NCBI GenBank assembly: GCA_965247075.1 | Contig: CBDFGK010000001.1 | Span: forward strand, 1,322 to 65,321 | Length of the DNA: 64,000 nt | From: Halieaceae bacterium | Lineage (GTDB): Bacteria > Pseudomonadota > Gammaproteobacteria > Pseudomonadales > Halieaceae | Direction of reading: 5' to 3' | Position numbers and translations under genes: made by a program | Part shown: piece after piece, positions 1 to 64,000 of the stretch | How positions within the stretch are numbered: the stretch's first letter is position 1 | How the letters are laid out: each line of letters begins with the position of its first letter | The notes under the pieces: generated by a model | What the model was told of the DNA's origin: nothing | What the model saw: the letters and a program-made list of their open reading frames with translations, nothing else | Databases searched by the model: none

Positions 1-1
1 C

Positions 2-1540
2 AAGCCGGTCTGGGAGTGGCAAGCTGCTGCTATCGACGAGTCACTGCTGGCGCAGGTTGAAGAGAGTATCAAGACCGGTCTGGGTGAAGCCTATCGCATT
101 ACCGATAAGGCCGAGCGTTACACCCGCGTGGGTGAGCTGAAGAGCCAGGTTGTCGAGCAGTTGTGTACAGATGCCGACGATGCGCCTGGCGCAGAGGATG
201 TTAAAGATGTATTCAAGCATGTTGAAAAGACGCTGGTACGCAAACGTATCCTCAACGGTGAGCCACGTATTGATGGCCGCGATACCCGTACAGTTCGCGC
301 TATTGCCTGCGAAATTGATGTGCTGCCCAAGGCGCACGGCAGCGCCCTGTTCACCCGTGGTGAAACACAGGCGATTGGTGCGGTAACCCTGGGTTCTACC
401 CGCGATGCGCAGATCATCGATGCACTGCACGGTGAGCGTCGCGACCCGTTTATGTTGCATTACAACTTCCCTCCCTACTCGGTGGGTGAAGCCGGTCGTA
501 TCGGTTTTACCAGCCGTCGCGAAGTGGGTCACGGTCGTTTGGCCAGGCGCAGTCTGACGGCGGTGCTGCCTGATTCGCAAGCATGGCCTTATACCACCCG
601 CCTTGTGTCTGAAATTACCGAATCCAATGGCTCCAGCTCTATGGCGTCGGTGTGTGTCGGTAGCATGGCCATGATGGCCGCCGGGGTGCCGTTGTCGGCG
701 CCAGTAGCGGGTATCGCCATGGGCCTGGTCAAGGAAGGCAACCAGTTTGCTGTATTGACCGATATTCTGGGTGATGAAGATCACCTGGGTGACATGGACT
801 TCAAGGTAGCCGGCACCTCTGAAGGCATTACCGCACTGCAAATGGATATCAAGATTGAAGGTATCAATGAGCAGATCATGGAGATTGCCCTGGAGCAGGC
901 CCTGGCCGCTCGCTTGCATATCCTGGGTCAAATGAACCAGGTTATTGCTGAAGCACGGACAGAGGTTAACGCCAATGCGCCCAGCATGATTGCCCTGAAA
1001 GTTGATTCTGACAAGATTCGCGACATCATCGGTAAAGGCGGTGCAACTATCCGTTCAATTACTGAAGAGACTGGCGCTACGGTCGATATTGACGATGATG
1101 GCACGGTGCGTATTTTCGGGCAGAACCAGGCGTCCCGCGATGCCGCTGTGGCGCGCGTTGAAGAAATCACCGCTGAGGCTGAAGTGGGAGCAATTTACAC
1201 AGGTGTAGTTGCCCGCATCGTCGACTTTGGTGCTTTCGTTACTATCCTGCCGGGCAAGGATGGCTTGGTACACATTTCCCAGATCGCGCAAGAGCGGGTT
1301 GAGAATGTGACCGATTACATCAAGGAAGGTGAAGAGGTGCAGGTTAAGGTTCTCGACGTTGACCAGCGCGGCCGTATCAAGCTGAGCATGAAAGAAGCGG
1401 CAGGCGATCCTGCGGCAGGCGATCCTGCGGCAGCCGATCCTGCGGCAGAAGCTCCTGCTCCTGCCGAGGAAGAATCTGCCGCACCGGCAGAAGCAGTTGT
1501 CGCTCCGACGGAAGAAGAACCACAGCAAGCCGCCGAATAA
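2..1540 (+). CDS. pnp: Polynucleotide phosphorylase (PNPase), 3' portion; the 5' end lies off-window
   Basis: The frame is open from the window edge, so the GTG at 128 used by the ORF track is internal. KH motif [10 protein letters not shown] and S1 motif [33 protein letters not shown] are present. A strong terminator follows. Confidence 0.95.
1400..1459 (+). repeat. 15-nt tandem repeat (about 4 units) encoding (AAGDP)n in the acidic C-terminal tail of PNPase
   Basis: gcaggcgatcctgcg occurs twice, followed by gcagccgatcctgcg and the degenerate gcagaagctcctgct. Confidence 0.8.
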
Positions 1541-1563
1541 GGTAGCAAAGTAAAAGGGAGTTG

Positions 1564-1590
1564 AAAAAGGGGCCTTATGGCCCCTTTTTT
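1564..1590. terminator. Bidirectional Rho-independent terminator between pnp (+) and the cupin gene (-)
   Basis: AAAAA-GGGGCC-TTAT-GGCCCC-TTTTTT. The perfect 6-bp GC stem is flanked by an A-run and a T-run, so it can work on both strands. Confidence 0.85.
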
Positions 1591-1625
1591 GTACCTGCCG
1601 GATACGGGGTGTTAATTTGCACCGC

Positions 1626-2081
1626 CTATTCCACCAGTACCTTGGGGCGTGGCAGGCCCTGCTCCTCACACATGGCGAAATAGACATCCAGCGTCATCTG
1701 TCCATCGATTACCATGTCGATGCCGTCGTCTTCATTGAGGCTGATGTTAGCGCCGTACATCTGGAACCACACGCGGGTATTGTCCTCAATACACTGTAGG
1801 GTGTGTTCCGATCCTGCCGGTTCATAGAGGAAGGAGCCGGCGCGATTGATGTAGTCGTATTCCTTGTATTTCCACGCGCCGGATGTGGTGTAACCAAACA
1901 CCGGTCCGGTGTGGCGGTGCTTTTGCACTTCATAGCCTGCCTGGAATACATTTTCGATAATCCATAGTCCCTCGCCGATTTTTACCTGCAATACCTTTAG
2001 CAGGCTGCCGTCACCGATATCTATAAACGGCAGATCATCCGCCGCAAAGTGAATCGCTGCTGTGGTTGGCATGGTAGTCAT
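1626..2081 (-). CDS. Cupin-fold protein (2,4'-dihydroxyacetophenone dioxygenase-like family)
   Basis: 151-aa ORF with a single cupin barrel. Metal-site-like motifs are HRHTGPVFGYT and EPAGSEHTL. Confidence 0.7.
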   Translation of the reverse strand: MTTMPTTAAIHFAADDLPFIDIGDGSLLKVLQVKIGEGLWIIENVFQAGYEVQKHRHTGPVFGYTTSGAWKYKEYDYINRAGSFLYEPAGSEHTLQCIEDNTRVWFQMYGANISLNEDDGIDMVIDGQMTLDVYFAMCEEQGLPRPKVLVE

Positions 2082-2099
2082 GTGCTGTGCTCCCTGTCG

Positions 2100-2522
2100 C
2101 TATGCGCGCAAAATGTTCAATTGTTGTTCCAGCGTTTCATTTGAGAAGGAGCCAGTCAGTGCGGCTCTGTCAATAAAACTACCAAATCGTTCCTTTAACT
2201 GGGTGGCGACCTTCACTGGTATACGCAGGTGTAAACTCAGGGGTCATCAGGCGGTGCCGGTAGCAATCGCCTGCATGGCCTCGATGTGTTCGCGCATTTG
2301 CTTGGCGGGGCCGTGCCAGGGCATGGAAAAGCGCTTGGTATGCAGCGCCGCCATGGCTAAGGGCAAAAAGGGATCGTGGCACATCTCGGCCACTGGCAGG
2401 CCGTCGTAGCCGATCTCCTCGAGTTCCCGGGCGCGCCTGACCAGTGTGTCGTTGTCGTGAAATTCCTTGTCGAAGCCGAAGCCGAAGCCGAAGCCGCCGT
2501 CGATCTTAATGGTTTTGCTCAT
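2100..2522 (-). pseudogene. Relic of a luciferase-like (LLM/F420-type) oxidoreductase, heavily internally deleted
   Basis: An N-terminal piece (TIKIDGGFG...ELEEIGYDGLPVAEMCHDPFLPLAMAAL) joins directly to a mid piece (PAKQMREHIEAMQAI). After an in-frame TGATGA (2244-2249) comes a C-terminal-like piece (VATQLKERFGSFIDRAAL). About 140 codons remain of a family that is normally 300 aa or more. Confidence 0.5.
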
Positions 2523-2604
2523 TGGTACTTGTCCTTAAACCCTGGATTTGGCCAGTAAGGCTACAATAGACGTGAAACAACTAAAATTATCCATTTGAAC
2601 CGGG

Positions 2605-3603
2605 TTGCGCATGACACAGCACAGAGCCAATTGGAAACACCATTACGCCATAATCAACGACATCCACATGCATTATGTGGAGCAGGGACCTGAGCAGGGC
2701 AGGCCGGTAATATTCTGTCACGGTTTTCCCATGCTCTGGTTTAGCTGGCATCGACAAATCCCGGTGCTGGCCGATGCGGGTTACCGCGTTATCGCTCCCT
2801 CCATGCGCGGCATGGGCCAGACTGAAGCACCGGAAGCTCCAGAAGCCTACGGTGTAGACGAGATTACCGCCGACCTGCTGGGTTTGCTGGACCACTGCCA
2901 GATAGAACAGGCCATTTTTGTGGGTATCGATTTTGGCGCTTTTGCAATTCAGGATTTTGCGCTGCGGCATCCGGATCGGGTACAGGCGATTATCTGCCTG
3001 GAAAATCCAGCCGCGCCGCACAACCCTGACAAGTCACCGCTCACCGAATATCGGGAAATGGGCGAGCAGCATTTCCTGCATATCGACTATTTTCGTGAGC
3101 CACCGCGGGCCGATGTGGAACTGGCCACCGCACCGCGCGAGTTTCTGCGCAAGGTCATGTGGACCTTGAGCGGAGCGGCCAATTACTTCGATGTATTCAA
3201 ACACCCGCCCGGCACCGGCTACATAGATGCCATGGCAGAGCCACCGCCTTTGCCCTGGTCATGGCTCAGTGAACTGGAGCTGGAGTTCTTTGTGTCGGAA
3301 TACAGCCAGTCCGGGTTTACCGGCGGCCTCAACTGGTACCGCTCCATGGATATCAAGTGGGAGCAGCGCAAGCCTTTCGAAGGCGTACAGAGTGATGTTC
3401 AGGCCTGGTTTATCGGCAGTGAGCAGGATGTAGATCTGGAGGGGTTTCACGGTGACGACCCGATCGCCCTTATGCGCGCCATCTTCCCCAACCTGGTCGA
3501 AGCGCAAATGATTCCCGCGGTTGGCCATATGATTGCTCTGGAAGCGCCGGACGAACTCAATGTCATCCTGTTAGACTATCTGGCTAGAATAACTGCAGAG
3601 TAA
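2605..3603 (+). CDS. Alpha/beta hydrolase, epoxide hydrolase-like
   Basis: HGFP oxyanion motif, Asp nucleophile in VGIDFGA, lid Tyr in NWYR and a C-terminal GHM His are present. The likely true start is ATG 2611, not the track's TTG 2605. Confidence 0.8.
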   Translation: MRMTQHRANWKHHYAIINDIHMHYVEQGPEQGRPVIFCHGFPMLWFSWHRQIPVLADAGYRVIAPSMRGMGQTEAPEAPEAYGVDEITADLLGLLDHCQIEQAIFVGIDFGAFAIQDFALRHPDRVQAIICLENPAAPHNPDKSPLTEYREMGEQHFLHIDYFREPPRADVELATAPREFLRKVMWTLSGAANYFDVFKHPPGTGYIDAMAEPPPLPWSWLSELELEFFVSEYSQSGFTGGLNWYRSMDIKWEQRKPFEGVQSDVQAWFIGSEQDVDLEGFHGDDPIALMRAIFPNLVEAQMIPAVGHMIALEAPDELNVILLDYLARITAE

Positions 3604-3613
3604 CTCCACCGGC

Positions 3614-4645
3614 ATGGAACCCGTTAATACACCGGCCGGCGATCACGACCAGCCCGATAAGATAGGCATTCTGGTCACCAATTTGGGAACGCCGGCCGCT
3701 CCCACGGCATCGGCAGTGCGTCCCTACCTGCGCGAATTTCTTTCCGACCGCCGCGTGGTTGATATGCCGAGACTGCTGTGGCTGCCAATCCTTGAGCTCA
3801 TTATTCTCAGGCTTCGGCCCCGCCAGTCAGCCAAGGCGTATGCCCAGATATGGAGTAGTGAAGGCTCGCCCCTGCTGGTTCATATTCGCAATCAGGCCAA
3901 CGCGTTGGCCGAGGTGCTGCGAGCGCGGCTGGGCGAACGTGCCATGGTCGAGTTTGCTTTTCGCTACGGTCAGCCTTCGATTGGCAGTGGCATAAAATCG
4001 CTGGTGGCGCGGGGCGCGCGCAAGTTATTGGTGCTGCCCATGTACCCACAGTATTCTGCTACCACTGTGGGCTCTACCTTCGATGCTGTGGCGGACTGTT
4101 TACAGGGGCTGCGCTGGGTGCCTGAGTTACGGATGATCACTCACTACCATGACCATCCGCGTTATATTTCTGCCCTGGCCGAATCCGTAGAGGTGCATTG
4201 GCAACAACACGGCCGCGCCAAAAAACTGTTGTTCTCCTACCACGGTATTCCCCAGCGTTTTTGTGATAGCGGTGATCCGTATTTTGACGAGTGCCTGAAG
4301 ACTTCAAGTCTGGTCGCCCAGCAGCTGGACCTGCATAAAGACGAGTTTGTAACGGCTTTTCAGTCCCGTGTTGGACGTGAGCTGTGGACCGGTCCCTATA
4401 CGGACGAGGTGTTGCTGGACTGGGCGGGGCAGGGCGTGCGTTCGGTGCAGGTGATTTGTCCGGGTTTTTCCGCCGACTGCCTGGAGACACTGGAGGAAAT
4501 TGCCATTCGGTACCGACAGTTGTTTATACGAGCCGGTGGCGAGCGCTTTGATTACATCCCCGCACTTAACAGTGATGCGGGCCAGGTAGAACTGATGACG
4601 GCGCTGGTGCGAGACCACCTGCAGGGGTGGATACGTAGCGGTTGA
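3614..4645 (+). CDS. hemH: Ferrochelatase
   Basis: 343 aa. Signature motifs are GILVTNLGTP, REFLSDRRVV, LPMYPQYSATTVGS and FSYHGIP. Confidence 0.95.
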   Translation: MEPVNTPAGDHDQPDKIGILVTNLGTPAAPTASAVRPYLREFLSDRRVVDMPRLLWLPILELIILRLRPRQSAKAYAQIWSSEGSPLLVHIRNQANALAEVLRARLGERAMVEFAFRYGQPSIGSGIKSLVARGARKLLVLPMYPQYSATTVGSTFDAVADCLQGLRWVPELRMITHYHDHPRYISALAESVEVHWQQHGRAKKLLFSYHGIPQRFCDSGDPYFDECLKTSSLVAQQLDLHKDEFVTAFQSRVGRELWTGPYTDEVLLDWAGQGVRSVQVICPGFSADCLETLEEIAIRYRQLFIRAGGERFDYIPALNSDAGQVELMTALVRDHLQGWIRSG

Positions 4646-4755
4646 ACCCGCCGGGCAAATTGCTATTAAACTGGCCGCAAGAGTTATGGATATTGGCCGA
4701 TTGCTTCGCTACATTGCAGACACATTCACGAATTGAACAAGCTTGAGAGGGCGTC

Positions 4756-5532
4756 ATGGCATATCAGGGCAAGGTGGCATTGGTCACTGGTGGTGGTAGT
4801 GGGATGGGGCGCCTGGCGGCGCAGCAGTTTGCAGCAACAGGTGCGCAGGTAGCCATTCTCGACGTCAATAAAGCCGGTATGCAGGAGACCGCCCAGGGTC
4901 GCCCCGGTATTCACCCCAACGTGGTGGATATTACTGACTACGCTGCGGTGAGCAGCGCCGTGACGGATTTTGAGAGCGAACACGGCCCGCTGGACCGGGT
5001 TTACAATTGCGCGGCAATTATGCCCTTTGGCAAACTCACTGAGGCTGATCCCGGCCTGATGAATAAGATAATGATGATTAACTACGGCGGCCTGGTGTGT
5101 ATTTCCCGGGCGACCGTGCCGGGTATGGTCGAACGGGGCCGTGGCGATTTTGTCAGCTTCGCCTCTGCAGCCGGCTTGATTCCGGGGCTGTTGATGGGCG
5201 GCTATAACGCCAGTAAAGCGGCGGTGGTCATGTATACAGAAGTGTTGTACCACGAAAACCTCAATAGCGGCGTGCGTTTTGCCTGTGTCTGTCCTCCAGC
5301 GGTGGCCACGCCACTACTCGATCAGGGCAAGGAAACGGCCTGGCCCAAGCTGATGCAAATGAATGAGGGCGATGAAATCACTCCGCCAGAAGTGTTGGCC
5401 GCTGTGGAGAGTGACCTGGAGAAGGGCAACTTTATGGTATTCGTAACAGGCCAGACCAAATTTGGCGCCTGGATGCGGCGGGTATTCCCCGGCCTGGTGT
5501 GGAAGAACATCCATAAAATTGAAGGTTGGTAG
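4756..5532 (+). CDS. Short-chain dehydrogenase/reductase (SDR)
   Basis: TGGGSGMG Rossmann motif and YNASK catalytic Tyr-x3-Lys. Confidence 0.85.
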   Translation: MAYQGKVALVTGGGSGMGRLAAQQFAATGAQVAILDVNKAGMQETAQGRPGIHPNVVDITDYAAVSSAVTDFESEHGPLDRVYNCAAIMPFGKLTEADPGLMNKIMMINYGGLVCISRATVPGMVERGRGDFVSFASAAGLIPGLLMGGYNASKAAVVMYTEVLYHENLNSGVRFACVCPPAVATPLLDQGKETAWPKLMQMNEGDEITPPEVLAAVESDLEKGNFMVFVTGQTKFGAWMRRVFPGLVWKNIHKIEGW

Positions 5533-5801
5533 CGCTAGCCCCAAGCATGGGGCCGGGCTATTGATCTTCAGGAATCCCCCAGCCGGTTCTGCCCGCCCGG
5601 TGCACAACCTGGCCAAAGAGTTCGCCGGTTTTGATACGCTCAATGCGCCCTTTGACAAGGCCATAAATTTTCGCGCCCTGGGTGGTCCGCGCCGGCGCGC
5701 CACAGATAGTTTCTCCTGAAGATTACCTTTGCTATCACCGACCTGAAAAAGGTACTGAGTTGGCGGATGCGGTATTTGATCTGGAAATGACGTAACGGGC
5801 G

Positions 5802-6089
5802 CTACTTCTCGCCCCACTTGAAGTAGAAAGTTTGGTCCTTTTCCCGCCCGGGAATAAATGTGCCAAACTGGTTCAGGCAGCGTGTCCAGGCGTTTTCCAC
5901 GGCGCTGGGTGCCACCATGAGCTGCCGGTTATTGAACATGGCATTGTCATTCATGCATTTGCTGTGTTCTTCGCTCTGGGCTGCCTGGTTGAAATGATTC
6001 ATAAACATCTGCGAGTCAGACGTTGAGGCGCAGCCTGCCGGCAGCAACAAGGCAGATAGAGCGAGCGCTTTTTTGGCGGTGGGTATCAT
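5802..6089 (-). CDS. Small lipoprotein, function unknown
   Basis: 95 aa with a signal peptide and lipobox LLPAG-C. Confidence 0.6.
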   Translation of the reverse strand: MIPTAKKALALSALLLPAGCASTSDSQMFMNHFNQAAQSEEHSKCMNDNAMFNNRQLMVAPSAVENAWTRCLNQFGTFIPGREKDQTFYFKWGEK

Positions 6090-6226
6090 AGTGATCTATT
6101 TATACCCCACACAGACGTATGAACCATAGGAATTTGGTCATCCAATTGCTGCGAATTAATACCAAGTATAGTTGTCCGGGTTCAGATAGCAGTGAGACTT
6201 TTTGATCGATAAAAATCGGGTAGCCT

Positions 6227-6508
6227 GTGAGTTGTTACATCCACACAGGAGACTACCCGATGCAGATCAAAAGCCACGTATTACCGCTGGCTAAAGCGCT
6301 ACCATCAACAGGGTTGGTCGGGGTTGGAAGCACGGAGTTGTCAACGCGTTATGAGCTTTATCCGTTTTGCGAAGGACCCTTAAGCATCGCGGCGGTGAAT
6401 CAGGAACTCGACGTGTACCGGGACTACTACAATGATTATCAACCTCACGATGATATAGCGCTGGAAACACCAATGAGCTATTATCGACAACTCATGCAGG
6501 CCGCCTGA
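6227..6508 (+). mobile_element. Relic of an rve/DDE integrase-type (IS3/IS481-like) transposase, C-terminal end only
   Basis: The tail AAVNQELDVYRDYYNDYQPHDDIALETPMSYY matches the conserved C-terminus of rve-domain transposases (..W...YN..RPH.ALG..TP). No catalytic core lies upstream. Confidence 0.5.
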
Positions 6509-6601
6509 TTTGTCTCACATGTACTGAACCTGGACCCTGCAGGTATGATCAGAATAGACCCGCTGGAATTGGATTGACCGGACCCGCTTCCAGAATTTTA
6601 G

Positions 6602-6891
6602 GTGCGCTTAACGGTATTCAGCACAAGACTCAAAGAAGAACTGTCTGGTCTTGCGATACCTCCTTTTCCGGACCGAGGGGTCAGGAAATATTTGAGTCAA
6701 TCTCCGCACAAGCCTGGCAGGAATGGTAAAGGTTGCAGACCACATTGATCAACGGGAAACACCTGAACATGATGGACAGGAAAGCGCGTAAATACCTTGA
6801 TGAACAGCGCGATAAATTTCTGAACGATGAGAAAGTAGCTCAGGCAGAGGGGTATACTCCGCCGCCACCACAAGGAGATAAGGACTCATGA
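6602..6891 (+). pseudogene. yggX: Fe(2+)-trafficking protein YggX, disrupted
   Basis: Translation from GTG 6602 gives VRLTVFSTRLKEELSGLAIPPFP. A +1/-1 shift near 6665-6680 leads into GPRGQEIFESISAQAWQEW. An in-frame TAA (6727-6729) follows, then RLQTTLINGKHLNMMDRKARKYLDEQRDKFLNDEKVAQAEGYTPP. This is collinear with YggX proteins. Its stop overlaps the ATG of the next gene. Confidence 0.75.
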
Positions 6892-9725
6892 TTGGTCTTG
6901 ACGGCAAGATATGTACCCAGGTCTCTCTCAGACACCTGGTGCTGTGCGCCTTGACGACACTCCTGTTAGTTGCTTGCTCCAGTGGTGGCGGTAGCAGGAG
7001 CGAACCACCAGCCCCGGCACCGCCGCCACCGCCAACCACGCAAACATGTGCTGATGGCAGCGTGATACCTGTTGGTGCCACCTGCCCGTCACCACCACCT
7101 ACGCAAACTTGTCCTGACGGTAGCGTGATACTCGTGGGCGCCACCTGCCCGCCGCCATCATCAATGTCGGGTGGCATACTCAACAGCCTGATTCCGAATG
7201 AAGGCATCGGCACAAAAGACGCCTACTTCACGGCAGGTTGCGTGCCTGGGAGTACTCCCGGTGGGTGTTATACAGACGCAGACGGCGATGCGGCGAATAT
7301 CGTGGGTGCCGTCGATGGGGTGATTTATCCCGACGGTATCAATTTGTTACACCTACGCCTGGAAGGCACGGGCAGCCGTCAAAATGAACCGATACCTTTG
7401 CGTCTGGGTCTTGTGCCCCGGGATCTGCGTGTGGCGTGGCGTGACGGTTGGACCGGCAGCGACATGAACATATTGATCTATGATGATTTCGGCTCGCCTG
7501 AGGTAGGTGTCGCCTTGGCACTCAGCATCGCGCCTGCCGCTAACTTGTATAACTTTGAATTATTACCGGATGGTGATAACAGCCAGTTGCGCCGCATGAG
7601 CGACAACACTGGTGGTGACCAATATCAAGACACCAGGATTGATGTCATCTATACAAATACAACGTCTATTATCACTTGGCCTCACTCGGATCCGACGCTT
7701 CTGCTTAGCCAGCGTACGTTTATGCCCTTGGTGCCCGGTGAATTGGAAGCTCTCCAGCGGGACGCCCTGGGTATGAAGGCAATACAAGACCTGACCGGGC
7801 GGAGTAATACTTATTCAAATATTGGAGACGCGGTCTATGTCCAATCGGCAGGCGATAATGATCGCCCAATCTCTCACCCGGGCGAGTTCGCCGGGTTGAT
7901 GCTGACGGGTCTGGAAGACTCTATAACCAGCCGGCTCCTGGTTGTCGGTGCCTTGGATAAATACGCCCAGGATGGCAATGCACGGCTTGGCAACCCCAGC
8001 AACTACCCTGGCGATGGTGCGGTATATCAAGCGAATTTTTTAGTGGAATACCGCGGCTCGCCGTTTGGTGGCAATGGGTCTGTGGTGTTATGCGATGCCG
8101 GGTCAACCGTGAATTGCAACAACAGGATTGATCGGGGTGTCGGGCACGACACTTCATCCTCCGCGCCGCGGGTCGCCGGTTATGCGGCTTTACTCAGACA
8201 CAAGTTCCCGGATCTCAGCGGCGCGGAAACTGTAAAAATTCTTCTGGATACAGCAACTTATGAAGGACTCGATTGTTATCCGAATTGCGATGCCGCGCGA
8301 TACGGACAAGGGCGGGTGGACATACTTGATGCCCTGTCGCCGATTGGAAAATTAAGTAACAGGAGCGAACCCCTACCGCCGCCACTACCGCCGTCACCGC
8401 TGCCACCGTCGTCACCACTGCCACCACTACCGCCGTTATCACCGCCGCCACCGTCGTCGCCATCGGACCCAGCAGCAGTGTCGGGCAGCATACCCAACAA
8501 TCTGATTCCGAATGCAGGCATCGGCACAAAAGACGCCTACTTCATGGCCGGTTGCATGCCTGGGGTGACTCCCGGCGGGTGTTATACAGACGCGGACGAC
8601 AATGTGGTGAATATCCTGGATGCCGATTGGTTGATTTATCCCGACGGTATCAATGTGTTACACCAACGCCTGGAAGGTCCCTACATCCATCGTCAAGATG
8701 TGCCGGTGCCTTTGTATATGAATGTTGCGCCGCAGGATCTGCGCAGGGCCTGGCGTGACGGTTGGACCGGCAGTGGCGTGAACATATTGATCAACGATGT
8801 TTTCGGCGCGCCTGATATGGATATTACCGAAAGGGGGGATACTCACGGTTTTGTGGTCACCGCCTCGGCGATCAGCATCGCACCCGCTGCCGGCTATTAT
8901 GGCCTGGAAAGTACCTTCGTAAGTTCTGACTACAATTATGTTCCGCGCCGTATGAGCGACAACACTGGCGGCAACGGCGAATATACAGACACCAGGTTTG
9001 ATGTCGTCAGTGTGAGTACTGCCCCTGTTATAGGTCTGATTGACCCGAATAATCCGATGAATGTGCTTAGCGGGAGAACACACCTGCCGTATACACCCGA
9101 GGAGTTGGCAGCAAGTCGGCGGAGCGCACTAAACAGGGATAGAGAACGAGACCTGACTGGGCGCAGTGATACCTATCCAAACATCGGAGACGCGGTCTTT
9201 GTTCGATCGGCAGGCAATAATGCGCGCGCAATCTCTCACCCCGGTGAGTTCACCGGGCTGATGCTAACGGATCTGGACACCTCTATAACCAGCCGGCTCT
9301 TGATTGTTGGCGCGGTGGAAAAGGACGCCTATAACAGCGATGCACAGCTTACCGGGTTCAGCAACTACCCCGGCGACGATGGTGCTGTATTTCAAGAGAA
9401 TTTTTTGGTGGAATACGGTGGCTCGCCGTTCGGTGGTGGTGGGTCTGTGAGGCTATGCGCTGTCATGTTAACCGAGGCTTGCAACAATGACCTTACTCAG
9501 AACGTCTCGACAGGCACTTCATTCGCCGCGCCGCGAGTTGCTGGATTCGCCGCGTTGGTGCGCGGTAAATTCTCAGATCTCAGCGGTGCGCAAACTGCGA
9601 AAATCTTACTTGATACTGCGACCTACGAGGGGCTGGTGTGTTATCCGGATTGTAATGCCGCGCGATACGGACAAGGACGGGTGGACATACTTGATGCCCT
9701 GTCGCCGATTGGTAAATTAAAATGA
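6888..9725 (+). CDS. Lipoprotein with two tandem subtilisin-like (S8) peptidase-homology modules; the first is degenerate and the second has the full triad
   Basis: Lipobox LLLVA-C is present. Module 2 has D (NILINDVFG), H (DTHGFVV), N (SAGNN) and S (GTSFAAPRVAG). Module 1 lacks the His segment, and has SAGDN and DTSSSAPRVAG. Pro-rich linkers separate the modules. Confidence 0.8.
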   Translation: MIGLDGKICTQVSLRHLVLCALTTLLLVACSSGGGSRSEPPAPAPPPPPTTQTCADGSVIPVGATCPSPPPTQTCPDGSVILVGATCPPPSSMSGGILNSLIPNEGIGTKDAYFTAGCVPGSTPGGCYTDADGDAANIVGAVDGVIYPDGINLLHLRLEGTGSRQNEPIPLRLGLVPRDLRVAWRDGWTGSDMNILIYDDFGSPEVGVALALSIAPAANLYNFELLPDGDNSQLRRMSDNTGGDQYQDTRIDVIYTNTTSIITWPHSDPTLLLSQRTFMPLVPGELEALQRDALGMKAIQDLTGRSNTYSNIGDAVYVQSAGDNDRPISHPGEFAGLMLTGLEDSITSRLLVVGALDKYAQDGNARLGNPSNYPGDGAVYQANFLVEYRGSPFGGNGSVVLCDAGSTVNCNNRIDRGVGHDTSSSAPRVAGYAALLRHKFPDLSGAETVKILLDTATYEGLDCYPNCDAARYGQGRVDILDALSPIGKLSNRSEPLPPPLPPSPLPPSSPLPPLPPLSPPPPSSPSDPAAVSGSIPNNLIPNAGIGTKDAYFMAGCMPGVTPGGCYTDADDNVVNILDADWLIYPDGINVLHQRLEGPYIHRQDVPVPLYMNVAPQDLRRAWRDGWTGSGVNILINDVFGAPDMDITERGDTHGFVVTASAISIAPAAGYYGLESTFVSSDYNYVPRRMSDNTGGNGEYTDTRFDVVSVSTAPVIGLIDPNNPMNVLSGRTHLPYTPEELAASRRSALNRDRERDLTGRSDTYPNIGDAVFVRSAGNNARAISHPGEFTGLMLTDLDTSITSRLLIVGAVEKDAYNSDAQLTGFSNYPGDDGAVFQENFLVEYGGSPFGGGGSVRLCAVMLTEACNNDLTQNVSTGTSFAAPRVAGFAALVRGKFSDLSGAQTAKILLDTATYEGLVCYPDCNAARYGQGRVDILDALSPIGKLK
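7038..7163 (+). repeat. 63-nt tandem duplication encoding TQTC(A/P)DGSVI(P/L)VGATCP(S/P)PP
   Basis: acgcaaacatgtgctgatggcagcgtgatacc... at 7038 is repeated as acgcaaacttgtcctgacggtagcgtgatact... at 7101. Confidence 0.85.
7188..9722 (+). repeat. Intragenic tandem duplication of about 1.2-1.3 kb (offset 1314 nt)
   Basis: ctgattccgaatgaaggcatcggcacaaaagacgcctacttc at 7188 matches ctgattccgaatgcaggcatcggcacaaaagacgcctacttc at 8502. Both copies end ...cgatacggacaagg(g/a)cgggtggacatacttgatgccctgtcgccgattgg. Confidence 0.9.
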
Positions 9726-10336
9726 AATTGTTTACCTGCATCACAGTCGGCATCCTCCTCTTGCCATTCTATATAGCCAAGTCGGTAGCAGCGATGGAAG
9801 GAGATCACGCCATCGCCGCCATCGCGCTGGCGGCAAAACAACAAAATGTCACGCCGGTGCAACCCTGGGTCAGTACATTGCGCATTACCGACAACGACCA
9901 CACCCTGATTCGCCTTGCCGATGGCGCAGGACTCATGCGACGCCCTGAGCGAGCGTCCTCTTATAATGACGACAATTATGATGTGTCGCGGTTTTATAAA
10001 CCGGATTCGGTGCGCGTCAATACGGTGTGGCATTATGCTGGCCGCAAGGCGGGCGAGATTTTTTCGGTTGGTGTTGACAGCGGTTTTCACGCCAAGAAAA
10101 TAACCATCCGTCCTGCATTGTTTATCGGCTATGCGCGAAGTATGGAAGTTGGGCAGGGGAAGTATTTGACCTTTGCCGCAGGTGGTTGGATCGGCGGGCG
10201 GGTCACGCATAAAGCATGTCGTGATGAGTATGACAGGAAATATTATTGCGGCTCCCTAACAGCCTGGTCGGACTTCCGTCCGCAACGCGATGAGCTGCAA
10301 CACTATTACCGGTTTGTTTACAGGCATGAGTTTTAG
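9722..10336 (+). CDS. Secreted protein, possible small outer-membrane beta-barrel
   Basis: The ATGA start overlaps the S8 lipoprotein stop. It has a signal peptide (...AKSVA-AM), alternating aromatic/hydrophilic segments and a C-terminal ...YRHEF with terminal Phe. Confidence 0.5.
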   Translation: MKLFTCITVGILLLPFYIAKSVAAMEGDHAIAAIALAAKQQNVTPVQPWVSTLRITDNDHTLIRLADGAGLMRRPERASSYNDDNYDVSRFYKPDSVRVNTVWHYAGRKAGEIFSVGVDSGFHAKKITIRPALFIGYARSMEVGQGKYLTFAAGGWIGGRVTHKACRDEYDRKYYCGSLTAWSDFRPQRDELQHYYRFVYRHEF

Positions 10337-10538
10337 TGCGCGCTTTGTCATCGTCATCGCCACTGAGCCATCTGTAGTGCGTCGCAAACCGGTTGCGCGG
10401 TCATTCGCTTCGACAATAGCACGGCAGGGTGGCAGGGTTGTTTCCCGCCGCGTTGACAGGGCTATGCCATCCGGTACAAAGTAGGCGCCCCTGCCAGCCG
10501 GCACATAAACGCTACCAGCAAGAGATAACAGGAGCCCG

Positions 10539-11420
10539 TTGGTGATTTCAGCAGATATGCCATTTACCAAGCGCTACCGGGAAGTGAACGGGAAACAGAT
10601 AGCCTACCTCGATGAAGGCGGGGGGGCTGCCATTGTGCTGCTACATGGCAACCCGACATCATCCTATTTGTGGCGCAATGTCATTCCCGAATTGACCAGC
10701 AGCGGTCGGGTGATTGTGCCGGACCTGATTGGGCAAGGGGATTCTGACAAGCTGGATGCCAGTGAAGGGTCCGATCGTTACAGTTTTCAGGTGGCCTACG
10801 ACTATCTCAGCGGCTTGCTGGAGGCCCTGGGTGTAGACAGCAATGTCACCCTGGTGATGCATGACTGGGGCAGTGGCCTGGGTTTCCACTGGGCCAAAAA
10901 TCATCCCGCGGCGGTGCGTGGTATTGCCTATATGGAAGCTATTGTGGCACCACTTCGCTGGGACGATTGGCCCGCATCGGCACGGGGTATATTTATGGGC
11001 TTTCGATCAGACAAGGGCGAGGCAATGGTGCTTGAGCGCAATATGTTTGTAGAGGCAGTACTGCCTGGTGCTGTGTTGCGCGGCCTGACTGAGGCGGAGA
11101 TGGTGCACTACCGGGCGGCCTTCTCAACTGCCAATGACAGGCAGCCTACGCTGAACTGGCCGCGGCAGATCCCCATAGATGGCGAGCCGGCGCACATGGT
11201 GCAGTTGGTGCAGGAATACGGGCAATTTATGGCTGGCAGCGAACTGCCCAAATTATTTATCAATGCCGAGCCGGGATCAATCCTGGTGGGGCCGCAGCGC
11301 GAGTTTTGCCGGCGCTGGCCGAACCAGACCGAGGTCACGGTGGCCGGGGCGCATTTTGTTCAGGAAGATTCCCCGGTTGAGATTGGCCAGGCTGTCGCCG
11401 GCTGGCTCAGCAAACTATAG
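10539..11420 (+). CDS. Haloalkane dehalogenase (HLD-II, DhaA/LinB-like)
   Basis: HGNPTSSYLWRN, Asp nucleophile in MHDWGS and a C-terminal GAHFVQED His are present. The start is ambiguous (TTG 10539, GTG 10542 or ATG 10557). Confidence 0.9.
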   Translation: MVISADMPFTKRYREVNGKQIAYLDEGGGAAIVLLHGNPTSSYLWRNVIPELTSSGRVIVPDLIGQGDSDKLDASEGSDRYSFQVAYDYLSGLLEALGVDSNVTLVMHDWGSGLGFHWAKNHPAAVRGIAYMEAIVAPLRWDDWPASARGIFMGFRSDKGEAMVLERNMFVEAVLPGAVLRGLTEAEMVHYRAAFSTANDRQPTLNWPRQIPIDGEPAHMVQLVQEYGQFMAGSELPKLFINAEPGSILVGPQREFCRRWPNQTEVTVAGAHFVQEDSPVEIGQAVAGWLSKL

Positions 11421-11452
11421 AACACTTTTTCTTTCACTACTTTTGAGCGGCG

Positions 11453-12178
11453 TTATTGCCAGCCTGTGGCGATAAGCTCCGCTTCTTCAGTTCGGCCCAG
11501 CGGAATATCGGTGGAATTTACATCGATAAAGTTTGCCACAGTATCCGCACTCACAGCACCGGCTGTTTGGTAGCCAGCGCTTTCTCCGGCCAGGCCGGGG
11601 GTTTGTACCAGTAACTCGATGTCCCAGTTATCGTCGCGACGACAGGCAACCCCGCGCCAGGCTTCAGCGGCCTGTACCGCTATAAATTCACGGCACCAGG
11701 TTCCGCCGCTGCTGGCAAAACTCAACACGGGTCGTAGTTGCACGGAGTCTTGCACCGTATACCAACCCTTGGCTGTGGAGGGCTGCTGTTCGAGAATCTG
11801 GACGAATGCTGCTGATTCGGCGATATCTGGCACCATGAGGTTCGCGGGGCCACCGGCGCTCCAGCGCGGCCCATTGACCACGGCAATACCAGCCAGCAGG
11901 GAGGCGGCCACGGCCAGGCCCCAGCGCTGTTGCCGGCGCGGGCGCAGCGGCACAACCTGGTCATCTGGCTGAGACAGCATGGCGGTAATATGTTCCGACA
12001 CGCGTCCCTCGGCGGCGACCGAATCTCGCAGGGCCTGATCAATATGGAGAAGCTGCTCCAAGTGCGCAGACAGCTCGGAATCGCCCGCAAAACGTGCTTC
12101 TAACTGGGCCATCTGGGCCTGATTCAGCTCGCCGTCCAGATACTGGGAAATCAATTGGTGATCATTGTCAGTAATCAT
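11453..12178 (-). CDS. Anti-sigma factor (single-pass membrane protein)
   Basis: It has an N-terminal anti-sigma helix bundle (ISQYLDGELNQAQMAQLEARFAGDSELSAHLEQL), one TM segment (WGLAVAASLLAGIAVV) and a 4-nt overlap with the sigma gene. Confidence 0.8.
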   Translation of the reverse strand: MITDNDHQLISQYLDGELNQAQMAQLEARFAGDSELSAHLEQLLHIDQALRDSVAAEGRVSEHITAMLSQPDDQVVPLRPRRQQRWGLAVAASLLAGIAVVNGPRWSAGGPANLMVPDIAESAAFVQILEQQPSTAKGWYTVQDSVQLRPVLSFASSGGTWCREFIAVQAAEAWRGVACRRDDNWDIELLVQTPGLAGESAGYQTAGAVSADTVANFIDVNSTDIPLGRTEEAELIATGWQ

Positions 12179-12702
12179 TGCTCTGTCCTGTCTCCGTCGC
12201 TGGCAAATCGTATCGTGAGGGTTTTTCTGGCCCTGGCGACGCGACTCATTATCGTGCCTACCGGTATCTGCATTATCTCCGCAGCTTCCAGGTAACTTTT
12301 GCCTTCTATTGCCACAAGGCTCAGCGCCATGCGTTGTTCTTCAGGTAGCTTAGAGACAGCGATCATTACCGAACGCACCTTTAATTCGCCGCTGGCGACT
12401 TGCTCAAGGCTGGCGCTACCGGCTGGGTCTTCTACTACCATATGCGCCATACGTACTCGAACCTCGCGAAAGCGCAATTCATCTATCCATATGTTCTTAC
12501 ACACCCTGAAGGCCCATTTCCCAGGGTGTGCATCGCCGGGCATTCCCTTCGTTAGCAGCCGCTCTATGGTTGCCTGTAGCAAATCATCAGCGTCCGCAGC
12601 CTGGCCAACAAGGGACATGCAAAATCGGCGCAAAGCGGGCAGTTCAGACAATACAACCTGCCGCTGTGTATCAGTTAATTTTCCCTTCGGCATCCTGCTC
12701 AC
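12175..12702 (-). CDS. ECF-type RNA polymerase sigma-70 family factor
   Basis: Region 2 is FRVCKNIWIDELR. Region 4 HTH is LPEEQRMALSLVAIEGKSYLEAAEIMQIPVGTIMSRVARARKTL. The start is GTG 12702 or ATG 12693. Confidence 0.9.
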   Translation of the reverse strand: MSRMPKGKLTDTQRQVVLSELPALRRFCMSLVGQAADADDLLQATIERLLTKGMPGDAHPGKWAFRVCKNIWIDELRFREVRVRMAHMVVEDPAGSASLEQVASGELKVRSVMIAVSKLPEEQRMALSLVAIEGKSYLEAAEIMQIPVGTIMSRVARARKTLTIRFASDGDRTEQ

Positions 12703-12743
12703 ATGGGGTAGACGGTTAAAGGGGGGATTTTATTCCAAAAAAA

Positions 12744-12768
12744 GAACTTAATCAGGTGCTGAATCGTT
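12744..12768 (+). promoter_or_regulatory. Candidate ECF-type promoter (GAAC-N17-CGTT) upstream of the acidic-repeat S8 peptidase gene
   Basis: GAACttaatcaggtgctgaatCGTT lies about 36 nt upstream of ATG 12804. It fits the general ECF -35 AAC / -10 CGT pattern. Confidence 0.35.
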
Positions 12769-12803
12769 ACTATATAGAGATTGGAAGAAATCCTATATAA
12801 TCG

Positions 12804-14474
12804 ATGCCTATGCAACACCGAAAACCAGCCATATTGAGCCGCTTTCGCACTGCCAGGGGGACATCTTCGGATGTGGCCTGTCGCATTGCGCTGGCACTCG
12901 CCCTGTTTCTCCCGGGTACTCTTGGGCAGGCGGCGCGCACTAATCTGGATGACCTGTTTCAGGAGGCCCTGGAGAAACGTGCGCAGGCACTTCTGGAGGC
13001 CGAGCTGGAAAGTGAGATTGAAGAGGAAGTGGAAGAAGCGGTTGAGGAAGACATCGCTGAGGAAATAGAGGACACGGTAGAGGAAGAAGTTGCCGATAAC
13101 GTGGAAGACGCGATACAGGAAGAAATCGAAGATACGCTTGAAGAAGAGATTGCCGAGTCAGTAGAGGACGTTATCGAGGAGCGTATCGCCGAAGACTTTG
13201 AAGAGGCAATTGAAGAGGGCATTACCGACGCGGTTGAAGAGAATATTGAAGAGAGCATTGCCGTAGCAGTAGAAGAGGATCTTGACGAAAGTATTGAGTC
13301 CTATGCGGAACAGTCGGTGGAAGAGGCGATAGAAGACAGCGTCCTCGACACGGTAATTGAATCTATTATCGATTCCACTGAAGAGCAGTTGGAAGCGCGT
13401 ATGGATGCCTCCGAGCACCGTCTCAGCAAGCAGGAATGGCTGGTGATGGCAGAAGAAGAGGCACTGCAGGCGCTGGCGGAGCACGGCTACGTTTTTGATC
13501 GTGTTACCCGGCTCGATGGGCTGGGCCTGCAGTTGGCAGAGGTGTCTGCCCCGGCCAGTTTTGATATCTCCGAAGTACGAGACGGCATTCTCGATGTTAT
13601 TGGCAGTAATTTTGCGCAGGTTGATATCAACCACCTGTATACCGCGGGCAGCCCGGTTGTCTCGGCCGACGACAGCGGTTACGCCCTCCAGGCGGTGATG
13701 GATTTCCCCGCGGATACCCTGGCGATGCCACTGCGCATTGGCATGATCGATACCTCGGTTAACACGCAACACGAAGCCTTCGGCGGCTCGGCGATCCAGA
13801 GCAAGCATTTCGGGCCGCACAGCGGCGCTGATACCCCCACATTTCACGGCACGGCCATTGCCTCCATGCTGAGTGCCAATTCGACTGATTACATGGGTAT
13901 TGCACCCAGTAGCCGGCTTTATGCAGCCTCGGTATTTGAGAAAGACCGCAGCAGGGGTGAGGTGGCTTCCACTGCCAGCCTGGTCAAGGCTTTGGATTGG
14001 CTGACCCGGGAAAAGGTTGAGGTCATTAATATCAGTTTGGCGGGGCCGCCCAATCGACTTCTTGAGGAGGTGCTGGCGCGCGTCTCCCAGCGGGGCATAC
14101 CGGTGCTCGCCGCAGCGGGCAATGCTGGCCCGGCTTCAGCGCCACTGTATCCGGCAGCTTATGACTCCGTGGCTGCTATTACTGCCGTTGAGGCGGATGG
14201 CCGTGTGTTCCGTCTCGCCAATCGCGGTGAGTATCTGGATCTGGCTGCACCGGGTGTAGACATCCGCCACGCGAATAGCGAAGGTGGCTACCGTGTATCT
14301 TCGGGTACGTCCTTTGCCGTTCCGTTTGCCTCGGTAGCGGTGGCGCGTTTGCGGGTTCAGCAACCGGGCCGGGATGCCCTGGCAGAGTTATATCAATCTG
14401 CTCTGGATTTAGGTCCGCCGGGCAAAGACAGCATATACGGCTATGGCCTGCTAAACCTGGAAGCTCCCCGGTAA
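12804..14474 (+). CDS. Secreted S8 (subtilisin-family) serine peptidase with a long poly-acidic repeat region
   Basis: It has a signal peptide. The catalytic motifs are D (IGMIDTS), H (FHGTAIAS), N (AAAGNAG) and S (SSGTSFAVP). Residues ~66-196 are Glu/Asp-rich 8-residue repeats. Confidence 0.9.
   Translation: MPMQHRKPAILSRFRTARGTSSDVACRIALALALFLPGTLGQAARTNLDDLFQEALEKRAQALLEAELESEIEEEVEEAVEEDIAEEIEDTVEEEVADNVEDAIQEEIEDTLEEEIAESVEDVIEERIAEDFEEAIEEGITDAVEENIEESIAVAVEEDLDESIESYAEQSVEEAIEDSVLDTVIESIIDSTEEQLEARMDASEHRLSKQEWLVMAEEEALQALAEHGYVFDRVTRLDGLGLQLAEVSAPASFDISEVRDGILDVIGSNFAQVDINHLYTAGSPVVSADDSGYALQAVMDFPADTLAMPLRIGMIDTSVNTQHEAFGGSAIQSKHFGPHSGADTPTFHGTAIASMLSANSTDYMGIAPSSRLYAASVFEKDRSRGEVASTASLVKALDWLTREKVEVINISLAGPPNRLLEEVLARVSQRGIPVLAAAGNAGPASAPLYPAAYDSVAAITAVEADGRVFRLANRGEYLDLAAPGVDIRHANSEGGYRVSSGTSFAVPFASVAVARLRVQQPGRDALAELYQSALDLGPPGKDSIYGYGLLNLEAPR
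12999..13391 (+). repeat. About 16 imperfect 24-nt (8-codon) periodic units encoding an acidic amphipathic segment
   Basis: EEIEDTVE EEVADNVE DAIQEEIE DTLEEEIA ESVEDVIE ERIAEDFE EAIEEGIT DAVEENIE ... There is a hydrophobic residue every 4th position. Confidence 0.8.
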
Positions 14475-14482
14475 ATCGCCGG

Positions 14483-15430
14483 CTACCAGCGATAAACGAA
14501 TAGACTGCCCACTACGTGCTGGCGGTAGGTAGCTCTAGGCAGGTTTGAATCATAGTCGCTTAATTTGTAGTAAAACAGAACAGCGGCATCGTCCAGTACT
14601 GGAATTTCCAGGTCCATCTCCCAGCGATGACGATCATCAGCCCGATCCTGTTGAATGCTGGGCGTAGGGGAGCGGTAATCACGGTCTTCATAGCGCCACG
14701 CCAGCTCCAGTTTGGCTAATCGTTCGAACAACTGAAAGCGCTGGATATAGCGCAGTTTTACGCTATTTGACTTGTAGTCAAAGCGATCTGCATTGGCATC
14801 TTCATTTTTGTAGCGATAGCCGACATTGAAATAACTGCGTAAGCCGCGCCGAAACCAGTATAAATCCAGCTCCCCGGCATCCGTGTCGGCGTCCCTGGCG
14901 CCGCGATTGACGATCTCCTTATCGGTGTAGACGTAGGCAGCGCGAGCATATAATCTCTTCGACAGGAACGTGGAGGCATAGGGAGATGTCCTCTTCATGG
15001 TCATGAAATCATCGTTATCCAGTAGTGAATCTATGTAGTAGTAGCTGACGCCAATATCGACGGTTTTGACTTTGTGTTTGAGATCAGCGGACAACATGTG
15101 TGTCTGGCGGTTCAGGTTTGAAAACCCGGCGTACAGGGTTTGTGTGAAATCGTATCCCAGCGAGAGTTCAGCGCCGCCGTTAAACTCATGCTGATATTCC
15201 AATTGAGCGCCCAGCAGCGCCGCCTGGTCACTCTGCTCGCTGGCGGCATCGACTTCATCCACCGACACGTTGGTGTCGTACTCGGTGCCCACCCGTACCT
15301 CAGCCGAGAGCGAACTATGAGCATTGCCATTGCCGTTTTCATTGCTGTCGCTATCTGGCGGCGCTTGGGCAGACGCTGCCTTGGCTACCAGTAACACCAG
15401 CAGGTTGCTTATCAGGATGGCTTTTCGCAT
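14483..15430 (-). CDS. Outer-membrane beta-barrel protein (family uncertain)
   Basis: It has a signal peptide ...AASAQA, amphipathic beta-strand periodicity rich in Y/R/D, and a C-terminal ...LFVYRW aromatic terminus. Confidence 0.7.
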   Translation of the reverse strand: MRKAILISNLLVLLVAKAASAQAPPDSDSNENGNGNAHSSLSAEVRVGTEYDTNVSVDEVDAASEQSDQAALLGAQLEYQHEFNGGAELSLGYDFTQTLYAGFSNLNRQTHMLSADLKHKVKTVDIGVSYYYIDSLLDNDDFMTMKRTSPYASTFLSKRLYARAAYVYTDKEIVNRGARDADTDAGELDLYWFRRGLRSYFNVGYRYKNEDANADRFDYKSNSVKLRYIQRFQLFERLAKLELAWRYEDRDYRSPTPSIQQDRADDRHRWEMDLEIPVLDDAAVLFYYKLSDYDSNLPRATYRQHVVGSLFVYRW

Positions 15431-15439
15431 AAAAAGGGC

Positions 15440-15628
15440 TTAGTTCACTACCTTGCGGCGCTGAAATTCCACCAGTGCCCAGAGGATATTACTGCTGCTC
15501 ACCTGCCCCACCAGCGGGCCATCCAGAATTACCGGGCGTCGACGCCGGCGCGAGTCCAGCATGGATTGCGCCACCTCGACGATGCCAATGGCACCTGGGC
15601 CGTCGATGATCGTGGTAGGTCTGGGCAT
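15440..15628 (-). CDS. Small hypothetical protein (CBS-domain-like fragment?)
   Basis: 62 aa. A good SD (GAGGAG) sits 7 nt upstream of the ATG, and the ORF lies 9 nt upstream of the OMP gene. PVILDGPLVGQVSSSNIL resembles half of a CBS domain. Confidence 0.35.
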   Translation of the reverse strand: MPRPTTIIDGPGAIGIVEVAQSMLDSRRRRRPVILDGPLVGQVSSSNILWALVEFQRRKVVN

Positions 15629-15742
15629 GGTCTCGCTCCTCGTTGAGTCAGTGCTACAGAACTGACAGATTACCAGACTGGGTACGAATTTTTGTATCCT
15701 CTGTACTGTGCGCCGAACTGCATTACTTTAGGCTGGTGCACT

Positions 15743-16300
15743 ATGAAAAATAATAACTCGCTCAGTATCGCCATAATTGGCGCAGGCCCCGCCGGCATTG
15801 CTGCCGGTCACGCATTGCTCAAGCAGGGCATCACCAGGTTCACCATATTTGATGAACAGAACGCCCCCGGAGGGACTTGGAATTTACATTCCTATCCCGG
15901 CCTGGCCTGTGATGTGTGGGCGCATTCTTATACCTTTTCCTACGCGCCAAATCCAGACTGGTCGGCGAGTTTTGTGGATCAACCGGAAATTCAACAATAC
16001 CTGGCGCGCTGTGCCGGCGAATTTGGACTGGATTCTGACGATTTTTACCAGTCCCTCAATCAGGACCATGTGGAATTGGTACACGACGGTTTACAGCGAG
16101 TAACGACGAATGGGCTGGTGACGTCGCAGGGACGTGATATCGACGTCGATGTGATTATCTATGCTACCGGCTATCGAATTCTCGATTTTGATCGCATCGA
16201 TGTGGTGGGGGAAGGAGGGCATTCCCAGGCAGCTTCAAGGAGTATTGCCAGATCCATGAGCAGGGTGGGCTGCACGAGTACAATACCAGCGCCTGACCCG
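15743..16300 (+). pseudogene. Relic of a flavin-dependent (Baeyer-Villiger/FMO-type) monooxygenase with an internal deletion
   Basis: The N-terminus has the FAD motif IIGAGPAGIAAG...GGTW...PDWSASF...EIQQYL. It joins directly to a late segment DVDVIIYATGYRILDF..IDVVGEGG. The NADPH-binding middle is missing. The rest of track ORF 15692..16990 is antisense to the thiolase gene. Confidence 0.6.
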
Positions 16301-16344
16301 GTGCTTCCAGGTCTATTGAAAAGAGCTTATTCATGTGGCTTCCG

Positions 16345-17529
16345 TCAGGAATTGATCTCGAACAGGCCCGCTGCGCCCATGCCGCCACCGATGCACATGG
16401 TGACAACACCATACCTGGCGCCACGTCTGCGACCTTCGATTAACAGGTGCCCGGTCATACGTGAACCCGACATGCCAAAGGGGTGGCCAATGGAGACTGA
16501 ACCGCCGTTGACGTTCAATTTGTCAGCCGGAATTCCCAAGGTAACCCTGGAGTACAGAACCTGGCAGGCAAAGGCTTCGTTTAATTCCCACAAATCGATA
16601 TCGTCTACACTGAGACCCATCTGCTTGAGCAGCTTGGGCACAGCATATACCGGGCCGATGCCCATTTCGTCCGGTTCACAGCCGCCGACAGCAAAACCCC
16701 GGAAAGTGCCGAGAATATCCAGGCCACGCTCTTCTGCGAGCCGGCGTTCCATGAGGATTTGGCAGGCAGCGCCGTCGGACAGTTGTGAGGCATTGCCCGC
16801 CGTAATGAAGTTGCCTTCACCGCGTACCGGTTGCAGACCCGCCAGGCCTACCAGGGTCGTAGTGGGGCGGTTGCACTCATCCTTGTTTACCACAACGTCC
16901 TGTTCGGAAGTTTCACCGCTTTCCTTGTCGGTGAGGGTCATGGTGGTGGCAACTGAAATGATTTCATCGTCAAACTTGCCCGACTGTTGACCGGCGGCGG
17001 TGCGCATCTGGCTTTCCAGTGCATATTCGTCCTGGTATTCACGGGAGATGTTGTAACGCTGAGCGACAATATCGGCGGTTTCTATCATGGGCATATAGAG
17101 GCCCGGAAACTGTTCGAACAGTTCAGCGTCAACTATGTGGGTGCGGTTCATGTGTGGTGCGACCATGGATATACTCTCAACACCGCCGGCGGCCATCACG
17201 TCTACACCTTCAACGATAATACGACCGGCGGCAGAGGCGATCGCCTGCAGGCCAGAGGAGCAGAAGCGGTTGATGGTGGTACCGGAGGTGGACGTCGGGC
17301 AGCCGGCCTTGAGGGCTATATTTCGGGCGACATTCATACCGTTGGCACCCTCTGGGTTGGCACAACCGAAAATAGTGTCGTCAATTTCAGCGGGGTCGAG
17401 CCTGGCCCGTTCGATGGCCGCTTGCATGGCATGGGCACCCATGGTGGCGCTGTTGGTATTGTTGAAGCCACCGCGAAATGACTTTGCCATGCCGGTTCTG
17501 GCGGTAGCTACGATAACTGCTTCTCTCAT
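16345..17529 (-). CDS. Acetyl-CoA C-acyltransferase (thiolase)
   Basis: Motifs are [20 protein letters not shown], the Cys nucleophile in [26 protein letters not shown] and CIGGGMG. The start was moved to ATG 17529, which has a GAGGAA SD. Confidence 0.93.
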
Positions 17530-17891
17530 GATAATTCCTCGCTGGTGTGACTGATGTAGCCATTGCTGTGATTCAGGGGCGACAGTGTAAGTGAGATTAG
17601 CCCGAACTGCCATTTGTGAGAGACGTGATGTTTTTACACGAATCACCCTCAAATGGTTGACAGCCTGGGCGGGGATAATATCCAGTGTGCGCTGAGTGTA
17701 TGCAGCGGATTGCAGATGGTACAGGAATTTGAAGACCTGGGAGGTTCCTCTTTCAGTAACCCCTCCCTGTTCAGGCGCTGGGCCAGTTCCCTGATGATTC
17801 GCCGGTTGTCCGGTGCCAATCGTCGCGAGCGCCGGTGAACTACATCGAATCGAATATTTTCACCAAATTGAAGATCCCTACAGCTACCCGG

Positions 17892-19421
17892 CTAATAGAT
17901 CTTCAGTCGGAAGCCTGCCCTTCTCAGTTGGGATTTCTCGCCGCGCAGTTCAAAAACTGTCAGCGGATGCTCCCGCAACCAGTGCTCGGGGAATTGCAAG
18001 ACGATGGTATTGTCCCTGGCGGCAGCGTGAAATTCCGGCAAAAATTCCAATTGCTCCACGTATTTGAACAGGTTGGCCTGGCGCAGCAATATGATCATGC
18101 GCAGCAGGTGGGTACTGTCCAGTTCAGTCATGGTTGCGAAGCTGCTCAGGGGTAACTTGTGGCGGTGACAAAGTACCAGCATGGCCAGGGTTGCCTGCTC
18201 CTCCTGGGAAAATCCGGGTAGGTCGGCGTTGCGCAACAGGTAGGCGCCGTGCCGGTTGTAGTGCTTGTGGGATATGACCATGCCAATTTCGTGGCTGCGG
18301 GCGGCCCAGCGCAACAACTCCCAGTCGCTGCGTTGCAGTTGCCAGGCTTTGCGCGTGGCCAGGTAGAGAATGCGTGCCCGCCGTTCCACCGTGGCGGCGA
18401 TTTTAGTGTCTGCACTGTAGCGCTGCATGAGGGCGTTGATGGTGCGTTCGCGCACATCCTCATGGGAGAGGCGTCCCAAAAGATCATAGATCACACCCTC
18501 TCGCAGTGCGCCGGGACTGGAGCGCATAATTTCAATGTTGAGTTCGTCGAATATCGCTGCGGTAATAGCCACTCCGGAAAGAATAACGTTGCGTCGGTTT
18601 TCGCCGAGATTTTCGATGACTATGTTCTCGATATTGTCAAAGGCCAGCAGTGCCTCTTCGAGGCAGGCGAGACCGCTGCGAGTAATGCCGGCCTCGCTCC
18701 AGCCGAAGTTCTGCAAAATCGCCTCAATGGCCTGCAGGGTGCCGGAGGAGCCCACTGCTTCCTGCCAGTGTGCCCTGTGGTAACGGTGACGAATGTGTGA
18801 CACTTCCAGTCGCGCTGCTGCGTAGGCGCGCCGGTAGCGCTTGCGGGTTATTTTGCCCTCCTTGAAGAACGTGCGATTGTACGCGACACAACCCATTTGC
18901 AGGCTTTCCCTTTGCTGTGGCTCGAAGCGTTGACCGACGATAAACTCAGTGCTGCCGCCGCCGATATCGATGACCAGGCGGGAGTATTCATCATCGGCCA
19001 GGGTGTGTGCCACGCCCAGATAAATCAGGCGCGCTTCTTCCCGTCCATAGATGACGTTAACGCGTACTGACAGCAGAGCCTCTGCGCGCCGCGTAAACTC
19101 GTGTCGATTGCGCGCTTGTCGCAAGGCGTTGGTGCCAACAATGCGGATGCGAAAGGGAGTGACGCTGTCCAGCACCTGCTTGAAGCGCGACAGGCAATCG
19201 AGACCGCGTTGAATGGCGCCCTCATCCAGAATACCGTTGTGCAGACCCGCCCCCAACTGAACTTTTTCGCTGAGAGTCTCCACCGTACGCACTTCGTTGT
19301 GTTCCAGTTTGGCAATGATGAGATGAAAACTGTTCGAGCCGAGATCGATGGCGGCAAATACTGCTCCTTCGGGTATGTCGGGAGCGTCTTCGGAATTGTC
19401 AGTGCTGCTCTTTTCCTGCAT
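17892..19421 (-). CDS. ppx: Exopolyphosphatase / guanosine pentaphosphate phosphohydrolase (Ppx/GppA family)
   Basis: It has the ASKHA-fold motifs AAIDLGSNSFHL and VIDIGGGSTEF, plus a C-terminal HD-like region. Confidence 0.9.
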   Translation of the reverse strand: MQEKSSTDNSEDAPDIPEGAVFAAIDLGSNSFHLIIAKLEHNEVRTVETLSEKVQLGAGLHNGILDEGAIQRGLDCLSRFKQVLDSVTPFRIRIVGTNALRQARNRHEFTRRAEALLSVRVNVIYGREEARLIYLGVAHTLADDEYSRLVIDIGGGSTEFIVGQRFEPQQRESLQMGCVAYNRTFFKEGKITRKRYRRAYAAARLEVSHIRHRYHRAHWQEAVGSSGTLQAIEAILQNFGWSEAGITRSGLACLEEALLAFDNIENIVIENLGENRRNVILSGVAITAAIFDELNIEIMRSSPGALREGVIYDLLGRLSHEDVRERTINALMQRYSADTKIAATVERRARILYLATRKAWQLQRSDWELLRWAARSHEIGMVISHKHYNRHGAYLLRNADLPGFSQEEQATLAMLVLCHRHKLPLSSFATMTELDSTHLLRMIILLRQANLFKYVEQLEFLPEFHAAARDNTIVLQFPEHWLREHPLTVFELRGEKSQLRRAGFRLKIY

Positions 19422-19603
19422 TTGGGCCAGGTCGATAGCGAGTTTCTGCTATGGTAATGCAAACAGAATAAAATGCACGGAGATTCCCATACCCGGTGTG
19501 GGTGGGCAGGACTTTTCTCGTTATGGTCGTACCGAGGCGAAACTACCGGCTTTCAGATGCGGCTGGGTTCTATCTCACAACAGCGGCGGCGATGGCTGTT
19601 TTG

Positions 19604-20158
19604 TCAGGCGAATAATAGCCAGATTGCCAATACGCTGGCAGTGGCGCCAATGCCGCTGCGCTTTAGCACCTGCCGGTTGATCTTGCTCAGTTCTTGCAGT
19701 GGCTGGCCGCTTTGCTGGGTACGCAGTAACACCGGCCACTCGACGATAGCGCCAAATACAGCACTGCCAACAGCGCCGGCGACGAGCATAATGCGGCTGC
19801 TATTATCCATGGGGATCAACATCAGCAGGGCGATGACAGTGGCCCAACTGCCGACCTGGCCGGCACAGCTCATAATATTAAATTGTCGCAGGGAATTTTT
19901 TTCAAAGTCGAAATCGTAGACGAAAGTGCCAAATTTTTTGGGAATGCTATAACTGGAATTTGAAAACCTGGCGCCGGCAAAGTGACTCCATTCATGAACC
20001 ACAGAGGTGATCGTGACCCCAGCCAGAAGTGCCGTTATCACTGCCAGCGCGTTGGCGATGGCCAGCCCGGTTAACAGGTACCAGCTATCGGCGGCGGCCC
20101 ACATGGTGAAAACCAGCAGGGCAATACCTATGTGTAGTGCTGCATGTTTGTAAAGCAT
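19604..20158 (-). CDS. Integral membrane protein with an HEWSH motif
   Basis: It has about 5 hydrophobic segments. HEWSH could be a Zn-protease HExxH or a His-box. The start was moved to ATG 20158, just after the DUF3604 stop. Confidence 0.6.
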   Translation of the reverse strand: MLYKHAALHIGIALLVFTMWAAADSWYLLTGLAIANALAVITALLAGVTITSVVHEWSHFAGARFSNSSYSIPKKFGTFVYDFDFEKNSLRQFNIMSCAGQVGSWATVIALLMLIPMDNSSRIMLVAGAVGSAVFGAIVEWPVLLRTQQSGQPLQELSKINRQVLKRSGIGATASVLAIWLLFA

Positions 20159-20166
20159 TATCCTGT

Positions 20167-22227
20167 TTACTCCGGGGCTGAATACCAAATGGGTGAGGTC
20201 CAGGCTCGCTCCTGGATTGATTTAGCCAGCTGTGAATCTGCGCAACTTTCCGGACGCTCAGCTACCGGCAATGCATTGCATTGCCAGGTGCTCCAGCGGC
20301 AGCTTGGGTTTTCCAGCACCCGTGCATAATAAACGGCAGACGTAGCGGCATCAAAATCCGGGTCTTGCCACACGCTGCATAGTTGATCGTACCCGCTACC
20401 CTCTACCTGGCAGGTGAGGATGTCCACCTGCGCGCCATTATTGGGATTGCCGGCAATATCGTACACCGCCTGATAGGTTCTACCCAACTCGTCGACCCAG
20501 CCCTTTATGATCTGAATGCGCTGCAACAGATTGCTGCGGGGATCGCGAATGGCACTGGCCAAAAACCGCGGGGCGCTGCCTGTGCGCTGGGCATCGGGCA
20601 GCTCTGCTCCCATGGGCACGCCGTCTTTATAGGCCTGCGCTACATAGTCCGGCGCGTCACACAGGTTGCTATCAATAGACCAGCCGCCAAATAATCGAGG
20701 CTCAATTCTGGGTCCGCTGGTGCCAAAAGTTTCACGGCGGCGCATGGCTGCAAACAGCGCCTGGCGTGAATTTTCCTGGGCCCATACTCCGGCGATCCCG
20801 CCGGGGTTGTAGCGCACCGGCGATCCTTTGGCGATGCCGCCGGGTACTTCTACTTCACCGCGCAGCCGACTGGAGACCGCCCGGTCAGAGCCATTGGCGC
20901 CCATATAAGCTTTTTCCTGCCCGGCGGTGGGGGTGGCGTTGTGGTTGTCGGTGGCGGCAATAATGCCCAGTTTGAACGGATTTACGCCAAGCCTTTTCTG
21001 CTCAGCAAGGCCATTGCTGAGTGCATATCTGGCGTAGCTAAACCGTGACAGGCAGCCGACCAGGCGCATATTGCCACCGCCCATGTCATCGCCGCAGTCC
21101 TCGACGGTTGCTGCGGGCGCACGCAGTTTTTCGAAGTCACAAAATTCATCGACCGAGCCGATTACCGACCGCAGGCCGTTGCGACACTCCGAGTCACCTT
21201 TGACCTGCATAATTTCCAGCAAGGGTTCCATCTGCCGGCGCAGCGCAGCGTATTTTCGGCGCTGCGCGTCTGTCAGGTCGCTGCGGTAGGAATAGGGGTA
21301 CCACATGCGGCCGCTACTCCAATTGCTGTTGTGTGGAATTGTCAGCACGTCGCATTCCCCGGGTGAATCGGTGCAGGCGCTGCGCAGCCATTCCCACAAT
21401 TGCTCGGGGGTTTGTTTGTCCTTGGCACTGACCACCGCCGGTGGCACGGTGGCGTTGGCAAAGATGACATTGCGATGAAGATTTGAACCGTCCTCCGCCA
21501 GGGTGTACTCGTAGGCGTGGAAGGTAGTGAATTCACAGTCGCTGGACTGGTCCTGCCAGCGTTCGGTGGCATGCTGGTTCTCCTGCCAGGCGTCCCTGGC
21601 CTCCACCAGGCAGTCTGAACCGTCGCTACCACATACCGCCAGGGAGCGCTGTTGTTTAAATATGGCCTGGGACGCGAGGCGCACCAAAGGTTGCATGTCA
21701 TCGGCAAAGGGCAGACGGATGTCGCCGCGGTATACCCGGCACAACAGGGAATTGTATCCGGCCCGGCGCGGGTCTTCGCACACGCGCTTCTCACCCAGTT
21801 GGCCGGCGTGATCGGTAACGGCGGCGAAATCCAGCGGCGCACTAATGGTCACGGACGGCACGGCGGCCTCTGGTGGGTCATCCAGTAATCGCAGCTCCAG
21901 AGTCTGCCCGCGTGAAAAGGCGTAGGCGTCACTCGCCGTATTGGTAACGCCGAAGGCCGTGGCATCAAAGGAAGCGGCAGTATGAATATGCAAGGCACCG
22001 AACCAGGCCCTGTTGAGAGGATATTGATTGGCGCAGGGCAGGGGCGCGCCGCCAGAGGCCTTTGAAAGCGATGCGGGCTGCTTGTAAAAAGCATCGATCT
22101 GGGGCTGGTTGCCCGGTACCCGCTCCATCACCTGATTGAGATAAAACCATCCCGATAGACCCAGCAGCATCGCCAGTAGAAAAATACCACCCAGTAGTAT
22201 GACTATCTTGTAGATGTTGCCTGTCAT
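20167..22227 (-). CDS. DUF3604-family protein (PHP-like metal-dependent hydrolase fold), membrane-anchored
   Basis: It has an N-terminal TM segment, HIHTAASFDA and ATDNHNATP motifs, and a size (686 aa) typical of the family. Confidence 0.75.
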   Translation of the reverse strand: MTGNIYKIVILLGGIFLLAMLLGLSGWFYLNQVMERVPGNQPQIDAFYKQPASLSKASGGAPLPCANQYPLNRAWFGALHIHTAASFDATAFGVTNTASDAYAFSRGQTLELRLLDDPPEAAVPSVTISAPLDFAAVTDHAGQLGEKRVCEDPRRAGYNSLLCRVYRGDIRLPFADDMQPLVRLASQAIFKQQRSLAVCGSDGSDCLVEARDAWQENQHATERWQDQSSDCEFTTFHAYEYTLAEDGSNLHRNVIFANATVPPAVVSAKDKQTPEQLWEWLRSACTDSPGECDVLTIPHNSNWSSGRMWYPYSYRSDLTDAQRRKYAALRRQMEPLLEIMQVKGDSECRNGLRSVIGSVDEFCDFEKLRAPAATVEDCGDDMGGGNMRLVGCLSRFSYARYALSNGLAEQKRLGVNPFKLGIIAATDNHNATPTAGQEKAYMGANGSDRAVSSRLRGEVEVPGGIAKGSPVRYNPGGIAGVWAQENSRQALFAAMRRRETFGTSGPRIEPRLFGGWSIDSNLCDAPDYVAQAYKDGVPMGAELPDAQRTGSAPRFLASAIRDPRSNLLQRIQIIKGWVDELGRTYQAVYDIAGNPNNGAQVDILTCQVEGSGYDQLCSVWQDPDFDAATSAVYYARVLENPSCRWSTWQCNALPVAERPESCADSQLAKSIQERAWTSPIWYSAPE

Positions 22228-22596
22228 GGACTCGCCGCTACCTAAGCTCGTATGCAGTCACTATAGTATTTATTTTTACTGGGAGCATAGCGTCAAAGTG
22301 ACAGCAACGGTGAATAGTAATTTGCGCATAAACATGACTGGTACGGAAAAGAATACCAGGCTGGCCTCGGCGCGTTACCGGGCCGCCCGACGTGGCTTGC
22401 CATTCGCACCGCCGCCAGCCGATTTTTCGGTCCTGTTTATCGATCGGCACTGCGGAGACGCTGACTTCTTTGCTACTATTCACCCCCTGGTGGGTGGCAT
22501 GCCCATGGATCGGGCCTGACACAGCTTGCGCTGGTACACGGAAAAGCTATTGCCCGCCCTGGCATGAAGCGTTCTGCATAACATGAAGAGAGAACT

Positions 22597-23781
22597 ATGA
22601 GAAAAATATTGCTGTATTTACTGTTGCCGCCGGTGATCGCGCAGGCGGCGGTAGATATCGATAAGCGCGCGGCCCAACTGGCCAGGAAATACCCACTGGT
22701 AGATACCCATATAGATGTGCCCTACAGAATCAATCAACACTGGCAAGACGTAACCGTAGCTACCGCTGACGGACAGTTTGACTACCCTCGCGCAGTCGCT
22801 GGTGGCTTGAATATACCCTTTATGTCTATTTATACACCCGCCGCCAGTGAACTTGATGGCAGCGCTTATGCGCGCGCCAATATCCTCATAGACCAGGTGG
22901 AGGCCATTGTGCAACGCGCCCCGGACAAGTTTGCGCTGGTTCACTCCAGCACCTCGGCAATGGCCCAGTTTAAGGCTGGCAAAATTGCCCTGGCCCTGGG
23001 TATGGAAAACGGCGCGCCCATCGCCGGCGACCTGGACAGGCTCCGTCATTTTTATGGCAGAGGTGTGCGGTACATCACACTCGCCCACAGTCTCTCTAAC
23101 CATATCAGCGATTCTTCCTATGATGAGGTTGCCCTGTGGGAGGGACTCAGTCCATTTGGCGTGGAGCTCGTTGCGGCGATGAATGAGCTGGGCATGATGG
23201 TTGATATCTCGCACCTCTCTGACCAGGCCGCCCTGGAAGTACTGGCGGTGAGCAGCGCGCCCGTCATCGCATCACATTCTTCAGCCCGACATTTTGTGCC
23301 GGAATTTGAACGAAATATGAATGATGAGACCATAAGGTTACTGGCCGCTAATGGCGGCGTCATCATGATCAACTTCGGTTCAGGCTTCCTGACTGGGCCG
23401 GCCAATGACTACGGCAAAAAGTTCAAGCCGGCCGCAACCGCCTTTGCGCAGCAGCGCAAGCTCGCCGAGGAAAGCCCGGAAATGGTGGCCTTCGCCGAAG
23501 CCTACCGCAGTAAACATCCCTATCCCTTTGCCTCGGTAGCTGAGGTGGCAGACCATATAGACCACGTGGTGAAGCTGGTTGGCATCGAACACGTGGGCAT
23601 AGGCTCTGACTATGACGGGGTGGGGGATTCACTGCCTATTGGCCTCAAGGATGTCTCTCAATACCCCAATCTTATTGCCGAGTTGTTGCGCCGTAACTAC
23701 CGGGACAGTGATATCGCCAAAATACTGGGCGGCAATTTGCTGCGCGTGTGGAAGCAGGTAGAAGACCAGGCTAGGTCATGA
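22597..23781 (+). CDS. Membrane dipeptidase (peptidase M19 family), secreted
   Basis: It has a signal peptide. Motifs are DTHIDVPYR, ITLAHSLSN, DISHLSD, ASHSSAR and GIGSDYDG. Confidence 0.9.
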   Translation: MRKILLYLLLPPVIAQAAVDIDKRAAQLARKYPLVDTHIDVPYRINQHWQDVTVATADGQFDYPRAVAGGLNIPFMSIYTPAASELDGSAYARANILIDQVEAIVQRAPDKFALVHSSTSAMAQFKAGKIALALGMENGAPIAGDLDRLRHFYGRGVRYITLAHSLSNHISDSSYDEVALWEGLSPFGVELVAAMNELGMMVDISHLSDQAALEVLAVSSAPVIASHSSARHFVPEFERNMNDETIRLLAANGGVIMINFGSGFLTGPANDYGKKFKPAATAFAQQRKLAEESPEMVAFAEAYRSKHPYPFASVAEVADHIDHVVKLVGIEHVGIGSDYDGVGDSLPIGLKDVSQYPNLIAELLRRNYRDSDIAKILGGNLLRVWKQVEDQARS

Positions 23782-24086
23782 CTTCGCGTGCAATGATAGA
23801 AGATTTTCGAATAGTGTCGGCGGGTCACTGCGGTAGCGGTGCGATGCGCAATCTCATTTATCACTACTGCGGCCTGGATCTGGATGAAGGGGTAGTATTT
23901 GGGTTGGGAGCGGGCCTGGACGCGGTTTTTTCACCTATGAGAACGCCGAACCTCCCGATATGTTTTTTGGCCGCGGTTCGACCATGGAGGCTGATCTTGC
24001 TCGCACCATGGGGCTGCCGGCCCGCACGGTCAGCAGGTTGACATCAAGGGGTCCCAGCGTGACGGGCAGGCGTCTTTTCACAGTGA
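23778..24086 (+). pseudogene. Relic of a BtrH-N-like (C39-like peptidase fold) gene, frameshifted and 3'-truncated
   Basis: HCGSGAMRNLIYHYCGLDLDEGVVFGLGAGLD is the family N-terminus. The frame shifts at a T6 run (23926-23931) into FFTYENAEPPDMFFGRGSTMEADLARTMGL. Similarity then ends where the alr 3' end begins. Confidence 0.55.
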
Positions 24087-25169
24087 TTAGTCGACTAAAA
24101 CTCGTGGTACCCGGTTGTGCAGGCGGGTCATTATCTCGTAGCCGATGGTCTCGGCGTACCTGGCGACTTCATTGGCGCTCAGCTTTTCGCCCCAGAGAAT
24201 CACCTCGTCGCCAATAGTAACATCCGGTACATCGGTAACGTCTACGGTGATCATGTCCATGGAGACCCGGCCCACCAATTGTGCACGCTGGCCGTTGATC
24301 AAAACAGGCGTGCTGTTCCCCGCGTGACGGGGATAACCGTCCCCATAACCCACCGGTACGGTAGCGATGCGGCTGGGTTGTTGCGCCGTCCAGGCATTGG
24401 CATAACCTACCGATTCTCCAACCGCGATATCTCTCACCGCCATAATTTCCGATCGACAGGTCATCACGGCTTGCAGCTTGTCGGCTTCGGGGTGCGATTG
24501 AGAGAAGGGGGACTGTCCGTACAGCATAAACCCGGGCCGGTTCCACTGCGCCCGCGCTTCCGGCCAGCCCAGTAATCCCGGCGAGTTGGCTAATGAACAG
24601 GGGGCGTCAATGGTCTCCGTGTGAGTGCGAAACAGCCTGATTTGCTCACTGGTGAAATCCCGGTCCAGGTCGTCGGCACTGGCGAAATGCGTGGCCAATA
24701 CCACTTTATCGGCCACGTTCCGGCAGTTTGTAAGACGGGCAAATAACTGCTCGGTGTCGGCCGGCTCAAAGCCAAGTCGGTGCATTCCGGTATCAATTTT
24801 CAGCCAGCAGTTTATCGGTCGCGACAGGTTGGCCGCCTCCAGAGCAGCCAGTTGTATGTCGCTCTGTACCATTACCCAAAAATTGAGTGCGGCGGCGAGA
24901 GATAATTCCTCCACGTCGAAAAACCCTTCCAGCAGCAGAATGGGCTTTTCAATGCCTGCTTCGCGCAACTCCATAGCCTCTTCTACGCAGGCGACTCCCA
25001 GCGCTGGGGCCAGCGGCTCCAGGGCTCTGGCGATATTTATGGCGCCATGGCCGTAGGCGTTGGCCTTGACGATGGGCATAACCTGTCCTTCGCCACTGAG
25101 GGATTGGGCCACCGCAAAATTATGTCGCAGTGCGGTCAGGTTGATAATGGCGCGGGTGGGGCGGGACAT
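24087..25169 (-). CDS. alr: Alanine racemase
   Basis: PLP-Lys motif PIVKANAYGHG is present. The C-terminal beta domain has VSMDMITVD. Confidence 0.95.
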   Translation of the reverse strand: MSRPTRAIINLTALRHNFAVAQSLSGEGQVMPIVKANAYGHGAINIARALEPLAPALGVACVEEAMELREAGIEKPILLLEGFFDVEELSLAAALNFWVMVQSDIQLAALEAANLSRPINCWLKIDTGMHRLGFEPADTEQLFARLTNCRNVADKVVLATHFASADDLDRDFTSEQIRLFRTHTETIDAPCSLANSPGLLGWPEARAQWNRPGFMLYGQSPFSQSHPEADKLQAVMTCRSEIMAVRDIAVGESVGYANAWTAQQPSRIATVPVGYGDGYPRHAGNSTPVLINGQRAQLVGRVSMDMITVDVTDVPDVTIGDEVILWGEKLSANEVARYAETIGYEIMTRLHNRVPRVLVD

Positions 25170-26032
25170 TAGTAATCGTATTTATATTCAGAGAACAGGG
25201 ACTGTGCTTGCAACCAGATGTCGCCGACTGCTCCGTCGCCAACCGGCTCGCCATCCACCAGCACTACCGGCGCGATCTCTTTGGTTGAACTGGAAATCCA
25301 TACTTCATCAGCGTTGTGTAGCTCAGCCAGTGTAACGGGGCGTTCTTCGATCTGCAGGCTGCCTTCGGCGCGCAAAATTTCGATGAGTAACAGCCGCGTG
25401 ATGCCGGCTAGTATCTGGTGGTCGGTTTCTGGCGTATAGATGACACCGTCCTTCACCACGTAGACATTGCAGGCACTGGCTTCGGTCAGCTCGCCGGCCT
25501 CGTTATAGAGAATGGTTTCGTTGTTGCCTCCCGTATAACCCTGGTTGAAGTGCATGACATTGCCCAGCAGGGCGGTGGATTTTATATTGCAGCGCTTCCA
25601 GCGCATATCCTGACTGGTTGTCACCGTATAGGTCTTGGTGGTGCTTTTGTCTGCCACTGGCGAGGGCGGCGCCTCGAAAGTAAAGGCGAAGATAGTGGGA
25701 GCAACACCTTCTGGGTAGGCGTGAAAGCGGCGGCTGTCGGCACCGCGACTGACGTGCAGGTAAATGCCGAGATCATTGCCCTCGTTGCGTTCCATCAACT
25801 GCTCGCAGACTTCACGCCACTGGTCATCACTCCAGTCCAGACTGATATCGATAGCAGTCAGGCCGTTGTTCATGCGCTCTATATGGGCCGCAAATCCAAC
25901 CATCCTGTCATGGTAGGAGGGAATAACTTCGTAGATGCCATCACCAAACAGGAAGCCGCGATCCATAGGTGAAATTTTTGCCCGCTCCATTGGCAGGTAT
26001 TCGCCATTGAGGTAGACGATGCTCATGCTCAT
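25169..26032 (-). CDS. dat: Class IV aminotransferase, D-amino-acid (D-alanine) aminotransferase-like
   Basis: Motifs are RGFLFGDGIYEVIP and CNIKSTALLGNV, with a class IV fold length. The call of D-specific rather than branched-chain rests on context with alr. Confidence 0.75.
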   Translation of the reverse strand: MSMSIVYLNGEYLPMERAKISPMDRGFLFGDGIYEVIPSYHDRMVGFAAHIERMNNGLTAIDISLDWSDDQWREVCEQLMERNEGNDLGIYLHVSRGADSRRFHAYPEGVAPTIFAFTFEAPPSPVADKSTTKTYTVTTSQDMRWKRCNIKSTALLGNVMHFNQGYTGGNNETILYNEAGELTEASACNVYVVKDGVIYTPETDHQILAGITRLLLIEILRAEGSLQIEERPVTLAELHNADEVWISSSTKEIAPVVLVDGEPVGDGAVGDIWLQAQSLFSEYKYDY

Positions 26033-26868
26033 TCTCCAAATCCGGTCAGTCTTCGTAAGTCTTCGATAAGCCGCAGTCCTTCGCTGGCGGGCAGCCCGTC
26101 TTCCGTTAGTGTGTTCTCATGGGTAACTCCGTCAACACTGCCCCGCTGGGAAAGGTAATGCAAAAATTCCAGCGGCGCGATTTTCCCAAGCAAGTCCTCA
26201 CCCCGCCAATACCCAATAATAGCCAGCAGGCCGTAAGCTGCCCAATTGGATACGTCGGCGATCAACAATTCATCGCAGCCGGTGACCGCCGGGACAATGT
26301 CCAGTTTTTCTATCGCCGCGCGAATATTGCCCATGCCAATTTCATTGCCGCCGTCACCAATGGCGATGCTGGGGCAGGACGCGAGTTTCACAAAGTAGTC
26401 AAAGCAGGCACAGCGCTCGGTAATAACCTCGCCGCGCATATTGAAGTAGGTGCCTTGCGCCGACAGCCCCGGCCGTTCGATACTGATTACCACTTCCGGT
26501 TGAAATTGCAAAAGCGCTGCGCGTGTCTCCGCTTCCCAATCAGTGTGGCCACCCACGCTGATCTCATGCACTCGATAGGCGGGCTGTAAATGACCTGATA
26601 AGGGCTTGCCGCACACGATGATGGGATTTGCACCCATAGTCTCAAGACTCTGGTACAGCGCCATTGCGCCCACCGGGCCGTCTGTTTCAAAAGTGTCGGC
26701 TACCGGAAACCCGGTGCCGATAAGAACGGTTGCCGAGCTGTTTTTCAGATGTGTGGCAGCGCGCAGGAAATAACCGGGCTGCAGGGCACTTTGCACCTGC
26801 TTCATGCCGCGCAGGTTTCTGCTGACCATCAGGTCCTCAATGGTCTGGCTCAGGGCGAGATCATCCAT
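26029..26868 (-). CDS. DUF4392 protein (D-glutamate cyclase-like domain)
   Basis: The start was moved to ATG 26868 (MDDLALSQ...), which overlaps the pxpC stop by 8 nt. The track's longer N-terminus would overlap pxpC by 170 nt. Confidence 0.7.
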   Translation of the reverse strand: MDDLALSQTIEDLMVSRNLRGMKQVQSALQPGYFLRAATHLKNSSATVLIGTGFPVADTFETDGPVGAMALYQSLETMGANPIIVCGKPLSGHLQPAYRVHEISVGGHTDWEAETRAALLQFQPEVVISIERPGLSAQGTYFNMRGEVITERCACFDYFVKLASCPSIAIGDGGNEIGMGNIRAAIEKLDIVPAVTGCDELLIADVSNWAAYGLLAIIGYWRGEDLLGKIAPLEFLHYLSQRGSVDGVTHENTLTEDGLPASEGLRLIEDLRRLTGFGE

Positions 26869-27802
26869 CACAGGGCTCCGGGTGTACGCGGTGGAATCGA
26901 TGGTGGGCCAGATAAAACAGGTTGTGCGCAGCGGCGCTAGAAGTTTCTTCGAAATACACTGTGCCGCCCGGCATAAGTTGCGCAAGTCGCGCCGTATCCA
27001 TCGACAGGGCAGCGCCAATTTTCGGGTAGCCACCGATGGTTTGCCGGTCTTGCAGCAGTACTATGGGTTGGCCATCGGCGGGAATTTGAATCGCCCCCAT
27101 GCAGATGCCTTCTGACAGAATGCCCTTGATATCGTAGCGTATTGCCGGCCCCTCAAGTCGATAACCCATGCGGTCAGCCCGGTCAGTCACCAAGTATTCG
27201 CCGCTATAAAAGCGGCGTTTTTGCAGTTGCGAAAACTGCGCCTGTTGGTAACCGGGGATTACGCGAACGATGATATCCGAGGAGTAGGCCGGTTGCTCGG
27301 ATTCGGGCAGGGTCAGGCAGCCGGCATTGGCGCAGGGCCGGCATGCCAGCAGGTTGCCGGCTTCCAGCTTGCCGCCGTTGAGGCCGCCGACCCCCTCGCG
27401 TACCACAGTGGCCGTGCTGCCAAATTGGCTGGCTACCTGGAAGCCTCCCGCCACGGCCAGGTAGGCCCGGCAAAAGGATGTAGCAAAACCAATACTGATT
27501 TGATCGCCGGGATAAACCCGGTGACTGCGCCAGGATTGCTTCGCTTCGCCATTGATAGACAGGGGCAAGTCGCCACCTGCCAGGCAGATGAGGGTTGCCA
27601 GCTTTGCTTCACACTCAAGACCACCGAAGCTGACTTCCAGGGCGGTTAAATCTGACTGGTTATGAACCAGTCGATTGGCCCAGGCCATGGCCATGCGGTC
27701 CAGCGGGCCGCCGTTGGTCAGGCCAATGCGGTGTTGGCCGAAGCGACCACTGTCCTGCAGTAAGGTCAACATGCCCGGCTGCAGGATCGACAGGCCACTC
27801 AC
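26861..27802 (-). CDS. pxpC: 5-oxoprolinase subunit C (KipA / allophanate hydrolase subunit 2 family)
   Basis: 313 aa. MSGLSILQPGMLTLLQDSGRFG is present, with a cyclophilin-like family signature. Confidence 0.85.
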   Translation of the reverse strand: MSGLSILQPGMLTLLQDSGRFGQHRIGLTNGGPLDRMAMAWANRLVHNQSDLTALEVSFGGLECEAKLATLICLAGGDLPLSINGEAKQSWRSHRVYPGDQISIGFATSFCRAYLAVAGGFQVASQFGSTATVVREGVGGLNGGKLEAGNLLACRPCANAGCLTLPESEQPAYSSDIIVRVIPGYQQAQFSQLQKRRFYSGEYLVTDRADRMGYRLEGPAIRYDIKGILSEGICMGAIQIPADGQPIVLLQDRQTIGGYPKIGAALSMDTARLAQLMPGGTVYFEETSSAAAHNLFYLAHHRFHRVHPEPCDG

Positions 27803-28476
27803 AACTCGCCTCCCAATTCCAGGTAGCGGGCTTTACCGATTGCCTCGAAGCGTACCCGGTCGCCCACATTCACCGGCATGATCGGGTCGGCATCGGGATT
27901 AAACATGGCAGTTGGACACCGGCCAATAAGATTCCAGCCGCCTGGCGAGGGGGCGGGATAGACCGCGGTTTGTCGGTCTGCTATGGCCACAGCGCCGCGG
28001 GGTACTTTTTGCCGCGGAGTGCTGAGCCTGGGTGCCGCGATGCGTTCATCGACCTGGCCCAGATAGGCAAACCCGGGCGCAAAGCCAATTGCATATACCC
28101 GGTATTCCGTGGCTTGGTGCAGCTCGATAACTTTTTCGATGCTCAAGCCGGCATGGTTGGCCAGTGATTCCAGATCGGACCCGGACTCGGTGCTGTACCA
28201 GGCGGGCAGGCAGACCAATCGACCTTCTGTTTGCCGGCCGGATAACAGTGTTGCCAGGCATGCTTCGACTTGCCGGCGGACGCGAAAATGATCGGTACGC
28301 AACAGGTTGTAAATAACCAATATGGATGCGTAGGAAGGCACCAGGTCTACCAGGTCGCGCCCCAGAGCGGTGCTAATGGCCGTACTTGCCGCTTGCACCG
28401 CCCGGGAAGTTTGCGGACTGGTCTCTTCTCCCAGATAAACGATTAAGGCATCTTCACCGGCAGTACAGATACGCAT
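27799..28476 (-). CDS. pxpB: 5-oxoprolinase subunit B (KipI / allophanate hydrolase subunit 1 family)
   Basis: 225 aa. FAPGFAYLG and AVAIADRQTAVYP motifs are present. It has 4-nt overlaps with its neighbours. Confidence 0.85.
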   Translation of the reverse strand: MRICTAGEDALIVYLGEETSPQTSRAVQAASTAISTALGRDLVDLVPSYASILVIYNLLRTDHFRVRRQVEACLATLLSGRQTEGRLVCLPAWYSTESGSDLESLANHAGLSIEKVIELHQATEYRVYAIGFAPGFAYLGQVDERIAAPRLSTPRQKVPRGAVAIADRQTAVYPAPSPGGWNLIGRCPTAMFNPDADPIMPVNVGDRVRFEAIGKARYLELGGEL

Positions 28477-28485
28477 GATGGATAG

Positions 28486-29223
28486 CTAACCCAGCAGGGC
28501 GCGAATTTCTTGAATTGCCTGCACCCCTTCGATATTGTCGCCGTGAACACAAAGTGAATCGGCGCCAACCGGTAGTTGCCGGCCGCTGGCCGTAGTGACG
28601 GTGCCCTCGTTGCAGAGTTGCTCGACCTGGGCCAGCATTTTGGCGCGGTCGTGAACTGCGTCTGCCAGCCGTCGTGACACCAGTTTGCCGTCGTCGTCGT
28701 AACAGCGATCGGCAAATGCTTCAAACCATACCTCGACGCCGGCCCGGTCAGCTTCCTTGCGGTGCTGATCGATTTCGGGTGTTGCCTGTAGCATCAATGC
28801 CAGCGGACGATGGTACGCGGCGACGGCTTCCAAAATGGCATTGCGAACTGCGGGCGTCGCCATCATGTCGTTGTAAAGCGCGCCGTGGGGTTTTACGTAG
28901 CGCAGTTCGATACCGGCGCAGGCAGACATGCCGTCCAGGGCGGCCACCTGGTAGTGAATCTTGGCAATAATTTCTTCGCGGCTACAGTTCATGGAGCGGC
29001 GGCCAAAGCCCACCAGGTCGGGATAGGCAGGGTGGGCGCCCACTGTTACGCCGTGTTCGCCAGCCAGTTGCAGGGTGCGTTGTATCACCAACGGGTCGCC
29101 GGCGTGAAATCCGGTGGCCACACTGGCCTGGTCAATGTGGGGCATTACTTCCGCGTCCAGGCCCATGGTCCAGGCGCCGAAGCTTTCACCCAGGTCGCAG
29201 TTCAGTTTCATGGTATTACTCAT
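28486..29223 (-). CDS. pxpA: 5-oxoprolinase subunit A (LamB/YcsF family)
   Basis: LNCDLGESFG, ATGFHAGDP and VKPHGALYN motifs are present. Confidence 0.9.
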   Translation of the reverse strand: MSNTMKLNCDLGESFGAWTMGLDAEVMPHIDQASVATGFHAGDPLVIQRTLQLAGEHGVTVGAHPAYPDLVGFGRRSMNCSREEIIAKIHYQVAALDGMSACAGIELRYVKPHGALYNDMMATPAVRNAILEAVAAYHRPLALMLQATPEIDQHRKEADRAGVEVWFEAFADRCYDDDGKLVSRRLADAVHDRAKMLAQVEQLCNEGTVTTASGRQLPVGADSLCVHGDNIEGVQAIQEIRALLG

Positions 29224-29235
29224 GGCAGTATTTTT

Positions 29236-30030
29236 TCACAGGATGGCCAGCTTGCTGTTGGGCATATCTGTCACCAACATACAGCCGGGACTGTGGGTAA
29301 TGCAAAAGGGGGGCCTGGCGCTCTCAATGGCGACCTGCGGGGTAACGCCACAAGCCCAGAAAAGAGCTAGCTCATGGTCGTGAATGCTCACCGCGTCGCC
29401 ATAGTCAGGCGCAGCTATGTTGTCTATACCGAGCAGCGCTGGATCACCTATATGAACAGGCGCACCGTGCACCGATGGGAAGCGGGTACAAATCTGGATG
29501 GCGCGGATGGCATCCGCCGCTGCGAAGGGGCGCATGCTCACTACCATGTTGCCGGCGAAAGCTCCGGCGGCCTGGCATTCAATGTTGGTCCTGTACATAG
29601 GCACATTGGCGTCTTCGCTAACATTGCGCACATCCAGGCCATCCGCCAGCAGGGCCTCCTCAAAGCTGAAGGAACAACCCAGCGCAAATGTCACCAGGTC
29701 ATCGCGCCAAAAATCTTCGATGTGGTTTGCTTCCCCAACACATTGGCCGTCTTCAAAAATGCGGTAACTGGGTATATCGGTGCGAATATCGATCTCGCCC
29801 AGGCTGGGTAATGTGGTTTCACCGGCGGCGCTCGCACTGGTGATCAGCGGGCAGGGTTTGGGGTTCAGTTGGCAGAACTTTAGAAAATCTGCCGCCCAGT
29901 CGGCTGGCAGGATAACGATATTGCATTGCACAAAACCGGCCGCCAGGCCAGATGTATTACCGGTATGGGCGCCCGAGCGTATGCGTACTCGCAGGTCGGC
30001 GGGGGAGAGGGCTGGTAGCGATTCGGTCAT
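29236..30030 (-). CDS. DUF1445 putative hydro-lyase (D-glutamate cyclase family)
   Basis: 264 aa. [26 protein letters not shown] and CGVTPQ motifs are typical of UPF0317/DUF1445. Confidence 0.8.
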
Positions 30031-30174
30031 GGGCTAACTATAGCGCGGGAATCGCCCGTAGAGTTGAATTTATTGGCTCTTTTGAATTTCGTGTGGGGCA
30101 GGCAGGCTCGATAATCAGATTGATCATAAGTCAGACATTGGCATAATGGGCGCCCCGCAACCAAGAGAATTAAC

Positions 30175-31029
30175 GTGCCCGATCGCCAGACCCTTGAACA
30201 CCTGCTACATACACTCAGCCTTGAAAAGCTTGGAGACTATTCCTTTGTGGGCCAGAATACCCATCCCGACGGGCCGCGCTTGTATGGCGGTCAGGTGTTG
30301 GCGCAGGCGCTGCGGGCCGGCGTTGCAACCGTAGACGAGGACCGCGCTGTACACTCACAGCACGCCTGTTTTTTGCGCCCCGGCGACCCCGGGCTGCCGG
30401 TGGAGTTTGAGGTCGAAAATGCACGCGACGGCGGCAGCTTCAGTTCACGACGGGTAGTCGCCTCCCAGCAGGGCCGCATTATCCTGGCGAGTTCCCTGTC
30501 CTTCCAGGTCCCGGAGCAGGGCGATGAGCTGGAGTTTGACCTGCCGGCAGTCATTGGTCCGGACCACCTGGAGAGCGAGCGCGACCGATCACTCAAGGAC
30601 GACCAACTGTGGGCTGACTTTCAGATTGTGAACGGCCTCGATCTGGATGTGCGCGTTATTGAACCGGTAGACTGGGTTAATCCTCGGCCACGTGATGGCA
30701 TACTGCATGCCTGGATGAAGACCAGTGCTGCGCTGAGTGACGAGCGGGGTCTGCACGAAGCCTTGCTGGCCTATATATCCGATGCTTTCCTGGTCGACGT
30801 GGCGTTGATGCCCCATGGGCGCAGTTTCATGCAGGGCATGCAGACCGCCAGCCTCGATCATGCCCTGTGGCTGCATGGGCCATTCCGGGCCGACCAGTGG
30901 CTATTACTGGCAGCCGATGTACAAAGTGTAGGTGGCGGTCGCGGGCTGGGTCGCGGGCGTTTCTTTACCGAAGACGGTCAGCTGGTGGCCACCTGTATGC
31001 AGGAATCCCTGCAGCGGCGTCTGCTGTGA
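30175..31029 (+). CDS. tesB: Acyl-CoA thioesterase II
   Basis: It has a double hot-dog fold. Motifs are LEHLLHTLSLEKLGDYSFVG, LYGGQVLAQAL and SLDHALWLH. The start is GTG. Confidence 0.85.
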   Translation: MPDRQTLEHLLHTLSLEKLGDYSFVGQNTHPDGPRLYGGQVLAQALRAGVATVDEDRAVHSQHACFLRPGDPGLPVEFEVENARDGGSFSSRRVVASQQGRIILASSLSFQVPEQGDELEFDLPAVIGPDHLESERDRSLKDDQLWADFQIVNGLDLDVRVIEPVDWVNPRPRDGILHAWMKTSAALSDERGLHEALLAYISDAFLVDVALMPHGRSFMQGMQTASLDHALWLHGPFRADQWLLLAADVQSVGGGRGLGRGRFFTEDGQLVATCMQESLQRRLL

Positions 31030-31039
31030 CCTGATCGCC

Positions 31040-31315
31040 GGGGAAGAGGCTGCCCGGCGCGACCACATTATCTCCCTGGCACAACAGCATGCTTGTGAGT
31101 GGCGACAGGACAGCGCCGGTACCAGTATTGCTCACTTGTTGCGCGCGCTGGGTCTACAGCCCGGCGACCACATTGGCATGATGATAGAGAACTGTCGCCG
31201 GTTTATGAAAATCGTACAGGTGGGTCACGCCAAGGTCGCCGATGTAGCTGTGTTGGGCATACCCAATGACGAATTTGGCGAAGAGGCCAAAGCCGTGGTG
31301 CAGCCAGTTAATTTT
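31040..31315 (+). pseudogene. Relic of an AMP-dependent acyl-CoA synthetase (N-terminal piece fused to a C-terminal piece)
   Basis: SIAHLLRALGLQPGDHIGMMIENCRRFMKIV is the family N-terminus. It joins directly to HAKVADVAVLGIPNDEFGEEAKAVVQPV from the C-terminal domain. About 400 aa of core is missing. Confidence 0.6.
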
Positions 31316-34300
31316 CAGACCACTGACAGCGATTCGACCGCTGCCGGTTTTGCGGACTTGCGAAAGGGCAGGTACAGCGTGGGCAGCACAAACAGCGTAA
31401 AGAGTGTGCCTATTAACATGCCGGTGGTGATGGTCAGGCCGATAGCGTAGCGACTGCCGGCACCGGCACCGGACGCCAGCAGCAGGGGCATCACCCCAAG
31501 TACCGTGGCAAAGGTGGTCATCAATATGGGGCGCAGGCGCAGGGCGGCGGCTTCCAGTACTGCCTCGCGCCGGCCCAGTCCGCCGCGGACCATTTTGTTG
31601 GCGAAATCAACAATCAAAATACCGTGCTTGCTGATCAGGCCGATCAGCGTGAGCAGCCCCACCTGGGTATAAATATTCAGCGTGGACCAGCCCAGGGCCA
31701 GCGGCACCATAGCTCCAAAAATAGACAGCGGCACACCAACCAGCACCACCATCGAGTCGCGGAAGCTATTGAACTGCACCGCCAGCACCAGAAAAATAAA
31801 CATCAGTGAAGTGGCGAATAGCAGTACAAAACTGTCCTTCTCCTGCACGAAGCGACGCGATTCCCCCCGGTGTCCAATGCGATAACCGGTCGGCGCCACT
31901 GCCTGCAGGGTTTTCTCAAGAAACTCCAGGCCGGTTCCCAGTGTGTTGGGCGGCATCATCAGGCCCTGTATGGTGGTGCTGTTGAGCTGTTGGTATTGGG
32001 TCAGCGAATTGGGCTCTACCTGGTGTGAGAGCTTGATAACCGTAGCCATAGGCACCAATTCGCCGCTATCGGTGCGCACGTAATAGCGTTGTAGTCCTTC
32101 CTTGGTGAGCCTGAATCCCTGCTCAGCTTGTGGGATGACCTTGTAACTGCGCCCGTCCATACTAAAGCGGTTTGCCTCAGCTTCACCCAGCATCACCTGC
32201 AAGGTTTCGCCGATGGCGCGCATGGATATGCCCAGCCGCGCCGCCAGGTCGCGGTCGATACGCACGGTCACTTCAGGGCGGCTGTAGCGCAGCCCCTTGG
32301 TGGCAAAGGCAAACAGCCCGGATTCGCGGGCTTTTAGCAGCACCTCCTCAGAGACCCGCTCCAGTTCCCGGTAGTCGGCGGTAGAGGCGATAACAAAATT
32401 GACCGGCAGACCGGAGTCGGTGCCCGGCATGGAAGCCCAGCCAAAAACGAAAATTTCCAGCCCGCTGACCTTGCTGAATTCCGCCTGCAACTGGGTCTGT
32501 ATTTCCTTCTGGCTGCGGCTTCGTTTGCTCCAGGGAACCAGCTCAAGGCCGCCGAATACCTGCCCCGGATTGTTAACCTGAAACGAATGGCTGACCTCCG
32601 GTATTTTGCTCCAGATGTCGACAATCTGGTCGGTAAAATAATTGACGTAGTCCAGGCTGCTGTAATCCGGTGGAGACGCCATGACAAACAGGCCGCCATT
32701 GTCTTCTTCCGGCGCCAGTTCCTTTTGCACCAAAGCAAACAATATCGGCAGGCTGACCAGGATCGCGGCGGCGAACAACAGTACGGCGCCGCGGTTGTTG
32801 AGGCAGTGCCCCAGCAGTCGCTGGTAGGCGTCATGCAAGGTGATAAAGTGGGCATCCAGCCAGTCGGCAATAGCCCCTTGGTGAGCATGGTCCTTTAGCA
32901 CATAGGCGCACATCATCGGGCTGAGGGTGAGCGCGATAACCCCCGATACCAGTACCGCACCGGCCAGTGTCCAGGCAAATTCGCTGAACAGTGCGCCAGT
33001 CAGTCCACCCAAAAATCCAATCGGCGCGTACACGGCGGCCAGCGTCAGGGTCATGGCAATAACCGGCAGTGCTACTTCCCTGGCGCCTTGTAGTGCCGCC
33101 TCACGGGGCGCCACGCCCGCTTCAATATGGCGATGCACGTTCTCGACTACCACAATAGCGTCATCCACCACCAATCCAATGGCGATGACCATGGCCAGTA
33201 TGGTTAGCAAATTGATGGAAAATCCCATCGTCCAGATCAGGAACAGCACACCGATCAAGGACAGCGGAATCGCCACCAGGGGAATAATGACCACCCGCAG
33301 TGAGCCCAGGAACAACAATATCACCAACACCACGATGACCGATGCCTCGGCGAGGGTCAGCATCACCTGTTGCAATGCCTCCTCAATAAATATGGAGCTG
33401 TCTGAGTCGATAAAAATCTCCAGGTCGGCCGGCATTTTGGCAGTCAGTGTGGGAATCACTGCCTTGATGCGCCTGGCGACGTCCAGCGGGTTGGCGCCGG
33501 GTGCCTCGGTAATGCTCACGAAGACGGTATCTTTACCGCTGGAATACGAAGCCGAATCGTAGTCGGCACTGGCCAGTTCGAGTGCGGCGATATCACTGAG
33601 TCGCACCCGTTTGTCCCCCGCCTGGCGTACCACGATGTTGGCGAAGTCAGCGGGGCTTTGCATGTCGGTCTGTGCATCGACGCTGGTGCTGACCAGGTCG
33701 CCGCGGGTAGTGCCGGCGGCGGAAATATAATTTTCCCGTCGAATGGCGTTATTGACATCGATGGCAGAAACGCCGTAGGCGGCCATTTTGGCCGGGTTGA
33801 GCCAGACACGCATGGCGAAATCACGGTCGCTGAGAACTTTCGCTTCGCCCACTCCCTCGATGGTGCTCAGTTCCGGTTGTATCACCCGGCGCAGATAGTC
33901 ATTAATTTGCTGAATAGACATCTGCTCACTGAAGAACGCCATGTACATCATGGCGTCATCGCCAAAGGTGGTGGTAATTACCGGGTCTTCAGTTTCCCGC
34001 GGCAATTCGAACTTGGCCTCGTTGACCTTGGCGATGACTTCCGTGAGCACCTTGGTGGTATCTTCACCCAGGCGCACGTTAATGCGAATTCTTGACACAC
34101 CGGGGTTGCTGCTCGAGGTGATGTACTCGACCCCATTGGCGGCGGCAATGCGACGTTGTAATGGGTCTGTTACAAAGCCCTGTACGGTGTGAGCGCTGGC
34201 GCCCGGATAGACCGCGACAACAAATATCACGCTCTTTTCGACCTCCGGAAACTGCCGTAGGGATAATTGCGTGGCGGCCTGTGCACCCAACATCAGCAAT

Positions 34301-34359
34301 AGCGCGCTCACCACAATGGCGAGCACGGGTCGTTTTATAAAGTGATCGGTAAATCGCAT
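31315..34359 (-). CDS. RND efflux transporter permease (HAE1, AcrB/MdtB-like)
   Basis: 1014 aa with 12-TM architecture and an MRFTDHFIKRPVLAIVVS N-terminus. Confidence 0.95.
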   Translation of the reverse strand: MRFTDHFIKRPVLAIVVSALLLMLGAQAATQLSLRQFPEVEKSVIFVVAVYPGASAHTVQGFVTDPLQRRIAAANGVEYITSSSNPGVSRIRINVRLGEDTTKVLTEVIAKVNEAKFELPRETEDPVITTTFGDDAMMYMAFFSEQMSIQQINDYLRRVIQPELSTIEGVGEAKVLSDRDFAMRVWLNPAKMAAYGVSAIDVNNAIRRENYISAAGTTRGDLVSTSVDAQTDMQSPADFANIVVRQAGDKRVRLSDIAALELASADYDSASYSSGKDTVFVSITEAPGANPLDVARRIKAVIPTLTAKMPADLEIFIDSDSSIFIEEALQQVMLTLAEASVIVVLVILLFLGSLRVVIIPLVAIPLSLIGVLFLIWTMGFSINLLTILAMVIAIGLVVDDAIVVVENVHRHIEAGVAPREAALQGAREVALPVIAMTLTLAAVYAPIGFLGGLTGALFSEFAWTLAGAVLVSGVIALTLSPMMCAYVLKDHAHQGAIADWLDAHFITLHDAYQRLLGHCLNNRGAVLLFAAAILVSLPILFALVQKELAPEEDNGGLFVMASPPDYSSLDYVNYFTDQIVDIWSKIPEVSHSFQVNNPGQVFGGLELVPWSKRSRSQKEIQTQLQAEFSKVSGLEIFVFGWASMPGTDSGLPVNFVIASTADYRELERVSEEVLLKARESGLFAFATKGLRYSRPEVTVRIDRDLAARLGISMRAIGETLQVMLGEAEANRFSMDGRSYKVIPQAEQGFRLTKEGLQRYYVRTDSGELVPMATVIKLSHQVEPNSLTQYQQLNSTTIQGLMMPPNTLGTGLEFLEKTLQAVAPTGYRIGHRGESRRFVQEKDSFVLLFATSLMFIFLVLAVQFNSFRDSMVVLVGVPLSIFGAMVPLALGWSTLNIYTQVGLLTLIGLISKHGILIVDFANKMVRGGLGRREAVLEAAALRLRPILMTTFATVLGVMPLLLASGAGAGSRYAIGLTITTGMLIGTLFTLFVLPTLYLPFRKSAKPAAVESLSVV

Positions 34360-34368
34360 GGTCCGATT

Positions 34369-35439
34369 CTATAGCTGCACATTTTCGTCGATGACAATTT
34401 CGACGTTGCGAAATAGTTTATTCTGGCCGACGGTTACTATTTGTGTGCCCGCTTTCAGCCCAGAGAGAATCGCAGTGCGACCGCCGCGAACTTCGCCCAC
34501 CGTTACAATCTGCGACACGGCGGTGAGTCCGCCGCCTTCGCGCGCTTGCACCACGTGCACGATATTGCCCTGCAGGGAGTATGTGATCGCCGTTTGTGGC
34601 ACCGTAATCACGGCGATTCGCTGGTCGAGGTCGATGCGCAGTATGGCAAACATGCCCGGCAACAGACCCTCGGTTTCCTTTAGTTTGGCGCGTACCAGCA
34701 GGCTGCGCGTGCCGGTATCTACCCGACTGTCGAGTGCCGCCAGTTCTGCGTTGAAGTGACGCTCCGGAAAGGCATTAACCTGTAAGTTAATGCCCAGGCC
34801 CTTGCGAAGCTGCGGGGCGTGGTGCGCGGGCAGGGTAAAATCGATTTCGAGTTCTGAGTTGTCTTGCAGGGTGGCGATAACCGTGCCGGGAGAAACATAG
34901 TCGCCCAGGTCAACCTGCCGGATGCCGAGCGCGCCATCGAAGGGCGCGTGTATACGTTTGTTTCTCAATTCGGCCTCAGTCTCGGCCAACTGCGCCCTGG
35001 CGCGTGCCAGGTCGGCCCGCGATTGATCGTACTGGGATTGGGGTATGGAATTTTGCTTGATCAACTTGCTGTCGCGCTCAAACAGGATTTCCGCCAATTC
35101 AAGCGTGGCGATGTTATTTTGCCGACTGGCCTGTTCAATCTCATCGTTGAGCACTATGAGCAACTGACCGGCCACAGTGCGCTGCCCGGAATCAAAGTTG
35201 ATGGCGGTAATCTCGCCGCTGGTCTCGGAGGTCAACTCGATGCCACGCACGGCCTTGATCGTGCCAACCGCTTCCAGGTACTGGTCCCAGCGGTCCGCCT
35301 CTGAAATGGAGGTGGCAATGGTTACCGGTGGGGGTGAAAAATCGGTTGCGGCCAGTGTCGAGTATCGGATATACAGATAGCCGGCGATTGAACCAAAGAT
35401 TGCCAGCAGCAGGCCGATAACGATTAAATAGGCGCGCAC
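34369..35439 (-). CDS. RND efflux periplasmic adaptor (membrane fusion protein)
   Basis: 356 aa with an N-terminal TM segment, a coiled-coil hairpin and barrel-sandwich motifs. It lies directly upstream of the RND permease. Confidence 0.9.
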   Translation of the reverse strand: MRAYLIVIGLLLAIFGSIAGYLYIRYSTLAATDFSPPPVTIATSISEADRWDQYLEAVGTIKAVRGIELTSETSGEITAINFDSGQRTVAGQLLIVLNDEIEQASRQNNIATLELAEILFERDSKLIKQNSIPQSQYDQSRADLARARAQLAETEAELRNKRIHAPFDGALGIRQVDLGDYVSPGTVIATLQDNSELEIDFTLPAHHAPQLRKGLGINLQVNAFPERHFNAELAALDSRVDTGTRSLLVRAKLKETEGLLPGMFAILRIDLDQRIAVITVPQTAITYSLQGNIVHVVQAREGGGLTAVSQIVTVGEVRGGRTAILSGLKAGTQIVTVGQNKLFRNVEIVIDENVQL

Positions 35440-35506
35440 GTTTTTTCCTTGTGTCTGGGCACTTTCAGTGAACAGGCTTTATACCACATACCACGGATAG
35501 ATCAGC

Positions 35507-36301
35507 ATGAGTATTTTTGACAGGTTTAGATTGGATGGCAAGGTGGCACTGATCACCGGCGCCGGCAAGGGTATAGGTGCAGGTATTGCCCGTGCCTATG
35601 CAGAAGCCGGTGCCGATGTGGTGCTGGCTGCTCGCACCGAGGCGGACCTGTTAGCGGTGGCCGCAGCGGTGGAAGCCTTGGGCCGCAGGGCACTGGTTGT
35701 CCCCACTGATGTGATGGAGGCCGATCAGCTACAAAATGTGGTTGATAAGACTATTGAGGTGTTTGGCGGTATCGATATCCTCGTTAATAATGCCGGCGGC
35801 TTTCCCCCCAAGCCAGCCCTGGACACGCCCACCTCGCAGTTTGACTACGCCATGCGCTTTAACGTCAGTACCGCTTACACCTTGACTACCCTGTGTGCGC
35901 GACAACTGGCGGAGCGAGATGGGAACGTGGTGAATATCTCCTCTATTGCCGGTGAAAAGCCCACTCCGTGCTTTTCGGCCTACGGTACTGCCAAGGGCGC
36001 CCTGTCTTTGTTAACCAAAGAATTTGCCCAGGAATTTGCCCCCAAAATCCGCGTCAATGCCATCGCAGTGGGATCTACCCGTACCGATGCGCTCAATACA
36101 GTGCTTAACGATGAAATCGAGGCCGCGATGGTGCGAATGACGCCCATGGCGCGCCTGGGAGAAGTTGAAGATATCGCCCTGGGCGCGCTGTACCTGGCGT
36201 CCCCTGCCGGCAGCTATGTAACGGGCGAAATCCTGGCTATCAATGGTGGCCTCGAACGGCTCAATATGGAGATGCCCCGCGCCTTTGGCGGGGTAGGCTG
36301 A
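35507..36301 (+). CDS. SDR-family oxidoreductase (FabG-like)
   Basis: TGAGKGIGAG, NNAG and YGTAK motifs are present. Confidence 0.85.
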   Translation: MSIFDRFRLDGKVALITGAGKGIGAGIARAYAEAGADVVLAARTEADLLAVAAAVEALGRRALVVPTDVMEADQLQNVVDKTIEVFGGIDILVNNAGGFPPKPALDTPTSQFDYAMRFNVSTAYTLTTLCARQLAERDGNVVNISSIAGEKPTPCFSAYGTAKGALSLLTKEFAQEFAPKIRVNAIAVGSTRTDALNTVLNDEIEAAMVRMTPMARLGEVEDIALGALYLASPAGSYVTGEILAINGGLERLNMEMPRAFGGVG

Positions 36302-36391
36302 AGAGGGCGCTGAAAACTTGATCCTGGCTATGTCCTGCTCTTACACAATGGGATAAGCTGGCAGTGTAAACATCACTTTAGGAGTATTCTG

Positions 36392-37963
36392 GTGTTAAAA
36401 AACCGGCGACTGAAGAAACTTGAGCGAGAGATGAATCGGGCGGAGAGCTATGCCCAGTGGTATGAGCGGGCCGAGGCGCACGACGAAGCCAGTGGCATGT
36501 TGCGTTGGCGCCAGGTTGATCAGACCAACCTCTATGATTATGCCTCCATACGCCGCCGCGTAGATCGCCTGCGCAGCCTGCGAGCCAGGGGCGATGATGT
36601 GGGCCTGTTGTTCACCCTCAATGAGGGCATTCACGGCAATATGGGTGGCATGGGCAGCAGTAAATTGCACCAGCAGGCCCACGCCGGCACCAAACTGCTG
36701 ATTGAAGACTATGTCGATGAAATCGTCGACGCGCTGCGGTACTTGGCCGAGCTGAAATCAGACCATATTTCGGTGGCGGACAAATTGGACTTTTTTTACC
36801 GGGCCAATCACTGCTATGGGCGTTCGGCCTTAATGCTCAGTGGCGGCGGTGTTTTGGGTTTTTACCATCTGGGTGTGGTCAAGACCCTGCTGGATAACAA
36901 ACTGTTACCCCGGGTTATTTCCGGTTCCAGTGCGGGATCGATGATTGCCGGAGTGCTGGGAACCCACACGGATGAGGAACTGGTGCAGTTTTATGACCCC
37001 AGCCACGTGCATTTTGAGGCCGAGAAAGAAGCGACGGTGTTTGATCGAATGTTTTTTGGCAAGCACCCCGGCATGGATGTGCACGACGTGCAGGCCGTGG
37101 TGGAGCGCCTAGTGCCGGACATGACTTTTCAGGAGGCCTACCAAAAAACCGGCCGCCAGATCAGCATCACGGTAGCCCCGGCAGAACCCCAGCAAACCTC
37201 ACGTCTATTGAACGCTATCACCTCGCCGAATGTCTATTTGCGCAGTGCCATCATGGCTTCCTGTGCTGTGCCGGGGGTGTTTCCGCCGGTGATGCTCAGC
37301 GCCAGGAATGTTTATGGTGATTTGCAACCCTACCTGCCAACACGCAAATGGGTAGACGGTTCAATCAGTGATGATTTGCCGGCTAAGCGCCTGGGGCGTT
37401 TGTATAGCACCAATCACTCTATCGTCAGTATGGTCAATCCCATTGTATTGCCATTCCTGCACAATGGGCTGGGCGGTAGCCGTCTGTTAACCGCCGGAGG
37501 TAAGCTCGGCATCGAAGTCACCCGTGAGGCCCTCAACGTCTACCGCCGGCAGGCGCACAAGTACGGCGCTGACTGGCTACGCCTGAATTGGCTGGTAAAT
37601 ACGATACACAGCTTGCTGGATCAGAATTACAGCGGCGATATTAATATAGTGCCGCGCTTTCGCTGGTACAGCCCCACCAAGATCCTCTCGCATATCACTG
37701 AAGAAGAAATGATGCTGTTGATGAAAGAGGGTGAGGCTGCGACCTGGCCCGAATTGCGGGCTATAGACGTCTGCACCAAAATCAGCCGGGCGCTGGATGA
37801 TATTCTTGAGTACTTTGAACGCGGCGACCTCAAGCCAATACGCGCCGCCAGGCGCCGCCCCAGGCGGCCTGCCGTTAAAAAGGCCGCTGCCAGTAAAAAG
37901 GCAAAACCTGTAAAAAAGCCTGATGTGGAGCTTGCCGCTGCGGTTTCTACCAAGGCGGCCTGA
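36392..37963 (+). CDS. Patatin-like phospholipase (DUF3336-type N-terminus) with a Lys/Ala-rich C-terminal tail
   Basis: The oxyanion motif is GGGVLGFYHLG, the nucleophile is GSSAGS and the Asp is in VDGSISDD. The start is GTG with an AGGAG SD. Confidence 0.85.
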   Translation: MLKNRRLKKLEREMNRAESYAQWYERAEAHDEASGMLRWRQVDQTNLYDYASIRRRVDRLRSLRARGDDVGLLFTLNEGIHGNMGGMGSSKLHQQAHAGTKLLIEDYVDEIVDALRYLAELKSDHISVADKLDFFYRANHCYGRSALMLSGGGVLGFYHLGVVKTLLDNKLLPRVISGSSAGSMIAGVLGTHTDEELVQFYDPSHVHFEAEKEATVFDRMFFGKHPGMDVHDVQAVVERLVPDMTFQEAYQKTGRQISITVAPAEPQQTSRLLNAITSPNVYLRSAIMASCAVPGVFPPVMLSARNVYGDLQPYLPTRKWVDGSISDDLPAKRLGRLYSTNHSIVSMVNPIVLPFLHNGLGGSRLLTAGGKLGIEVTREALNVYRRQAHKYGADWLRLNWLVNTIHSLLDQNYSGDINIVPRFRWYSPTKILSHITEEEMMLLMKEGEAATWPELRAIDVCTKISRALDDILEYFERGDLKPIRAARRRPRRPAVKKAAASKKAKPVKKPDVELAAAVSTKAA

Positions 37964-38434
37964 TTATCTGTCCCGGCCACCGGCTTCGCCATATACCGCC
38001 TCGGCGAGCCCAGTGCGGAGGACGTTCGCGTATAGGAGCGAATTCATAGTTTCTAGGTTGCTAGTGTTCTCCTTATCAACCAGGTCGATAACGTACTCTA
38101 AAGGAGTGCCCTCGTACTGATGTGCGGAATGCTCCACAAAACGATCGTACTTCTGATGAAGACTTGCAACTAACGTCCTGAGGGAAACATGTCTCGATTG
38201 AATTGAGGCAGATTTCGCTTCGAATTGACGCAAGGCAGTTTGCAACTTCCGTCGGTTAGAGAGAACTCGCGCATTGTGATTCCGCACCTCTTGATTGTGC
38301 TTATTGATGGCGCGATTCACATTCTGATTCTGCGTTCTAACGGCTTGGTTATACCGATTAATAGCGTTGCGTTTTTTTTGCTGAATTTGGCGCAGCTGGC
38401 TACGCAATTGAGCTGACGAGACTCGTCTGACCAT
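37964..38434 (-). CDS. Hypothetical Asn/Gln/Arg-rich coiled-coil protein (island gene)
   Basis: 156 aa with a GGAGGG SD. The N-terminal half is roughly 11-residue repeats (AINRYNQAVRT QNQNVNRAINK HNQEVRNHNAR). Its stop abuts the patatin stop with 0 nt spacing. The last ~25 codons are GC-rich like the host flank. Confidence 0.55.
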   Translation of the reverse strand: MVRRVSSAQLRSQLRQIQQKKRNAINRYNQAVRTQNQNVNRAINKHNQEVRNHNARVLSNRRKLQTALRQFEAKSASIQSRHVSLRTLVASLHQKYDRFVEHSAHQYEGTPLEYVIDLVDKENTSNLETMNSLLYANVLRTGLAEAVYGEAGGRDR

Positions 38435-38472
38435 GGCGATTGCCCTCCAGTTAGTGGAAAACGAGCGCGTAG

Positions 38473-38625
38473 CTAACGCTGTTTGCTACGCCCTGCGTCC
38501 CCGCGGCAGGGATTGGGGATGGACTCTTTTTGTGTTCTAGACGGGTAACGCTTTGCATAACTCTCCGTGACGAATTTTCCTGTTACTGAGCTCCGGCGTC
38601 CGGTGTAACTTTTTTTGCTAGGCAT
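38473..38625 (-). CDS. Small basic hypothetical protein (50 aa, below the ORF-track cutoff)
   Basis: The product is MPSKKSYTGRRSSVTGKFVTESYAKRYPSRTQKESIPNPCRGDAGRSKQR. A strong SD (GGAGGA) lies 8 nt upstream. The SGKFVT..YAK..P..T motif recurs in small phage/plasmid proteins, from memory. Confidence 0.5.
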   Translation of the reverse strand: MPSKKSYTGRRSSVTGKFVTESYAKRYPSRTQKESIPNPCRGDAGRSKQR

Positions 38626-38641
38626 TTTTCAATCCTCCGCT

Positions 38642-38673
38642 TTAGACAATCAGTATCTATATATAGTGTCTAA
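38642..38673. promoter_or_regulatory. Perfect 7-bp inverted repeat TTAGACA-N18-TGTCTAA in the divergent control region
   Basis: Read directly from the sequence. It sits just upstream of the SD of the 50-aa gene. ATAGTGT occurs twice nearby (38663 and 38695). Confidence 0.4.
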
Positions 38674-38757
38674 TCAAGCTAAAATATACTATAAATAGTG
38701 TTATGAGCCGATTTGTGCTGGGTTTATAAAGAAGTGTGAATTAACATGTCGACTCTC

Positions 38758-38792
38758 TTGACATTAATCTAACACAATATTATTGTTGTGTT
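38758..38792 (+). promoter_or_regulatory. Candidate sigma-70 promoter (TTGACA-N17-TATTGT) overlapped by the inverted repeat AACACAA-N8-TTGTGTT
   Basis: The -35 is at 38758-38763 and the -10 at 38781-38786. The predicted TSS is within a few nt of ATG 38794, and no SD is visible. Confidence 0.35.
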
Positions 38793-39273
38793 TATGATTC
38801 CCGTACTCGTTAATATTACAGGCGCACCCTGGAAAGTCCTTCCTCCTGGCGTGCATTTCGCAACCTTGGGAGAAGTAGGAAATATCTACGGCCACAACGC
38901 TACGCGCAGGTGGCAGTTCGATGGGCTTTTGGAGGCCTGCGCGGAGCTCCAACAAGCGGGCTGTGGCACTCTCTACTTAGACGGGAGTTTCGTAACAGGC
39001 AAACCAAGACCTGGAGATTATGATGCTTGCTGGGACCCTAATGGAGTGTCAGATGGACTTCTTCACCCGGTGTTTCTCGTATTCGACAATAAGCGAGAGG
39101 CACAAAAGAGGGAGTTCTTGGGTGAGTTTTTCCCCTTTGGGCTCCCTGCTAAACCCGGGATGTCATTTTTAGATTTTTTCCAGAAAGACCGTTACTCGGG
39201 AGAGGCAAAGGGGATCATAGCGATTGATTTAAATACTGAGACGTTTGGCAAGGCAACAGGAGTCCAGTCATGA
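38788..39273 (+). CDS. Minimal nucleotidyltransferase-fold protein (DUF6932-like)
   Basis: LPPGVHFATLGEV is present at the N-terminus. G-S-x10-D-x-D occurs in LDGSFVTGKPRPGDYDAC. The probable start is ATG 38794. The stop overlaps the next start (ATGA). Confidence 0.75.
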   Translation: MFMIPVLVNITGAPWKVLPPGVHFATLGEVGNIYGHNATRRWQFDGLLEACAELQQAGCGTLYLDGSFVTGKPRPGDYDACWDPNGVSDGLLHPVFLVFDNKREAQKREFLGEFFPFGLPAKPGMSFLDFFQKDRYSGEAKGIIAIDLNTETFGKATGVQS

Positions 39274-40532
39274 TTTACAATGAGAGGCAGTATAAGATCA
39301 CAGGCAGAGAGATCGAAAACCTGAATGCTTCGCTAGAAGCACTGCAAGAAACTGACCAACCTGATTGGCTAAAGAAAGCTCAACTTGAGGCGGTTAAAAG
39401 CCAAGTGTCAGAGCTAGCAGCCCAAGTTTTAGAGTATGAGCTAATCAAGGAAGGGCGAGTTCAGTTTACAGAGTGTTCTGATCTAACTCTGTTGCCCAAG
39501 ATTCTGGTTCAATCACGAATTGCCCGAGGGCTGTCGCAAAAAGAGTTAGGTGAAAGCCTAGATCTGACCGCACAGCAGATTCAAAGATATGAGGCGAGCC
39601 ACTACATGGGAGCAAGCCTTTCACGTCTTATCGATATTGCTCAGATTCTGGGGGTTACTCTCAAGGAGGCTTGGGGTGGAGAGAGAGGGGCAGAAGGTGC
39701 GGTCTTTGTTTGGCAGGAGCCTGATGCCGTGAACTGGGGTGCCTTTCCCGTGAAGGAGATGACGAAACGGGGATGGCTGGATTTTGATCACGGGCAAGCA
39801 CCGGGTGATGCTGTTAGAAATTACTACATGGAAGCTGCGGGAGAGCAGTTTGCAACGGCACTTCATCGGAAAAAGTTCCACGGTGCAAATAAACCCAATG
39901 AATACTCATTGCTTGCATGGCAGGCGCGAATCCTCGAAATAGCTCGACACGAAGTTGCGTCGGGTATGATCGGTGGGTATGAGGACAGAGACGACTGGGT
40001 ATCGGAACTGGTATCGCTGTCTACAAGTGAAGAAGGACCACTTCTCGTAAAGGGTTTGCTGGCTGAGAGAGGCATTGTTTTGGTAATTGAGGAACATCTT
40101 TCTGGCACCTACCTTGATGGCGCTGCAATGCTGCTTGATACCGGCAATCCTGTTATTGGCCTTACTCTCAGGTATGACCGTTTGGATAGTTTCTGGTTTG
40201 TCTTGTTTCATGAATTGGGCCACGTGTTTCTTCATCTTTTTGAGTCATTGGAAATGGATTTTTTCGACGAGGAGGGTGGAGAGAACATGGATGTTATCGA
40301 ACGCGAGGCAGATGAGTTTGCTCTAAATGAGTTGATCCCATCGGAAGACTGGAACCAGTGTATATCCAGGTTTTCGATATCAGAGGAGTCGGTTCTAATT
40401 GATGCAGAAAATCTCAATATCCATCCGGCAATAATTGCTGGGAGAATTCGCAAGGAATCCAATAACTTCACAGTTCTCAGTGGTTTAGTGGGGCAGGGAG
40501 CTGTCCGAGCATCGTTTGGTGACTCCAAATGA
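39270..40532 (+). CDS. XRE-family HTH + ImmA/IrrE (M78) zinc-metallopeptidase fusion protein
   Basis: The HTH spans aa ~78-131 (IARGLSQKELGESLDLTAQQIQRYE). HELGH lies at aa 314-318 (nt 40209-40223), with a downstream EREADEFA Glu. The N-terminal ~65 aa are predicted coiled coil. Confidence 0.9.
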   Translation: MIYNERQYKITGREIENLNASLEALQETDQPDWLKKAQLEAVKSQVSELAAQVLEYELIKEGRVQFTECSDLTLLPKILVQSRIARGLSQKELGESLDLTAQQIQRYEASHYMGASLSRLIDIAQILGVTLKEAWGGERGAEGAVFVWQEPDAVNWGAFPVKEMTKRGWLDFDHGQAPGDAVRNYYMEAAGEQFATALHRKKFHGANKPNEYSLLAWQARILEIARHEVASGMIGGYEDRDDWVSELVSLSTSEEGPLLVKGLLAERGIVLVIEEHLSGTYLDGAAMLLDTGNPVIGLTLRYDRLDSFWFVLFHELGHVFLHLFESLEMDFFDEEGGENMDVIEREADEFALNELIPSEDWNQCISRFSISEESVLIDAENLNIHPAIIAGRIRKESNNFTVLSGLVGQGAVRASFGDSK

Positions 40533-41605
40533 AAATTGATTTCAAAACTTATGTGCCAATTCTTAAATGGAGAATGGGCGAATATCAGGCTCTACATCGA
40601 TTGAGTGACAGAGCTAAGGAAGCAATCATCCCCTTATTACTTATTCCTCCAATCGAGTATGATTTTGAAGAAGAGAGAATGAAGAGGACTGTCGATGAAC
40701 ACATTCTTCCTTTTCCTAAGAAGTATGATGACAAGTGGGGAAAAGGAAAAGCGCTGATTGATATTCATGAGAGCCTCGATCTCGCATCTGTGGAGGGTGG
40801 GAGATTTGCTCTGGAACACGTTTTCGATGATCTAAGAATGCGAGAATGTGCTGCTATTCCAGTCGCACGCATGTCTCGGACCAAAGCCTACACGAATCAA
40901 GTACAGCGTATTGCCGAAGTGGACGAGCGGGGTGTATGTTTAAGAGTTGGCCTTACTGAACTGATGCGGCCAGACTTTAACAGTCGCTTGAAAGATATCT
41001 GCATGGAACTAGGGGTTGAATTATCCGAGATTGATCTTGTGCTGGACCTGGGCGAACCAGAGAATTTCGAGCCCATAGACGTCTTCGCTAAATTAATCCT
41101 CGGGAGGATGAGGAGCATAAATGGTTTGGACGACTTTCGGTCACTCGTGGTTGCAGGGATGTCTCTAAAGCTTTCGGAAGTGAAAAAGCCTGGAGGTGAA
41201 GTCCCTCGATTAGAATGGGCGTTGTATAAGGCAATGCTTAAAGTGCTAGGGGAGACCCGAGTACCCAGCTATGGAGATTATACGGTAGAAACGCCTAAGT
41301 TTTCAGAAATGGATATGCGCCTTCTAAACCCAGCCGGAAAAATTGTGTATACCTGTGACGACACGTGGCTAATTCCGAAGGGAGGATCTTTTCGACGCGA
41401 CAACAGCCAAATGACTGGGCATTGTGCAGAGATTATAAAATCCGGTCACTACCTGGATATAAGCTTTTCCTTCGGCGATAAAAGGATTAATGACACCGGC
41501 AATGGTACAGCAAGTTGTGGAAACCAAACTACATGGAAGCAGGTAGCAGTGAACCATCATATTGAGAAAGTTGTAGACCAACTCGCCAATTATCCCGTCG
41601 CATAA
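40529..41605 (+). CDS. Beta-protein family protein (satellite phage P4 Beta / sce7725-like)
   Basis: The N-terminal signature YVPILKWRMGEYQALHRLSDRAKEAIIPLLLIPP is characteristic of the family. The ATGA start overlaps the upstream stop. Confidence 0.8.
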   Translation: MKIDFKTYVPILKWRMGEYQALHRLSDRAKEAIIPLLLIPPIEYDFEEERMKRTVDEHILPFPKKYDDKWGKGKALIDIHESLDLASVEGGRFALEHVFDDLRMRECAAIPVARMSRTKAYTNQVQRIAEVDERGVCLRVGLTELMRPDFNSRLKDICMELGVELSEIDLVLDLGEPENFEPIDVFAKLILGRMRSINGLDDFRSLVVAGMSLKLSEVKKPGGEVPRLEWALYKAMLKVLGETRVPSYGDYTVETPKFSEMDMRLLNPAGKIVYTCDDTWLIPKGGSFRRDNSQMTGHCAEIIKSGHYLDISFSFGDKRINDTGNGTASCGNQTTWKQVAVNHHIEKVVDQLANYPVA

Positions 41606-42164
41606 GAAACTTCTTGATGTAGCCCGATAGCTCTCTGTGAGATATCAGTTCTGAGAGATTCTCGTACAGAGTCCGTTTAGAGCCCTTGAGTTTGTCTTTG
41701 CTAGCGCCTAGCTCACTGAGTAAGTCTACAGCCTCCTTACGCCAGAGAAGATGAGCCATAGAGTTAAACTCAACTTCCGGGTTGAGTTTTGGAGATCTCA
41801 ACGTCGTAAAATTTACTGCTCCTTTAGAACCCTTTTTAGCAAGAATTAAGCCGCACCAGCTGGGCGCGTTGTCCATCAGAACATCAATATGGTTAGGAGC
41901 AGAGACAATAGTTATTTTCTCAAGGCTCTTTTTGTATTCGGCGAATTGTTGGGGAAGCCGTGTCAAAGTATCTTTGGAACTCTTAATCTCATAACCATGG
42001 ATAAATCCGTTTAGAACGGCAATATCAATCCGCTGCCTACCATGTGCAAGCCCTAGTTCGTTTATGACCATCGCTTTGGGGTTACAATGGTATCTCTTCA
42101 GAATCTTCCTATGGAGAGCATCCCTGATCTCCTGGTCGGATGATTCCTGAGCTGATAATCGCAT
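41529..42164 (-). CDS. sce7726-like protein with a PD-(D/E)xK nuclease-type core
   Basis: IRDALHRKILKRY...VINELGLAHGRQRIDIAVLNGFIHGYEIKSSKDTLTRLPQQ contains a D...E-x-K arrangement. It is convergent with the Beta-protein gene and overlaps it by 77 nt. Confidence 0.75.
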   Translation of the reverse strand: MRLSAQESSDQEIRDALHRKILKRYHCNPKAMVINELGLAHGRQRIDIAVLNGFIHGYEIKSSKDTLTRLPQQFAEYKKSLEKITIVSAPNHIDVLMDNAPSWCGLILAKKGSKGAVNFTTLRSPKLNPEVEFNSMAHLLWRKEAVDLLSELGASKDKLKGSKRTLYENLSELISHRELSGYIKKFLMRRDNWRVGLQLSQYDGSLLPASM

Positions 42165-42432
42165 AGCGCTAAACTCTCACCTGTTGAATCCTATACATCT
42201 TCGCCGATCTTCATTGCCACGCAGAATATCCGCAATAAATTGCTCGGATTCAAGTTAAACTTTCTGTACTAAATCGCACTTTCGGGTTTCCTGGGGGAGG
42301 GCGGCAATATAGGTCTTCAGGTGCCCCCATGTTTCTTGGTCGAGAAATCGTTCCTGGACGGTTGCTCCTGGCGAGGATTTTCAATTACCAGTGGCGCATC
42401 GACGGTAGCTGGTGCCCATCCATAAATGGATG

Positions 42433-42467
42433 TTTTTTTAAAAAACACCCTGTTCCAGCCACAGGGT
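42433..42467 (-). terminator. Candidate Rho-independent terminator (minus strand)
   Basis: The stem is ACCCTGT/ACAGGGT with a 7-nt loop. On the minus strand GTTTTTT follows it. Confidence 0.4.
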
Positions 42468-42616
42468 TCCGGTTCACAACTCTACCGGCTTATAAGTGGC
42501 CATACATTGACCGGGATGGTCACCTTATGACCCATTACCCCGATTTTATGCCACAGATTACTGCTGCACAGCCCATAAGAGTACAGATATTGGGTTATCT
42601 GGGCCAACCCTTGTGT

Positions 42617-42976
42617 TTACCCGGAATCGAGCCGCGCCAAACGCACCAGGTTGTAGCTCAGAACCGAAGACCAGACATAAGCCTTGCAGCCATCAAACCC
42701 TTTCCAGTTTGCCTTCGTTGCACCAAAGGCTCGTTTTAGTTCTGAGATATTTCCTTCTACCCCCGCCCGAAAATTGCGCAATTGAGTAAACGTTTTCGAT
42801 GTAACGCCCATGGCGTGAAGCGACAAACCGACCGGCTTATGGAAGACCACACGCTTAACACCCAGCCCCCTTCCTTGTGTCACATTTTCCTGGCTGGCAT
42901 AGCCACCGTCAGCCACGACCGAATGCGGTAGGCGGTGCAGCTTCGACCGATGAAAATATAGCACTGGCATCAACAA
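42617..42976 (-). mobile_element. C-terminal fragment of a DDE transposase (IS4/IS5-superfamily type)
   Basis: ADGGYASQEN and the RAGVEGNISELKRAFG...YVWSSVLSYNLVRLAR tail are present. The N-terminal two thirds are missing. Confidence 0.65.
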
Positions 42977-42984
42977 ACTGCTTG

Positions 42985-43194
42985 ATCCTGCCCACCAACA
43001 GTGGACACCTCACCAAGCGCTCAAAGGGCTGCCTTTCCAGAGATGGCATGCTGCACATGATGTTCAAACCGGGTATGTGCGCCGAGAAAAAATGGCGCCG
43101 CCTGCGCGGGTTTAACTACCTGGCGAAGGTGATTACGGGAATCGAATGTAAAGATGGAATCGAGGTGATAAAAGTTGACCGGGTCGCCGCTTGA
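42985..43194 (+). mobile_element. C-terminal fragment of an IS256-family (mutator-type) transposase
   Basis: TKRSKGCLSRDGMLHMMFKPGMCAEKKWRRLRGFNYLAKVITGIECKDG matches the conserved IS256 C-terminus. It abuts the other IS fragment. Confidence 0.65.
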
Positions 43195-43489
43195 ATCAGG
43201 TGTTGAAACACCACTTTTGACAATAACTCCATCGAACTGCACCTCATGCAGGTTGCTCTGCCTGATGCCAGTGTGCACCACTATGAACCACTGGTTGGCG
43301 GCCTGACACTCCCCGGTCCGGATGACCGTCATGTGCCGGCTGCTGCAATTAAGTGCGGTGCCCTCTGTCATGCGGTGTTTCCTCTGTTGGCTGTTGATTC
43401 CGGTAGATCTTTCAACAGAGCACACCGCATCTTATTTTTCAGGTCATACACCAGAAACCATCATAGCTCCACCGGCACAGGTATCAGGC

Positions 43490-44722
43490 CTACATGCGCT
43501 CGATAATAATGGCGGGCGCCATACCGCCGCCGGCACACATGGTTACCAGGCCGAACTGCTTGTCGGCGCGCTCCAACTCATCAAGCACGGTGCCGATCAG
43601 GATGGAACCGGTCGCCCCAATCGGGTGACCGAGTGCCATAGCGCCACCGTTCACATTGACCTTTTCCCGGTCCAGGTCCAGATGGCGAATAAACCTTTCC
43701 GTAACCACGGAAAAGGCCTCGTTGATTTCGAACAAGTCGATATCCGCAACGCTCAAGCCAGCTTTTGCCAGGGCCTTTTGAGCCGCTGGTACCGGTGCAT
43801 TCAGCATCAGGGTAGGAGAATCGCCCATATTACACACGGCAACAATTTTTGCCCTGGGCTTCATACCGTGCGCCTTGGCGTACTCTGGTGAGGCCAGTAA
43901 TACCGCGGCGGCCCCGTCTACCACACCGGAGGAATTGCCGGCGTGATGTACGAAATTGATCTCGAGATCGGGATACTTTTTCAATATCAGGCTGCGGAAA
44001 GTGGTGCCGGCCTCATCCAGCGGGTAGTCGACCAGGGCGGCGAAAGAGGGCTTTAGTTCTGCCAGGGTCTCCATGGTGGTCTGCGGGCGTGGAAACTCTT
44101 CATGATCCAGTGCCAGTGAGCCGTCCTCGTTATAGACCGGTACCAGTGACTTGTCGAAATGACCGTTGGCAATAGCGTGGGCCGCGCGCTGTTGTGACAG
44201 CACAGCCAGGTTATCCACCGCTTGGCGGTCAATTCCTTCCAGGGTGGCAATGGCGTCGGCACAAACGCCCTGGTGAGGCTGAGGGTGAACCTCTCGCAAA
44301 CGCAGGTTGTCACTGTCGATAAACGGAGACAACCCCTGGATCTGGCTGTAATGCGACATCATCTCGGTGCCGCCACCGATACACAAATCCTCCATGCCGG
44401 CCATAATGCTACTGCCGGCGATGTTGACAGTGGTAATGCCTGAGCCACAAAAACGGTCCAGGGTGACTCCGCTGGCGCGCACGTCGTAACCGGCATCCAG
44501 GGCCGCCATGCGACCCAGGTCGCCGCCCTGCAGACCTTTCTGCTGACTGGTTCCCCAAACGATGTCATCGACATCGGCTGTATTGAGGTCGTTGCGTTCG
44601 GCAATGGCCTTGAGCACAGTGGCACCCAGGTGTTGGGGGTGTACATGTGCCAGTGCACCTTTACCCACTTTTCCAATACCGCGAGGAGTGCGGCAGGCAT
44701 CAATAATCCAGGCTTCAGACAT
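43490..44722 (-). CDS. Acetyl-CoA acetyltransferase / 3-ketoacyl-CoA thiolase
   Basis: Motifs are MSEAWIIDACRTPRG, the Cys nucleophile in DRFCGSGI, NGGAMALGHPIGATG and CAGGGMA. The start was moved to ATG 44722. Confidence 0.92.
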   Translation of the reverse strand: MSEAWIIDACRTPRGIGKVGKGALAHVHPQHLGATVLKAIAERNDLNTADVDDIVWGTSQQKGLQGGDLGRMAALDAGYDVRASGVTLDRFCGSGITTVNIAGSSIMAGMEDLCIGGGTEMMSHYSQIQGLSPFIDSDNLRLREVHPQPHQGVCADAIATLEGIDRQAVDNLAVLSQQRAAHAIANGHFDKSLVPVYNEDGSLALDHEEFPRPQTTMETLAELKPSFAALVDYPLDEAGTTFRSLILKKYPDLEINFVHHAGNSSGVVDGAAAVLLASPEYAKAHGMKPRAKIVAVCNMGDSPTLMLNAPVPAAQKALAKAGLSVADIDLFEINEAFSVVTERFIRHLDLDREKVNVNGGAMALGHPIGATGSILIGTVLDELERADKQFGLVTMCAGGGMAPAIIIERM

Positions 44723-44723
44723 A

Positions 44724-45488
44724 TTATTTCCCTTTCCAGTTGGGTGCACGTTTTTCAGCGAAGGCCGTGGCGCCTTCAATGGCGTCTTCGCTGGTGAACA
44801 CGGGATTAACAATATCTTGTTGGTTTTTGAACATCTCACCCAAGGTCCAATCGCTCTGGTTCTGGACAACTTGCTTGCTCTTGGCCACAGCCAGCGGGCC
44901 ATTGGCGGCGATTTTACCGGCCAGTGCCTGGGCGGCCTCCAGTGCCGTTCCCGCTGGCACGAGCTGGTTGATCAGGCCCAGTTCGTAGGCCCGCTGCGCC
45001 GAAATGAAATCACCCGTCAGTGCTAACTCCATGGCTATGCGGGATGGAATCTGGCGGGGCAGCTTAATCAGGCCACCGGCAGCAGCGGTGAGACCGCGCC
45101 TGGTCTCCGGGATACCGAACATGGCGTTATCGGCGGCGACAATTAGATCGCAGGAAATGGCCATTTCCAGTCCGCCGGCCAGGGCGTAGCCCTCTACTGC
45201 GGCAATCAGAGGTTTCTTCGGTGAAGCTTCAGTCAGGCCGGCAAAGCCGCGGCCCGGGATGTGGGGCGTCTCGCCGGTGATAAATGCTTTCAGGTCCATA
45301 CCGGAGCAGAACGAGCCACCGGCGCCAGTGATGATGGCAACGCGCAGCTCATCATTGCTGTCCAACTCATCCATGGCAGCGGCAACCGCTGCTGCCAGGG
45401 CCCGATTAACGGCATTTTTCGCCTTGGGGCGATTGAGGGTAACGACAAGAACGCCATCTTCGACGCTGGTTAATACTTCATCAGACAT
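44724..45488 (-). CDS. Enoyl-CoA hydratase/isomerase (crotonase family)
   Basis: LNRPKAKNA, GAGGSFCSGMDLK and AAVEGYALAGGLEMA motifs are present. Confidence 0.9.
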   Translation of the reverse strand: MSDEVLTSVEDGVLVVTLNRPKAKNAVNRALAAAVAAAMDELDSNDELRVAIITGAGGSFCSGMDLKAFITGETPHIPGRGFAGLTEASPKKPLIAAVEGYALAGGLEMAISCDLIVAADNAMFGIPETRRGLTAAAGGLIKLPRQIPSRIAMELALTGDFISAQRAYELGLINQLVPAGTALEAAQALAGKIAANGPLAVAKSKQVVQNQSDWTLGEMFKNQQDIVNPVFTSEDAIEGATAFAEKRAPNWKGK

Positions 45489-45966
45489 AAGTTTTCTCCC
45501 GGTAATGGTATTAATTGATCAGTGATACACCGGCTTCGGCCACTGGTGCGACCATTGCGGCTCGGCGGCCGGCTTCTGCACTCGAGGCGGTGCCAATTTC
45601 GGCGCGTAGTTGTAGGCTTCGACCATGAAGTAATCCTGGCAAAGTCCGCCCGCGCTCGACACGTATTCCGGGCGTGCCTGCGGGCACCGGTATCTGCGAT
45701 TGTTGCAGGTGGCGATTGGCGTTGTCCTGCGGCCTCTCATTTAATTCCAGCGAGGCGTCGCTATCGGAGGCCGGTCAGTCTGTGGCTTGGACCGTAAATC
45801 GACAATGACGCATGGCAACAAAAAAATATACCGCAAATGATACCGGCTCACTGGGAATACCGGGATAAAAATTTGTACTGTGCCTGCAGGCCCTGCCGGG
45901 TTCGTACACTCGCACCCAATCTGCCTGCACATCAAAGCCGTGATCCACTTGTTCATGGCTTGGTCC

Positions 45967-46947
45967 TTAGGCCAGGGCTCTTTGGTACAGCTCGCTGTTT
46001 ATGTTGCCACCGCTGAGCACCACCCCGATGCATTTACCTCGATTGCATTGTGCATCCTGCAGGGCGGCGGCGAGCGGGGCCGCACCGGCGCCTTCGGCGA
46101 CGTTATGGGTGTCGCTGAAGTAGTGACCTATCGCGGCCAGCACCTCGGCGTCGCTTACTCGCACAATGCCGGCCAGATTGCCGGTCATGATAGCCAGGGC
46201 CTCGGGGCTGGGTACTCTAACCGCCATGCCATCTGCCAGGGTGTCGGCCGAATCGGTTTCGATGCATGCGCCGGCCGCCAGTGATCGCGCATAGCAGTCA
46301 GCCTCGGTGGAGACCACACCGATGATTTCGGTATCGGCACCCAGCGCATTGCGTGCGCTGATCATGCCGCAAATCCCCGAGCCAAGGCCGATCGGAACAT
46401 AAACGCGTTCCAGTTGCGGCCGCGCCCTGAGAAATTCCAGACTGTAGCTGGCGACGCCCTGCACCAGGTCCATATGAAAGGAGGGCATCTTGTGCAGACC
46501 CCGCTCATCTGCCAGTTGTTGTGCGTAGGGTACGGCCGCATCGAAATCCTTGCCGTGCACAACCAGTTCGGCGCCCAGTGCCTGTATGGCGCGATTTTTG
46601 TCCGGGTTGTTGCCCTCTGGTACTACGACTACGGCCTGTAGGCCAAGCAGGCCTGCAGCGAAGGCGACACTCTGGCCATGATTACCGCGCGTAGCGGTGA
46701 CGATTCCGGTAACGGTGGGGTCGGCAGCTTGCAGTCGCTGCATAAATACCAGTCCGCCGCGTACTTTAAAGGCGCCGGTGGGGTTGTGATTTTCGTGTTT
46801 AACCCACAGCTCGCAGCCGCAGCGTTCGTTCAACAGGGGCCAATGTAGCTGTGGCGATGGCTGCATATGCTGGTACACTTGCTCGGCTGCGATTTCCAGC
46901 GCGGCAAGTTCGGGCAGAGTGACAGTAAGAGTGGCAGTAATAGACAT
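45967..46947 (-). CDS. PLP-dependent threonine/serine dehydratase family enzyme
   Basis: The PLP-Lys motif is HNPTGAFKVRGG. GNHGQSVA and a GLGSGICG glycine loop are also present. Confidence 0.85.
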   Translation of the reverse strand: MSITATLTVTLPELAALEIAAEQVYQHMQPSPQLHWPLLNERCGCELWVKHENHNPTGAFKVRGGLVFMQRLQAADPTVTGIVTATRGNHGQSVAFAAGLLGLQAVVVVPEGNNPDKNRAIQALGAELVVHGKDFDAAVPYAQQLADERGLHKMPSFHMDLVQGVASYSLEFLRARPQLERVYVPIGLGSGICGMISARNALGADTEIIGVVSTEADCYARSLAAGACIETDSADTLADGMAVRVPSPEALAIMTGNLAGIVRVSDAEVLAAIGHYFSDTHNVAEGAGAAPLAAALQDAQCNRGKCIGVVLSGGNINSELYQRALA

Positions 46948-46997
46948 GCTGGTGTCCGGACGCTAAAAAAGAATTATGCTACCGGGAAACCCTGACG

Positions 46998-48701
46998 ATG
47001 TACAAAGTGTTGCGTGAAACCTGGGCTGAAATGACAGCGCCGGGACAGATGTTTGAGCTTACCGAGGTTGAAGTTGATGGCCAGAGCCTGAAGGCGTGGG
47101 CAACGGCAACAGGATCACTGCGCGACATCTGGACCATGACCGCGGGCCATGGCCAGGCCGATTATCTGGTGTATCAGGATGAGCGCTGGACCTATGAGCA
47201 GGCCCATGAAGAAGTGGCCAGGATAGCAGCATGGCTTATTGCCAATGGCATAGGCCGGCACGACCGCGTGGCGATCAATATGCGCAACTATCCGGAGTGG
47301 ATGTTGGCCTACTGGGCCATCGTTTCCATCGGTGCGGTGGTAGTGGGCATGAATGCCTGGTGGGTGCCTGAGGAAATGAAGTATGGCCTGCAGGACTCGG
47401 CGCCCAGGCTATTGATCTGTGATCGCGAGCGGCTGGAGCGCTTCGAATCCATTCGTGATGATTTTCAGGCTATGAAAGTGGTAACCGTGCGGGTTGATGA
47501 GGTGCCGGCCTGGGCCGTGCCCTGGTCCAGTGTATTGGCAACAGCGCCCGCCCTGCCAGAGGTCAGCATCGATCCAGATGACGACGCGTGCATCTTTTAT
47601 ACCTCGGGCACAACCGGCACTCCCAAGGGTGCGCAGCTGACGCACCGGGGCTGCGTGGCCAACCTGATGAGTCTGATGTTTGTGAACATGGCCCAGGCGG
47701 CGTGTGCCGCCAAACTGAAGGGAGAAACACCCGCCGACCCCACGGCCGGCGGTGGGCCGCAGATGGCCTCCATCATCGCGACCCCGCTGTTTCACGTCAC
47801 TGCCAATAACTGCCTGGCCCAGACGGTGACTATTGCCGGTGGCAAGTTGGTGCATATGTATAAATGGGATGCCGGCGAGGCGCTGCGGATTATTGAGGAA
47901 GAAAAAATCACCACCTTCACGGGTGTGCCGGTAATGATCCGCGAGATTATTTCTCACCCGGACTTCGCGCATCGTGATACGTCTACCTTGACGACATTGG
48001 GCGGCGGCGGGGCCGCTGTGCAACCTGATCTGGTGGAAAAAATTGAAAAATCCGCACGCGGTGCACGCCCCTCCCAGGGCTATGGCATGACCGAGGTGTG
48101 CGGCATTATCAGTGCCTCGGCGGGTGATTATTTTGTCGATAAGCCCACCAGTGCGGGCATCGTCATGCCGATTTTTGAGACCAGGTGTATCGATGAAGAC
48201 GGCAACACCCTGCCGCCGAGAGAAACCGGTGAGATCTGCGTCAAGGGCACACAGGTTATTAAGGGCTATTTGAATCGCCCGGAGGCCACCGCCGAAACCA
48301 TCGTCGACGGTTGGTTACACACCGGCGATATAGGCTATTTTGATGAGGACAATTTCGTCTACCTGGTTGATCGGGCCAAGGACATGGTCTTGCGCGGCGG
48401 CGAGAATGTGTACTGTAGCGAAGTTGAAATCGCCCTGTTCAAGCATGATGCGGTGGCCGAATGTGCAGTTTTTTCGGTTCCCGATGAGCGCCTGGGAGAA
48501 GCAGTAGGGGCCGCTATTTTTCCCGTGCAGGATACCACGCTGACAGCTGAGGAAGTGCGGGCGTTTTGCAAGGATCATCTGTCGTCCTTCAAGATTCCCC
48601 GCTACATCTGGCTTATGAGCGAGCCCTTGCCCCGCAATGCCAGTGGCAAGTTTGTGAAGCGAGAGCTACAGGAGAGCCTGCTGGTGTCTGACGCCGGCTA
48701 G
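46998..48701 (+). CDS. AMP-dependent acyl-CoA synthetase/ligase
   Basis: The AMP motifs are YTSGTTGTPKGAQLTHRG, QGYGMTE, GWLHTGDIGYFD and PRNASGKFVKREL. Confidence 0.92.
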   Translation: MYKVLRETWAEMTAPGQMFELTEVEVDGQSLKAWATATGSLRDIWTMTAGHGQADYLVYQDERWTYEQAHEEVARIAAWLIANGIGRHDRVAINMRNYPEWMLAYWAIVSIGAVVVGMNAWWVPEEMKYGLQDSAPRLLICDRERLERFESIRDDFQAMKVVTVRVDEVPAWAVPWSSVLATAPALPEVSIDPDDDACIFYTSGTTGTPKGAQLTHRGCVANLMSLMFVNMAQAACAAKLKGETPADPTAGGGPQMASIIATPLFHVTANNCLAQTVTIAGGKLVHMYKWDAGEALRIIEEEKITTFTGVPVMIREIISHPDFAHRDTSTLTTLGGGGAAVQPDLVEKIEKSARGARPSQGYGMTEVCGIISASAGDYFVDKPTSAGIVMPIFETRCIDEDGNTLPPRETGEICVKGTQVIKGYLNRPEATAETIVDGWLHTGDIGYFDEDNFVYLVDRAKDMVLRGGENVYCSEVEIALFKHDAVAECAVFSVPDERLGEAVGAAIFPVQDTTLTAEEVRAFCKDHLSSFKIPRYIWLMSEPLPRNASGKFVKRELQESLLVSDAG

Positions 48702-48713
48702 CAAGCGGTAAGC

Positions 48714-49715
48714 TCACAGCCCCTTGCGGTAGGTGTAGGGCGTTACGCCCGTCCAGCCTTTAAAGGCGCGAATGAAAGCGCTGGATTCAGAGAATCCGGC
48801 GCGGTGGGCGATTGCCTCGATACTCAATCCCTGCTTGCCCAGGTAGTGCAGGGCCACATCGCGCCGTACCTGGCCTTTCAGTTCTGAAAAGGAGGTGCCT
48901 TCCTTACCCAGGCGGCGACGCAGGGTTTGTGGGTGAATCTCCAACAGTGCTGCCACGTTATCCAGTTCGGGCATTTGCTCCAGGTCTTTGCGCAACATTC
49001 CCTTCACCTGTGCCGTCCAACTGGCACGCTCGTACTGCTGTGACAGCATTACCAGTGCGGGATGGCGCAGGTAGCGTGCCAGTGATTGTTCGTTCTGGGT
49101 GATTGGCATTTCAAGTAGTGACCGATTCAATACCATTTCCGTGCGGGGCTGATCAAAAAAAACCGGATTGCCCAGAAACATGGCTCGGTATTCTGACGCG
49201 TGTTCCGGTGCGGGGTGAGTGAAATTAAAAGCCAGCGTGGGCAGGTGTTCCTGTACCAGCCAACTGCAAAAACGGTGGCAATTGAACAGCGCCAGTTCGC
49301 CTGCATAGACATCGTGGGTGCCCGCTTCGCCCGCTTCATTGAGCCTGATGTTGACGCGATCTCCTGCCGGCACCAGTCGCGGTGCGGTGGAGTGTGGGAA
49401 CAGACCGAAGAAGCGACAGTAGCGCGCCAGTGCCTTGCCCAGGGTGTCACAGTGTATGACGGCGTAGCACATCATGGACCAGGTACCGATGGGCAGAGCT
49501 TGCCGGCCATAGCCCAGGCTTTCGTCGCCCATAGCCAGCATGGTGCTCACCTGTAGATCGGCAAAGCGCTCAATCGAGATGCGGGCATCGTCCTCGTCCA
49601 ACAGGCGTGGCGAAATGCGGTTGTCGCGCAGTAGTTGCACCGGGTCAAGACCTTTGGCCACAGCGTATTTGACTACGGCGCGGACGAATTGTACTGAAAT
49701 CGAGAGTTGTCGCAT
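48714..49715 (-). CDS. AraC-family transcriptional regulator
   Basis: The C-terminal double HTH is LSIEAIAHRAGFSESSAFIRAFKGWTGVTPYTYR. Confidence 0.9.
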   Translation of the reverse strand: MRQLSISVQFVRAVVKYAVAKGLDPVQLLRDNRISPRLLDEDDARISIERFADLQVSTMLAMGDESLGYGRQALPIGTWSMMCYAVIHCDTLGKALARYCRFFGLFPHSTAPRLVPAGDRVNIRLNEAGEAGTHDVYAGELALFNCHRFCSWLVQEHLPTLAFNFTHPAPEHASEYRAMFLGNPVFFDQPRTEMVLNRSLLEMPITQNEQSLARYLRHPALVMLSQQYERASWTAQVKGMLRKDLEQMPELDNVAALLEIHPQTLRRRLGKEGTSFSELKGQVRRDVALHYLGKQGLSIEAIAHRAGFSESSAFIRAFKGWTGVTPYTYRKGL

Positions 49716-49721
49716 AAACGT

Positions 49722-50603
49722 TCAGCGGCAGTCGTTCTGCAGCCAGTCCAATATCAGTTCGGTCAGTTGGATGCGGCTCCAGGAAAAGGAGTGGTCACCG
49801 GGAATAGTGAAGTGATGTAACTGGATGCCGGGTTCGCGCTTATAGGCGGCAACGGTTGGGTCAAACATGGATTCAGGCACCAGTACGACGTCGTTCTCGC
49901 CGACAATCATCAACACGGATTTACCACGCAGGCCCGGCGCAAAAGTTCGGGTATCCAGTTGCCAGGGTGGTGCAGACAGTAACTCTTCACGCATATGCTT
50001 GCCATCGAAGTTTCGCAACATAAACAGGCCGTCAGCATAATCCAGGAAACCGGTGGCATTGGGCTCCCCGGCGCGAATACCCTCAGCCATCAGACCCAGG
50101 TTGGCGGGGGCGAGCGCACCGACACAGGCCAGCCCCACGTCTTGTTGTGCAGCTGACAATGCTGCAAAGCCGCCCATGGAATGGCCCAGCAGCGACAGTT
50201 TACTGGCATCGATGCGATAGCGGGTGGTGTGGCTGCGCAAAAAACGCAGCGCTGCGGCGACATCGTCGGCCAGCGTGTTCAGGCTGTAATTCCCCTCACT
50301 GCCCCAGGCGCCACGATAGTGAAAAAACATCACATTGAAGCCCGCGCGGCGCACTACCTGGGCGATATCCAGGTTCTTTTCATTGCCGGGAAAGCCGTGC
50401 AGCAGAATCACTGTAGGATGCGGCCCCTTGCCGTTGGCCATATAGAGCAGGCCGGACAGGCGTGATTCACCGCTGAGAAATGTCAGTTCTTCAATGGACG
50501 GTGGAAACATCTGTTCCGGCACTGGATCGGTGGTCAACGGATTGCCGGCGGCCGATATTCCCAGGCTGTAGAGCACGATGAAAAGGCTTGGTATGGTGCG
50601 CAT
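49722..50603 (-). CDS. Secreted alpha/beta hydrolase
   Basis: It has a signal peptide, an HGFPG motif and the GHSMGG nucleophile elbow. Confidence 0.8.
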   Translation of the reverse strand: MRTIPSLFIVLYSLGISAAGNPLTTDPVPEQMFPPSIEELTFLSGESRLSGLLYMANGKGPHPTVILLHGFPGNEKNLDIAQVVRRAGFNVMFFHYRGAWGSEGNYSLNTLADDVAAALRFLRSHTTRYRIDASKLSLLGHSMGGFAALSAAQQDVGLACVGALAPANLGLMAEGIRAGEPNATGFLDYADGLFMLRNFDGKHMREELLSAPPWQLDTRTFAPGLRGKSVLMIVGENDVVLVPESMFDPTVAAYKREPGIQLHHFTIPGDHSFSWSRIQLTELILDWLQNDCR

Positions 50604-50755
50604 GGACTATCCCGTGAAACCGGATTGTACATCCTAAACCCCGCTGTCATTTTGGGTCAATTTATTTGTCGATGACCGTCATTGTTGGGAGGCAGCCCGC
50701 TCACCATACTGTGGGCCGCTCAAATGCACAGCAAATCTACCGCAGAGGTGAAAAA

Positions 50756-51931
50756 ATGTTGCCCAGAGAGTTTACCGAAGAGCAGAATATGTTTCGCGAT
50801 GCCTATCGCAAGTTCCTGGCGGCGGAAATTGTCCCCCACATGGAAGAGTGGCGTGCAGCAGGCATCGTCGATCGTCAGGCCTTCCGCAAGGCCGGTGAAC
50901 AGGGCTTGCTAATGGTGTGGCCGCAAGAGAAATACGGCGGAGTGGGCGACAATGATTTTCGTTTTGAACAGATCATCATTGAGGAAACCACTTACGCCCG
51001 CGCCGCGGATTGGTTTAACACCCTGCACAGCCGACTGGTAGGGCCCTATCTGACGCGCTTTGGCAACGATGAGCAGTGCGAACGTTTTTTACCTAAATGT
51101 GCATCGGGAGAGTGTGTGCTGGCGATCGCCATGACCGAGCCCGATGCGGGCTCCGACCTTGCCGGTATGCGCACTACCGCGATAGAGCAGGATGACCACT
51201 GGCTGCTCAATGGTTCCAAGACCTTTATTTCCAACGGTATTAACGCCGATCTGGTCATTGTGGCTGCAAAAACTGACCCCGCTAACAATCCCCATGCGAT
51301 GACACTGTTTCTGGTGGAAGCTGGTATGGAGGGATTTGAGCGCGGTCGCAACCTGCACAAGATGGGGCTCAAGGCCCAGGACACGGCGGAGCTGTTTTTC
51401 AACGATGTGACAGTACCCAAGAGCAATGTGCTGGGTGCGCCGGGCAAGGGATTCTATTATCTGATGGAAGGGCTGGCTGAGGAGCGTTTGTTGGGCGCTG
51501 CCGGGTATATCGCGGCGGCGCAGCTGAGCTATGACCTGACCGCAGACTATGTGAAAGAACGCAAGGCCTTTGGCAAACCGCTGGCAGCTTTTCAGAATAC
51601 GCAGTTTACGCTGGCAGAACTGCGCACCGAGCTGGATATAGCACAAACCTATGTGGATCAGTGTGTGCGTGCCTTTAATGCCGGCGCGCTGACTGACGTT
51701 GATGCGGCCAAGGCCAAATACCGGTGCTCAGAGCTGCAGGTCAAGGCGGCCGATATCGGCGTGCAGCTACACGGCGGCGCTGGTTATATGGACGAATACC
51801 CCATTTCCCGCCAGTATACCGATGCCAGGATTTCCACCATTTATGCGGGCACGTCAGAAGTGATGAAAATCATCATCAGCCGGGATTGCCTGGGTGATGA
51901 CTACCAACCGTTTAACACCCGAAACTTTTAA
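50756..51931 (+). CDS. Acyl-CoA dehydrogenase
   Basis: MLPREFTEEQNMFRD is the N-terminus. AMTEPDAGSD and a YAGTSEVMK tail are present. The start was moved to ATG 50756, which has an SD. Confidence 0.9.
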   Translation: MLPREFTEEQNMFRDAYRKFLAAEIVPHMEEWRAAGIVDRQAFRKAGEQGLLMVWPQEKYGGVGDNDFRFEQIIIEETTYARAADWFNTLHSRLVGPYLTRFGNDEQCERFLPKCASGECVLAIAMTEPDAGSDLAGMRTTAIEQDDHWLLNGSKTFISNGINADLVIVAAKTDPANNPHAMTLFLVEAGMEGFERGRNLHKMGLKAQDTAELFFNDVTVPKSNVLGAPGKGFYYLMEGLAEERLLGAAGYIAAAQLSYDLTADYVKERKAFGKPLAAFQNTQFTLAELRTELDIAQTYVDQCVRAFNAGALTDVDAAKAKYRCSELQVKAADIGVQLHGGAGYMDEYPISRQYTDARISTIYAGTSEVMKIIISRDCLGDDYQPFNTRNF

Positions 51932-51967
51932 TCTCAACCTTCGATAAGCAAAGACGGGAGCCATAGT

Positions 51968-52759
51968 ATGGACATTAAAGACAAGGTAGCAGTTGTAACC
52001 GGTGGAGCCTCTGGCCTGGGTTGCGCCACCGTCAAGCGATTGGTGGCAGCAGGCGGCAAGGTTGCCATCTTCGATATGAATGAAGAGAAGGGCAACGCCC
52101 TGGTGGCTGAGTTCGGTGACAGCGCGATTTTTTGTCAGGTTAACGTAACCGACGAAGACTCCGTAACAGCGGCAATTGCCAAGACTATGGACGCTTTTGG
52201 CGCCATCCATATCGATTGCAACTTTGCCGGTATCGGCAACGCGGTGCGCACCGTGGGCAAGCAAGGTGTGTTTCCCCTGGACGCGTTCAAACTGGTCATC
52301 GACGTCAACCTGATTGGCACCTTTAACGTGCTGCGCCTGTGTGCGGAGCAAATGCAGGCCAACGAGCCCTTTAACAAGGACGGCGGTCGTGGCGTCATTA
52401 TCAATACTGCCTCGGTAGCTGCCTACGAGGGCCAGATCGGCCAGGCTGCGTACTCTGCGTCCAAGGGCGGTGTGGTCGGTATGACGCTGCCTGTCGCGCG
52501 TGATCTGGCGGTACTGGGTATTCGTGTTAACACCATCGTACCGGGCCTGATAGCAACGCCGTTGATGATGGGCGGTGCCGAAGAGTTGACCCCGGAAATC
52601 TGGGAATTTCTCAAGCCGCTGGGTGAACAGGTGTTGTTTCCGAAGCGACTCGGTGACCCCGATGAAATCGCTCATCTAACGATGATGATGGTCGAAAACG
52701 ACTACATTAACGGCGAGTGTATTCGTATGGATGGTGGTATCCGGATGCAGCCTAAATAA
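51968..52759 (+). CDS. 3-hydroxyacyl-CoA dehydrogenase type 2 (HSD17B10-like SDR)
   Basis: VAVVTGGASGLG, YSASKGGVVGMTLP and NGECIRMDGGIRM motifs are present. Confidence 0.8.
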   Translation: MDIKDKVAVVTGGASGLGCATVKRLVAAGGKVAIFDMNEEKGNALVAEFGDSAIFCQVNVTDEDSVTAAIAKTMDAFGAIHIDCNFAGIGNAVRTVGKQGVFPLDAFKLVIDVNLIGTFNVLRLCAEQMQANEPFNKDGGRGVIINTASVAAYEGQIGQAAYSASKGGVVGMTLPVARDLAVLGIRVNTIVPGLIATPLMMGGAEELTPEIWEFLKPLGEQVLFPKRLGDPDEIAHLTMMMVENDYINGECIRMDGGIRMQPK

Positions 52760-52788
52760 GGGCTGCCGGCGAGCACAAGGAGAAAATC

Positions 52789-53922
52789 ATGGGCCCCTTG
52801 AACGGCTATACAGTAATCGAATTATCGGGCATTGGGCCAGCTCCCATGGGTGGGATGATTCTCGCTGATATGGGAGCCGAAGTAATACGTATCGAACGGG
52901 CCGGCGCGTGGAATCCACTCAAGTCCAGCGACATCAGCTTCCGCGGCAAAAAGTCAGTTGTGGTGAATCTGAAAGAATCCGAGGGTGTGGAGACCTTGCT
53001 GCGCATGGTGGAGAACGCCGATGTCTTGATCGACCCCTATCGACCGGGTGTCTGTGAAAAGCTGGGCGTGGGGCCGGATGAGTGTCTGCAGCGCAATCCC
53101 AAACTGATTTTTGCCCGTATGACCGGTTGGGGGCAGGAGGGTCCGCTGGCCAAGGCTGCCGGCCACGACATCAATTACATTGCCATAACTGGTGCCCTGT
53201 ACGCCACGGGACGCAAAGGTGCAAAGCCTGTGCCGCCCTTAAACCTGGTGGGCGATATGGGCGGCGGTGGCATGTTGCTAGTGAACGGCGTATTGGCGGC
53301 CTTGCTGGAAGCCCACAACTCGGGCAAGGGCCAGGTTATCGATGTCGCCATGGTAGACGGCGCCGCCCAGCTCATGTGGATGTTCCATGGTTTCCAGGCC
53401 GCCGGTGGCTGGGACGAGACTCAGCGCGAGTCTAATATGCTGGACGGAGCGGCACATTTTTACGACACCTATGAATGCGCCGATGGCGAGTACATTTCCA
53501 TCGGTTCCATCGAACCGAGGTTTTATGCCCTGTTGATAGAGAAGGCCGAGCTGGACCCAGCGGAGTTTGCCGACCAGCACAACCGCGCGCTCTGGCCGCA
53601 GTTGACGGCACGTTTAGATGAGATATTCAAAACCAAAACCCAGGCCCAGTGGTGCGAAATCATGGCCGGCACAGATGTATGTTTTGCGCCAGTGCTGAAT
53701 TTTATGGATGCCCCCAAACATCCCGCCAACGTGGCCAGAAACACCTACATCGAAGTCGATGGCATTACCCAGCCGGCGCCGGCGCCGCGCTTTAGCCGCA
53801 CCCCGGCCGAGGTTAGTCATGGTATCCGCGAGCTGGGAGCAGACACGGATGCAACCCTGACCGCCATGGGCTTTGCAACACAGGAAATTGCCGCCATGCG
53901 TGAGGCCGGCGTAATCGGGTAG
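52789..53922 (+). CDS. Family III CoA-transferase (CaiB/BaiF; alpha-methylacyl-CoA racemase-like)
   Basis: LNGYTVIELSGIGPAPMGGMILADMGAEVIRIER, GHDINYIA and GDMGGG motifs are present. Confidence 0.85.
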   Translation: MGPLNGYTVIELSGIGPAPMGGMILADMGAEVIRIERAGAWNPLKSSDISFRGKKSVVVNLKESEGVETLLRMVENADVLIDPYRPGVCEKLGVGPDECLQRNPKLIFARMTGWGQEGPLAKAAGHDINYIAITGALYATGRKGAKPVPPLNLVGDMGGGGMLLVNGVLAALLEAHNSGKGQVIDVAMVDGAAQLMWMFHGFQAAGGWDETQRESNMLDGAAHFYDTYECADGEYISIGSIEPRFYALLIEKAELDPAEFADQHNRALWPQLTARLDEIFKTKTQAQWCEIMAGTDVCFAPVLNFMDAPKHPANVARNTYIEVDGITQPAPAPRFSRTPAEVSHGIRELGADTDATLTAMGFATQEIAAMREAGVIG

Positions 53923-53949
53923 TCTTACATACGCACAGGAGACAGCACT

Positions 53950-54732
53950 ATGAGCAGTGAACAGAACGTCACCATTGAACGCAAAGGCCCGACAGCCATT
54001 GTTAGTTTTAACCGTCCCGAGAGCCTCAATGCCATCGAGGCGGGAATACGGGCGGAAATTCTCGCCGCGGCCAATGAGGTGAACGCTGACGACAGTATTC
54101 GTGTGGTGATTTTGACCGGCGCGGGGCGGGCCTTTTGTGCCGGTGCGGATCTCACCGAGAAGCAAGCGCCGGACTTTAGTGTTGAAGATATGCTCAACCG
54201 GGAATACAAACCTGCGTTGATGGCCATTACCAACGCGCCAAAGCCGTGGCTCAGCGCCGTCAATGGTGCCGCCGCCGGGGTCGGTAGTGCTTTTGCCATG
54301 AACTGTGATCTTACCGTGATGGCCGAAGACGCCTATTTCTACCAGGCATTTGCTGCTATCAGCTTGATTCCCGATGGGGGTTCGACCTGGCATCTGGCTC
54401 GCACGCTGGGTAAAAAGAAAGCCTACGAACTCATCGCTCTAGGGGAAAAACTCAAGGCGAATAAGTGCCTGCAGCTCGGTCTTTGTAACCGCGTGGTGCC
54501 CGCTGACAAGCTTATGGACGAGGCGCTGGCGCTGGCCACGGAGCTGGCGGGCAAGGCGCCCTTGTCGCTGCGCTACGCCAAGCAGACTGTTAATGCAGCC
54601 ATGACCGAAAGCGTCGACCAGACCATATCCAACGAAGCGCGCTATCAAGCCCTGTGTATAAAAAGTGCAGATGCTGTTGAGGGCGCCACGGCATTTATAG
54701 AAAAACGCACGCCCAATTTTCAGGGTAGGTAA
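53950..54732 (+). CDS. Enoyl-CoA hydratase/isomerase (crotonase family)
   Basis: FNRPESLNA, GAGRAFCAGADL and AVNGAAAGVGSAFAM motifs are present. Confidence 0.9.
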   Translation: MSSEQNVTIERKGPTAIVSFNRPESLNAIEAGIRAEILAAANEVNADDSIRVVILTGAGRAFCAGADLTEKQAPDFSVEDMLNREYKPALMAITNAPKPWLSAVNGAAAGVGSAFAMNCDLTVMAEDAYFYQAFAAISLIPDGGSTWHLARTLGKKKAYELIALGEKLKANKCLQLGLCNRVVPADKLMDEALALATELAGKAPLSLRYAKQTVNAAMTESVDQTISNEARYQALCIKSADAVEGATAFIEKRTPNFQGR

Positions 54733-54764
54733 AAAACAGTCGGGACACAGGAGAGGATAGGCGG

Positions 54765-54851
54765 GTGCGCGAAGAAATATTGTTGGCACAGAAGTCGGAC
54801 AACATTGCCACGGTGACATTGAATCGCCCTGCTGTGTCCCTGCAACAGTGA
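54765..54851 (+). pseudogene. 28-codon N-terminal stub of another crotonase-family gene
   Basis: A good SD (AGGAGAGGA) is followed by VREEILLAQKSDNIATVTLNRPAVSLQQ*. The ...VATVTLNRP... motif is then cut short. A second, weaker stub lies at 55001-55147. Confidence 0.45.
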
Positions 54852-55172
54852 AAATAGGTAACAGCCTGGTCGACCGGGGCCTACGATTGACAGGTCACAA
54901 CATATCAGTGTCCCGTATTTATCCCACGCCAGAAATTCTGGCAGCGACCGTCACTACCTTCGCAGCGGACAACTTCAGCCGCTGATAAAGGAGTCTTGTG
55001 ATGAGCGACTGCCAGACGATCATTGTAGAACAACGCGGTGCGGACCATGCCATTATTTCGTGTGAGAAACACGGCCCCCGTTCAGTATCATCTCGTATTG
55101 GAAGAGGCTGCCGGTTTACAAAGATTGTTAGACTGTTAGACTGCTAGCCACCCTCAAAGTATTGGATTCTGG

Positions 55173-55808
55173 ATGATTTCAGCAGCAGCACTGGACCGAT
55201 TACGGGCCGGTAACCGCCGATTTGTGGAGGGCAATCTCAACAGCGGGATTCTCGCCAGCCCGGCCCGTCGCAATGCGCTGATCAGTGATCAAAAACCCTT
55301 TGCCATTATTCTCGGTTGTTCCGATTCCCGGGTGCCTGGAGAGATAATTTTTGACCAGGGCCTGGGCGACCTGTTTGTCATTCGCGTTGCCGGCAATGTG
55401 GTGGCGCCCTCGCAGATTGGCAGTATCGAATATGCCGCTGAGCAGTTCGGATGTCATTTGGTGGTTGTATTGGGGCATTCAAATTGTGGAGCGGTTACCG
55501 CGACCCTGGAACAGTTGCAACGCCCGGACAAAAACCGTTCACGTAACCTGCGTTCTATTGTTGGCCGCATTCAACCCTCGGTAGAGGGATTGCTGCTAAC
55601 CGACGCAAGGCATGATCCAGAGCAACTCCTGCACGAGGCGGTTCGCGCTAATATACATGCCTCCGTCGAACAATTGCGACATGGCTCCGATATTCTGGAG
55701 AACCTTGTGCAGGATGGTGAATTGCAAATCGTTGGGGCCGAGTATTCCTTGAAAACCGGCATTATTGAGTTTTTTGAAAAAGAGATTGGCGATGGCATCA
55801 TTGATTGA
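55173..55808 (+). CDS. Beta-class carbonic anhydrase
   Basis: The Zn ligand motifs are CSDSRV and GHSNCGAV. Confidence 0.9.
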   Translation: MISAAALDRLRAGNRRFVEGNLNSGILASPARRNALISDQKPFAIILGCSDSRVPGEIIFDQGLGDLFVIRVAGNVVAPSQIGSIEYAAEQFGCHLVVVLGHSNCGAVTATLEQLQRPDKNRSRNLRSIVGRIQPSVEGLLLTDARHDPEQLLHEAVRANIHASVEQLRHGSDILENLVQDGELQIVGAEYSLKTGIIEFFEKEIGDGIID

Positions 55809-56355
55809 CGAGACTGATTACGGCCCCCTGGCTTGCCTGGTCGGGGTTTGGAAAGGCGGCGAAGGCATGGACGTGGCGCCTGAGCCCGATGATGACGAGC
55901 GCAATCCCTATTACGAAACCCTGATCTTTGCGGCGACCGCTGACGTGACCAATGCCGAGCAGCAAACACTTTCGGTGCTGCGTTACCATCAGGAAGTACG
56001 GCGAAAATCCAACGACAAGGTGTTTCACGACCAAGTGGGCTACTGGCTCTGGGATGCCACTACCGGTGAGATTGTGCAAACACTGAGCATTCCACGCGCG
56101 GTAAGCCTGCTGGCGAGAGGGACAGCGAGCGTGCAGGGTGATACCACTGTGCTGCAAGTATGTGCCGCTGTTGGTGACGAGCAATGGGGAATCATTCAAT
56201 CACCCTTCATGCAGGAGAAAGCGCCCGTTGTGGGATTTAGCCACCGGATTACCGTTACCGGTGACAGGCTCCAATACAGCGAAACCACCTTGCTGCATAT
56301 CTACGGGAAACAAAACCATGAACATACTGACGACAATGTTCTGCAACGTCAGTGA
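55792..56355 (+). CDS. Heme-binding beta-barrel (nitrobindin/THAP4-like, DUF1794) domain protein
   Basis: GPLACLVGVWKGGEGMDV...YYETLIF...YHQEV....VFHDQVGYWLWD is present. The probable start is ATG 55792, overlapping the carbonic anhydrase stop. Confidence 0.6.
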   Translation: MASLIDETDYGPLACLVGVWKGGEGMDVAPEPDDDERNPYYETLIFAATADVTNAEQQTLSVLRYHQEVRRKSNDKVFHDQVGYWLWDATTGEIVQTLSIPRAVSLLARGTASVQGDTTVLQVCAAVGDEQWGIIQSPFMQEKAPVVGFSHRITVTGDRLQYSETTLLHIYGKQNHEHTDDNVLQRQ

Positions 56356-56364
56356 GCGCCAGGC

Positions 56365-57915
56365 ATGAGTGATCAAAAACGACCCGAGCTGGCCTATGTA
56401 GATGAGCGCCACGACAAGACCCTGGATGAGCAGCGCGAGGAAGCCGCCGCGAAACGCCACGCCAAGGGCTACCGAACCGCGCGGGAAAACCTGGAAGACC
56501 TGGTCGATGCGGGCTCGTTCACCGAGTACGGCCAATTGGCCGTGGCAGCGCAGCGTAATCGCCGCGACTACGAAGATTTGCAGAGCCGCACGGCGGCCGA
56601 TGGGGTCATCACCGGCATCGGTACCGTCAACGGCCATCAAACGGCAGTCATTGTCTATGACTACTCCGTGCTGGCTGGCACCCAGGGCTTTTTCCATCAC
56701 AAAAAGCTTGATCGTATTTGCGAACTTGCCGAAGACTGGAACCTGCCGGTCATCATGTACACAGAAGGTGGGGGCGGTAGGCCGGGTGACACCGATGTGC
56801 AGGTGCAAATCGCCGGTTTGAATATTACTTCCTTTGCCACCTGGGTCAGGCTTTCCGGTCAGGTACCCAGAATAGCCATCAATAACGGCTACTGTTTTGC
56901 GGGCAATGCAGCCTTGTTCGGTTGCGCTGATATTACCGTCGCAACACGCACATCGTGGATCGGCATGGCCGGCCCCGCCATGATTGAAGGCGGCGGCCTG
57001 GGGGTATTCGCGCCCACCGATATAGGGCCGATCAATGTGCAGGAAAAAAATGGCACCGTTGATATCGTCGCTGAAGACGAAGCTGACGCCACGCGAATCA
57101 GCAAGCAGTTGCTGAGCTATTTCCAGGGGCCGGTGGAAGACTGGACCTGCTCCAGCCAGGACAGTTTGCGAGATGCTGTGCCTGAAGATCGACGCTGGGG
57201 CTACCCGGTGCGGCGCATTATTGAAACCATCGCCGACGATGGATCATTTATGGAGTTGAGGCGTGTTTACGGTCGCCCCATCATTACTGGTTTTATACGC
57301 CTGGAGGGGAAACCGGCAGGACTGATAGCCAACGATTGTCAGCAACTCGGTGGTGCGGTGGATGCGGAAGCGGCCGAGAAGGCGGCACGTTTTTTGCAAC
57401 TGTGTGATGCCTATGAACTGCCGGTGCTGTCACTGACAGATACTCCCGGTTTTATGGTCGGCCCCGACAGTGAAAAGCAGGCAGCCGTACGGCGCATGTC
57501 CAGCCTGTTTGTAACCGGTGCCAGTTTGACTGTTCCCATCATTGCCATATTCCTGCGCAAGGGCTATGGCCTGGGTGCCATGGCTATGACCGGCGGTAGT
57601 TTTGTTGCTCCTGTTTACGCCGCTGCCTGGCCCACGGGCGAGTTTGGCGGCATGGGGCTGGAAGGTGCGGTGCGGCTTGGCTACAGGAAGGAGCTGGAGG
57701 CAATCGAGGATAGCGAGGAGCGTGAGGCCCTGTTCGATAAACTGGTGGCCAGGATGTATGAAATTGGCAAGGCCACCGAGGCAGCGGCGCACTTGGAGAT
57801 CGATGCCGTCATTGACCCGGTCGATACTCGTGCGGTAATAATTCGCGCCTTGAATGCGGCCCCGCGACCGCGGCTCTCCCACGGCAAGCGCCGCAATTTT
57901 GTCGATACATGGTAA
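56365..57915 (+). CDS. Acyl-CoA carboxylase carboxyltransferase (beta) subunit family protein
   Basis: 516 aa with two crotonase-like CT halves. Motifs are VIVYDYSVLAGTQG, MYTEGGGGR, PVLSLTDTPGFMVG and AWPTGEFGGMG. Confidence 0.85.
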   Translation: MSDQKRPELAYVDERHDKTLDEQREEAAAKRHAKGYRTARENLEDLVDAGSFTEYGQLAVAAQRNRRDYEDLQSRTAADGVITGIGTVNGHQTAVIVYDYSVLAGTQGFFHHKKLDRICELAEDWNLPVIMYTEGGGGRPGDTDVQVQIAGLNITSFATWVRLSGQVPRIAINNGYCFAGNAALFGCADITVATRTSWIGMAGPAMIEGGGLGVFAPTDIGPINVQEKNGTVDIVAEDEADATRISKQLLSYFQGPVEDWTCSSQDSLRDAVPEDRRWGYPVRRIIETIADDGSFMELRRVYGRPIITGFIRLEGKPAGLIANDCQQLGGAVDAEAAEKAARFLQLCDAYELPVLSLTDTPGFMVGPDSEKQAAVRRMSSLFVTGASLTVPIIAIFLRKGYGLGAMAMTGGSFVAPVYAAAWPTGEFGGMGLEGAVRLGYRKELEAIEDSEEREALFDKLVARMYEIGKATEAAAHLEIDAVIDPVDTRAVIIRALNAAPRPRLSHGKRRNFVDTW

Positions 57916-57927
57916 CTGGCTTACGCA

Positions 57928-58935
57928 GTGACAGAAGAGATACCCACCGTCATCGTCTCAGGCTTTAATGCTGTTTTGCAGGTAGCAGAGCGGTTTGGTG
58001 TACAGCGACGAGAACTGCTGGCGCATGCACATTTGGAGCCGGAATGGCTGCGGCATCGGGACGATCGCTTGCCGGTAGCGGGTTTTCTTGACTTATACAG
58101 TTTGGCGGCCAGTCATAGCGGTCGCGATGATATCGGTATTTTCGTGGGCCGCGCCAACTACTTCACCGGACTCAGCCTGCTCTTGTATATGTCGACCCTG
58201 TGTCACAGTCTGCGCGAGTACCTGAATCTGGTGCCCAGTATTCTCCGCTTGCGCGGCGATATTGGCGTATTGGCCATAGAGCGCGCCGGTGATTTTATTC
58301 GCCTGGAATGGCGGCCGCTGCTGGAGCAGACCCGCGGCCAGCGTTTTTTGAGTGATGACATTCTCTCCTCATCGGCAGCCATCGTGAATGCCTTGTGCAT
58401 AGATCCGATTCCAGTGCGCCGGGCACATTTTACCTATGCAGAGCCGGCCGACAGAGAGCAGTTAGAGCTGGCCCTTGGCACCGATCTACATTTTGACCAG
58501 CCGGTAAGCTGTCTCTATTTTGATCGTTCCTGTCTGCATGCTCCGGTTATCAAATTGGACTATGAGCTGGATGAAAGCTGGACCTCTGCATTACAGGATT
58601 TGTTTGAGTCAGAGTTTTCTGAAGATCCTTTTTTACATGCCGCGAGACAGGTTATTGCCCGCTTTTTGCCTACCGGTGAGGTATCTATCGATGGCTTGGC
58701 CACGGAGCTAGGTGTTTCCAGGCGCACCCTGCAACGCCGCCTCACAGACCGGGATACACACTTTTTGCAGGTGCTGGCCGAGGTCCGAGCAGAACTGGCG
58801 GCTCGCTATCTGGGCGATCAACGCCTGGGTATCACCGAGATCGCCTTCCTGCTCGGATATTCTGACCTGGCCTCGTTCTCAACCGCTTTTCGCAGTTGGT
58901 ACTATTGCTCTCCCAGCGAGTTTCGCAGTCGCTAA
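57928..58935 (+). CDS. AraC-family transcriptional regulator
   Basis: The C-terminal HTH is ITEIAFLLGYSDLASFSTAFRSWYYCSPSEFR. The start is GTG. Confidence 0.88.
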   Translation: MTEEIPTVIVSGFNAVLQVAERFGVQRRELLAHAHLEPEWLRHRDDRLPVAGFLDLYSLAASHSGRDDIGIFVGRANYFTGLSLLLYMSTLCHSLREYLNLVPSILRLRGDIGVLAIERAGDFIRLEWRPLLEQTRGQRFLSDDILSSSAAIVNALCIDPIPVRRAHFTYAEPADREQLELALGTDLHFDQPVSCLYFDRSCLHAPVIKLDYELDESWTSALQDLFESEFSEDPFLHAARQVIARFLPTGEVSIDGLATELGVSRRTLQRRLTDRDTHFLQVLAEVRAELAARYLGDQRLGITEIAFLLGYSDLASFSTAFRSWYYCSPSEFRSR

Positions 58936-59110
58936 ACGGCATTCCTCATTCCGCTCGCATTGCGAAAGTGATCCTGGCCGCCAGCGCCCGGTTTGATCTC
59001 GAATCCACCCTCGAGCTGTAGTTGGTGGTGCTTGGAACACAGCATAATCAGGTTCTCAACCCGTGCATCAGCCTGTTGCTTGAATAAATCTGTAACATCT
59101 TCGTGTTCTG
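58932..59110 (-). pseudogene. C-terminal relic of an HNH endonuclease
   Basis: The reverse strand reads ENLIMLCSKHHQLQLEGGFEI (NL..LC..HH...H.GG pattern). There is no intact N-terminus. Its stop overlaps the AraC stop. Confidence 0.35.
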
Positions 59111-59342
59111 AATGGTTTTCAAATATACTTGCCTGAGCAATGCGGGTTTCTCGCCTGCGGAATCCTGTTGTTTTTTCCAGTTACTGTTCGTACCTTTAAC
59201 GTAACAAATTCAAGAGGATTTTTTAATGCCTTGCGAAAATATTTCCTTATATTTTAATGGATTGAGAGTTTATGGATGCGCACTGGCCAGTGAGCTCCAA
59301 GCCAGTAACGACAGACTGGCTGCTGCTAATCAGGAAAGCTTT

Positions 59343-59465
59343 ATGCGCGCGTGGAAAGTAAATGAATTTGGCGAACCGGGCCAGGTACTGGCACTGGTCG
59401 AGAGTGCTGAGGATTTTGAAGCTGGCCAAAGCCAAGGTGGTGGTGCGGGTTCGCGCCTGATGTAG
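59343..59465 (+). pseudogene. N-terminal stub of a zinc-type/quinone oxidoreductase (MDR family)
   Basis: MRAWKVNEFGEPGQVLALVE is a typical MDR N-terminus. The expected ...KVVVRVRA follows in a shifted frame and then stops. The track ORF 59226..59465 runs through it. Confidence 0.45.
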
Positions 59466-59466
59466 C

Positions 59467-60324
59467 ATGCCAGATACTACTCAAGACTATGTCGTTTCCA
59501 GCATCCTGGAAGATCAGGCCACGCTACAGGCCCGCTTCCAGGAACTCGGTTACCTGCTTGTCAAGGGCTACATTGGTGCGCAACAATGCGATCAATTGCT
59601 CGAAACTCTGTTGAACGAGCTTAAGCCCCACGTCGGCTTTGATGCCGATGTACACCAGCCGGTCCTGGTGGGACAGCCCTTTTTTGAAACCGATCGTACC
59701 TGGGATGAAGTGTATCCCCGCATCCAGTCACTGGAGTCGTTTCACAGCTTCTTTCACAGCAGCCACATTCAAAACCTGATGGAGACAGTTAGCGGCAAAG
59801 ATGTTTTTGTTTACCCGATAAAAATGGCTCGCATCTCCACACCCGGCAAGATCGGCTATGAAACCCCACCTCATCAGGACGCCCACTCCCACCGTGCCGG
59901 TCCCACCATGGCGGGCATCTGGGTGGCACTACACGACATTACGCAAGCAATGGGCCGGGTAAAGGTACTGGCCGGCTCCCACAAGGGCGGCGTGCGGCCC
60001 GTATTTCAGGCGGGGGGCGTAGGCGGAATCCAATGCGAAATATATGCCGAGGAAAACAACTGGCATGTCTCCGATTTTGAACAGGGCGATGTGCTAATTT
60101 TTCATTCCTGCTGCGTCCACAAAGCCGAGCCCAACACCACCGACAAGACCGTGCGCATCAGTGTGGATACGCGTTTTTGCGATTTCGGCGCGCCGGTATT
60201 TTCCACCAATTTTGAACCGCACCACGGCTGGCGCATCGATGGGCTAAACTGGGACGTGATCTACAAAAACTGGCAGCACAGCGATTACCAGTACTATTGG
60301 AAGGATTACCCCAATCTCTGTTAG
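59467..60324 (+). CDS. Phytanoyl-CoA dioxygenase (PhyH) family Fe(II)/2-oxoglutarate oxygenase
   Basis: The facial triad is HQD (TPPHQDAH). A distal His lies in FHSCCVHKA and an Arg in VRISVDTR. Confidence 0.8.
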   Translation: MPDTTQDYVVSSILEDQATLQARFQELGYLLVKGYIGAQQCDQLLETLLNELKPHVGFDADVHQPVLVGQPFFETDRTWDEVYPRIQSLESFHSFFHSSHIQNLMETVSGKDVFVYPIKMARISTPGKIGYETPPHQDAHSHRAGPTMAGIWVALHDITQAMGRVKVLAGSHKGGVRPVFQAGGVGGIQCEIYAEENNWHVSDFEQGDVLIFHSCCVHKAEPNTTDKTVRISVDTRFCDFGAPVFSTNFEPHHGWRIDGLNWDVIYKNWQHSDYQYYWKDYPNLC

Positions 60325-60343
60325 GAAAACTGTTGGAGCCAAC

Positions 60344-60784
60344 ATGCCAATCGAACGACAAAAATTGGAACGTGAGTTTTTCCGCATGCTCAATCGGGTG
60401 GTAGAACCAGCGGTGCGCAAGGGCATCGGCTCCCCGCGTTTCGTGCCCGGTGGACTTATCGTGTTGGAAACCAGGGGTTTCAAGAGTGGTGCGACCAGGC
60501 GTACGCCCCTGGCAGCCACCCGACTGGGCGGCTATGTGTTTATCAGCACCTTTCGCGCTGAACGATCTTTCTGGATTAAGAACCTGCAAAAACAGCCACG
60601 CACACGCTACTTCCTTGGTGGCAAGGCCCGCGACGCAAAAGCGTTCGTGATGACGGCAGGTAAGCGCTACCGTCGCCCCAAAGCCTTGCCGCCCGCCATC
60701 GGTAAAATCACCGATTTTCTGGCGCCCTATACACAGGCGGGATGGGCTTTTGCCGTGTTGATGCCCGTCAAAAAGGACAAATAA
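60344..60784 (+). CDS. DUF385 / deazaflavin-dependent nitroreductase-like split-barrel protein
   Basis: GLIVLETRGFKSGATRRTPLAATRLGGYVFISTFRAERSFWIKNLQKQP matches the Ddn-like family core. Confidence 0.7.
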   Translation: MPIERQKLEREFFRMLNRVVEPAVRKGIGSPRFVPGGLIVLETRGFKSGATRRTPLAATRLGGYVFISTFRAERSFWIKNLQKQPRTRYFLGGKARDAKAFVMTAGKRYRRPKALPPAIGKITDFLAPYTQAGWAFAVLMPVKKDK

Positions 60785-60800
60785 TACGGGAAGATAAGCC

Positions 60801-61196
60801 ATGGAAGAACCTGTATACGCTATCGCACACATCAACGTGAAGGATTACGACGCCTACCTGGGTATTACCGTGCCGGACTACCCCAATATGTTTTGCCGGT
60901 ACAGCCCCAATACCAATATCGTCCACGGCGGCGGCATCATCGACTAGGTGGAATGCCAGGTGCGCTACACCATGGCCTGTATCATGGAGTTCATCCAAAC
61001 CGACCTCAAGTCACTGGAATGCAAAGCCGATGTCAATATTGAATACAACAAGGAAGTACTGACACTCAGCGAAAGCCTGGCCTGGGGGCACCCGGATGTC
61101 GATAGCCGGTACAAGAACAGCAAGGCGCCCGTGGTCAACAACTCGCCCTTTTGCTTCCAGCAATACCGGAAGCGGATCCACGACGGGGGTATTTGA
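60801..61196 (+). pseudogene. Chimeric relic: a DUF1330-like N-terminus fused to the C-terminal fifth of a Baeyer-Villiger/FMO-type monooxygenase, with an in-frame stop
   Basis: [20 protein letters not shown] is DUF1330-like. It runs into [28 protein letters not shown], then TAG (60945-60947), then VECQVRY...LAWGHPDVDSRYKNSKAPVVNNSPF, which is the BVMO C-terminus. Confidence 0.55.
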
Positions 61197-61248
61197 GAAC
61201 TATATTATTGAGCGCTAAGCTCGCAACACAATACTAAAGGAACAAGCT

Positions 61249-62028
61249 ATGCTCGAAGAACTATTTTCCATGCAAGACAAGGTCTGTGTCATCACCGGTG
61301 GCTCACGTGGTCTGGGTTTTTACATGGCCCAGGGATTTTTCACTGCCGGCGCAAAACGTATTTATATCACCGCGCGCAAAGCCGCGGAGTGCAATGCCGC
61401 TGCCAAGGAACTGTCGCAGTATGGCGAGTGCATAGCCCTCACTGGCGACATTAGCTCCATGGATGAAATTCAACGCCTGGCCGATACGCTGGCCGAGCGG
61501 GAAGAGTCCATCGATGTGTTGGTTAACAACGCCGGCTGTGGTTGGCTGGAACCACTGGAAAGCTTCTCCGAGATGGGCTGGGACAAGGTAATGGATCTAA
61601 ATGTTAAAACGCCGTTCTTCTTGACCAAAGCGCTGGTGCCCCTACTCAAGCAAGGCGCTTCTGCCACCAACACTGCCGCTGTTATCAACATCGGCTCTAT
61701 CGCCGGCATCAGTGCCGCCACCGACACGTTTTCCTACGCACCCAGCAAGGCTGCCATACACCAGGTGACGCGCAACCTGGCGGTGATCCTGGCCGACGAT
61801 CACATTCGCGTCAACGCCATTGCGCCGGGACGATTCTTCTCGAAGATGACTGAATACGCCAGCAAAAACAAGGCGGTATACGATGCCGAAATTGCCTACA
61901 TACCCCTGCATCGCTGGGGCGAGGAGAATGACATCGCCGGCGTCGCCATCATGTTGGCCAGCCCGGCCGGTGCATTTATTACCGGGCTGATTATTCCGGT
62001 GGATGGTGGTACTACGCTGGTGCGCTAA
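61249..62028 (+). CDS. SDR-family oxidoreductase
   Basis: ITGGSRGLG, NNAG and YAPSKAA motifs are present. Confidence 0.85.
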   Translation: MLEELFSMQDKVCVITGGSRGLGFYMAQGFFTAGAKRIYITARKAAECNAAAKELSQYGECIALTGDISSMDEIQRLADTLAEREESIDVLVNNAGCGWLEPLESFSEMGWDKVMDLNVKTPFFLTKALVPLLKQGASATNTAAVINIGSIAGISAATDTFSYAPSKAAIHQVTRNLAVILADDHIRVNAIAPGRFFSKMTEYASKNKAVYDAEIAYIPLHRWGEENDIAGVAIMLASPAGAFITGLIIPVDGGTTLVR

Positions 62029-62039
62029 AAAATGGCGGA

Positions 62040-62414
62040 GTGAATTCTGTATAGGGTCTCCTCCCCCTTTGGCAAGACACAGGATCTGGATAACAGGGCC
62101 AAAACCTGCAACATCACTCAAACGACGACAGGTCTCATCACTGTTCGCCTCGGCTATGAGCTGATAGCTCTCCCGAACCCTGCGGTGCTGCATGCACATC
62201 GCCCTGAATCAAATCTGCGTCACCCATAAAAAAACGCGCGTCAAAACGACGATTGCGATACGGCGGCGCGTTTACCCATTAAAACCCGCGACTGTTTTTG
62301 ACCCTGTCTGACAATAATCAGGGTGGCGGCATCTTTTGGCCGCACTGCCCTGCCCTCGGAGCGAAACTCACCGCTCTTCATATAGTTCGGATCGTAGGCT
62401 TGCTTGCCGGTCAT
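62040..62414 (-). pseudogene. Relic of a NUDIX hydrolase lacking the Nudix box
   Basis: MTGKQAYDPNYMKSGEFRSEGRAVRPKDAATLIIVRQGQKQSRVLMGKRAA is the N-terminus. A frame change then leads into a C-terminal-like RFDARFFMGDADLIQGD, followed by further shifts. Confidence 0.5.
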
Positions 62415-62415
62415 A

Positions 62416-63477
62416 CTACAGGCGACTCACTGCAGCTTCTGCTGCGGTTAATGCCGTATCAATACGCTCGCGCAAGGCATGCATATCCACACCCGCCGTG
62501 CTTTTTTGGCCCGCCCTGTAGCGCGCGTACACGCCGTGAATAATGGTCGCCGTTTTCCAGCAATTGAAGCCCACGTAGTAATCCAGCATATCCAGGTTGC
62601 GGCCAGTGCGATGGGCGTAGCGTTGCGCCAGTTCGCTGCGCGCCGGAAAGCCGGGGGCAACGGTTGCAGCATCCTGGTTTACCGGCGTGGTATCAGCGGG
62701 GTCTGGCCAGGGGTTAAGGGCGTAGGCCAGATCCGCCAGCGGATCACCCAGCGTCGAAATTTCCCAATCCACCAGAGCCACCACCGTCGAGTCAGCTCCG
62801 ATCAAGCAGTTGTGAAAACCATAATCGCCATGCACTACACGGGCCTTGCCTTGCTCGGGCATGTGGTCCAGGAAGTACTGTTGCAACTGGTGGGTGCGCG
62901 GGTCGTCATATTGTGCGGGCTCCATCGACGAGGTCCAGGAGCGATACCAGGTTTTCAACTGGCGCCCCACGTAGTTGTCTTTTTTACCCAGCTCGCCCAG
63001 GCCTATTTCATCAGGATCCAGTGAATGCAAATCTGCCAGCACATCAATAAAGGAATGTGCCAGGGCCTCCCGTTTGTCTTGCGGTACCCAGGCAATGGTT
63101 TGTTCAGCGCTGTACAGCGGCCGCCCGTCAACCAGCCCCATCACATAAAACCAGGCACCGGTGACAGCGGGGCTTTCACAAAAGCCCATGGCCTCCGGCA
63201 CGGGCACATCCGTGGAGCCCAGGCAGGAGATCAACGACCACTCCCGGCTCATATCGTGCGCCTTGGGTAACAACTCTCCCTGCGGCGGCCGCCGTATCAC
63301 CGCTTGCTTGCCGTTGGCATCATCCAACCGGTAGGTGAGGTTGGAGTGGCCGCCTTCCAGCCGCGTCCACTTGAAGGGCGGTGTCAAAGCGGCAATGTTT
63401 TCCTTGATCCAGGTCTCTACAGCGGGGATATCATAGCCTTCAGCCTGTGGAAAGCCCTCAGCCTGTTGATCGCTCAT
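62416..63477 (-). CDS. Phosphotransferase-family kinase (APH/ChoK fold; ACAD10/11 N-terminal kinase-like)
   Basis: GGHSNLTYRL is present. The catalytic motif is VVHGDYGFHNCL and the metal-binding motif is LVDWEISTLGDP. Confidence 0.85.
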   Translation of the reverse strand: MSDQQAEGFPQAEGYDIPAVETWIKENIAALTPPFKWTRLEGGHSNLTYRLDDANGKQAVIRRPPQGELLPKAHDMSREWSLISCLGSTDVPVPEAMGFCESPAVTGAWFYVMGLVDGRPLYSAEQTIAWVPQDKREALAHSFIDVLADLHSLDPDEIGLGELGKKDNYVGRQLKTWYRSWTSSMEPAQYDDPRTHQLQQYFLDHMPEQGKARVVHGDYGFHNCLIGADSTVVALVDWEISTLGDPLADLAYALNPWPDPADTTPVNQDAATVAPGFPARSELAQRYAHRTGRNLDMLDYYVGFNCWKTATIIHGVYARYRAGQKSTAGVDMHALRERIDTALTAAEAAVSRL

Positions 63478-64000
63478 GCCACTGCTTCCACCAGGTCCAT
63501 TGATAACACTTCCGACAAATCCCTCAGCGCCTGCTCCAGCGACAACACCTTGATGGTGGTCATACCCATGGCCCGGGCCGGTTTCAGGTTGATACCCAGG
63601 TCGTCGATAAAGACCGCTTCACAAGCATCGATATCCAGTTGCTCACAGGCCATCCGGTAAATGCGCGGGTCGGGTTTGCGAAAACCCACCGCGCTGGATT
63701 CAATAACAAAATCAAATTGCGCCATGATCTCCATCACCGCCGGCACCTTGGCCACACCACTGGCCATACCGGGGCTCTCCCCGGCACCTTTGACGTTATT
63801 GGTGATGCAGGCAACCCGGTACTGCTGCTTGATCAGCAGTAACGCATCAACCATCTCGGGGCGAATATCGCCGGACAATAATTCGATGACAGCTATGCCG
63901 GGAATGTGATGGCCCGCCGCCTCGGTTTCTGCGGCGAAGAGTGCGTCGAACTCACCGAGGCTCAGCCGGCTGCTTTCAAACTGGGCCCAGGCATTGCTAT
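63474..64000 (-). CDS. HAD-superfamily hydrolase (epoxide hydrolase N-terminal phosphatase-like); the 5' end lies off-window
   Basis: The frame is open to the window edge (SNAWAQFESSRLSLGEFDALF...). ACITNN and VFIDDLGINLKPA motifs are present. It overlaps the kinase gene by 4 nt. Confidence 0.8.
   Translation of the reverse strand, partial: SNAWAQFESSRLSLGEFDALFAAETEAAGHHIPGIAVIELLSGDIRPEMVDALLLIKQQYRVACITNNVKGAGESPGMASGVAKVPAVMEIMAQFDFVIESSAVGFRKPDPRIYRMACEQLDIDACEAVFIDDLGINLKPARAMGMTTIKVLSLEQALRDLSEVLSMDLVEAVA

Follow-up and report, generated by a model that had tools for sequence, protein, structure and literature searches.

A conserved operon joining 5-oxoprolinase, D-amino-acid and putative D-glutamate cyclase genes in a Halieaceae bacterium without MurI

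Why should a marine bacterium keep homologues of the two domains of mammalian D-glutamate cyclase as separate genes on either side of an ATP-dependent 5-oxoprolinase, in one operon with a D-amino-acid transaminase and an alanine racemase? The question is raised by DNA from a Halieaceae bacterium (GCA_965247075.1, contig CBDFGK010000001.1), analysed as a window of 64,000 nucleotides. Seven co-directional genes, in the order DUF1445, pxpA, pxpB, pxpC, DUF4392, dat and alr, occupy the minus strand at 24087-30030, and profile matches bear out the identities and the order that a first-pass annotation had assigned to them:

29236-30030, minus strand: DUF1445 (PF07286) protein, 264 aa, first gene of the block (PF07286, 214.6 bits; NF003969)
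28486-29223, minus strand: pxpA (LamB/YcsF family), 5-oxoprolinase subunit (PF03746, 294.8 bits; NF003816, 331 bits, cut-off 213)
27799-28476, minus strand: pxpB (KipI-like), 5-oxoprolinase subunit (PF02682, 232 bits; TIGR00370 equivalog, 168.9 bits, cut-off 145.55)
26861-27802, minus strand: pxpC (KipA-like), 5-oxoprolinase subunit, GTG start (PF02626, 270.8 bits; TIGR00724, 235 bits, cut-off 230.2)
26029-26868, minus strand: DUF4392 (PF14336) protein, 279 aa, by homology a TON_0340-like two-metal enzyme (PF14336, 216 bits)
25169-26032, minus strand: dat, fold-type IV D-amino-acid transaminase (PF01063, 174 bits; the top NCBIfam matches are D-amino-acid transaminases)
24087-25169, minus strand: alr, alanine racemase (TIGR00492, 362 bits, cut-off 168; PF01168, PF00842)
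30031-30174, no strand: divergent control region of 144 bp between the operon and tesB, presumed operon promoter region

The tight packing described earlier was confirmed. Gaps of 12 and 9 nt separate DUF1445 from pxpA and pxpA from pxpB, and the remaining junctions overlap: pxpB/pxpC by 4 nt (GTGA), pxpC/DUF4392 by 8 nt (ATGGATGA), DUF4392/dat by 4 nt (ATGA) and dat/alr by 1 nt (TAATG). With the ATG at 26868 as start codon, the DUF4392 product has 279 aa and equals the identical database protein (P0001) in length. The only non-coding stretch 5' of DUF1445 is 30031-30174, and tesB is seen again as the divergent neighbour at many Halieaceae loci. Promoter- or terminator-like matches within the seven-gene block were not commoner than in shuffled sequence. 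The two genes that had been placed immediately upstream, encoding an M19 dipeptidase (22597-23781, plus strand) and an 87-aa BtrH_N fragment (23778-24041, plus strand; 34 bits, cut-off 29.7), are both present, but past the 3' end of alr and on the other strand, and none of 25 related genomes had an M19 gene next to the operon.

The seven-gene arrangement is more than chance, since the 25 related genomes and 80 further loci repeat its order and its kinds of overlap, at 50-85% protein identity; gene order and overlaps are kept in more than 100 loci. Within the family the order is kept in 24 of 25 genera; DUF1445 is distant from the cluster in four genera, as it also is in Rheinheimera. The DUF1445-pxpABC-DUF4392(-dat) core is also present in Nitrincolaceae, Thiotrichaceae and Alteromonadales; all seven genes are present in 40 of 85 fully flanked loci, and dat comes after the five-gene core in most loci. 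Overlaps recur for pxpB/pxpC (4 nt; 77 of 95 loci), for pxpC/DUF4392 (47 of 99) and for dat/alr (1-nt TAATG; 32 of 51). The first-pass annotation had proposed a survey of the co-occurrence of the two DUF families with pxpABC, dat and alr, and its outcome was strongly positive. In one lineage that lacks the DUF pair, pxpABC-PRTase-dat-alr stands amid the housekeeping genes recJ, prfB and lysS. In Nitrincolaceae a LysR-type regulator adjoins dat, which suggests inducible, catabolic-style control there.

Each of alr, dat and pxpABC is present in one copy in the 97%-complete genome. Single tblastn matches were obtained for pxpA and for alr, which contains the PLP-lysine motif VKANAYGHG, and pxpA is single-copy in 29 of 30 cluster-bearing genomes. 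The PxpC equivalog NF045499 scores just 195.9 bits against a cut-off of 500. The 5-oxoprolinases characterised so far are reportedly L-specific. The aminotransferase is of the D-amino-acid and not the branched-chain type, as had been assumed: its TIGR01121 score of 238.6 bits is below the cut-off (277.45) and far over that of any branched-chain model (170 bits), its closest solved relatives are all D-amino-acid transaminases (175 bits versus 136 for the best branched-chain enzyme), and it retains the equivalents of Y31, R98, H100, K145 and E177 in the Bacillus YM-1 enzyme. The sole further class IV gene in the genome shows 23% identity to dat.

The source of D-glutamate in this cell is central to the question. 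A search of the genome with TIGR00067 gave no match to MurI, and the best E reached by a MurI of the same order as tblastn query was 2.1. A candidate for the Asp/Glu-racemase family (PF01177), an 18.7-bit match inside PanB, was spurious, and the genome holds no gene of that family. MurD is encoded by one canonical copy (389 bits) with no second in the genome. Since there is neither MurI nor an Asp/Glu-racemase gene, only one MurD and a sole copy of both alr and dat, Alr and Dat must supply the D-Ala and D-Glu of the cell wall, and we strongly infer that Alr followed by Dat is an anabolic source and not just a catabolic route.

MurI is absent from all 25 Halieaceae genera. Among other families of the order, a Dat homologue was found in 7 of 7 MurI-less versus 2 of 9 MurI-bearing genomes (p = 0.003), and in a class-wide sample a Dat-like gene was present in 118 of 134 MurI-less versus 27 of 67 MurI-bearing genomes (p = 4e-12, uncorrected for phylogeny). 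As MurI was detected in just 33% of the class sample, its absence is common as background; 15 of 20 cluster-bearing named genomes outside the sample of relatives are without it. DUF1445 and DUF4392 are both missing from five genomes of the order that lack MurI and carry Dat, and some cluster-bearing genomes keep MurI, so the DUF pair is neither required for nor confined to Dat-based D-Glu supply. New here are the sole copies of alr, dat and pxpABC in the operon, the absence of MurI and the complementarity of Dat and MurI across the class. The first-pass annotation had suggested that D-Ala and D-Glu of peptidoglycan stem peptides have a route dedicated to them. Mpl is encoded in the genome, so the stem tripeptide is reusable whole, and the seven-gene block contains no transporter or peptidase gene; together with the lack of MurI, the single MurD and the sole alr and dat, this leaves such a route unsupported as stated.

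The DUF1445 protein is homologous to the N-terminal domain of mammalian D-glutamate cyclase, scores 394 bits with NF003969 ('putative hydro-lyase', cut-off 324) and has the PDB relatives 2pif and 3db9 (E ~1e-79), which are also the only fold matches of its AF2 model (pLDDT 89.9). Its cysteines C119 and C227 are near-invariant among 119 diverse family representatives and sit at strand-to-helix junctions in a pseudo-repeat. The DUF4392 protein is homologous to the C-terminal domain of the cyclase and to PDB 4dwz/5gkx (E = 3e-25), and retains all six TON_0340 metal ligands (E61, D63, E131, D172, E176, D257), which are invariant in 17 relatives. DUF1445 was found in every genome with DUF4392 and was missing from all 14 genomes of the order that lack DUF4392, and seven fusion clusters elsewhere join the two in both domain orders. 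This strict co-occurrence and the fusions support the earlier view that they are probably two halves of one function. In five Planctomycetota-type clusters DUF1445 is fused to the C-terminus of a HyuA/HyuB-type oxoprolinase, which is unrelated to the PxpABC type. Remoter DUF1445 relatives are located in unrelated gene contexts, and a DUF4392 paralogue lies with MFS, RidA and TonB-receptor genes. The mouse protein with both domains turns D-Glu into 5-oxo-D-proline, resolved against the L standard, and forms no L-Glu; the mammalian enzyme works alone, without ATP and in the ring-closing direction, and 5-oxo-D-proline is excreted by humans (PMC5339696).

We propose, with a probability of about 0.45 for the explanation as a whole, that this is a vertically inherited housekeeping operon which serves as the D-glutamate node in a bacterium lacking glutamate racemase. 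Very probably, Alr turns L-Ala into D-Ala, and Dat converts D-Ala and 2-oxoglutarate to pyruvate and D-Glu, which feeds the single MurD, no other D-Glu source being encoded. From its family membership and copy number, PxpABC would be the sole Pxp-type ATP-dependent 5-oxoprolinase of the cell, reopening 5-oxoproline to glutamate. Homology, co-occurrence and fusions suggest that DUF1445 and DUF4392 jointly form a split D-glutamate cyclase (D-Glu <-> 5-oxo-D-proline), for which DUF4392 would supply the two-metal (Mn/Mg) site. Least certain is the final step, in which cyclase and PxpABC might jointly set and recover the D-Glu pool: excess D-Glu, not racemisable without MurI, would be closed to inert 5-oxo-D-proline, and 5-oxoproline would be reopened at the cost of ATP, the L-form certainly by analogy and the D-form only possibly. 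If a cyclase and an ATP-dependent ring-opener worked on one and the same enantiomer, the two would form a futile cycle, and the coupling would therefore need kinetic control or another refinement. As the reactions of Dat and Alr run both ways, these genes can also channel the carbon and nitrogen of D-Glu and D-Ala into central metabolism. Most likely, the putative cyclase halves and PxpABC manage the ring closure and opening of glutamate and 5-oxoproline around the D-Glu node, and the operon would thus point to an undescribed manner of D-glutamate management.

The futile cycle would be avoided if DUF1445, with DUF4392, were a D-specific ring-opening partner of the ATP-using PxpB/PxpC, with PxpA serving the L-form; the products of the five core genes would then make up an ATP-dependent 5-oxo-D/L-prolinase complex, and its D-Glu product would pass to MurD or to transamination by Dat. 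This would account for the position of dat after the core, and the DUF genes flanking pxpABC, the recurrent pxpC/DUF4392 overlap, the fusion of DUF1445 to the non-homologous HyuA/HyuB oxoprolinase and the position of the DUF1445 gene ycsI after ycsG in the ycsG/kipI (pxp) operon of B. subtilis (PMC10448178) all fit. However, DUF1445 is remote from the cluster in the four Halieaceae genera and Rheinheimera, and the mammalian protein closes the ring unaided and ATP-free (PMC5339696), so that we consider this explanation unlikely.

Improbable, too, is an extension of the first-pass proposal to a catabolic or salvage route, in which D-Ala and D-Glu that arise, for instance, in peptidoglycan turnover would pass via 5-oxo-D-proline to L-glutamate in a net ATP-driven D-to-L conversion with a stereo-inverting step at the lactam stage. 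All seven genes fit one such linear pathway, a MurI-less cell has no racemase for D-Glu to L-Glu, and the LysR regulator of Nitrincolaceae agrees with it; a fusion of cyclase domain and oxoprolinase would give a net reaction only with different enantiomers or a change of stereochemistry, and the two cysteines of DUF1445 resemble the arrangement of cofactor-independent racemases. Yet Dat and Alr already lead D-Glu back to central metabolism with no need for this detour and are the sole biosynthetic copies, Mpl can recycle the whole tripeptide, none of the genes of the conserved block encodes a peptidase or transporter, the related genomes have no M19 gene next to the operon, and the mouse two-domain enzyme gives 5-oxo-D-proline and no L-Glu, while humans excrete 5-oxo-D-proline (PMC5339696). 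It is very unlikely that the genes merely share a convenient housekeeping transcription unit, with PxpABC as a housekeeping 5-oxo-L-prolinase, Alr and Dat for D-amino-acid supply and the DUF proteins acting on another small molecule, DUF4392 for instance as an Mn-dependent phosphatase. Just weak phosphatase activity is known for TON_0340 (PMC5132392), the DUF1445 family and a DUF4392 paralogue occur in other contexts, and pxpABC-dat-alr stands amid unrelated housekeeping genes in one lineage; against this stand the same gene set with conserved overlaps across several orders, the strict co-occurrence of the two DUFs, the independent fusions of DUF1445 to DUF4392 and to a second oxoprolinase type, and the action of the sole characterised two-domain protein on D-Glu/5-oxo-D-proline (PMC5339696).

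The proposed D-glutamate node shares parts with several known systems. The prokaryotic 5-oxoprolinase of the B. subtilis ycsF-ycsG-ycsI-kipI-kipA-kipR operon (Niehaus et al. 2017, as cited in PMC10448178 and PMC13274462) likewise has, as described there, the three Pxp subunit families adjacent and a DUF1445 gene (ycsI); here the ycsG Mn transporter and the KipR regulator are missing and DUF4392, dat and alr are added. B. subtilis, a control genome in our MurI search, has MurI, unlike our host. DgcN/DgcA, the pathway by which marine Proteobacteria catabolise D-glutamate (Yu et al. 2023, as cited in PMC12363236), also serves D-Glu handling by marine Gammaproteobacteria, but by the account given there with wholly different enzymes (N-acetylation, racemisation, deacetylation), which have no homologues within the operon. 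Dat-dependent D-Glu synthesis (Bacillus-type, EC 2.6.1.21) runs from Alr to Dat with canonical transaminase residues as here, and Dat of M. smegmatis complements a murI deletion (Mortuza et al. 2018, as cited in PMC12363236); compared with what is cited there, Dat is here apparently the sole route, in a Gram-negative family without any MurI, and dat is joined to alr and the oxoprolinase/cyclase genes.

TON_0340 of Thermococcus onnurineus (PDB 4dwz) shares the DUF4392 fold family and the six metal-binding Asp/Glu residues, but is a stand-alone archaeal protein reported as a weak Mn-dependent phosphatase and not a cyclase (PMC5132392), whereas the gene context here points to glutamate/5-oxoproline chemistry. 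Mammalian mitochondrial D-glutamate cyclase (DGLUCY/C14orf159/9030617O03Rik; EC 4.2.1.48; PMC5339696) has the same PF07286 and PF14336 domains, which always occur together in the genomes examined here, and the six acidic metal ligands of PF14336 are retained in our protein. In the Halieaceae bacterium the domains are separate genes that flank an ATP-dependent 5-oxoprolinase in one operon with Dat and Alr, and the host depends on D-Glu to build its cell wall, whereas the enzyme of mammals just disposes of it.

The minus-strand block at 24087-30030 consists of seven open reading frames, and at the level of sequence models their family assignments are unambiguous. In gene order they are:

29236-30030, minus strand: DUF1445 protein, PF07286 with 214.6 bits (cut-off 25) and NF003969 with 394 bits (cut-off 324)
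28486-29223, minus strand: PxpA, PF03746; subfamily model with 331 bits (cut-off 213)
27799-28476, minus strand: PxpB, PF02682; equivalog with 168.9 bits (cut-off 145.55)
26861-27802, minus strand: PxpC, PF02626; TIGR00724 with 235 bits (cut-off 230.2)
26029-26868, minus strand: DUF4392 protein, PF14336 with 216 bits
25169-26032, minus strand: class IV aminotransferase (dat), best matches are D-amino-acid transaminases
24087-25169, minus strand: alanine racemase (alr), TIGR00492 with 362 bits (cut-off 168), PF01168 and PF00842

The three pxp subunit genes are adjacent and belong to the families PF03746, PF02682 and PF02626, which identifies them as pxpABC. PxpC scores below the PxpC equivalog NF045499 (195.9 bits, cut-off 500) and is assigned to PxpC at family level only. 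With its start at 26868 the DUF4392 gene encodes 279 aa, which agrees with the length of an identical database protein, and the PLP-lysine motif VKANAYGHG is present in the alr sequence. Reading of the junctions revealed gaps of 12 nt between DUF1445 and pxpA and of 9 nt between pxpA and pxpB, followed by overlaps of 4 nt at pxpB/pxpC (GTGA), 8 nt at pxpC/DUF4392 (ATGGATGA), 4 nt at DUF4392/dat (ATGA) and 1 nt at dat/alr (TAATG). The first-pass annotation had described this gene order with its short gaps and overlaps (4, 8, 4 and 1 nt), and it is borne out by both the family models and the junctions. Promoter-like and terminator-like matches were at least as frequent in shuffled sequence as within the operon.

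Three further genes flank the operon:

30175-31029, plus strand: tesB, acyl-CoA thioesterase II, divergent from the operon
22597-23781, plus strand: M19 dipeptidase with a signal-peptide-like N-terminus (MRKILLYLLLPPVIAQAAV), convergent with alr
23778-24041, plus strand: 87-aa open reading frame, match to BtrH_N confined to its first 47 positions (34 bits)

The tesB neighbour recurs at many Halieaceae loci, and a second tesB paralogue (45% identity) is located about 36 kb away in the same genome. The dipeptidase gene had been noted next to the operon in the first-pass annotation; this adjacency is absent from the relatives examined, none of which has an M19 gene adjoining the operon, and we rejected it as an operon member. 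The 87-aa frame, which shares 4 nt with the stop of the dipeptidase gene, is a putative truncated remnant or very short relative of BtrH_N. An uptake operon was likewise rejected, since the conserved block has no transporter inside or adjoining.

The DUF4392 family PF14336 was found in 24 of 25 genera of Halieaceae, in only two of 16 other families of the Pseudomonadales and in only two of 400 genomes from an even sample of the Gammaproteobacteria. To compare gene order, about 15 kb around each PF14336 match were fetched and the proteins of the window mapped onto them. The seven-gene order recurs in relatives at 50-85% identity and with the same junction types; Halioglobus, Haliea and Kineobactrum are among the Halieaceae relatives. 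At least 577 relatives exist among species-representative genomes, and the best 80 of these belong to Halieaceae, Nitrincolaceae/Oceanospirillaceae (Marinobacterium, Amphritea, Neptunomonas), Thiotrichaceae (Thiolinea, Leucothrix, Cocleimonas), Alteromonadales (Rheinheimera, Bowmanella, Colwellia) and Oceanicoccus. The overlaps are frequently retained: the 4-nt pxpB/pxpC overlap in 77 of 95 loci, the pxpC/DUF4392 overlap in 47 of 99 and the 1-nt dat/alr overlap in 32 of 51. A survey of co-occurrence had been proposed with the first-pass annotation, and it showed that DUF1445 and DUF4392 do co-occur and that 40 of the loci with sufficient flank keep all seven genes.

Gene content of the 85 loci with sufficient flank on both sides
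All seven genes in order: 40/85
Six genes, alr not adjacent: 26/85
Five-gene core DUF1445-pxpABC-DUF4392: 9/85
DUF1445 missing at the locus: 7/85
Partial sets: 3/85

Where DUF1445 is missing at the locus, the gene is found elsewhere in the same genome. Within the sample of the order, DUF1445 occurs only together with DUF4392: it is absent from all 14 genomes without DUF4392 and present in both non-Halieaceae genomes that have it, as well as in the five Halieaceae relatives checked.

At several loci DUF4392 and dat are separated by insertions. Nitrincolaceae have a LysR-type regulator at this position (fetched loci L045, 9887-10774; L081, 9851-10744; L057, 12895-13845), and Amphritea has in addition a PLP-dependent enzyme, an AsnC regulator and a Sel1-repeat protein; the inserted regulators suggest inducible control in these taxa. 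In Aestuariirhabdus, which keeps MurI, about 1.2 kb separate the two genes (L025, 5751-6956, contig G028:C78) and contain a 141-aa frame on the opposite strand that has no Pfam match. One Halieaceae genome encodes a second, divergent DUF4392 paralogue with 28% identity (L018, 6345-12307, contig G005:C8), next to genes for MarR, an MFS transporter, RidA and a TonB-dependent receptor, suggesting a different role for this paralogue.

The link between pxpABC, dat and alr also exists without the two DUF genes and amid housekeeping genes, since a MurI-less lineage lacking DUF1445 and DUF4392 has the order thrC-recJ-pxpA-pxpB-pxpC-phosphoribosyltransferase-dat-alr-prfB-lysS (L129, 5008-9958, contig G037:C1). 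A general link of this kind was rejected, because the Dat genes (about 40% identity) of 20 class-level genomes adjoin neither pxp nor alr.

The genome of the window (three contigs, 97% complete) contains, according to tblastn, a single copy each of alr, dat and pxpABC, all of them in the operon. The MurI model had no match in this genome, and in none of the 25 Halieaceae genera did a match exceed the cut-off; tblastn of this genome with MurI from the same order gave a best E value of 2.1. A weak PF01177 match, present in all Halieaceae (18.7 bits here), falls inside PanB and does not represent a hidden MurI. The Mur-ligase family is represented by MurC, MurD, MurE, MurF, Mpl, FolC and two cyanophycin-synthetase-like genes, which are adjacent (C3:657147-659715, open frames of 987 and 614 aa). 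A MurD2/MurL route was rejected, as the single MurD is canonical (389 bits) and a second MurD is absent from the genome. Thus, free D-Glu is required and Alr followed by Dat is its sole encoded source, and an anabolic role of these two enzymes as the source of D-Ala and D-Glu is well supported. The first-pass annotation had proposed a dedicated route for both amino acids out of peptidoglycan stem peptides; the absence of MurI and the sole copies of alr and dat change this into an anabolic supply.

The aminotransferase had been taken as D-specific, and this stands. In the alignment to the solved structure 3daa, the residues matching Tyr31/Arg98/His100, Lys145 and Glu177 (Bacillus YM-1 numbering) are kept as Y34, the R and H of SRRFH, the K of NIKST and the E of LTEAS. 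Its best PDB matches are all D-amino-acid aminotransferases, with 175 bits, whereas the best branched-chain enzyme reaches 136. The scores are below the NCBIfam cut-offs (TIGR01121, 238.6 versus 277.45 bits; NF005209, 239.8 versus 320), with these two models still the top matches and branched-chain models reaching at most 170 bits. Residues and solved relatives together rule out a branched-chain aminotransferase.

Dat and MurI show strong complementarity in a wider sample. In the other families of the order, Dat was present in 7/7 MurI-less versus 2/9 MurI-bearing genomes (p = 0.003, ignoring phylogeny), and in an even sample of 201 genomes of the class a Dat-like gene was found in 118 of 134 MurI-less versus 27 of 67 MurI-bearing genomes (p = 4e-12, again ignoring phylogeny). 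Among 20 named cluster-bearing genomes outside the relatives sample, 15 lack MurI. In the class sample as a whole, only 67 genomes (33%) had a detected MurI and 145 a Dat-like gene (35-47% identity). Absence of MurI is thus in itself not rare; this background is a weak control for calling it unusual, and we dropped that argument. Dat-based supply of D-Glu may be the majority state in the class.

Of 30 cluster-bearing genomes, 29 have a single copy of pxpA; on these grounds a specialised pxp paralogue was rejected, and it is well supported that PxpABC is the only Pxp-type oxoprolinase. As the one Pxp set that the genome has, it would hydrolyse 5-oxo-L-proline with ATP, an assignment supported indirectly. 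A Pxp paralogue acting on butyrolactam is known from P. putida.

The DUF4392 residues E61, D63, E131, D172, E176 and D257 align with E59, D61, E115, D157, E161 and D246 of TON_0340 (PMC5132392), and these six acidic metal ligands are invariant in our DUF4392 alignment. DUF1445 has two cysteines in similar motifs, GCSFSFE (C119) and ACGVTPQ (C227), each located at a strand-to-helix junction and kept in 112 and 110, respectively, of 119 diverse representatives. When the two halves of the protein were compared by profile, these motifs aligned with each other (P = 0.0035). The layout resembles that of cofactor-independent, two-thiol racemases, which we regard as a lead. Fold comparison gave no further clue to function: beyond its own family, the DUF1445 model (m2bbb7877c5c2) had one weak match, the NrpR-like nitrogen-repressor protein MJ0159 (3nek; TM 0.39-0.46).

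An exhaustive profile search yielded about 3,600 DUF1445 relatives (50% clustering), of which 20 long representatives were scanned for domains.

Domain architectures of the 20 long DUF1445 representatives
DUF1445 and DUF4392 fused, in both orders: 7/20
HyuA/HyuB-type (OPLAH-like) oxoprolinase with C-terminal DUF1445: 5/20
MGMT DNA-binding domain with DUF1445: 3/20
NUDIX with DUF1445: 1/20
PLP-dependent enzyme with DUF1445: 1/20
DUF1445 without a recognised partner domain: 3/20

Among the DUF1445/DUF4392 fusions looked up, two are eukaryotic (Paulinella, Diaphanoeca). A bacterial DUF4392-DUF1445 fusion gene (L158, 2632-5472) is located 31 nt behind a class I/II aminotransferase gene and near fakA, dnaX and recR; pxp genes are absent there. 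Three of the five HyuA/HyuB-DUF1445 clusters (database proteins P0170, P0197, P0226, P0237 and P0245) are named as Planctomycetota MAGs, and at locus L160 (3620-8062) such a gene is found upstream of sucCD and icd. In P0126, P0141 and P0158 the DNA-binding domain of O6-methylguanine-DNA methyltransferase (PF01035) is joined to DUF1445. The pxpABC operon and the HyuA/HyuB fusions thus tie DUF1445 to two non-homologous types of ATP-dependent oxoprolinase, which is difficult to account for unless a metabolite is shared. The oxoprolinase link is specific to a subfamily, since distant DUF1445 proteins (37-42% identity) are found in unrelated contexts. One of these (39% identity; L162, 1386-6292) is part of the order aminotransferase, PF04199 cyclase, DUF1445, Nramp Mn transporter and arylmalonate-decarboxylase-like gene, the latter belonging to the Asp/Glu racemase family.

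By analogy with the mouse two-domain enzyme, which gives 5-oxo-D-proline and no L-Glu (PMC5339696), it is well supported that the DUF pair would serve one function related to D-Glu and 5-oxo-D-proline. We consider it somewhat short of an even chance (roughly 45%) that ring closing by this pair and ring opening by PxpABC act as a valve and recovery loop for the D-Glu pool. Such a loop would use only known activities and would raise the question of a futile cycle. The fusions of DUF1445 to oxoprolinases and the position of the DUF genes on both sides of pxpABC would also fit a role of the DUF proteins as D-specific partners to the Pxp module, which uses ATP, a reading we regard as unlikely.

A catabolic D-to-L stereoinversion through the lactam agrees with the two near-invariant cysteines of DUF1445, but the products of the mouse enzyme, 5-oxo-D-proline without L-Glu, speak against it, and we hold it to be unlikely. 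In its most specific form, DUF1445 would be a cofactor-independent, two-cysteine racemase-like enzyme acting on the lactam; together with DUF4392 as metal-dependent D-Glu cyclase and an oxoprolinase driven by ATP (PxpABC in this operon, HyuAB in Planctomycetota), it would accomplish an irreversible stereoinversion of glutamate and partly replace glutamate racemase in MurI-less bacteria. This proposal is very unlikely. Mere co-location without metabolic coupling appears most improbable. The valve and recovery loop stays our preferred, tentative reading.

The components belong to known families, and our full-text literature searches retrieved no paper describing a bacterial DUF1445/DUF4392/pxpABC/dat/alr unit; as far as we found, no description exists of the operon, of its connection with the loss of MurI or of the second fusion to an oxoprolinase. 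The operon provides DUF1445 and DUF4392 with a concrete bacterial context in D-glutamate/5-oxoproline chemistry, in which their roles can be tested, and offers a bacterial model for the question why animals keep D-glutamate cyclase. Halieaceae, the OM60/NOR5 group, are abundant marine bacteria. Together with many other Gammaproteobacteria they apparently make their cell wall without glutamate racemase, via Alr and then Dat. MurI is often treated as a drug target, and its absence from large bacterial groups matters to such reasoning. If true, coupled ring closing and ring opening, by a D-specific oxoprolinase or by stereoinversion, would be new core amino-acid metabolism and would bear on marine D-amino-acid cycling.

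Related arrangements are known. For gut bacteria, one preprint gives only a count of split homologues of human GLUCM. The ycsF-ycsG-ycsI-kipI-kipA-kipR operon of B. subtilis contains pxp genes, with the DUF1445 gene ycsI downstream of ycsG (PMC10448178). DUF1445 is likewise associated with pxp genes here, 12 nt upstream of pxpA; however, the B. subtilis operon includes the Nramp Mn transporter ycsG and KipR, neither of which is found within or beside 24087-30030. With DGLUCY-type D-glutamate cyclase (EC 4.2.1.48) the window shares the PF07286 and PF14336 domains and the six acidic ligands. In DGLUCY both domains are part of one polypeptide, whereas here each has its own gene, and pxpABC occupies the 2.4 kb that separate the two.

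Follow-up and report, generated by a model that had tools for sequence, protein, structure and literature searches.

A low-GC island in the window (the whole 64,000-nt stretch of Halieaceae DNA analysed) carries an intact four-gene cassette, A-B-C-D, which is a conserved, horizontally mobile unit and which is probably a toxin-antitoxin-like abortive-infection (Abi) anti-phage module built around the HTH-protease B. The four intact ORFs span 38794-42164, with A, B and C on the plus strand and D convergent. The features of the cassette and its island are as follows.

37964-38434, minus strand: remnant of a pP_pnuc_1-family gene, 156 aa; outside the cassette, marks the left edge of the island
38473-38625, minus strand: 50-aa ORF with a GGAGG ribosome-binding site; outside the cassette, divergent from A
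38758-38786, plus strand: candidate sigma-70-like promoter, TTGACA-17-TATTGT; its end lies 7 nt upstream of the ATG of A
38794-39273, plus strand: gene A, DUF6932 protein, 159 aa (161 aa if read from the GTG at 38788, 38788-39273)
39270-40532, plus strand: gene B, HTH-M78 hub protein, 420 aa
40529-41605, plus strand: gene C, Beta protein (P4 β family), 358 aa
41529-42164, minus strand: gene D, cII/sce7726-family protein, 211 aa; convergent with C
41529-41605: 3'-end overlap of C and D, 77 nt
42279-42377, minus strand: tyrosine-integrase remnant, 33 aa; decayed right side of the island
42617-42976, minus strand: transposase fragment (C-terminal part, ISNCY family); in the right side of the island

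The original prediction had described a low-GC block at 37964-42164 that holds four genes. The G+C content of this block is indeed 46.7%, against 55.8% and 58.1% in its flanks; 4.2-kb windows outside the island had a mean of 56.1% (sd 1.3, minimum 53.5), which makes the drop more than 7 sd. The predicted inside value in the low-40s was too low, as the actual content is in the mid-40s, with 44.5-50% gene by gene. The ATGA start/stop overlaps at 39270-39273 (A/B) and 40529-40532 (B/C) were read directly from the sequence. The four ORFs are as described, but a fifth, the 156-aa minus-strand ORF at 37964-38434, also lies inside the block.

This fifth ORF consists of the N-terminal ~134 aa of a pP_pnuc_1-family protein followed by an unrelated tail (phmmer 1e-48 to the 304-aa pP_pnuc_1 protein of locus L001). 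The pP_pnuc_1 domain itself, residues 155-286 in the L001 protein, is missing from the remnant by profile search. The island is colinear with the ICE-like element of L001 (TraG, topoisomerase, integrase), and blastn colinearity starts at 38033. The 50-aa ORF matches a 50-aa gene of L001 and L003 (1e-36) and is kept in the closest relatives only, having no match in the other 80 loci and none in Pfam or NCBIfam. On the right, the foreign low-GC block extends to ~43480 and includes an integrase remnant and IS fragments; the G+C content returns above 0.55 near 43250-43500. The integrase remnant has 67% identity over 33 aa (tblastx) to the Phage_integrase gene that comes after cII in L001, and the ISNCY fragment matches NCBIfam transpos_ISNCY_1 (1.8e-32, model positions 330-444 of 444) and Pfam DDE_Tnp_1. 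No P4 genes were found near the cassette. The neighbouring genes of the island have decayed while all four cassette ORFs remain intact. Taken together, the island is a decayed, horizontally acquired integrative element carrying an intact cassette. Upstream of A, a consensus scan gave a promoter with a 10/12 match, which is a candidate only, because such sites are no more numerous in the region than in shuffled sequences; its position could yield a leaderless or near-leaderless mRNA.

Protein A matches Pfam DUF6932 (2.1e-30), a family of ~1,300 clusters at 50% identity that are nearly all stand-alone proteins of ~150 aa. Since the family consensus begins MIP, translation probably starts at ATG 38794, giving 159 aa rather than the 161 aa of the original prediction. 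The predicted nucleotidyltransferase (NTase) motif is present as G66-S67-x9-D77-x-D79, with a spacing of x9 instead of x10, and 36 cassette homologues share this motif, E113, R40 and K141 without variation. In a broader set of 42 sequences, the G, D and P are invariant and the S and the second D near-invariant. A fits the Polβ-type motif hG[GS]-x9-13-D-x-[DE] and has a further conserved carboxylate (E113). On the other hand, two profile searches with A gave no PDB match, and a secondary Pfam match to an NTase family was found in 0/36 members. We regard A as a candidate minimal nucleotidyltransferase, an assignment drawn from the motif. A had no match to the PADLOC model PD-Lambda-2_A even at E<=10, and the control loci L101 and L109 match that model at 1e-27 to 1e-30. 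Neither A nor B matched the PADLOC gop model.

Protein B is laid out as an N-terminal helical region with an Xre HTH (residues ~1-135), a middle domain (~150-260) and an M78/ImmA-IrrE Zn-peptidase. The predicted HTH and peptidase were recovered by profile (HTH_3, 1.5e-9, residues 83-132; Peptidase_M78, 3.1e-8, residues 288-369), with an intact HELGH at 314-318 and an invariant HExxH; H314, E315, H318 and E344 are invariant in 37 sequences, PD-λ-2 B proteins included. PD-λ-2 is an experimentally validated Abi anti-phage system from E. coli ECOR42 (Vassallo et al. 2022), in which B alone is toxic, A neutralises B, and Beta is dispensable for neutralisation and required for defence. The PADLOC model PD-Lambda-2_B matches window B at 1.1e-79 and 267 bits over residues 149-417 only, while true members score 570-610 bits over their full length. 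Likewise, the 41% identity to canonical PD-λ-2 B is confined to residues 154-419; the first 150 residues have no homology to PD-λ-2 B, and HigB-type B proteins align with window B only from residue ~150 onward. The N-terminal ~150 residues of B change together with the type of gene A. DUF6932 and the same B N-terminus were found again with a different downstream module, DUF4186 plus radical SAM. B also matches several PADLOC RmrA models (7e-14 to 1e-3) and CapP.

Protein C is a Beta protein, as predicted (Pfam Beta_protein, 7.9e-69, full length). Its AF2 model (pLDDT 94.6) is a divergent (β/α)8 TIM barrel, and Y8, E18, P35, P111, D173, D250 and H344 are invariant, P4 β and PD-λ-2 C included. 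Window Beta is 22% identical to true PD-λ-2 C and ~17-20% identical to P4 β. The match to PADLOC PD-Lambda-2_C (2.2e-51) is generic and family-level only, because the partner-less Beta of prophage Rac-SA53 scores similarly with this HMM. Since the PADLOC 'beta' model gives only 1.7e-9, window C is a distant 'beta' member. It had also been supposed that sce7725 is Beta-like. However, the NCBIfam sce7725 model had no match at E<=1 to window C, P4 β or PD-λ-2 C, and its best match to Rac-SA53 β was E 0.099 over 35 residues. Equating sce7725 with Beta is unsupported, because the model does not detectably match Beta proteins.

Protein D was confirmed as sce7726-like (NCBIfam sce7726_fam, 6.9e-46; PADLOC 'cll', 1.6e-27). 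Its homologues bear Pfam PF26915 Phage_P4_cII, and P4 cII matches sce7726_fam at 2.5e-44. The AF2 model of D (pLDDT 89.4) has a nuclease-like core with the αβββαβ arrangement, followed by a C-terminal helical domain, and the predicted D...ExK residues fall on this core, with D47 on strand 44-51 and E59-x-K61 on strand 55-61. E36, D47 and E59-x-K61 are invariant in 39 sequences, P4 cII included. By its modelled structure, D is of the PD-(D/E)xK superfamily fold. Foldseek matches were 3dnx (2e-4), then SfsA, Bax1, XPF and YaeQ, with MmcB-like proteins in BFVD (1e-5). The 3'-end overlap of C and D is kept in 73/73 syntenic loci, at 32-80 nt (median 47) and always 2 mod 3; it measures 41 nt in Rac-SA53 and is absent in P4.

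These folds raise the question of whether the NTase, the TIM-barrel enzyme and the PD-(D/E)xK nuclease form a pathway that processes, repairs or modifies nucleic acids under the control of an Xre-protease stress switch of the ImmR/ImmA or DdrO/IrrE kind. Any defence by such a pathway would be direct, against foreign nucleic acid, and not Abi. D is closest in fold to MmcB-like 'DNA repair' proteins and the SfsA, XPF and Bax1 nucleases, the Beta barrel matches endonuclease IV among many others, and B matches CapP; a response to DNA damage is established for IrrE-, ImmA- and CapP-type M78 proteases. However, the best PDB matches of the Beta model are generic TIM barrels (TM<=0.41), PD-λ-2 acts as an Abi system in which B itself is toxic, and the patchy, mobile distribution of the cassette is ill-suited to housekeeping repair. 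We therefore consider such a pathway quite unlikely.

A census of 80 related Beta loci, in which the search patterns bias the sample toward the Beta clade of the window, found the identical four-gene layout in 73 of the 80 loci and in more than 10 phyla, in line with the predicted co-occurrence of the four genes. Both the gene order and the translational coupling are conserved. The flanks are unrelated between loci and share no conserved neighbour gene. Some copies are on conjugative plasmids and ICE-like elements; the L001 copy adjoins integrase and TraG/topoisomerase genes. For many copies, the surrounding 6-9 kb contain neither integrase nor transfer genes, and several copies stand alone in chromosomes among housekeeping genes, outside defence islands. 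A search of the window and all 80 loci with a gop profile gave no match.

B resembles ImmR plus ImmA in its architecture, and could be a fused repressor-antirepressor over excision and transfer genes of an integrative element, with A, C and D as cargo; the integrase and transfer genes beside the L001 cassette, and the integrase remnant after cII in the window, would fit such an immunity or induction switch. Yet the cassette moves as a block of four without a constant neighbour gene, in many copies with neither integrase nor transfer genes within 6-9 kb, and the window element has decayed with its cassette intact. Nor is B the lysogeny switch of any single element, given that its surroundings change from locus to locus. 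The variable contexts largely refute the switch, which we hold to be very improbable.

The plasmid and ICE-like copies could also speak for post-segregational killing, i.e., a multi-component toxin-antitoxin (TA) module that stabilises its carrier and has no dedicated anti-phage role. Classical TA networks use HTH-M78 proteins as hub antitoxins, and plasmids and prophages commonly carry HigB-B as a two-gene pair that lacks Beta. However, lone chromosomal copies between housekeeping genes leave nothing to stabilise, four conserved catalytic proteins exceed what addiction needs, and both assayed relatives, PD-λ-2 and gop-β-cII, protect against phage. Addiction as the sole role is thus unlikely. 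Addiction and anti-phage roles of the cassette are not mutually exclusive.

For the Abi module that we favour, we propose the following mechanism. A would bind the N-terminal helical/HTH region of B, since it is this region that changes together with A, and would hold B inert, either by binding or by nucleotidylylating B in the manner of MNT antitoxins, with the operon autoregulated by the HTH of B. A phage cue would activate the M78 protease and may be sensed either by the protease domain of B or by Beta, whose TIM barrel has invariant acidic residues like those of an enzyme. The activated protease would cleave B or a partner and free a toxic activity, which may be B itself, the transferase of A or the PD-(D/E)xK nuclease of D, so that the infected cell arrests or dies before phage release. 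As A shares no homology with HigB or gop, the rule that A neutralises B may not hold for this cassette, in which A could be the toxin instead.

Compared with PD-λ-2, the cassette has the same co-directional order of a small A gene, an Xre-HTH/M78 B gene and a Beta-family C gene with coupled junctions. The middle and peptidase regions of B are homologous, with the identical invariant HExxH...E, and C is in the same Pfam family and lies directly downstream of B via ATGA. Unlike in PD-λ-2, A is a DUF6932 protein and not HigB/RelE-like, the N-terminal ~150 residues of B are unrelated, Beta is divergent at the identity given above, and the convergent cII/sce7726 fourth gene is essentially always present in the window-type cassette. 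The native PD-λ-2-type loci L101 and L109 are without cII, and the experimentally assayed clone could not have held it. Canonical PD-λ-2 works without cII, a point against the favoured reading of the cassette.

The anti-phage precedent invoked for Beta, gop-β-cII of satellite phage P4 (Ghisotti 1990; Rousset et al. 2022), is sound: this validated system, which a phage protein triggers, gives protection from λ and P1. It shares with the cassette Beta followed by a convergent, clearly homologous cII/sce7726 with invariant E...D...ExK, a toxic or regulatory gene directly upstream of Beta, and carriage on mobile elements beside an integrase. Unlike gop-β-cII, the window cassette has no gop homologue and has the DUF6932 and HTH-M78 genes in its place, its C and D overlap at their 3' ends where P4 β and cII are separated by a terminator, and it lies outside the P4-like satellite hotspot. 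DUF6932 takes the position of HigB in PD-λ-2 and of gop in P4. Bare β/cII pairs, as in prophage Rac-SA53, are convergent with 3' ends overlapping in the same reading phase as in the window; these and the sce7725/sce7726 pairs have no A or B genes, unlike the cassette.

RosmerTA and other TA systems with HTH-ImmA/M78 hub antitoxins (Millman 2022; Ernits 2023) likewise encode a protein with HTH and M78-peptidase parts downstream of a small partner gene that can be swapped, in toxin-first order; the HTH-ImmA hub antitoxins of RosmerTA add to the experimental precedent. While RosmerTA comprises two genes, the cassette keeps four together, and its B has an extra conserved middle domain, as PD-λ-2 B has, and is locked to Beta and cII. 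In contrast to RosmerTA, the toxic component of PD-λ-2 is B and not A.

The four-gene combination had been predicted to be undescribed. This stands in part, because our literature search found no mention of DUF6932 or of the combination, although the PD-λ-2 and gop-β-cII parts are known. Judged by homology, the cassette is a mosaic that joins a B(C-terminal)-Beta unit as in PD-λ-2 to a convergent Beta/cII unit as in gop-β-cII. Since B and Beta are PD-λ-2 families and Beta/cII is the gop-β-cII pair, it is a real variant of known defence systems with a predicted function, and not a new kind of system; what sets it apart from them is DUF6932 as gene A, the co-varying N-terminus of B and the combination of the four genes.

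The cassette comprises three plus-strand genes that form an operon in the ORF map, and a fourth gene convergent with the third:

38788-39273, plus strand: gene A, 161 aa from a GTG start
39270-40532, plus strand: gene B, 420 aa
40529-41605, plus strand: gene C, 358 aa
41529-42164, minus strand: gene D, 211 aa, convergent

Because the family consensus of A (DUF6932) opens with MIP in the alignment of homologues, the ATG at position 38794 is most likely the true start of A. The two ATGA start/stop overlaps of the original prediction were read directly in the sequence, and the 3' ends of C and D share 77 nt in the window. The region 37964-42164 has a GC content of 46.7%, against 55.8% and 58.1% in its flanks, and 4.2-kb windows outside the island have a mean of 56.1% (sd 1.3, minimum 53.5). 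Thus, the drop in GC content that had been predicted is real, although it reaches the mid-40s and not the low-40s. The same region also holds a fifth ORF (37964-38434, minus strand) that was absent from the first description.

Profile searches upheld the family assignments of all four proteins. A matched Pfam DUF6932 (2.1e-30), B matched HTH_3 at residues 83-132 (1.5e-9) and Peptidase_M78 at residues 288-369 (3.1e-8) in Pfam, C matched Pfam Beta_protein over its whole length (7.9e-69), and D matched NCBIfam sce7726_fam (6.9e-46; 156 bits, the cut-off being 70). PF26915 (Phage_P4_cII), a newer Pfam family, was found on homologues of D. Among the PADLOC models, B matched PD-Lambda-2_B at 1.1e-79, C matched PD-Lambda-2_C at 2.2e-51 and, at 1.7e-9, the 'beta' model of gop-β-cII, whose 'cll' model was matched by D at 1.6e-27. 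A had no match to the PD-Lambda-2_A models even at E<=10, and there is no gop in the locus, so that A was rejected as a divergent HigB or gop. The proposed equivalence of sce7725 with Beta was likewise dropped, as the NCBIfam sce7725 model did not match Beta proteins. No mention of DUF6932 was found in the literature searched, and the cassette provides a first functional context for this family.

B homologues form a large family of full-length proteins of about 420 aa, around which the order DUF6932, HTH/M78, Beta and convergent cII (the D family) was found in three unrelated contexts:

B 82% identical to window B, metagenomic ICE-like element: four-gene layout
B 57% identical, Pseudomonas chromosome: four-gene layout
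B 54% identical, Sinorhizobium conjugative plasmid: four-gene layout

We then scanned 80 Beta loci from species-representative genomes (36-51% identity to the window Beta) with purpose-built component profiles. The search patterns were four close Beta sequences, the alignment with P4, Rac and Rhizobium sequences being too divergent. The layout was strictly syntenic in 73 of the 80 loci, a count that, in a census biased to the window's Beta clade, shows the clade to be architecture-locked and not its share among all Beta proteins. The co-occurrence of the four genes in other genomes was thereby confirmed. The remaining seven loci lie at contig ends or are visibly disrupted, and one of them (L053) has no cII. 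The taxa covered are Alpha-, Beta- and Gammaproteobacteria, Nitrospirales, Bryobacterales/Terriglobia, Chloroflexota, Rhodothermales, Saprospiraceae, Spirochaetales, Binatia, Longimicrobiales and Hydrogenedentales. Such strict conservation across more than 10 phyla makes the cassette a good candidate for experimental work.

The 3' overlap of C and D was present in all 73 syntenic loci (32-80 nt, median 47, always 2 mod 3), and since no syntenic locus is without it, the overlap is ancestral. The prophage Rac-SA53, which carries a bare convergent β/cII pair with a 41-nt 3' overlap, has the same phase. The neighbours of the cassette differ between loci, from a Type ISP restriction enzyme or CoiA-like genes to ordinary housekeeping genes; the cassette is therefore an autonomous mobile module. 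B has the HTH and M78 domains that an element-specific switch of the ImmR/ImmA type would call for, but the variable contexts largely exclude such a switch, which we regard as very improbable.

Incomplete copies of the layout also occur. In the Rhizobium phaseoli plasmid locus L011 (3489-5932), a divergent B-Beta pair was found and DUF6932 and cII were not detected, while in L053 A, B and C are present and cII is absent; these two variants may serve as natural 'deletion experiments' on dispensable genes. In the clinical NDM-1 plasmid pNDM-AP_882 of Acinetobacter pittii (L010, 3025-6915), the cassette adjoins Tn7-like tnsD/tnsE, and its Beta gene is interrupted after 66 residues by an IS30-family element that precedes blaNDM-1, leaving A and B, with C and D gone.

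Over 38033-42166, the window matches the ICE-like locus L001 colinearly at 72% DNA identity; L001 and L003 are its closest relatives. Around the four genes, the following features were found:

37964-38434, minus strand: 156-aa remnant of pP_pnuc_1 ('pPIWI-associating nuclease'), corresponding to the N-terminal 134 residues of a 304-aa L001 protein
38473-38625, minus strand: 50-aa ORF (MPSKKSYTGRRSSVTGKFVTESYAKRYPSRTQKE...) with a GGAGG ribosome-binding site, divergent from A; 7202-7354 in L001
42279-42377: 33-aa integrase remnant, after cII
42617-42976, minus strand: C-terminal fragment of an ISNCY transposase

Because the truncated pP_pnuc_1 gene, the integrase remnant and the IS fragment surround an intact cassette, the island (about 37964-43480) is a decayed integrative element whose sole intact part is the four-gene cassette. 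The fifth ORF is not a cassette component: it is the truncated N-terminal third of a pP_pnuc_1 gene and has lost the catalytic domain (residues 155-286 in L001). It directly adjoins the stop codon of a patatin gene. The L001 gene, with its full 304 aa, has a TIR_2 gene as its partner, and the two look like a candidate defence pair of their own, now destroyed in the window. The 50-aa ORF has about 70% identity (tblastx) to a called 50-aa gene of L001 and L003, was absent from the other 80 loci and had no family match; present only in these closest relatives, it was rejected as a fifth component and may belong to the pP_pnuc/TIR module. At 42877-43194 (plus strand) and 43021-43425 (minus strand), two ORFs that overlap each other and match no family probably derive from IS debris as well.

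Direct repeats flanking the island were rejected as att sites, being short and at chance level. Between the 50-aa ORF and A, the 13-mer CTATA(T/A)ATAGTGT occurs twice, 32 bp apart and also as an inverted repeat (38657-38701); these operator-like repeats are not conserved between loci and were set aside. In promoter and terminator scans, the number of sites did not exceed that in shuffled sequence. Between cII and the IS debris, at 42417-42467, terminator-like hairpins lie back to back with T/A runs on both strands (plus strand, CATCCATAAATGGATG-T7; minus strand, ACCCTGTGGCTGGAACAGGGT-GT6), and may be a bidirectional terminator from a lost integrase region. The DUF3336 and patatin phospholipase gene (36392-37963, plus strand) directly adjoins the island. 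Because its similarity to anti-phage/CBASS phospholipase models (E of about 1e-3) is far below the cut-offs and its GC content is host-like, it looks like a resident gene and not part of the island.

Conservation was evaluated among 36-39 cassette members per protein. In A, G66-S67-x9-D77-x-D79, E113, R40 and K141 are invariant, the spacing of the motif being x9 where x10 had been given. This motif makes A a candidate nucleotidyltransferase, as predicted; the Pfam scan of the A family returned no secondary match that would link it to nucleotidyltransferase profiles. At 50% identity, the DUF6932 relatives fall into about 1,300 clusters, nearly all of them stand-alone proteins of about 150 aa. 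The invariant residues of B (H314-E315-x-x-H318, H322, D333 and E344) extend to PD-λ-2 B, and those of C (Y8, E18, P35, P111, D173, D250 and H344) to P4 β and PD-λ-2 C. In D, the invariant residues, shared with P4 cII, are E36, R45, D47, E59-x-K61 and D65.

Searched against PDB sequences, the profiles of A, C and D gave no meaningful match; C and D were modelled with AlphaFold2 from alignments of database homologues. In the Beta model (pLDDT 94.6), the fold resembles a (β/α)8 TIM barrel, and its best matches in the PDB are barrels of a generic kind (TM<=0.41). D173 and D250 each lie at the C-terminal end of a β-strand, the place of the active site in barrels, which suggests that Beta may be an enzyme rather than a passive antitoxin. 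The cII model (pLDDT 89.4) combines an αβββαβ core, in which β2 bears D47 and β3 bears E59-x-K61, with a helical C-terminal domain. It matched 3dnx (2e-4), SfsA, Bax1, XPF and YaeQ in the PDB and, in a viral structure library, MmcB-like 'DNA repair' proteins (1e-5) as well as two full-length relatives (TM 0.69-0.74). The model topology, invariant residues and fold matches thus support the predicted PD-(D/E)xK core in D. With such a candidate nuclease in the cassette, a nucleic-acid processing or repair pathway giving direct immunity can be considered; we judge it quite unlikely.

Vassallo et al. (2022, PMC9519451) described PD-λ-2, an Abi-type system of three genes from E. coli ECOR42: a HigB-like A, a B in which an Xre-HTH is joined to a peptidase, and a C 'related to a P4 phage antitoxin'. 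Its B is toxic alone and rescued by A, and C is dispensable for the rescue and required against λvir (PMC9519451). That the cassette would be a pure addiction module seems unlikely to us. The tested PD-λ-2 clone ends about 390 bp past gene C, which leaves no room for a complete convergent cII gene. Two canonical PD-λ-2 loci in viral contigs (L101 and L109) matched the PADLOC models for A (1e-27 to 1e-30), B (570-610 bits) and C (450-504 bits), and neither has cII after Beta. The alignment of window B with their B proteins is restricted to residues 154-419 (41% identity), and window Beta is 22% identical to canonical PD-λ-2 Beta. Since the partner-less Rac-SA53 Beta has about the same PD-Lambda-2_C score as window Beta, that match is a family-level signal only. 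Unlike PD-λ-2 with its HigB-like A, the cassette has a DUF6932 protein as A, and because A has no match and B matches only in part, the locus is not a member of PD-λ-2.

HigB-partnered B proteins, many of them without any Beta, always match window B only from about residue 150 on. DUF6932 genes on cyanobacterial and Roseovarius plasmids (1.6e-42 and 6e-24) are followed by the gene of a 487-aa protein that has 35-44% identity to the N-terminus of window B over its first 132 residues; DUF4186 and then a radical SAM protein come next. From these two patterns, B emerges as a two-part adaptor, the N-terminal helical/HTH part co-varying with A and the protease part with the downstream module. The plasmid loci form a second uncharacterised cassette (L180 2061-5411, Fremyella; L181 2028-5411, Roseovarius) in the order DUF6932, 487-aa helical/HTH protein with weak M78, DUF4186 and radical SAM protein; it has the A gene and the B N-terminus in common with the window cassette, whereas the downstream module differs.

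HTH-ImmA proteins have been described as hub antitoxins whose partners can be swapped, HTH cleavage being the proposed mechanism (Ernits 2023). Synteny, translational coupling and catalytic motifs are conserved in the cassette, and the phenotypes of PD-λ-2 and gop-β-cII are known from published work. We consider it fairly probable that the cassette is a toxin-antitoxin-like anti-phage system of the PD-λ-2/gop-β-cII lineage, each individual step being much less certain than the whole. A would bind, and possibly nucleotidylylate, the N-terminal region of B and keep B inert, while the HTH of B would autoregulate the operon. A phage cue may be sensed by Beta and/or the protease domain, upon which the M78 protease would cleave B or a partner; the toxic activity thus freed (B itself, the A transferase or the D nuclease) would abort the infection.

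The gop-β-cII system protects against λ and P1 (Rousset 2022), and its trigger is the phage accessory protein orf184. The P4 gene order is gop(+), β(+), cII(-), and P4 cII carries the RefSeq label 'sce7726 family protein' and matches sce7726_fam at 2.5e-44. In contrast to gop-β-cII, which has gop and the P4 hotspot location, the cassette has no gop and lies outside the P4 hotspot, and for these reasons the locus is not a member of gop-β-cII. A wider reading, which we put forward tentatively and hold to be doubtful as a whole, is that Beta as a TIM-barrel enzyme and cII as a PD-(D/E)xK nuclease are the ancestral sensor/effector core of a defence superfamily, of which gop-β-cII, PD-λ-2 and the cassette would be three variants that differ in the front end; in the cassette, DUF6932 would act as a minimal nucleotidyltransferase and exert covalent control over the HTH-M78 hub or Beta in a type VII TA-like manner, and the conserved antisense C/D 3' overlap would add regulation at the RNA level. 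If so, covalent control by DUF6932 would be a logic not yet described for any defence system.

The cassette physically links two validated anti-phage systems. It shows that the protease half of B goes with Beta and the N-terminal half with a swappable A (HigB or DUF6932), and the predicted cII nuclease would be the ancestral partner of Beta that was never included in the PD-λ-2 experiments. Testable hypotheses follow for both systems at the level of domains. Defence-annotation tools in current use would probably return the cassette only in fragments. Taken together, the results confirm the observation of the original prediction and bear out in part its interpretation as an undescribed anti-phage system: the DUF6932 front end is new, but the other parts are shared with known systems, as the PADLOC matches show. 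The cassette is not categorically new; it is widespread and strictly conserved, and the locus is a mosaic relative of PD-λ-2 and gop-β-cII with a new front-end gene.
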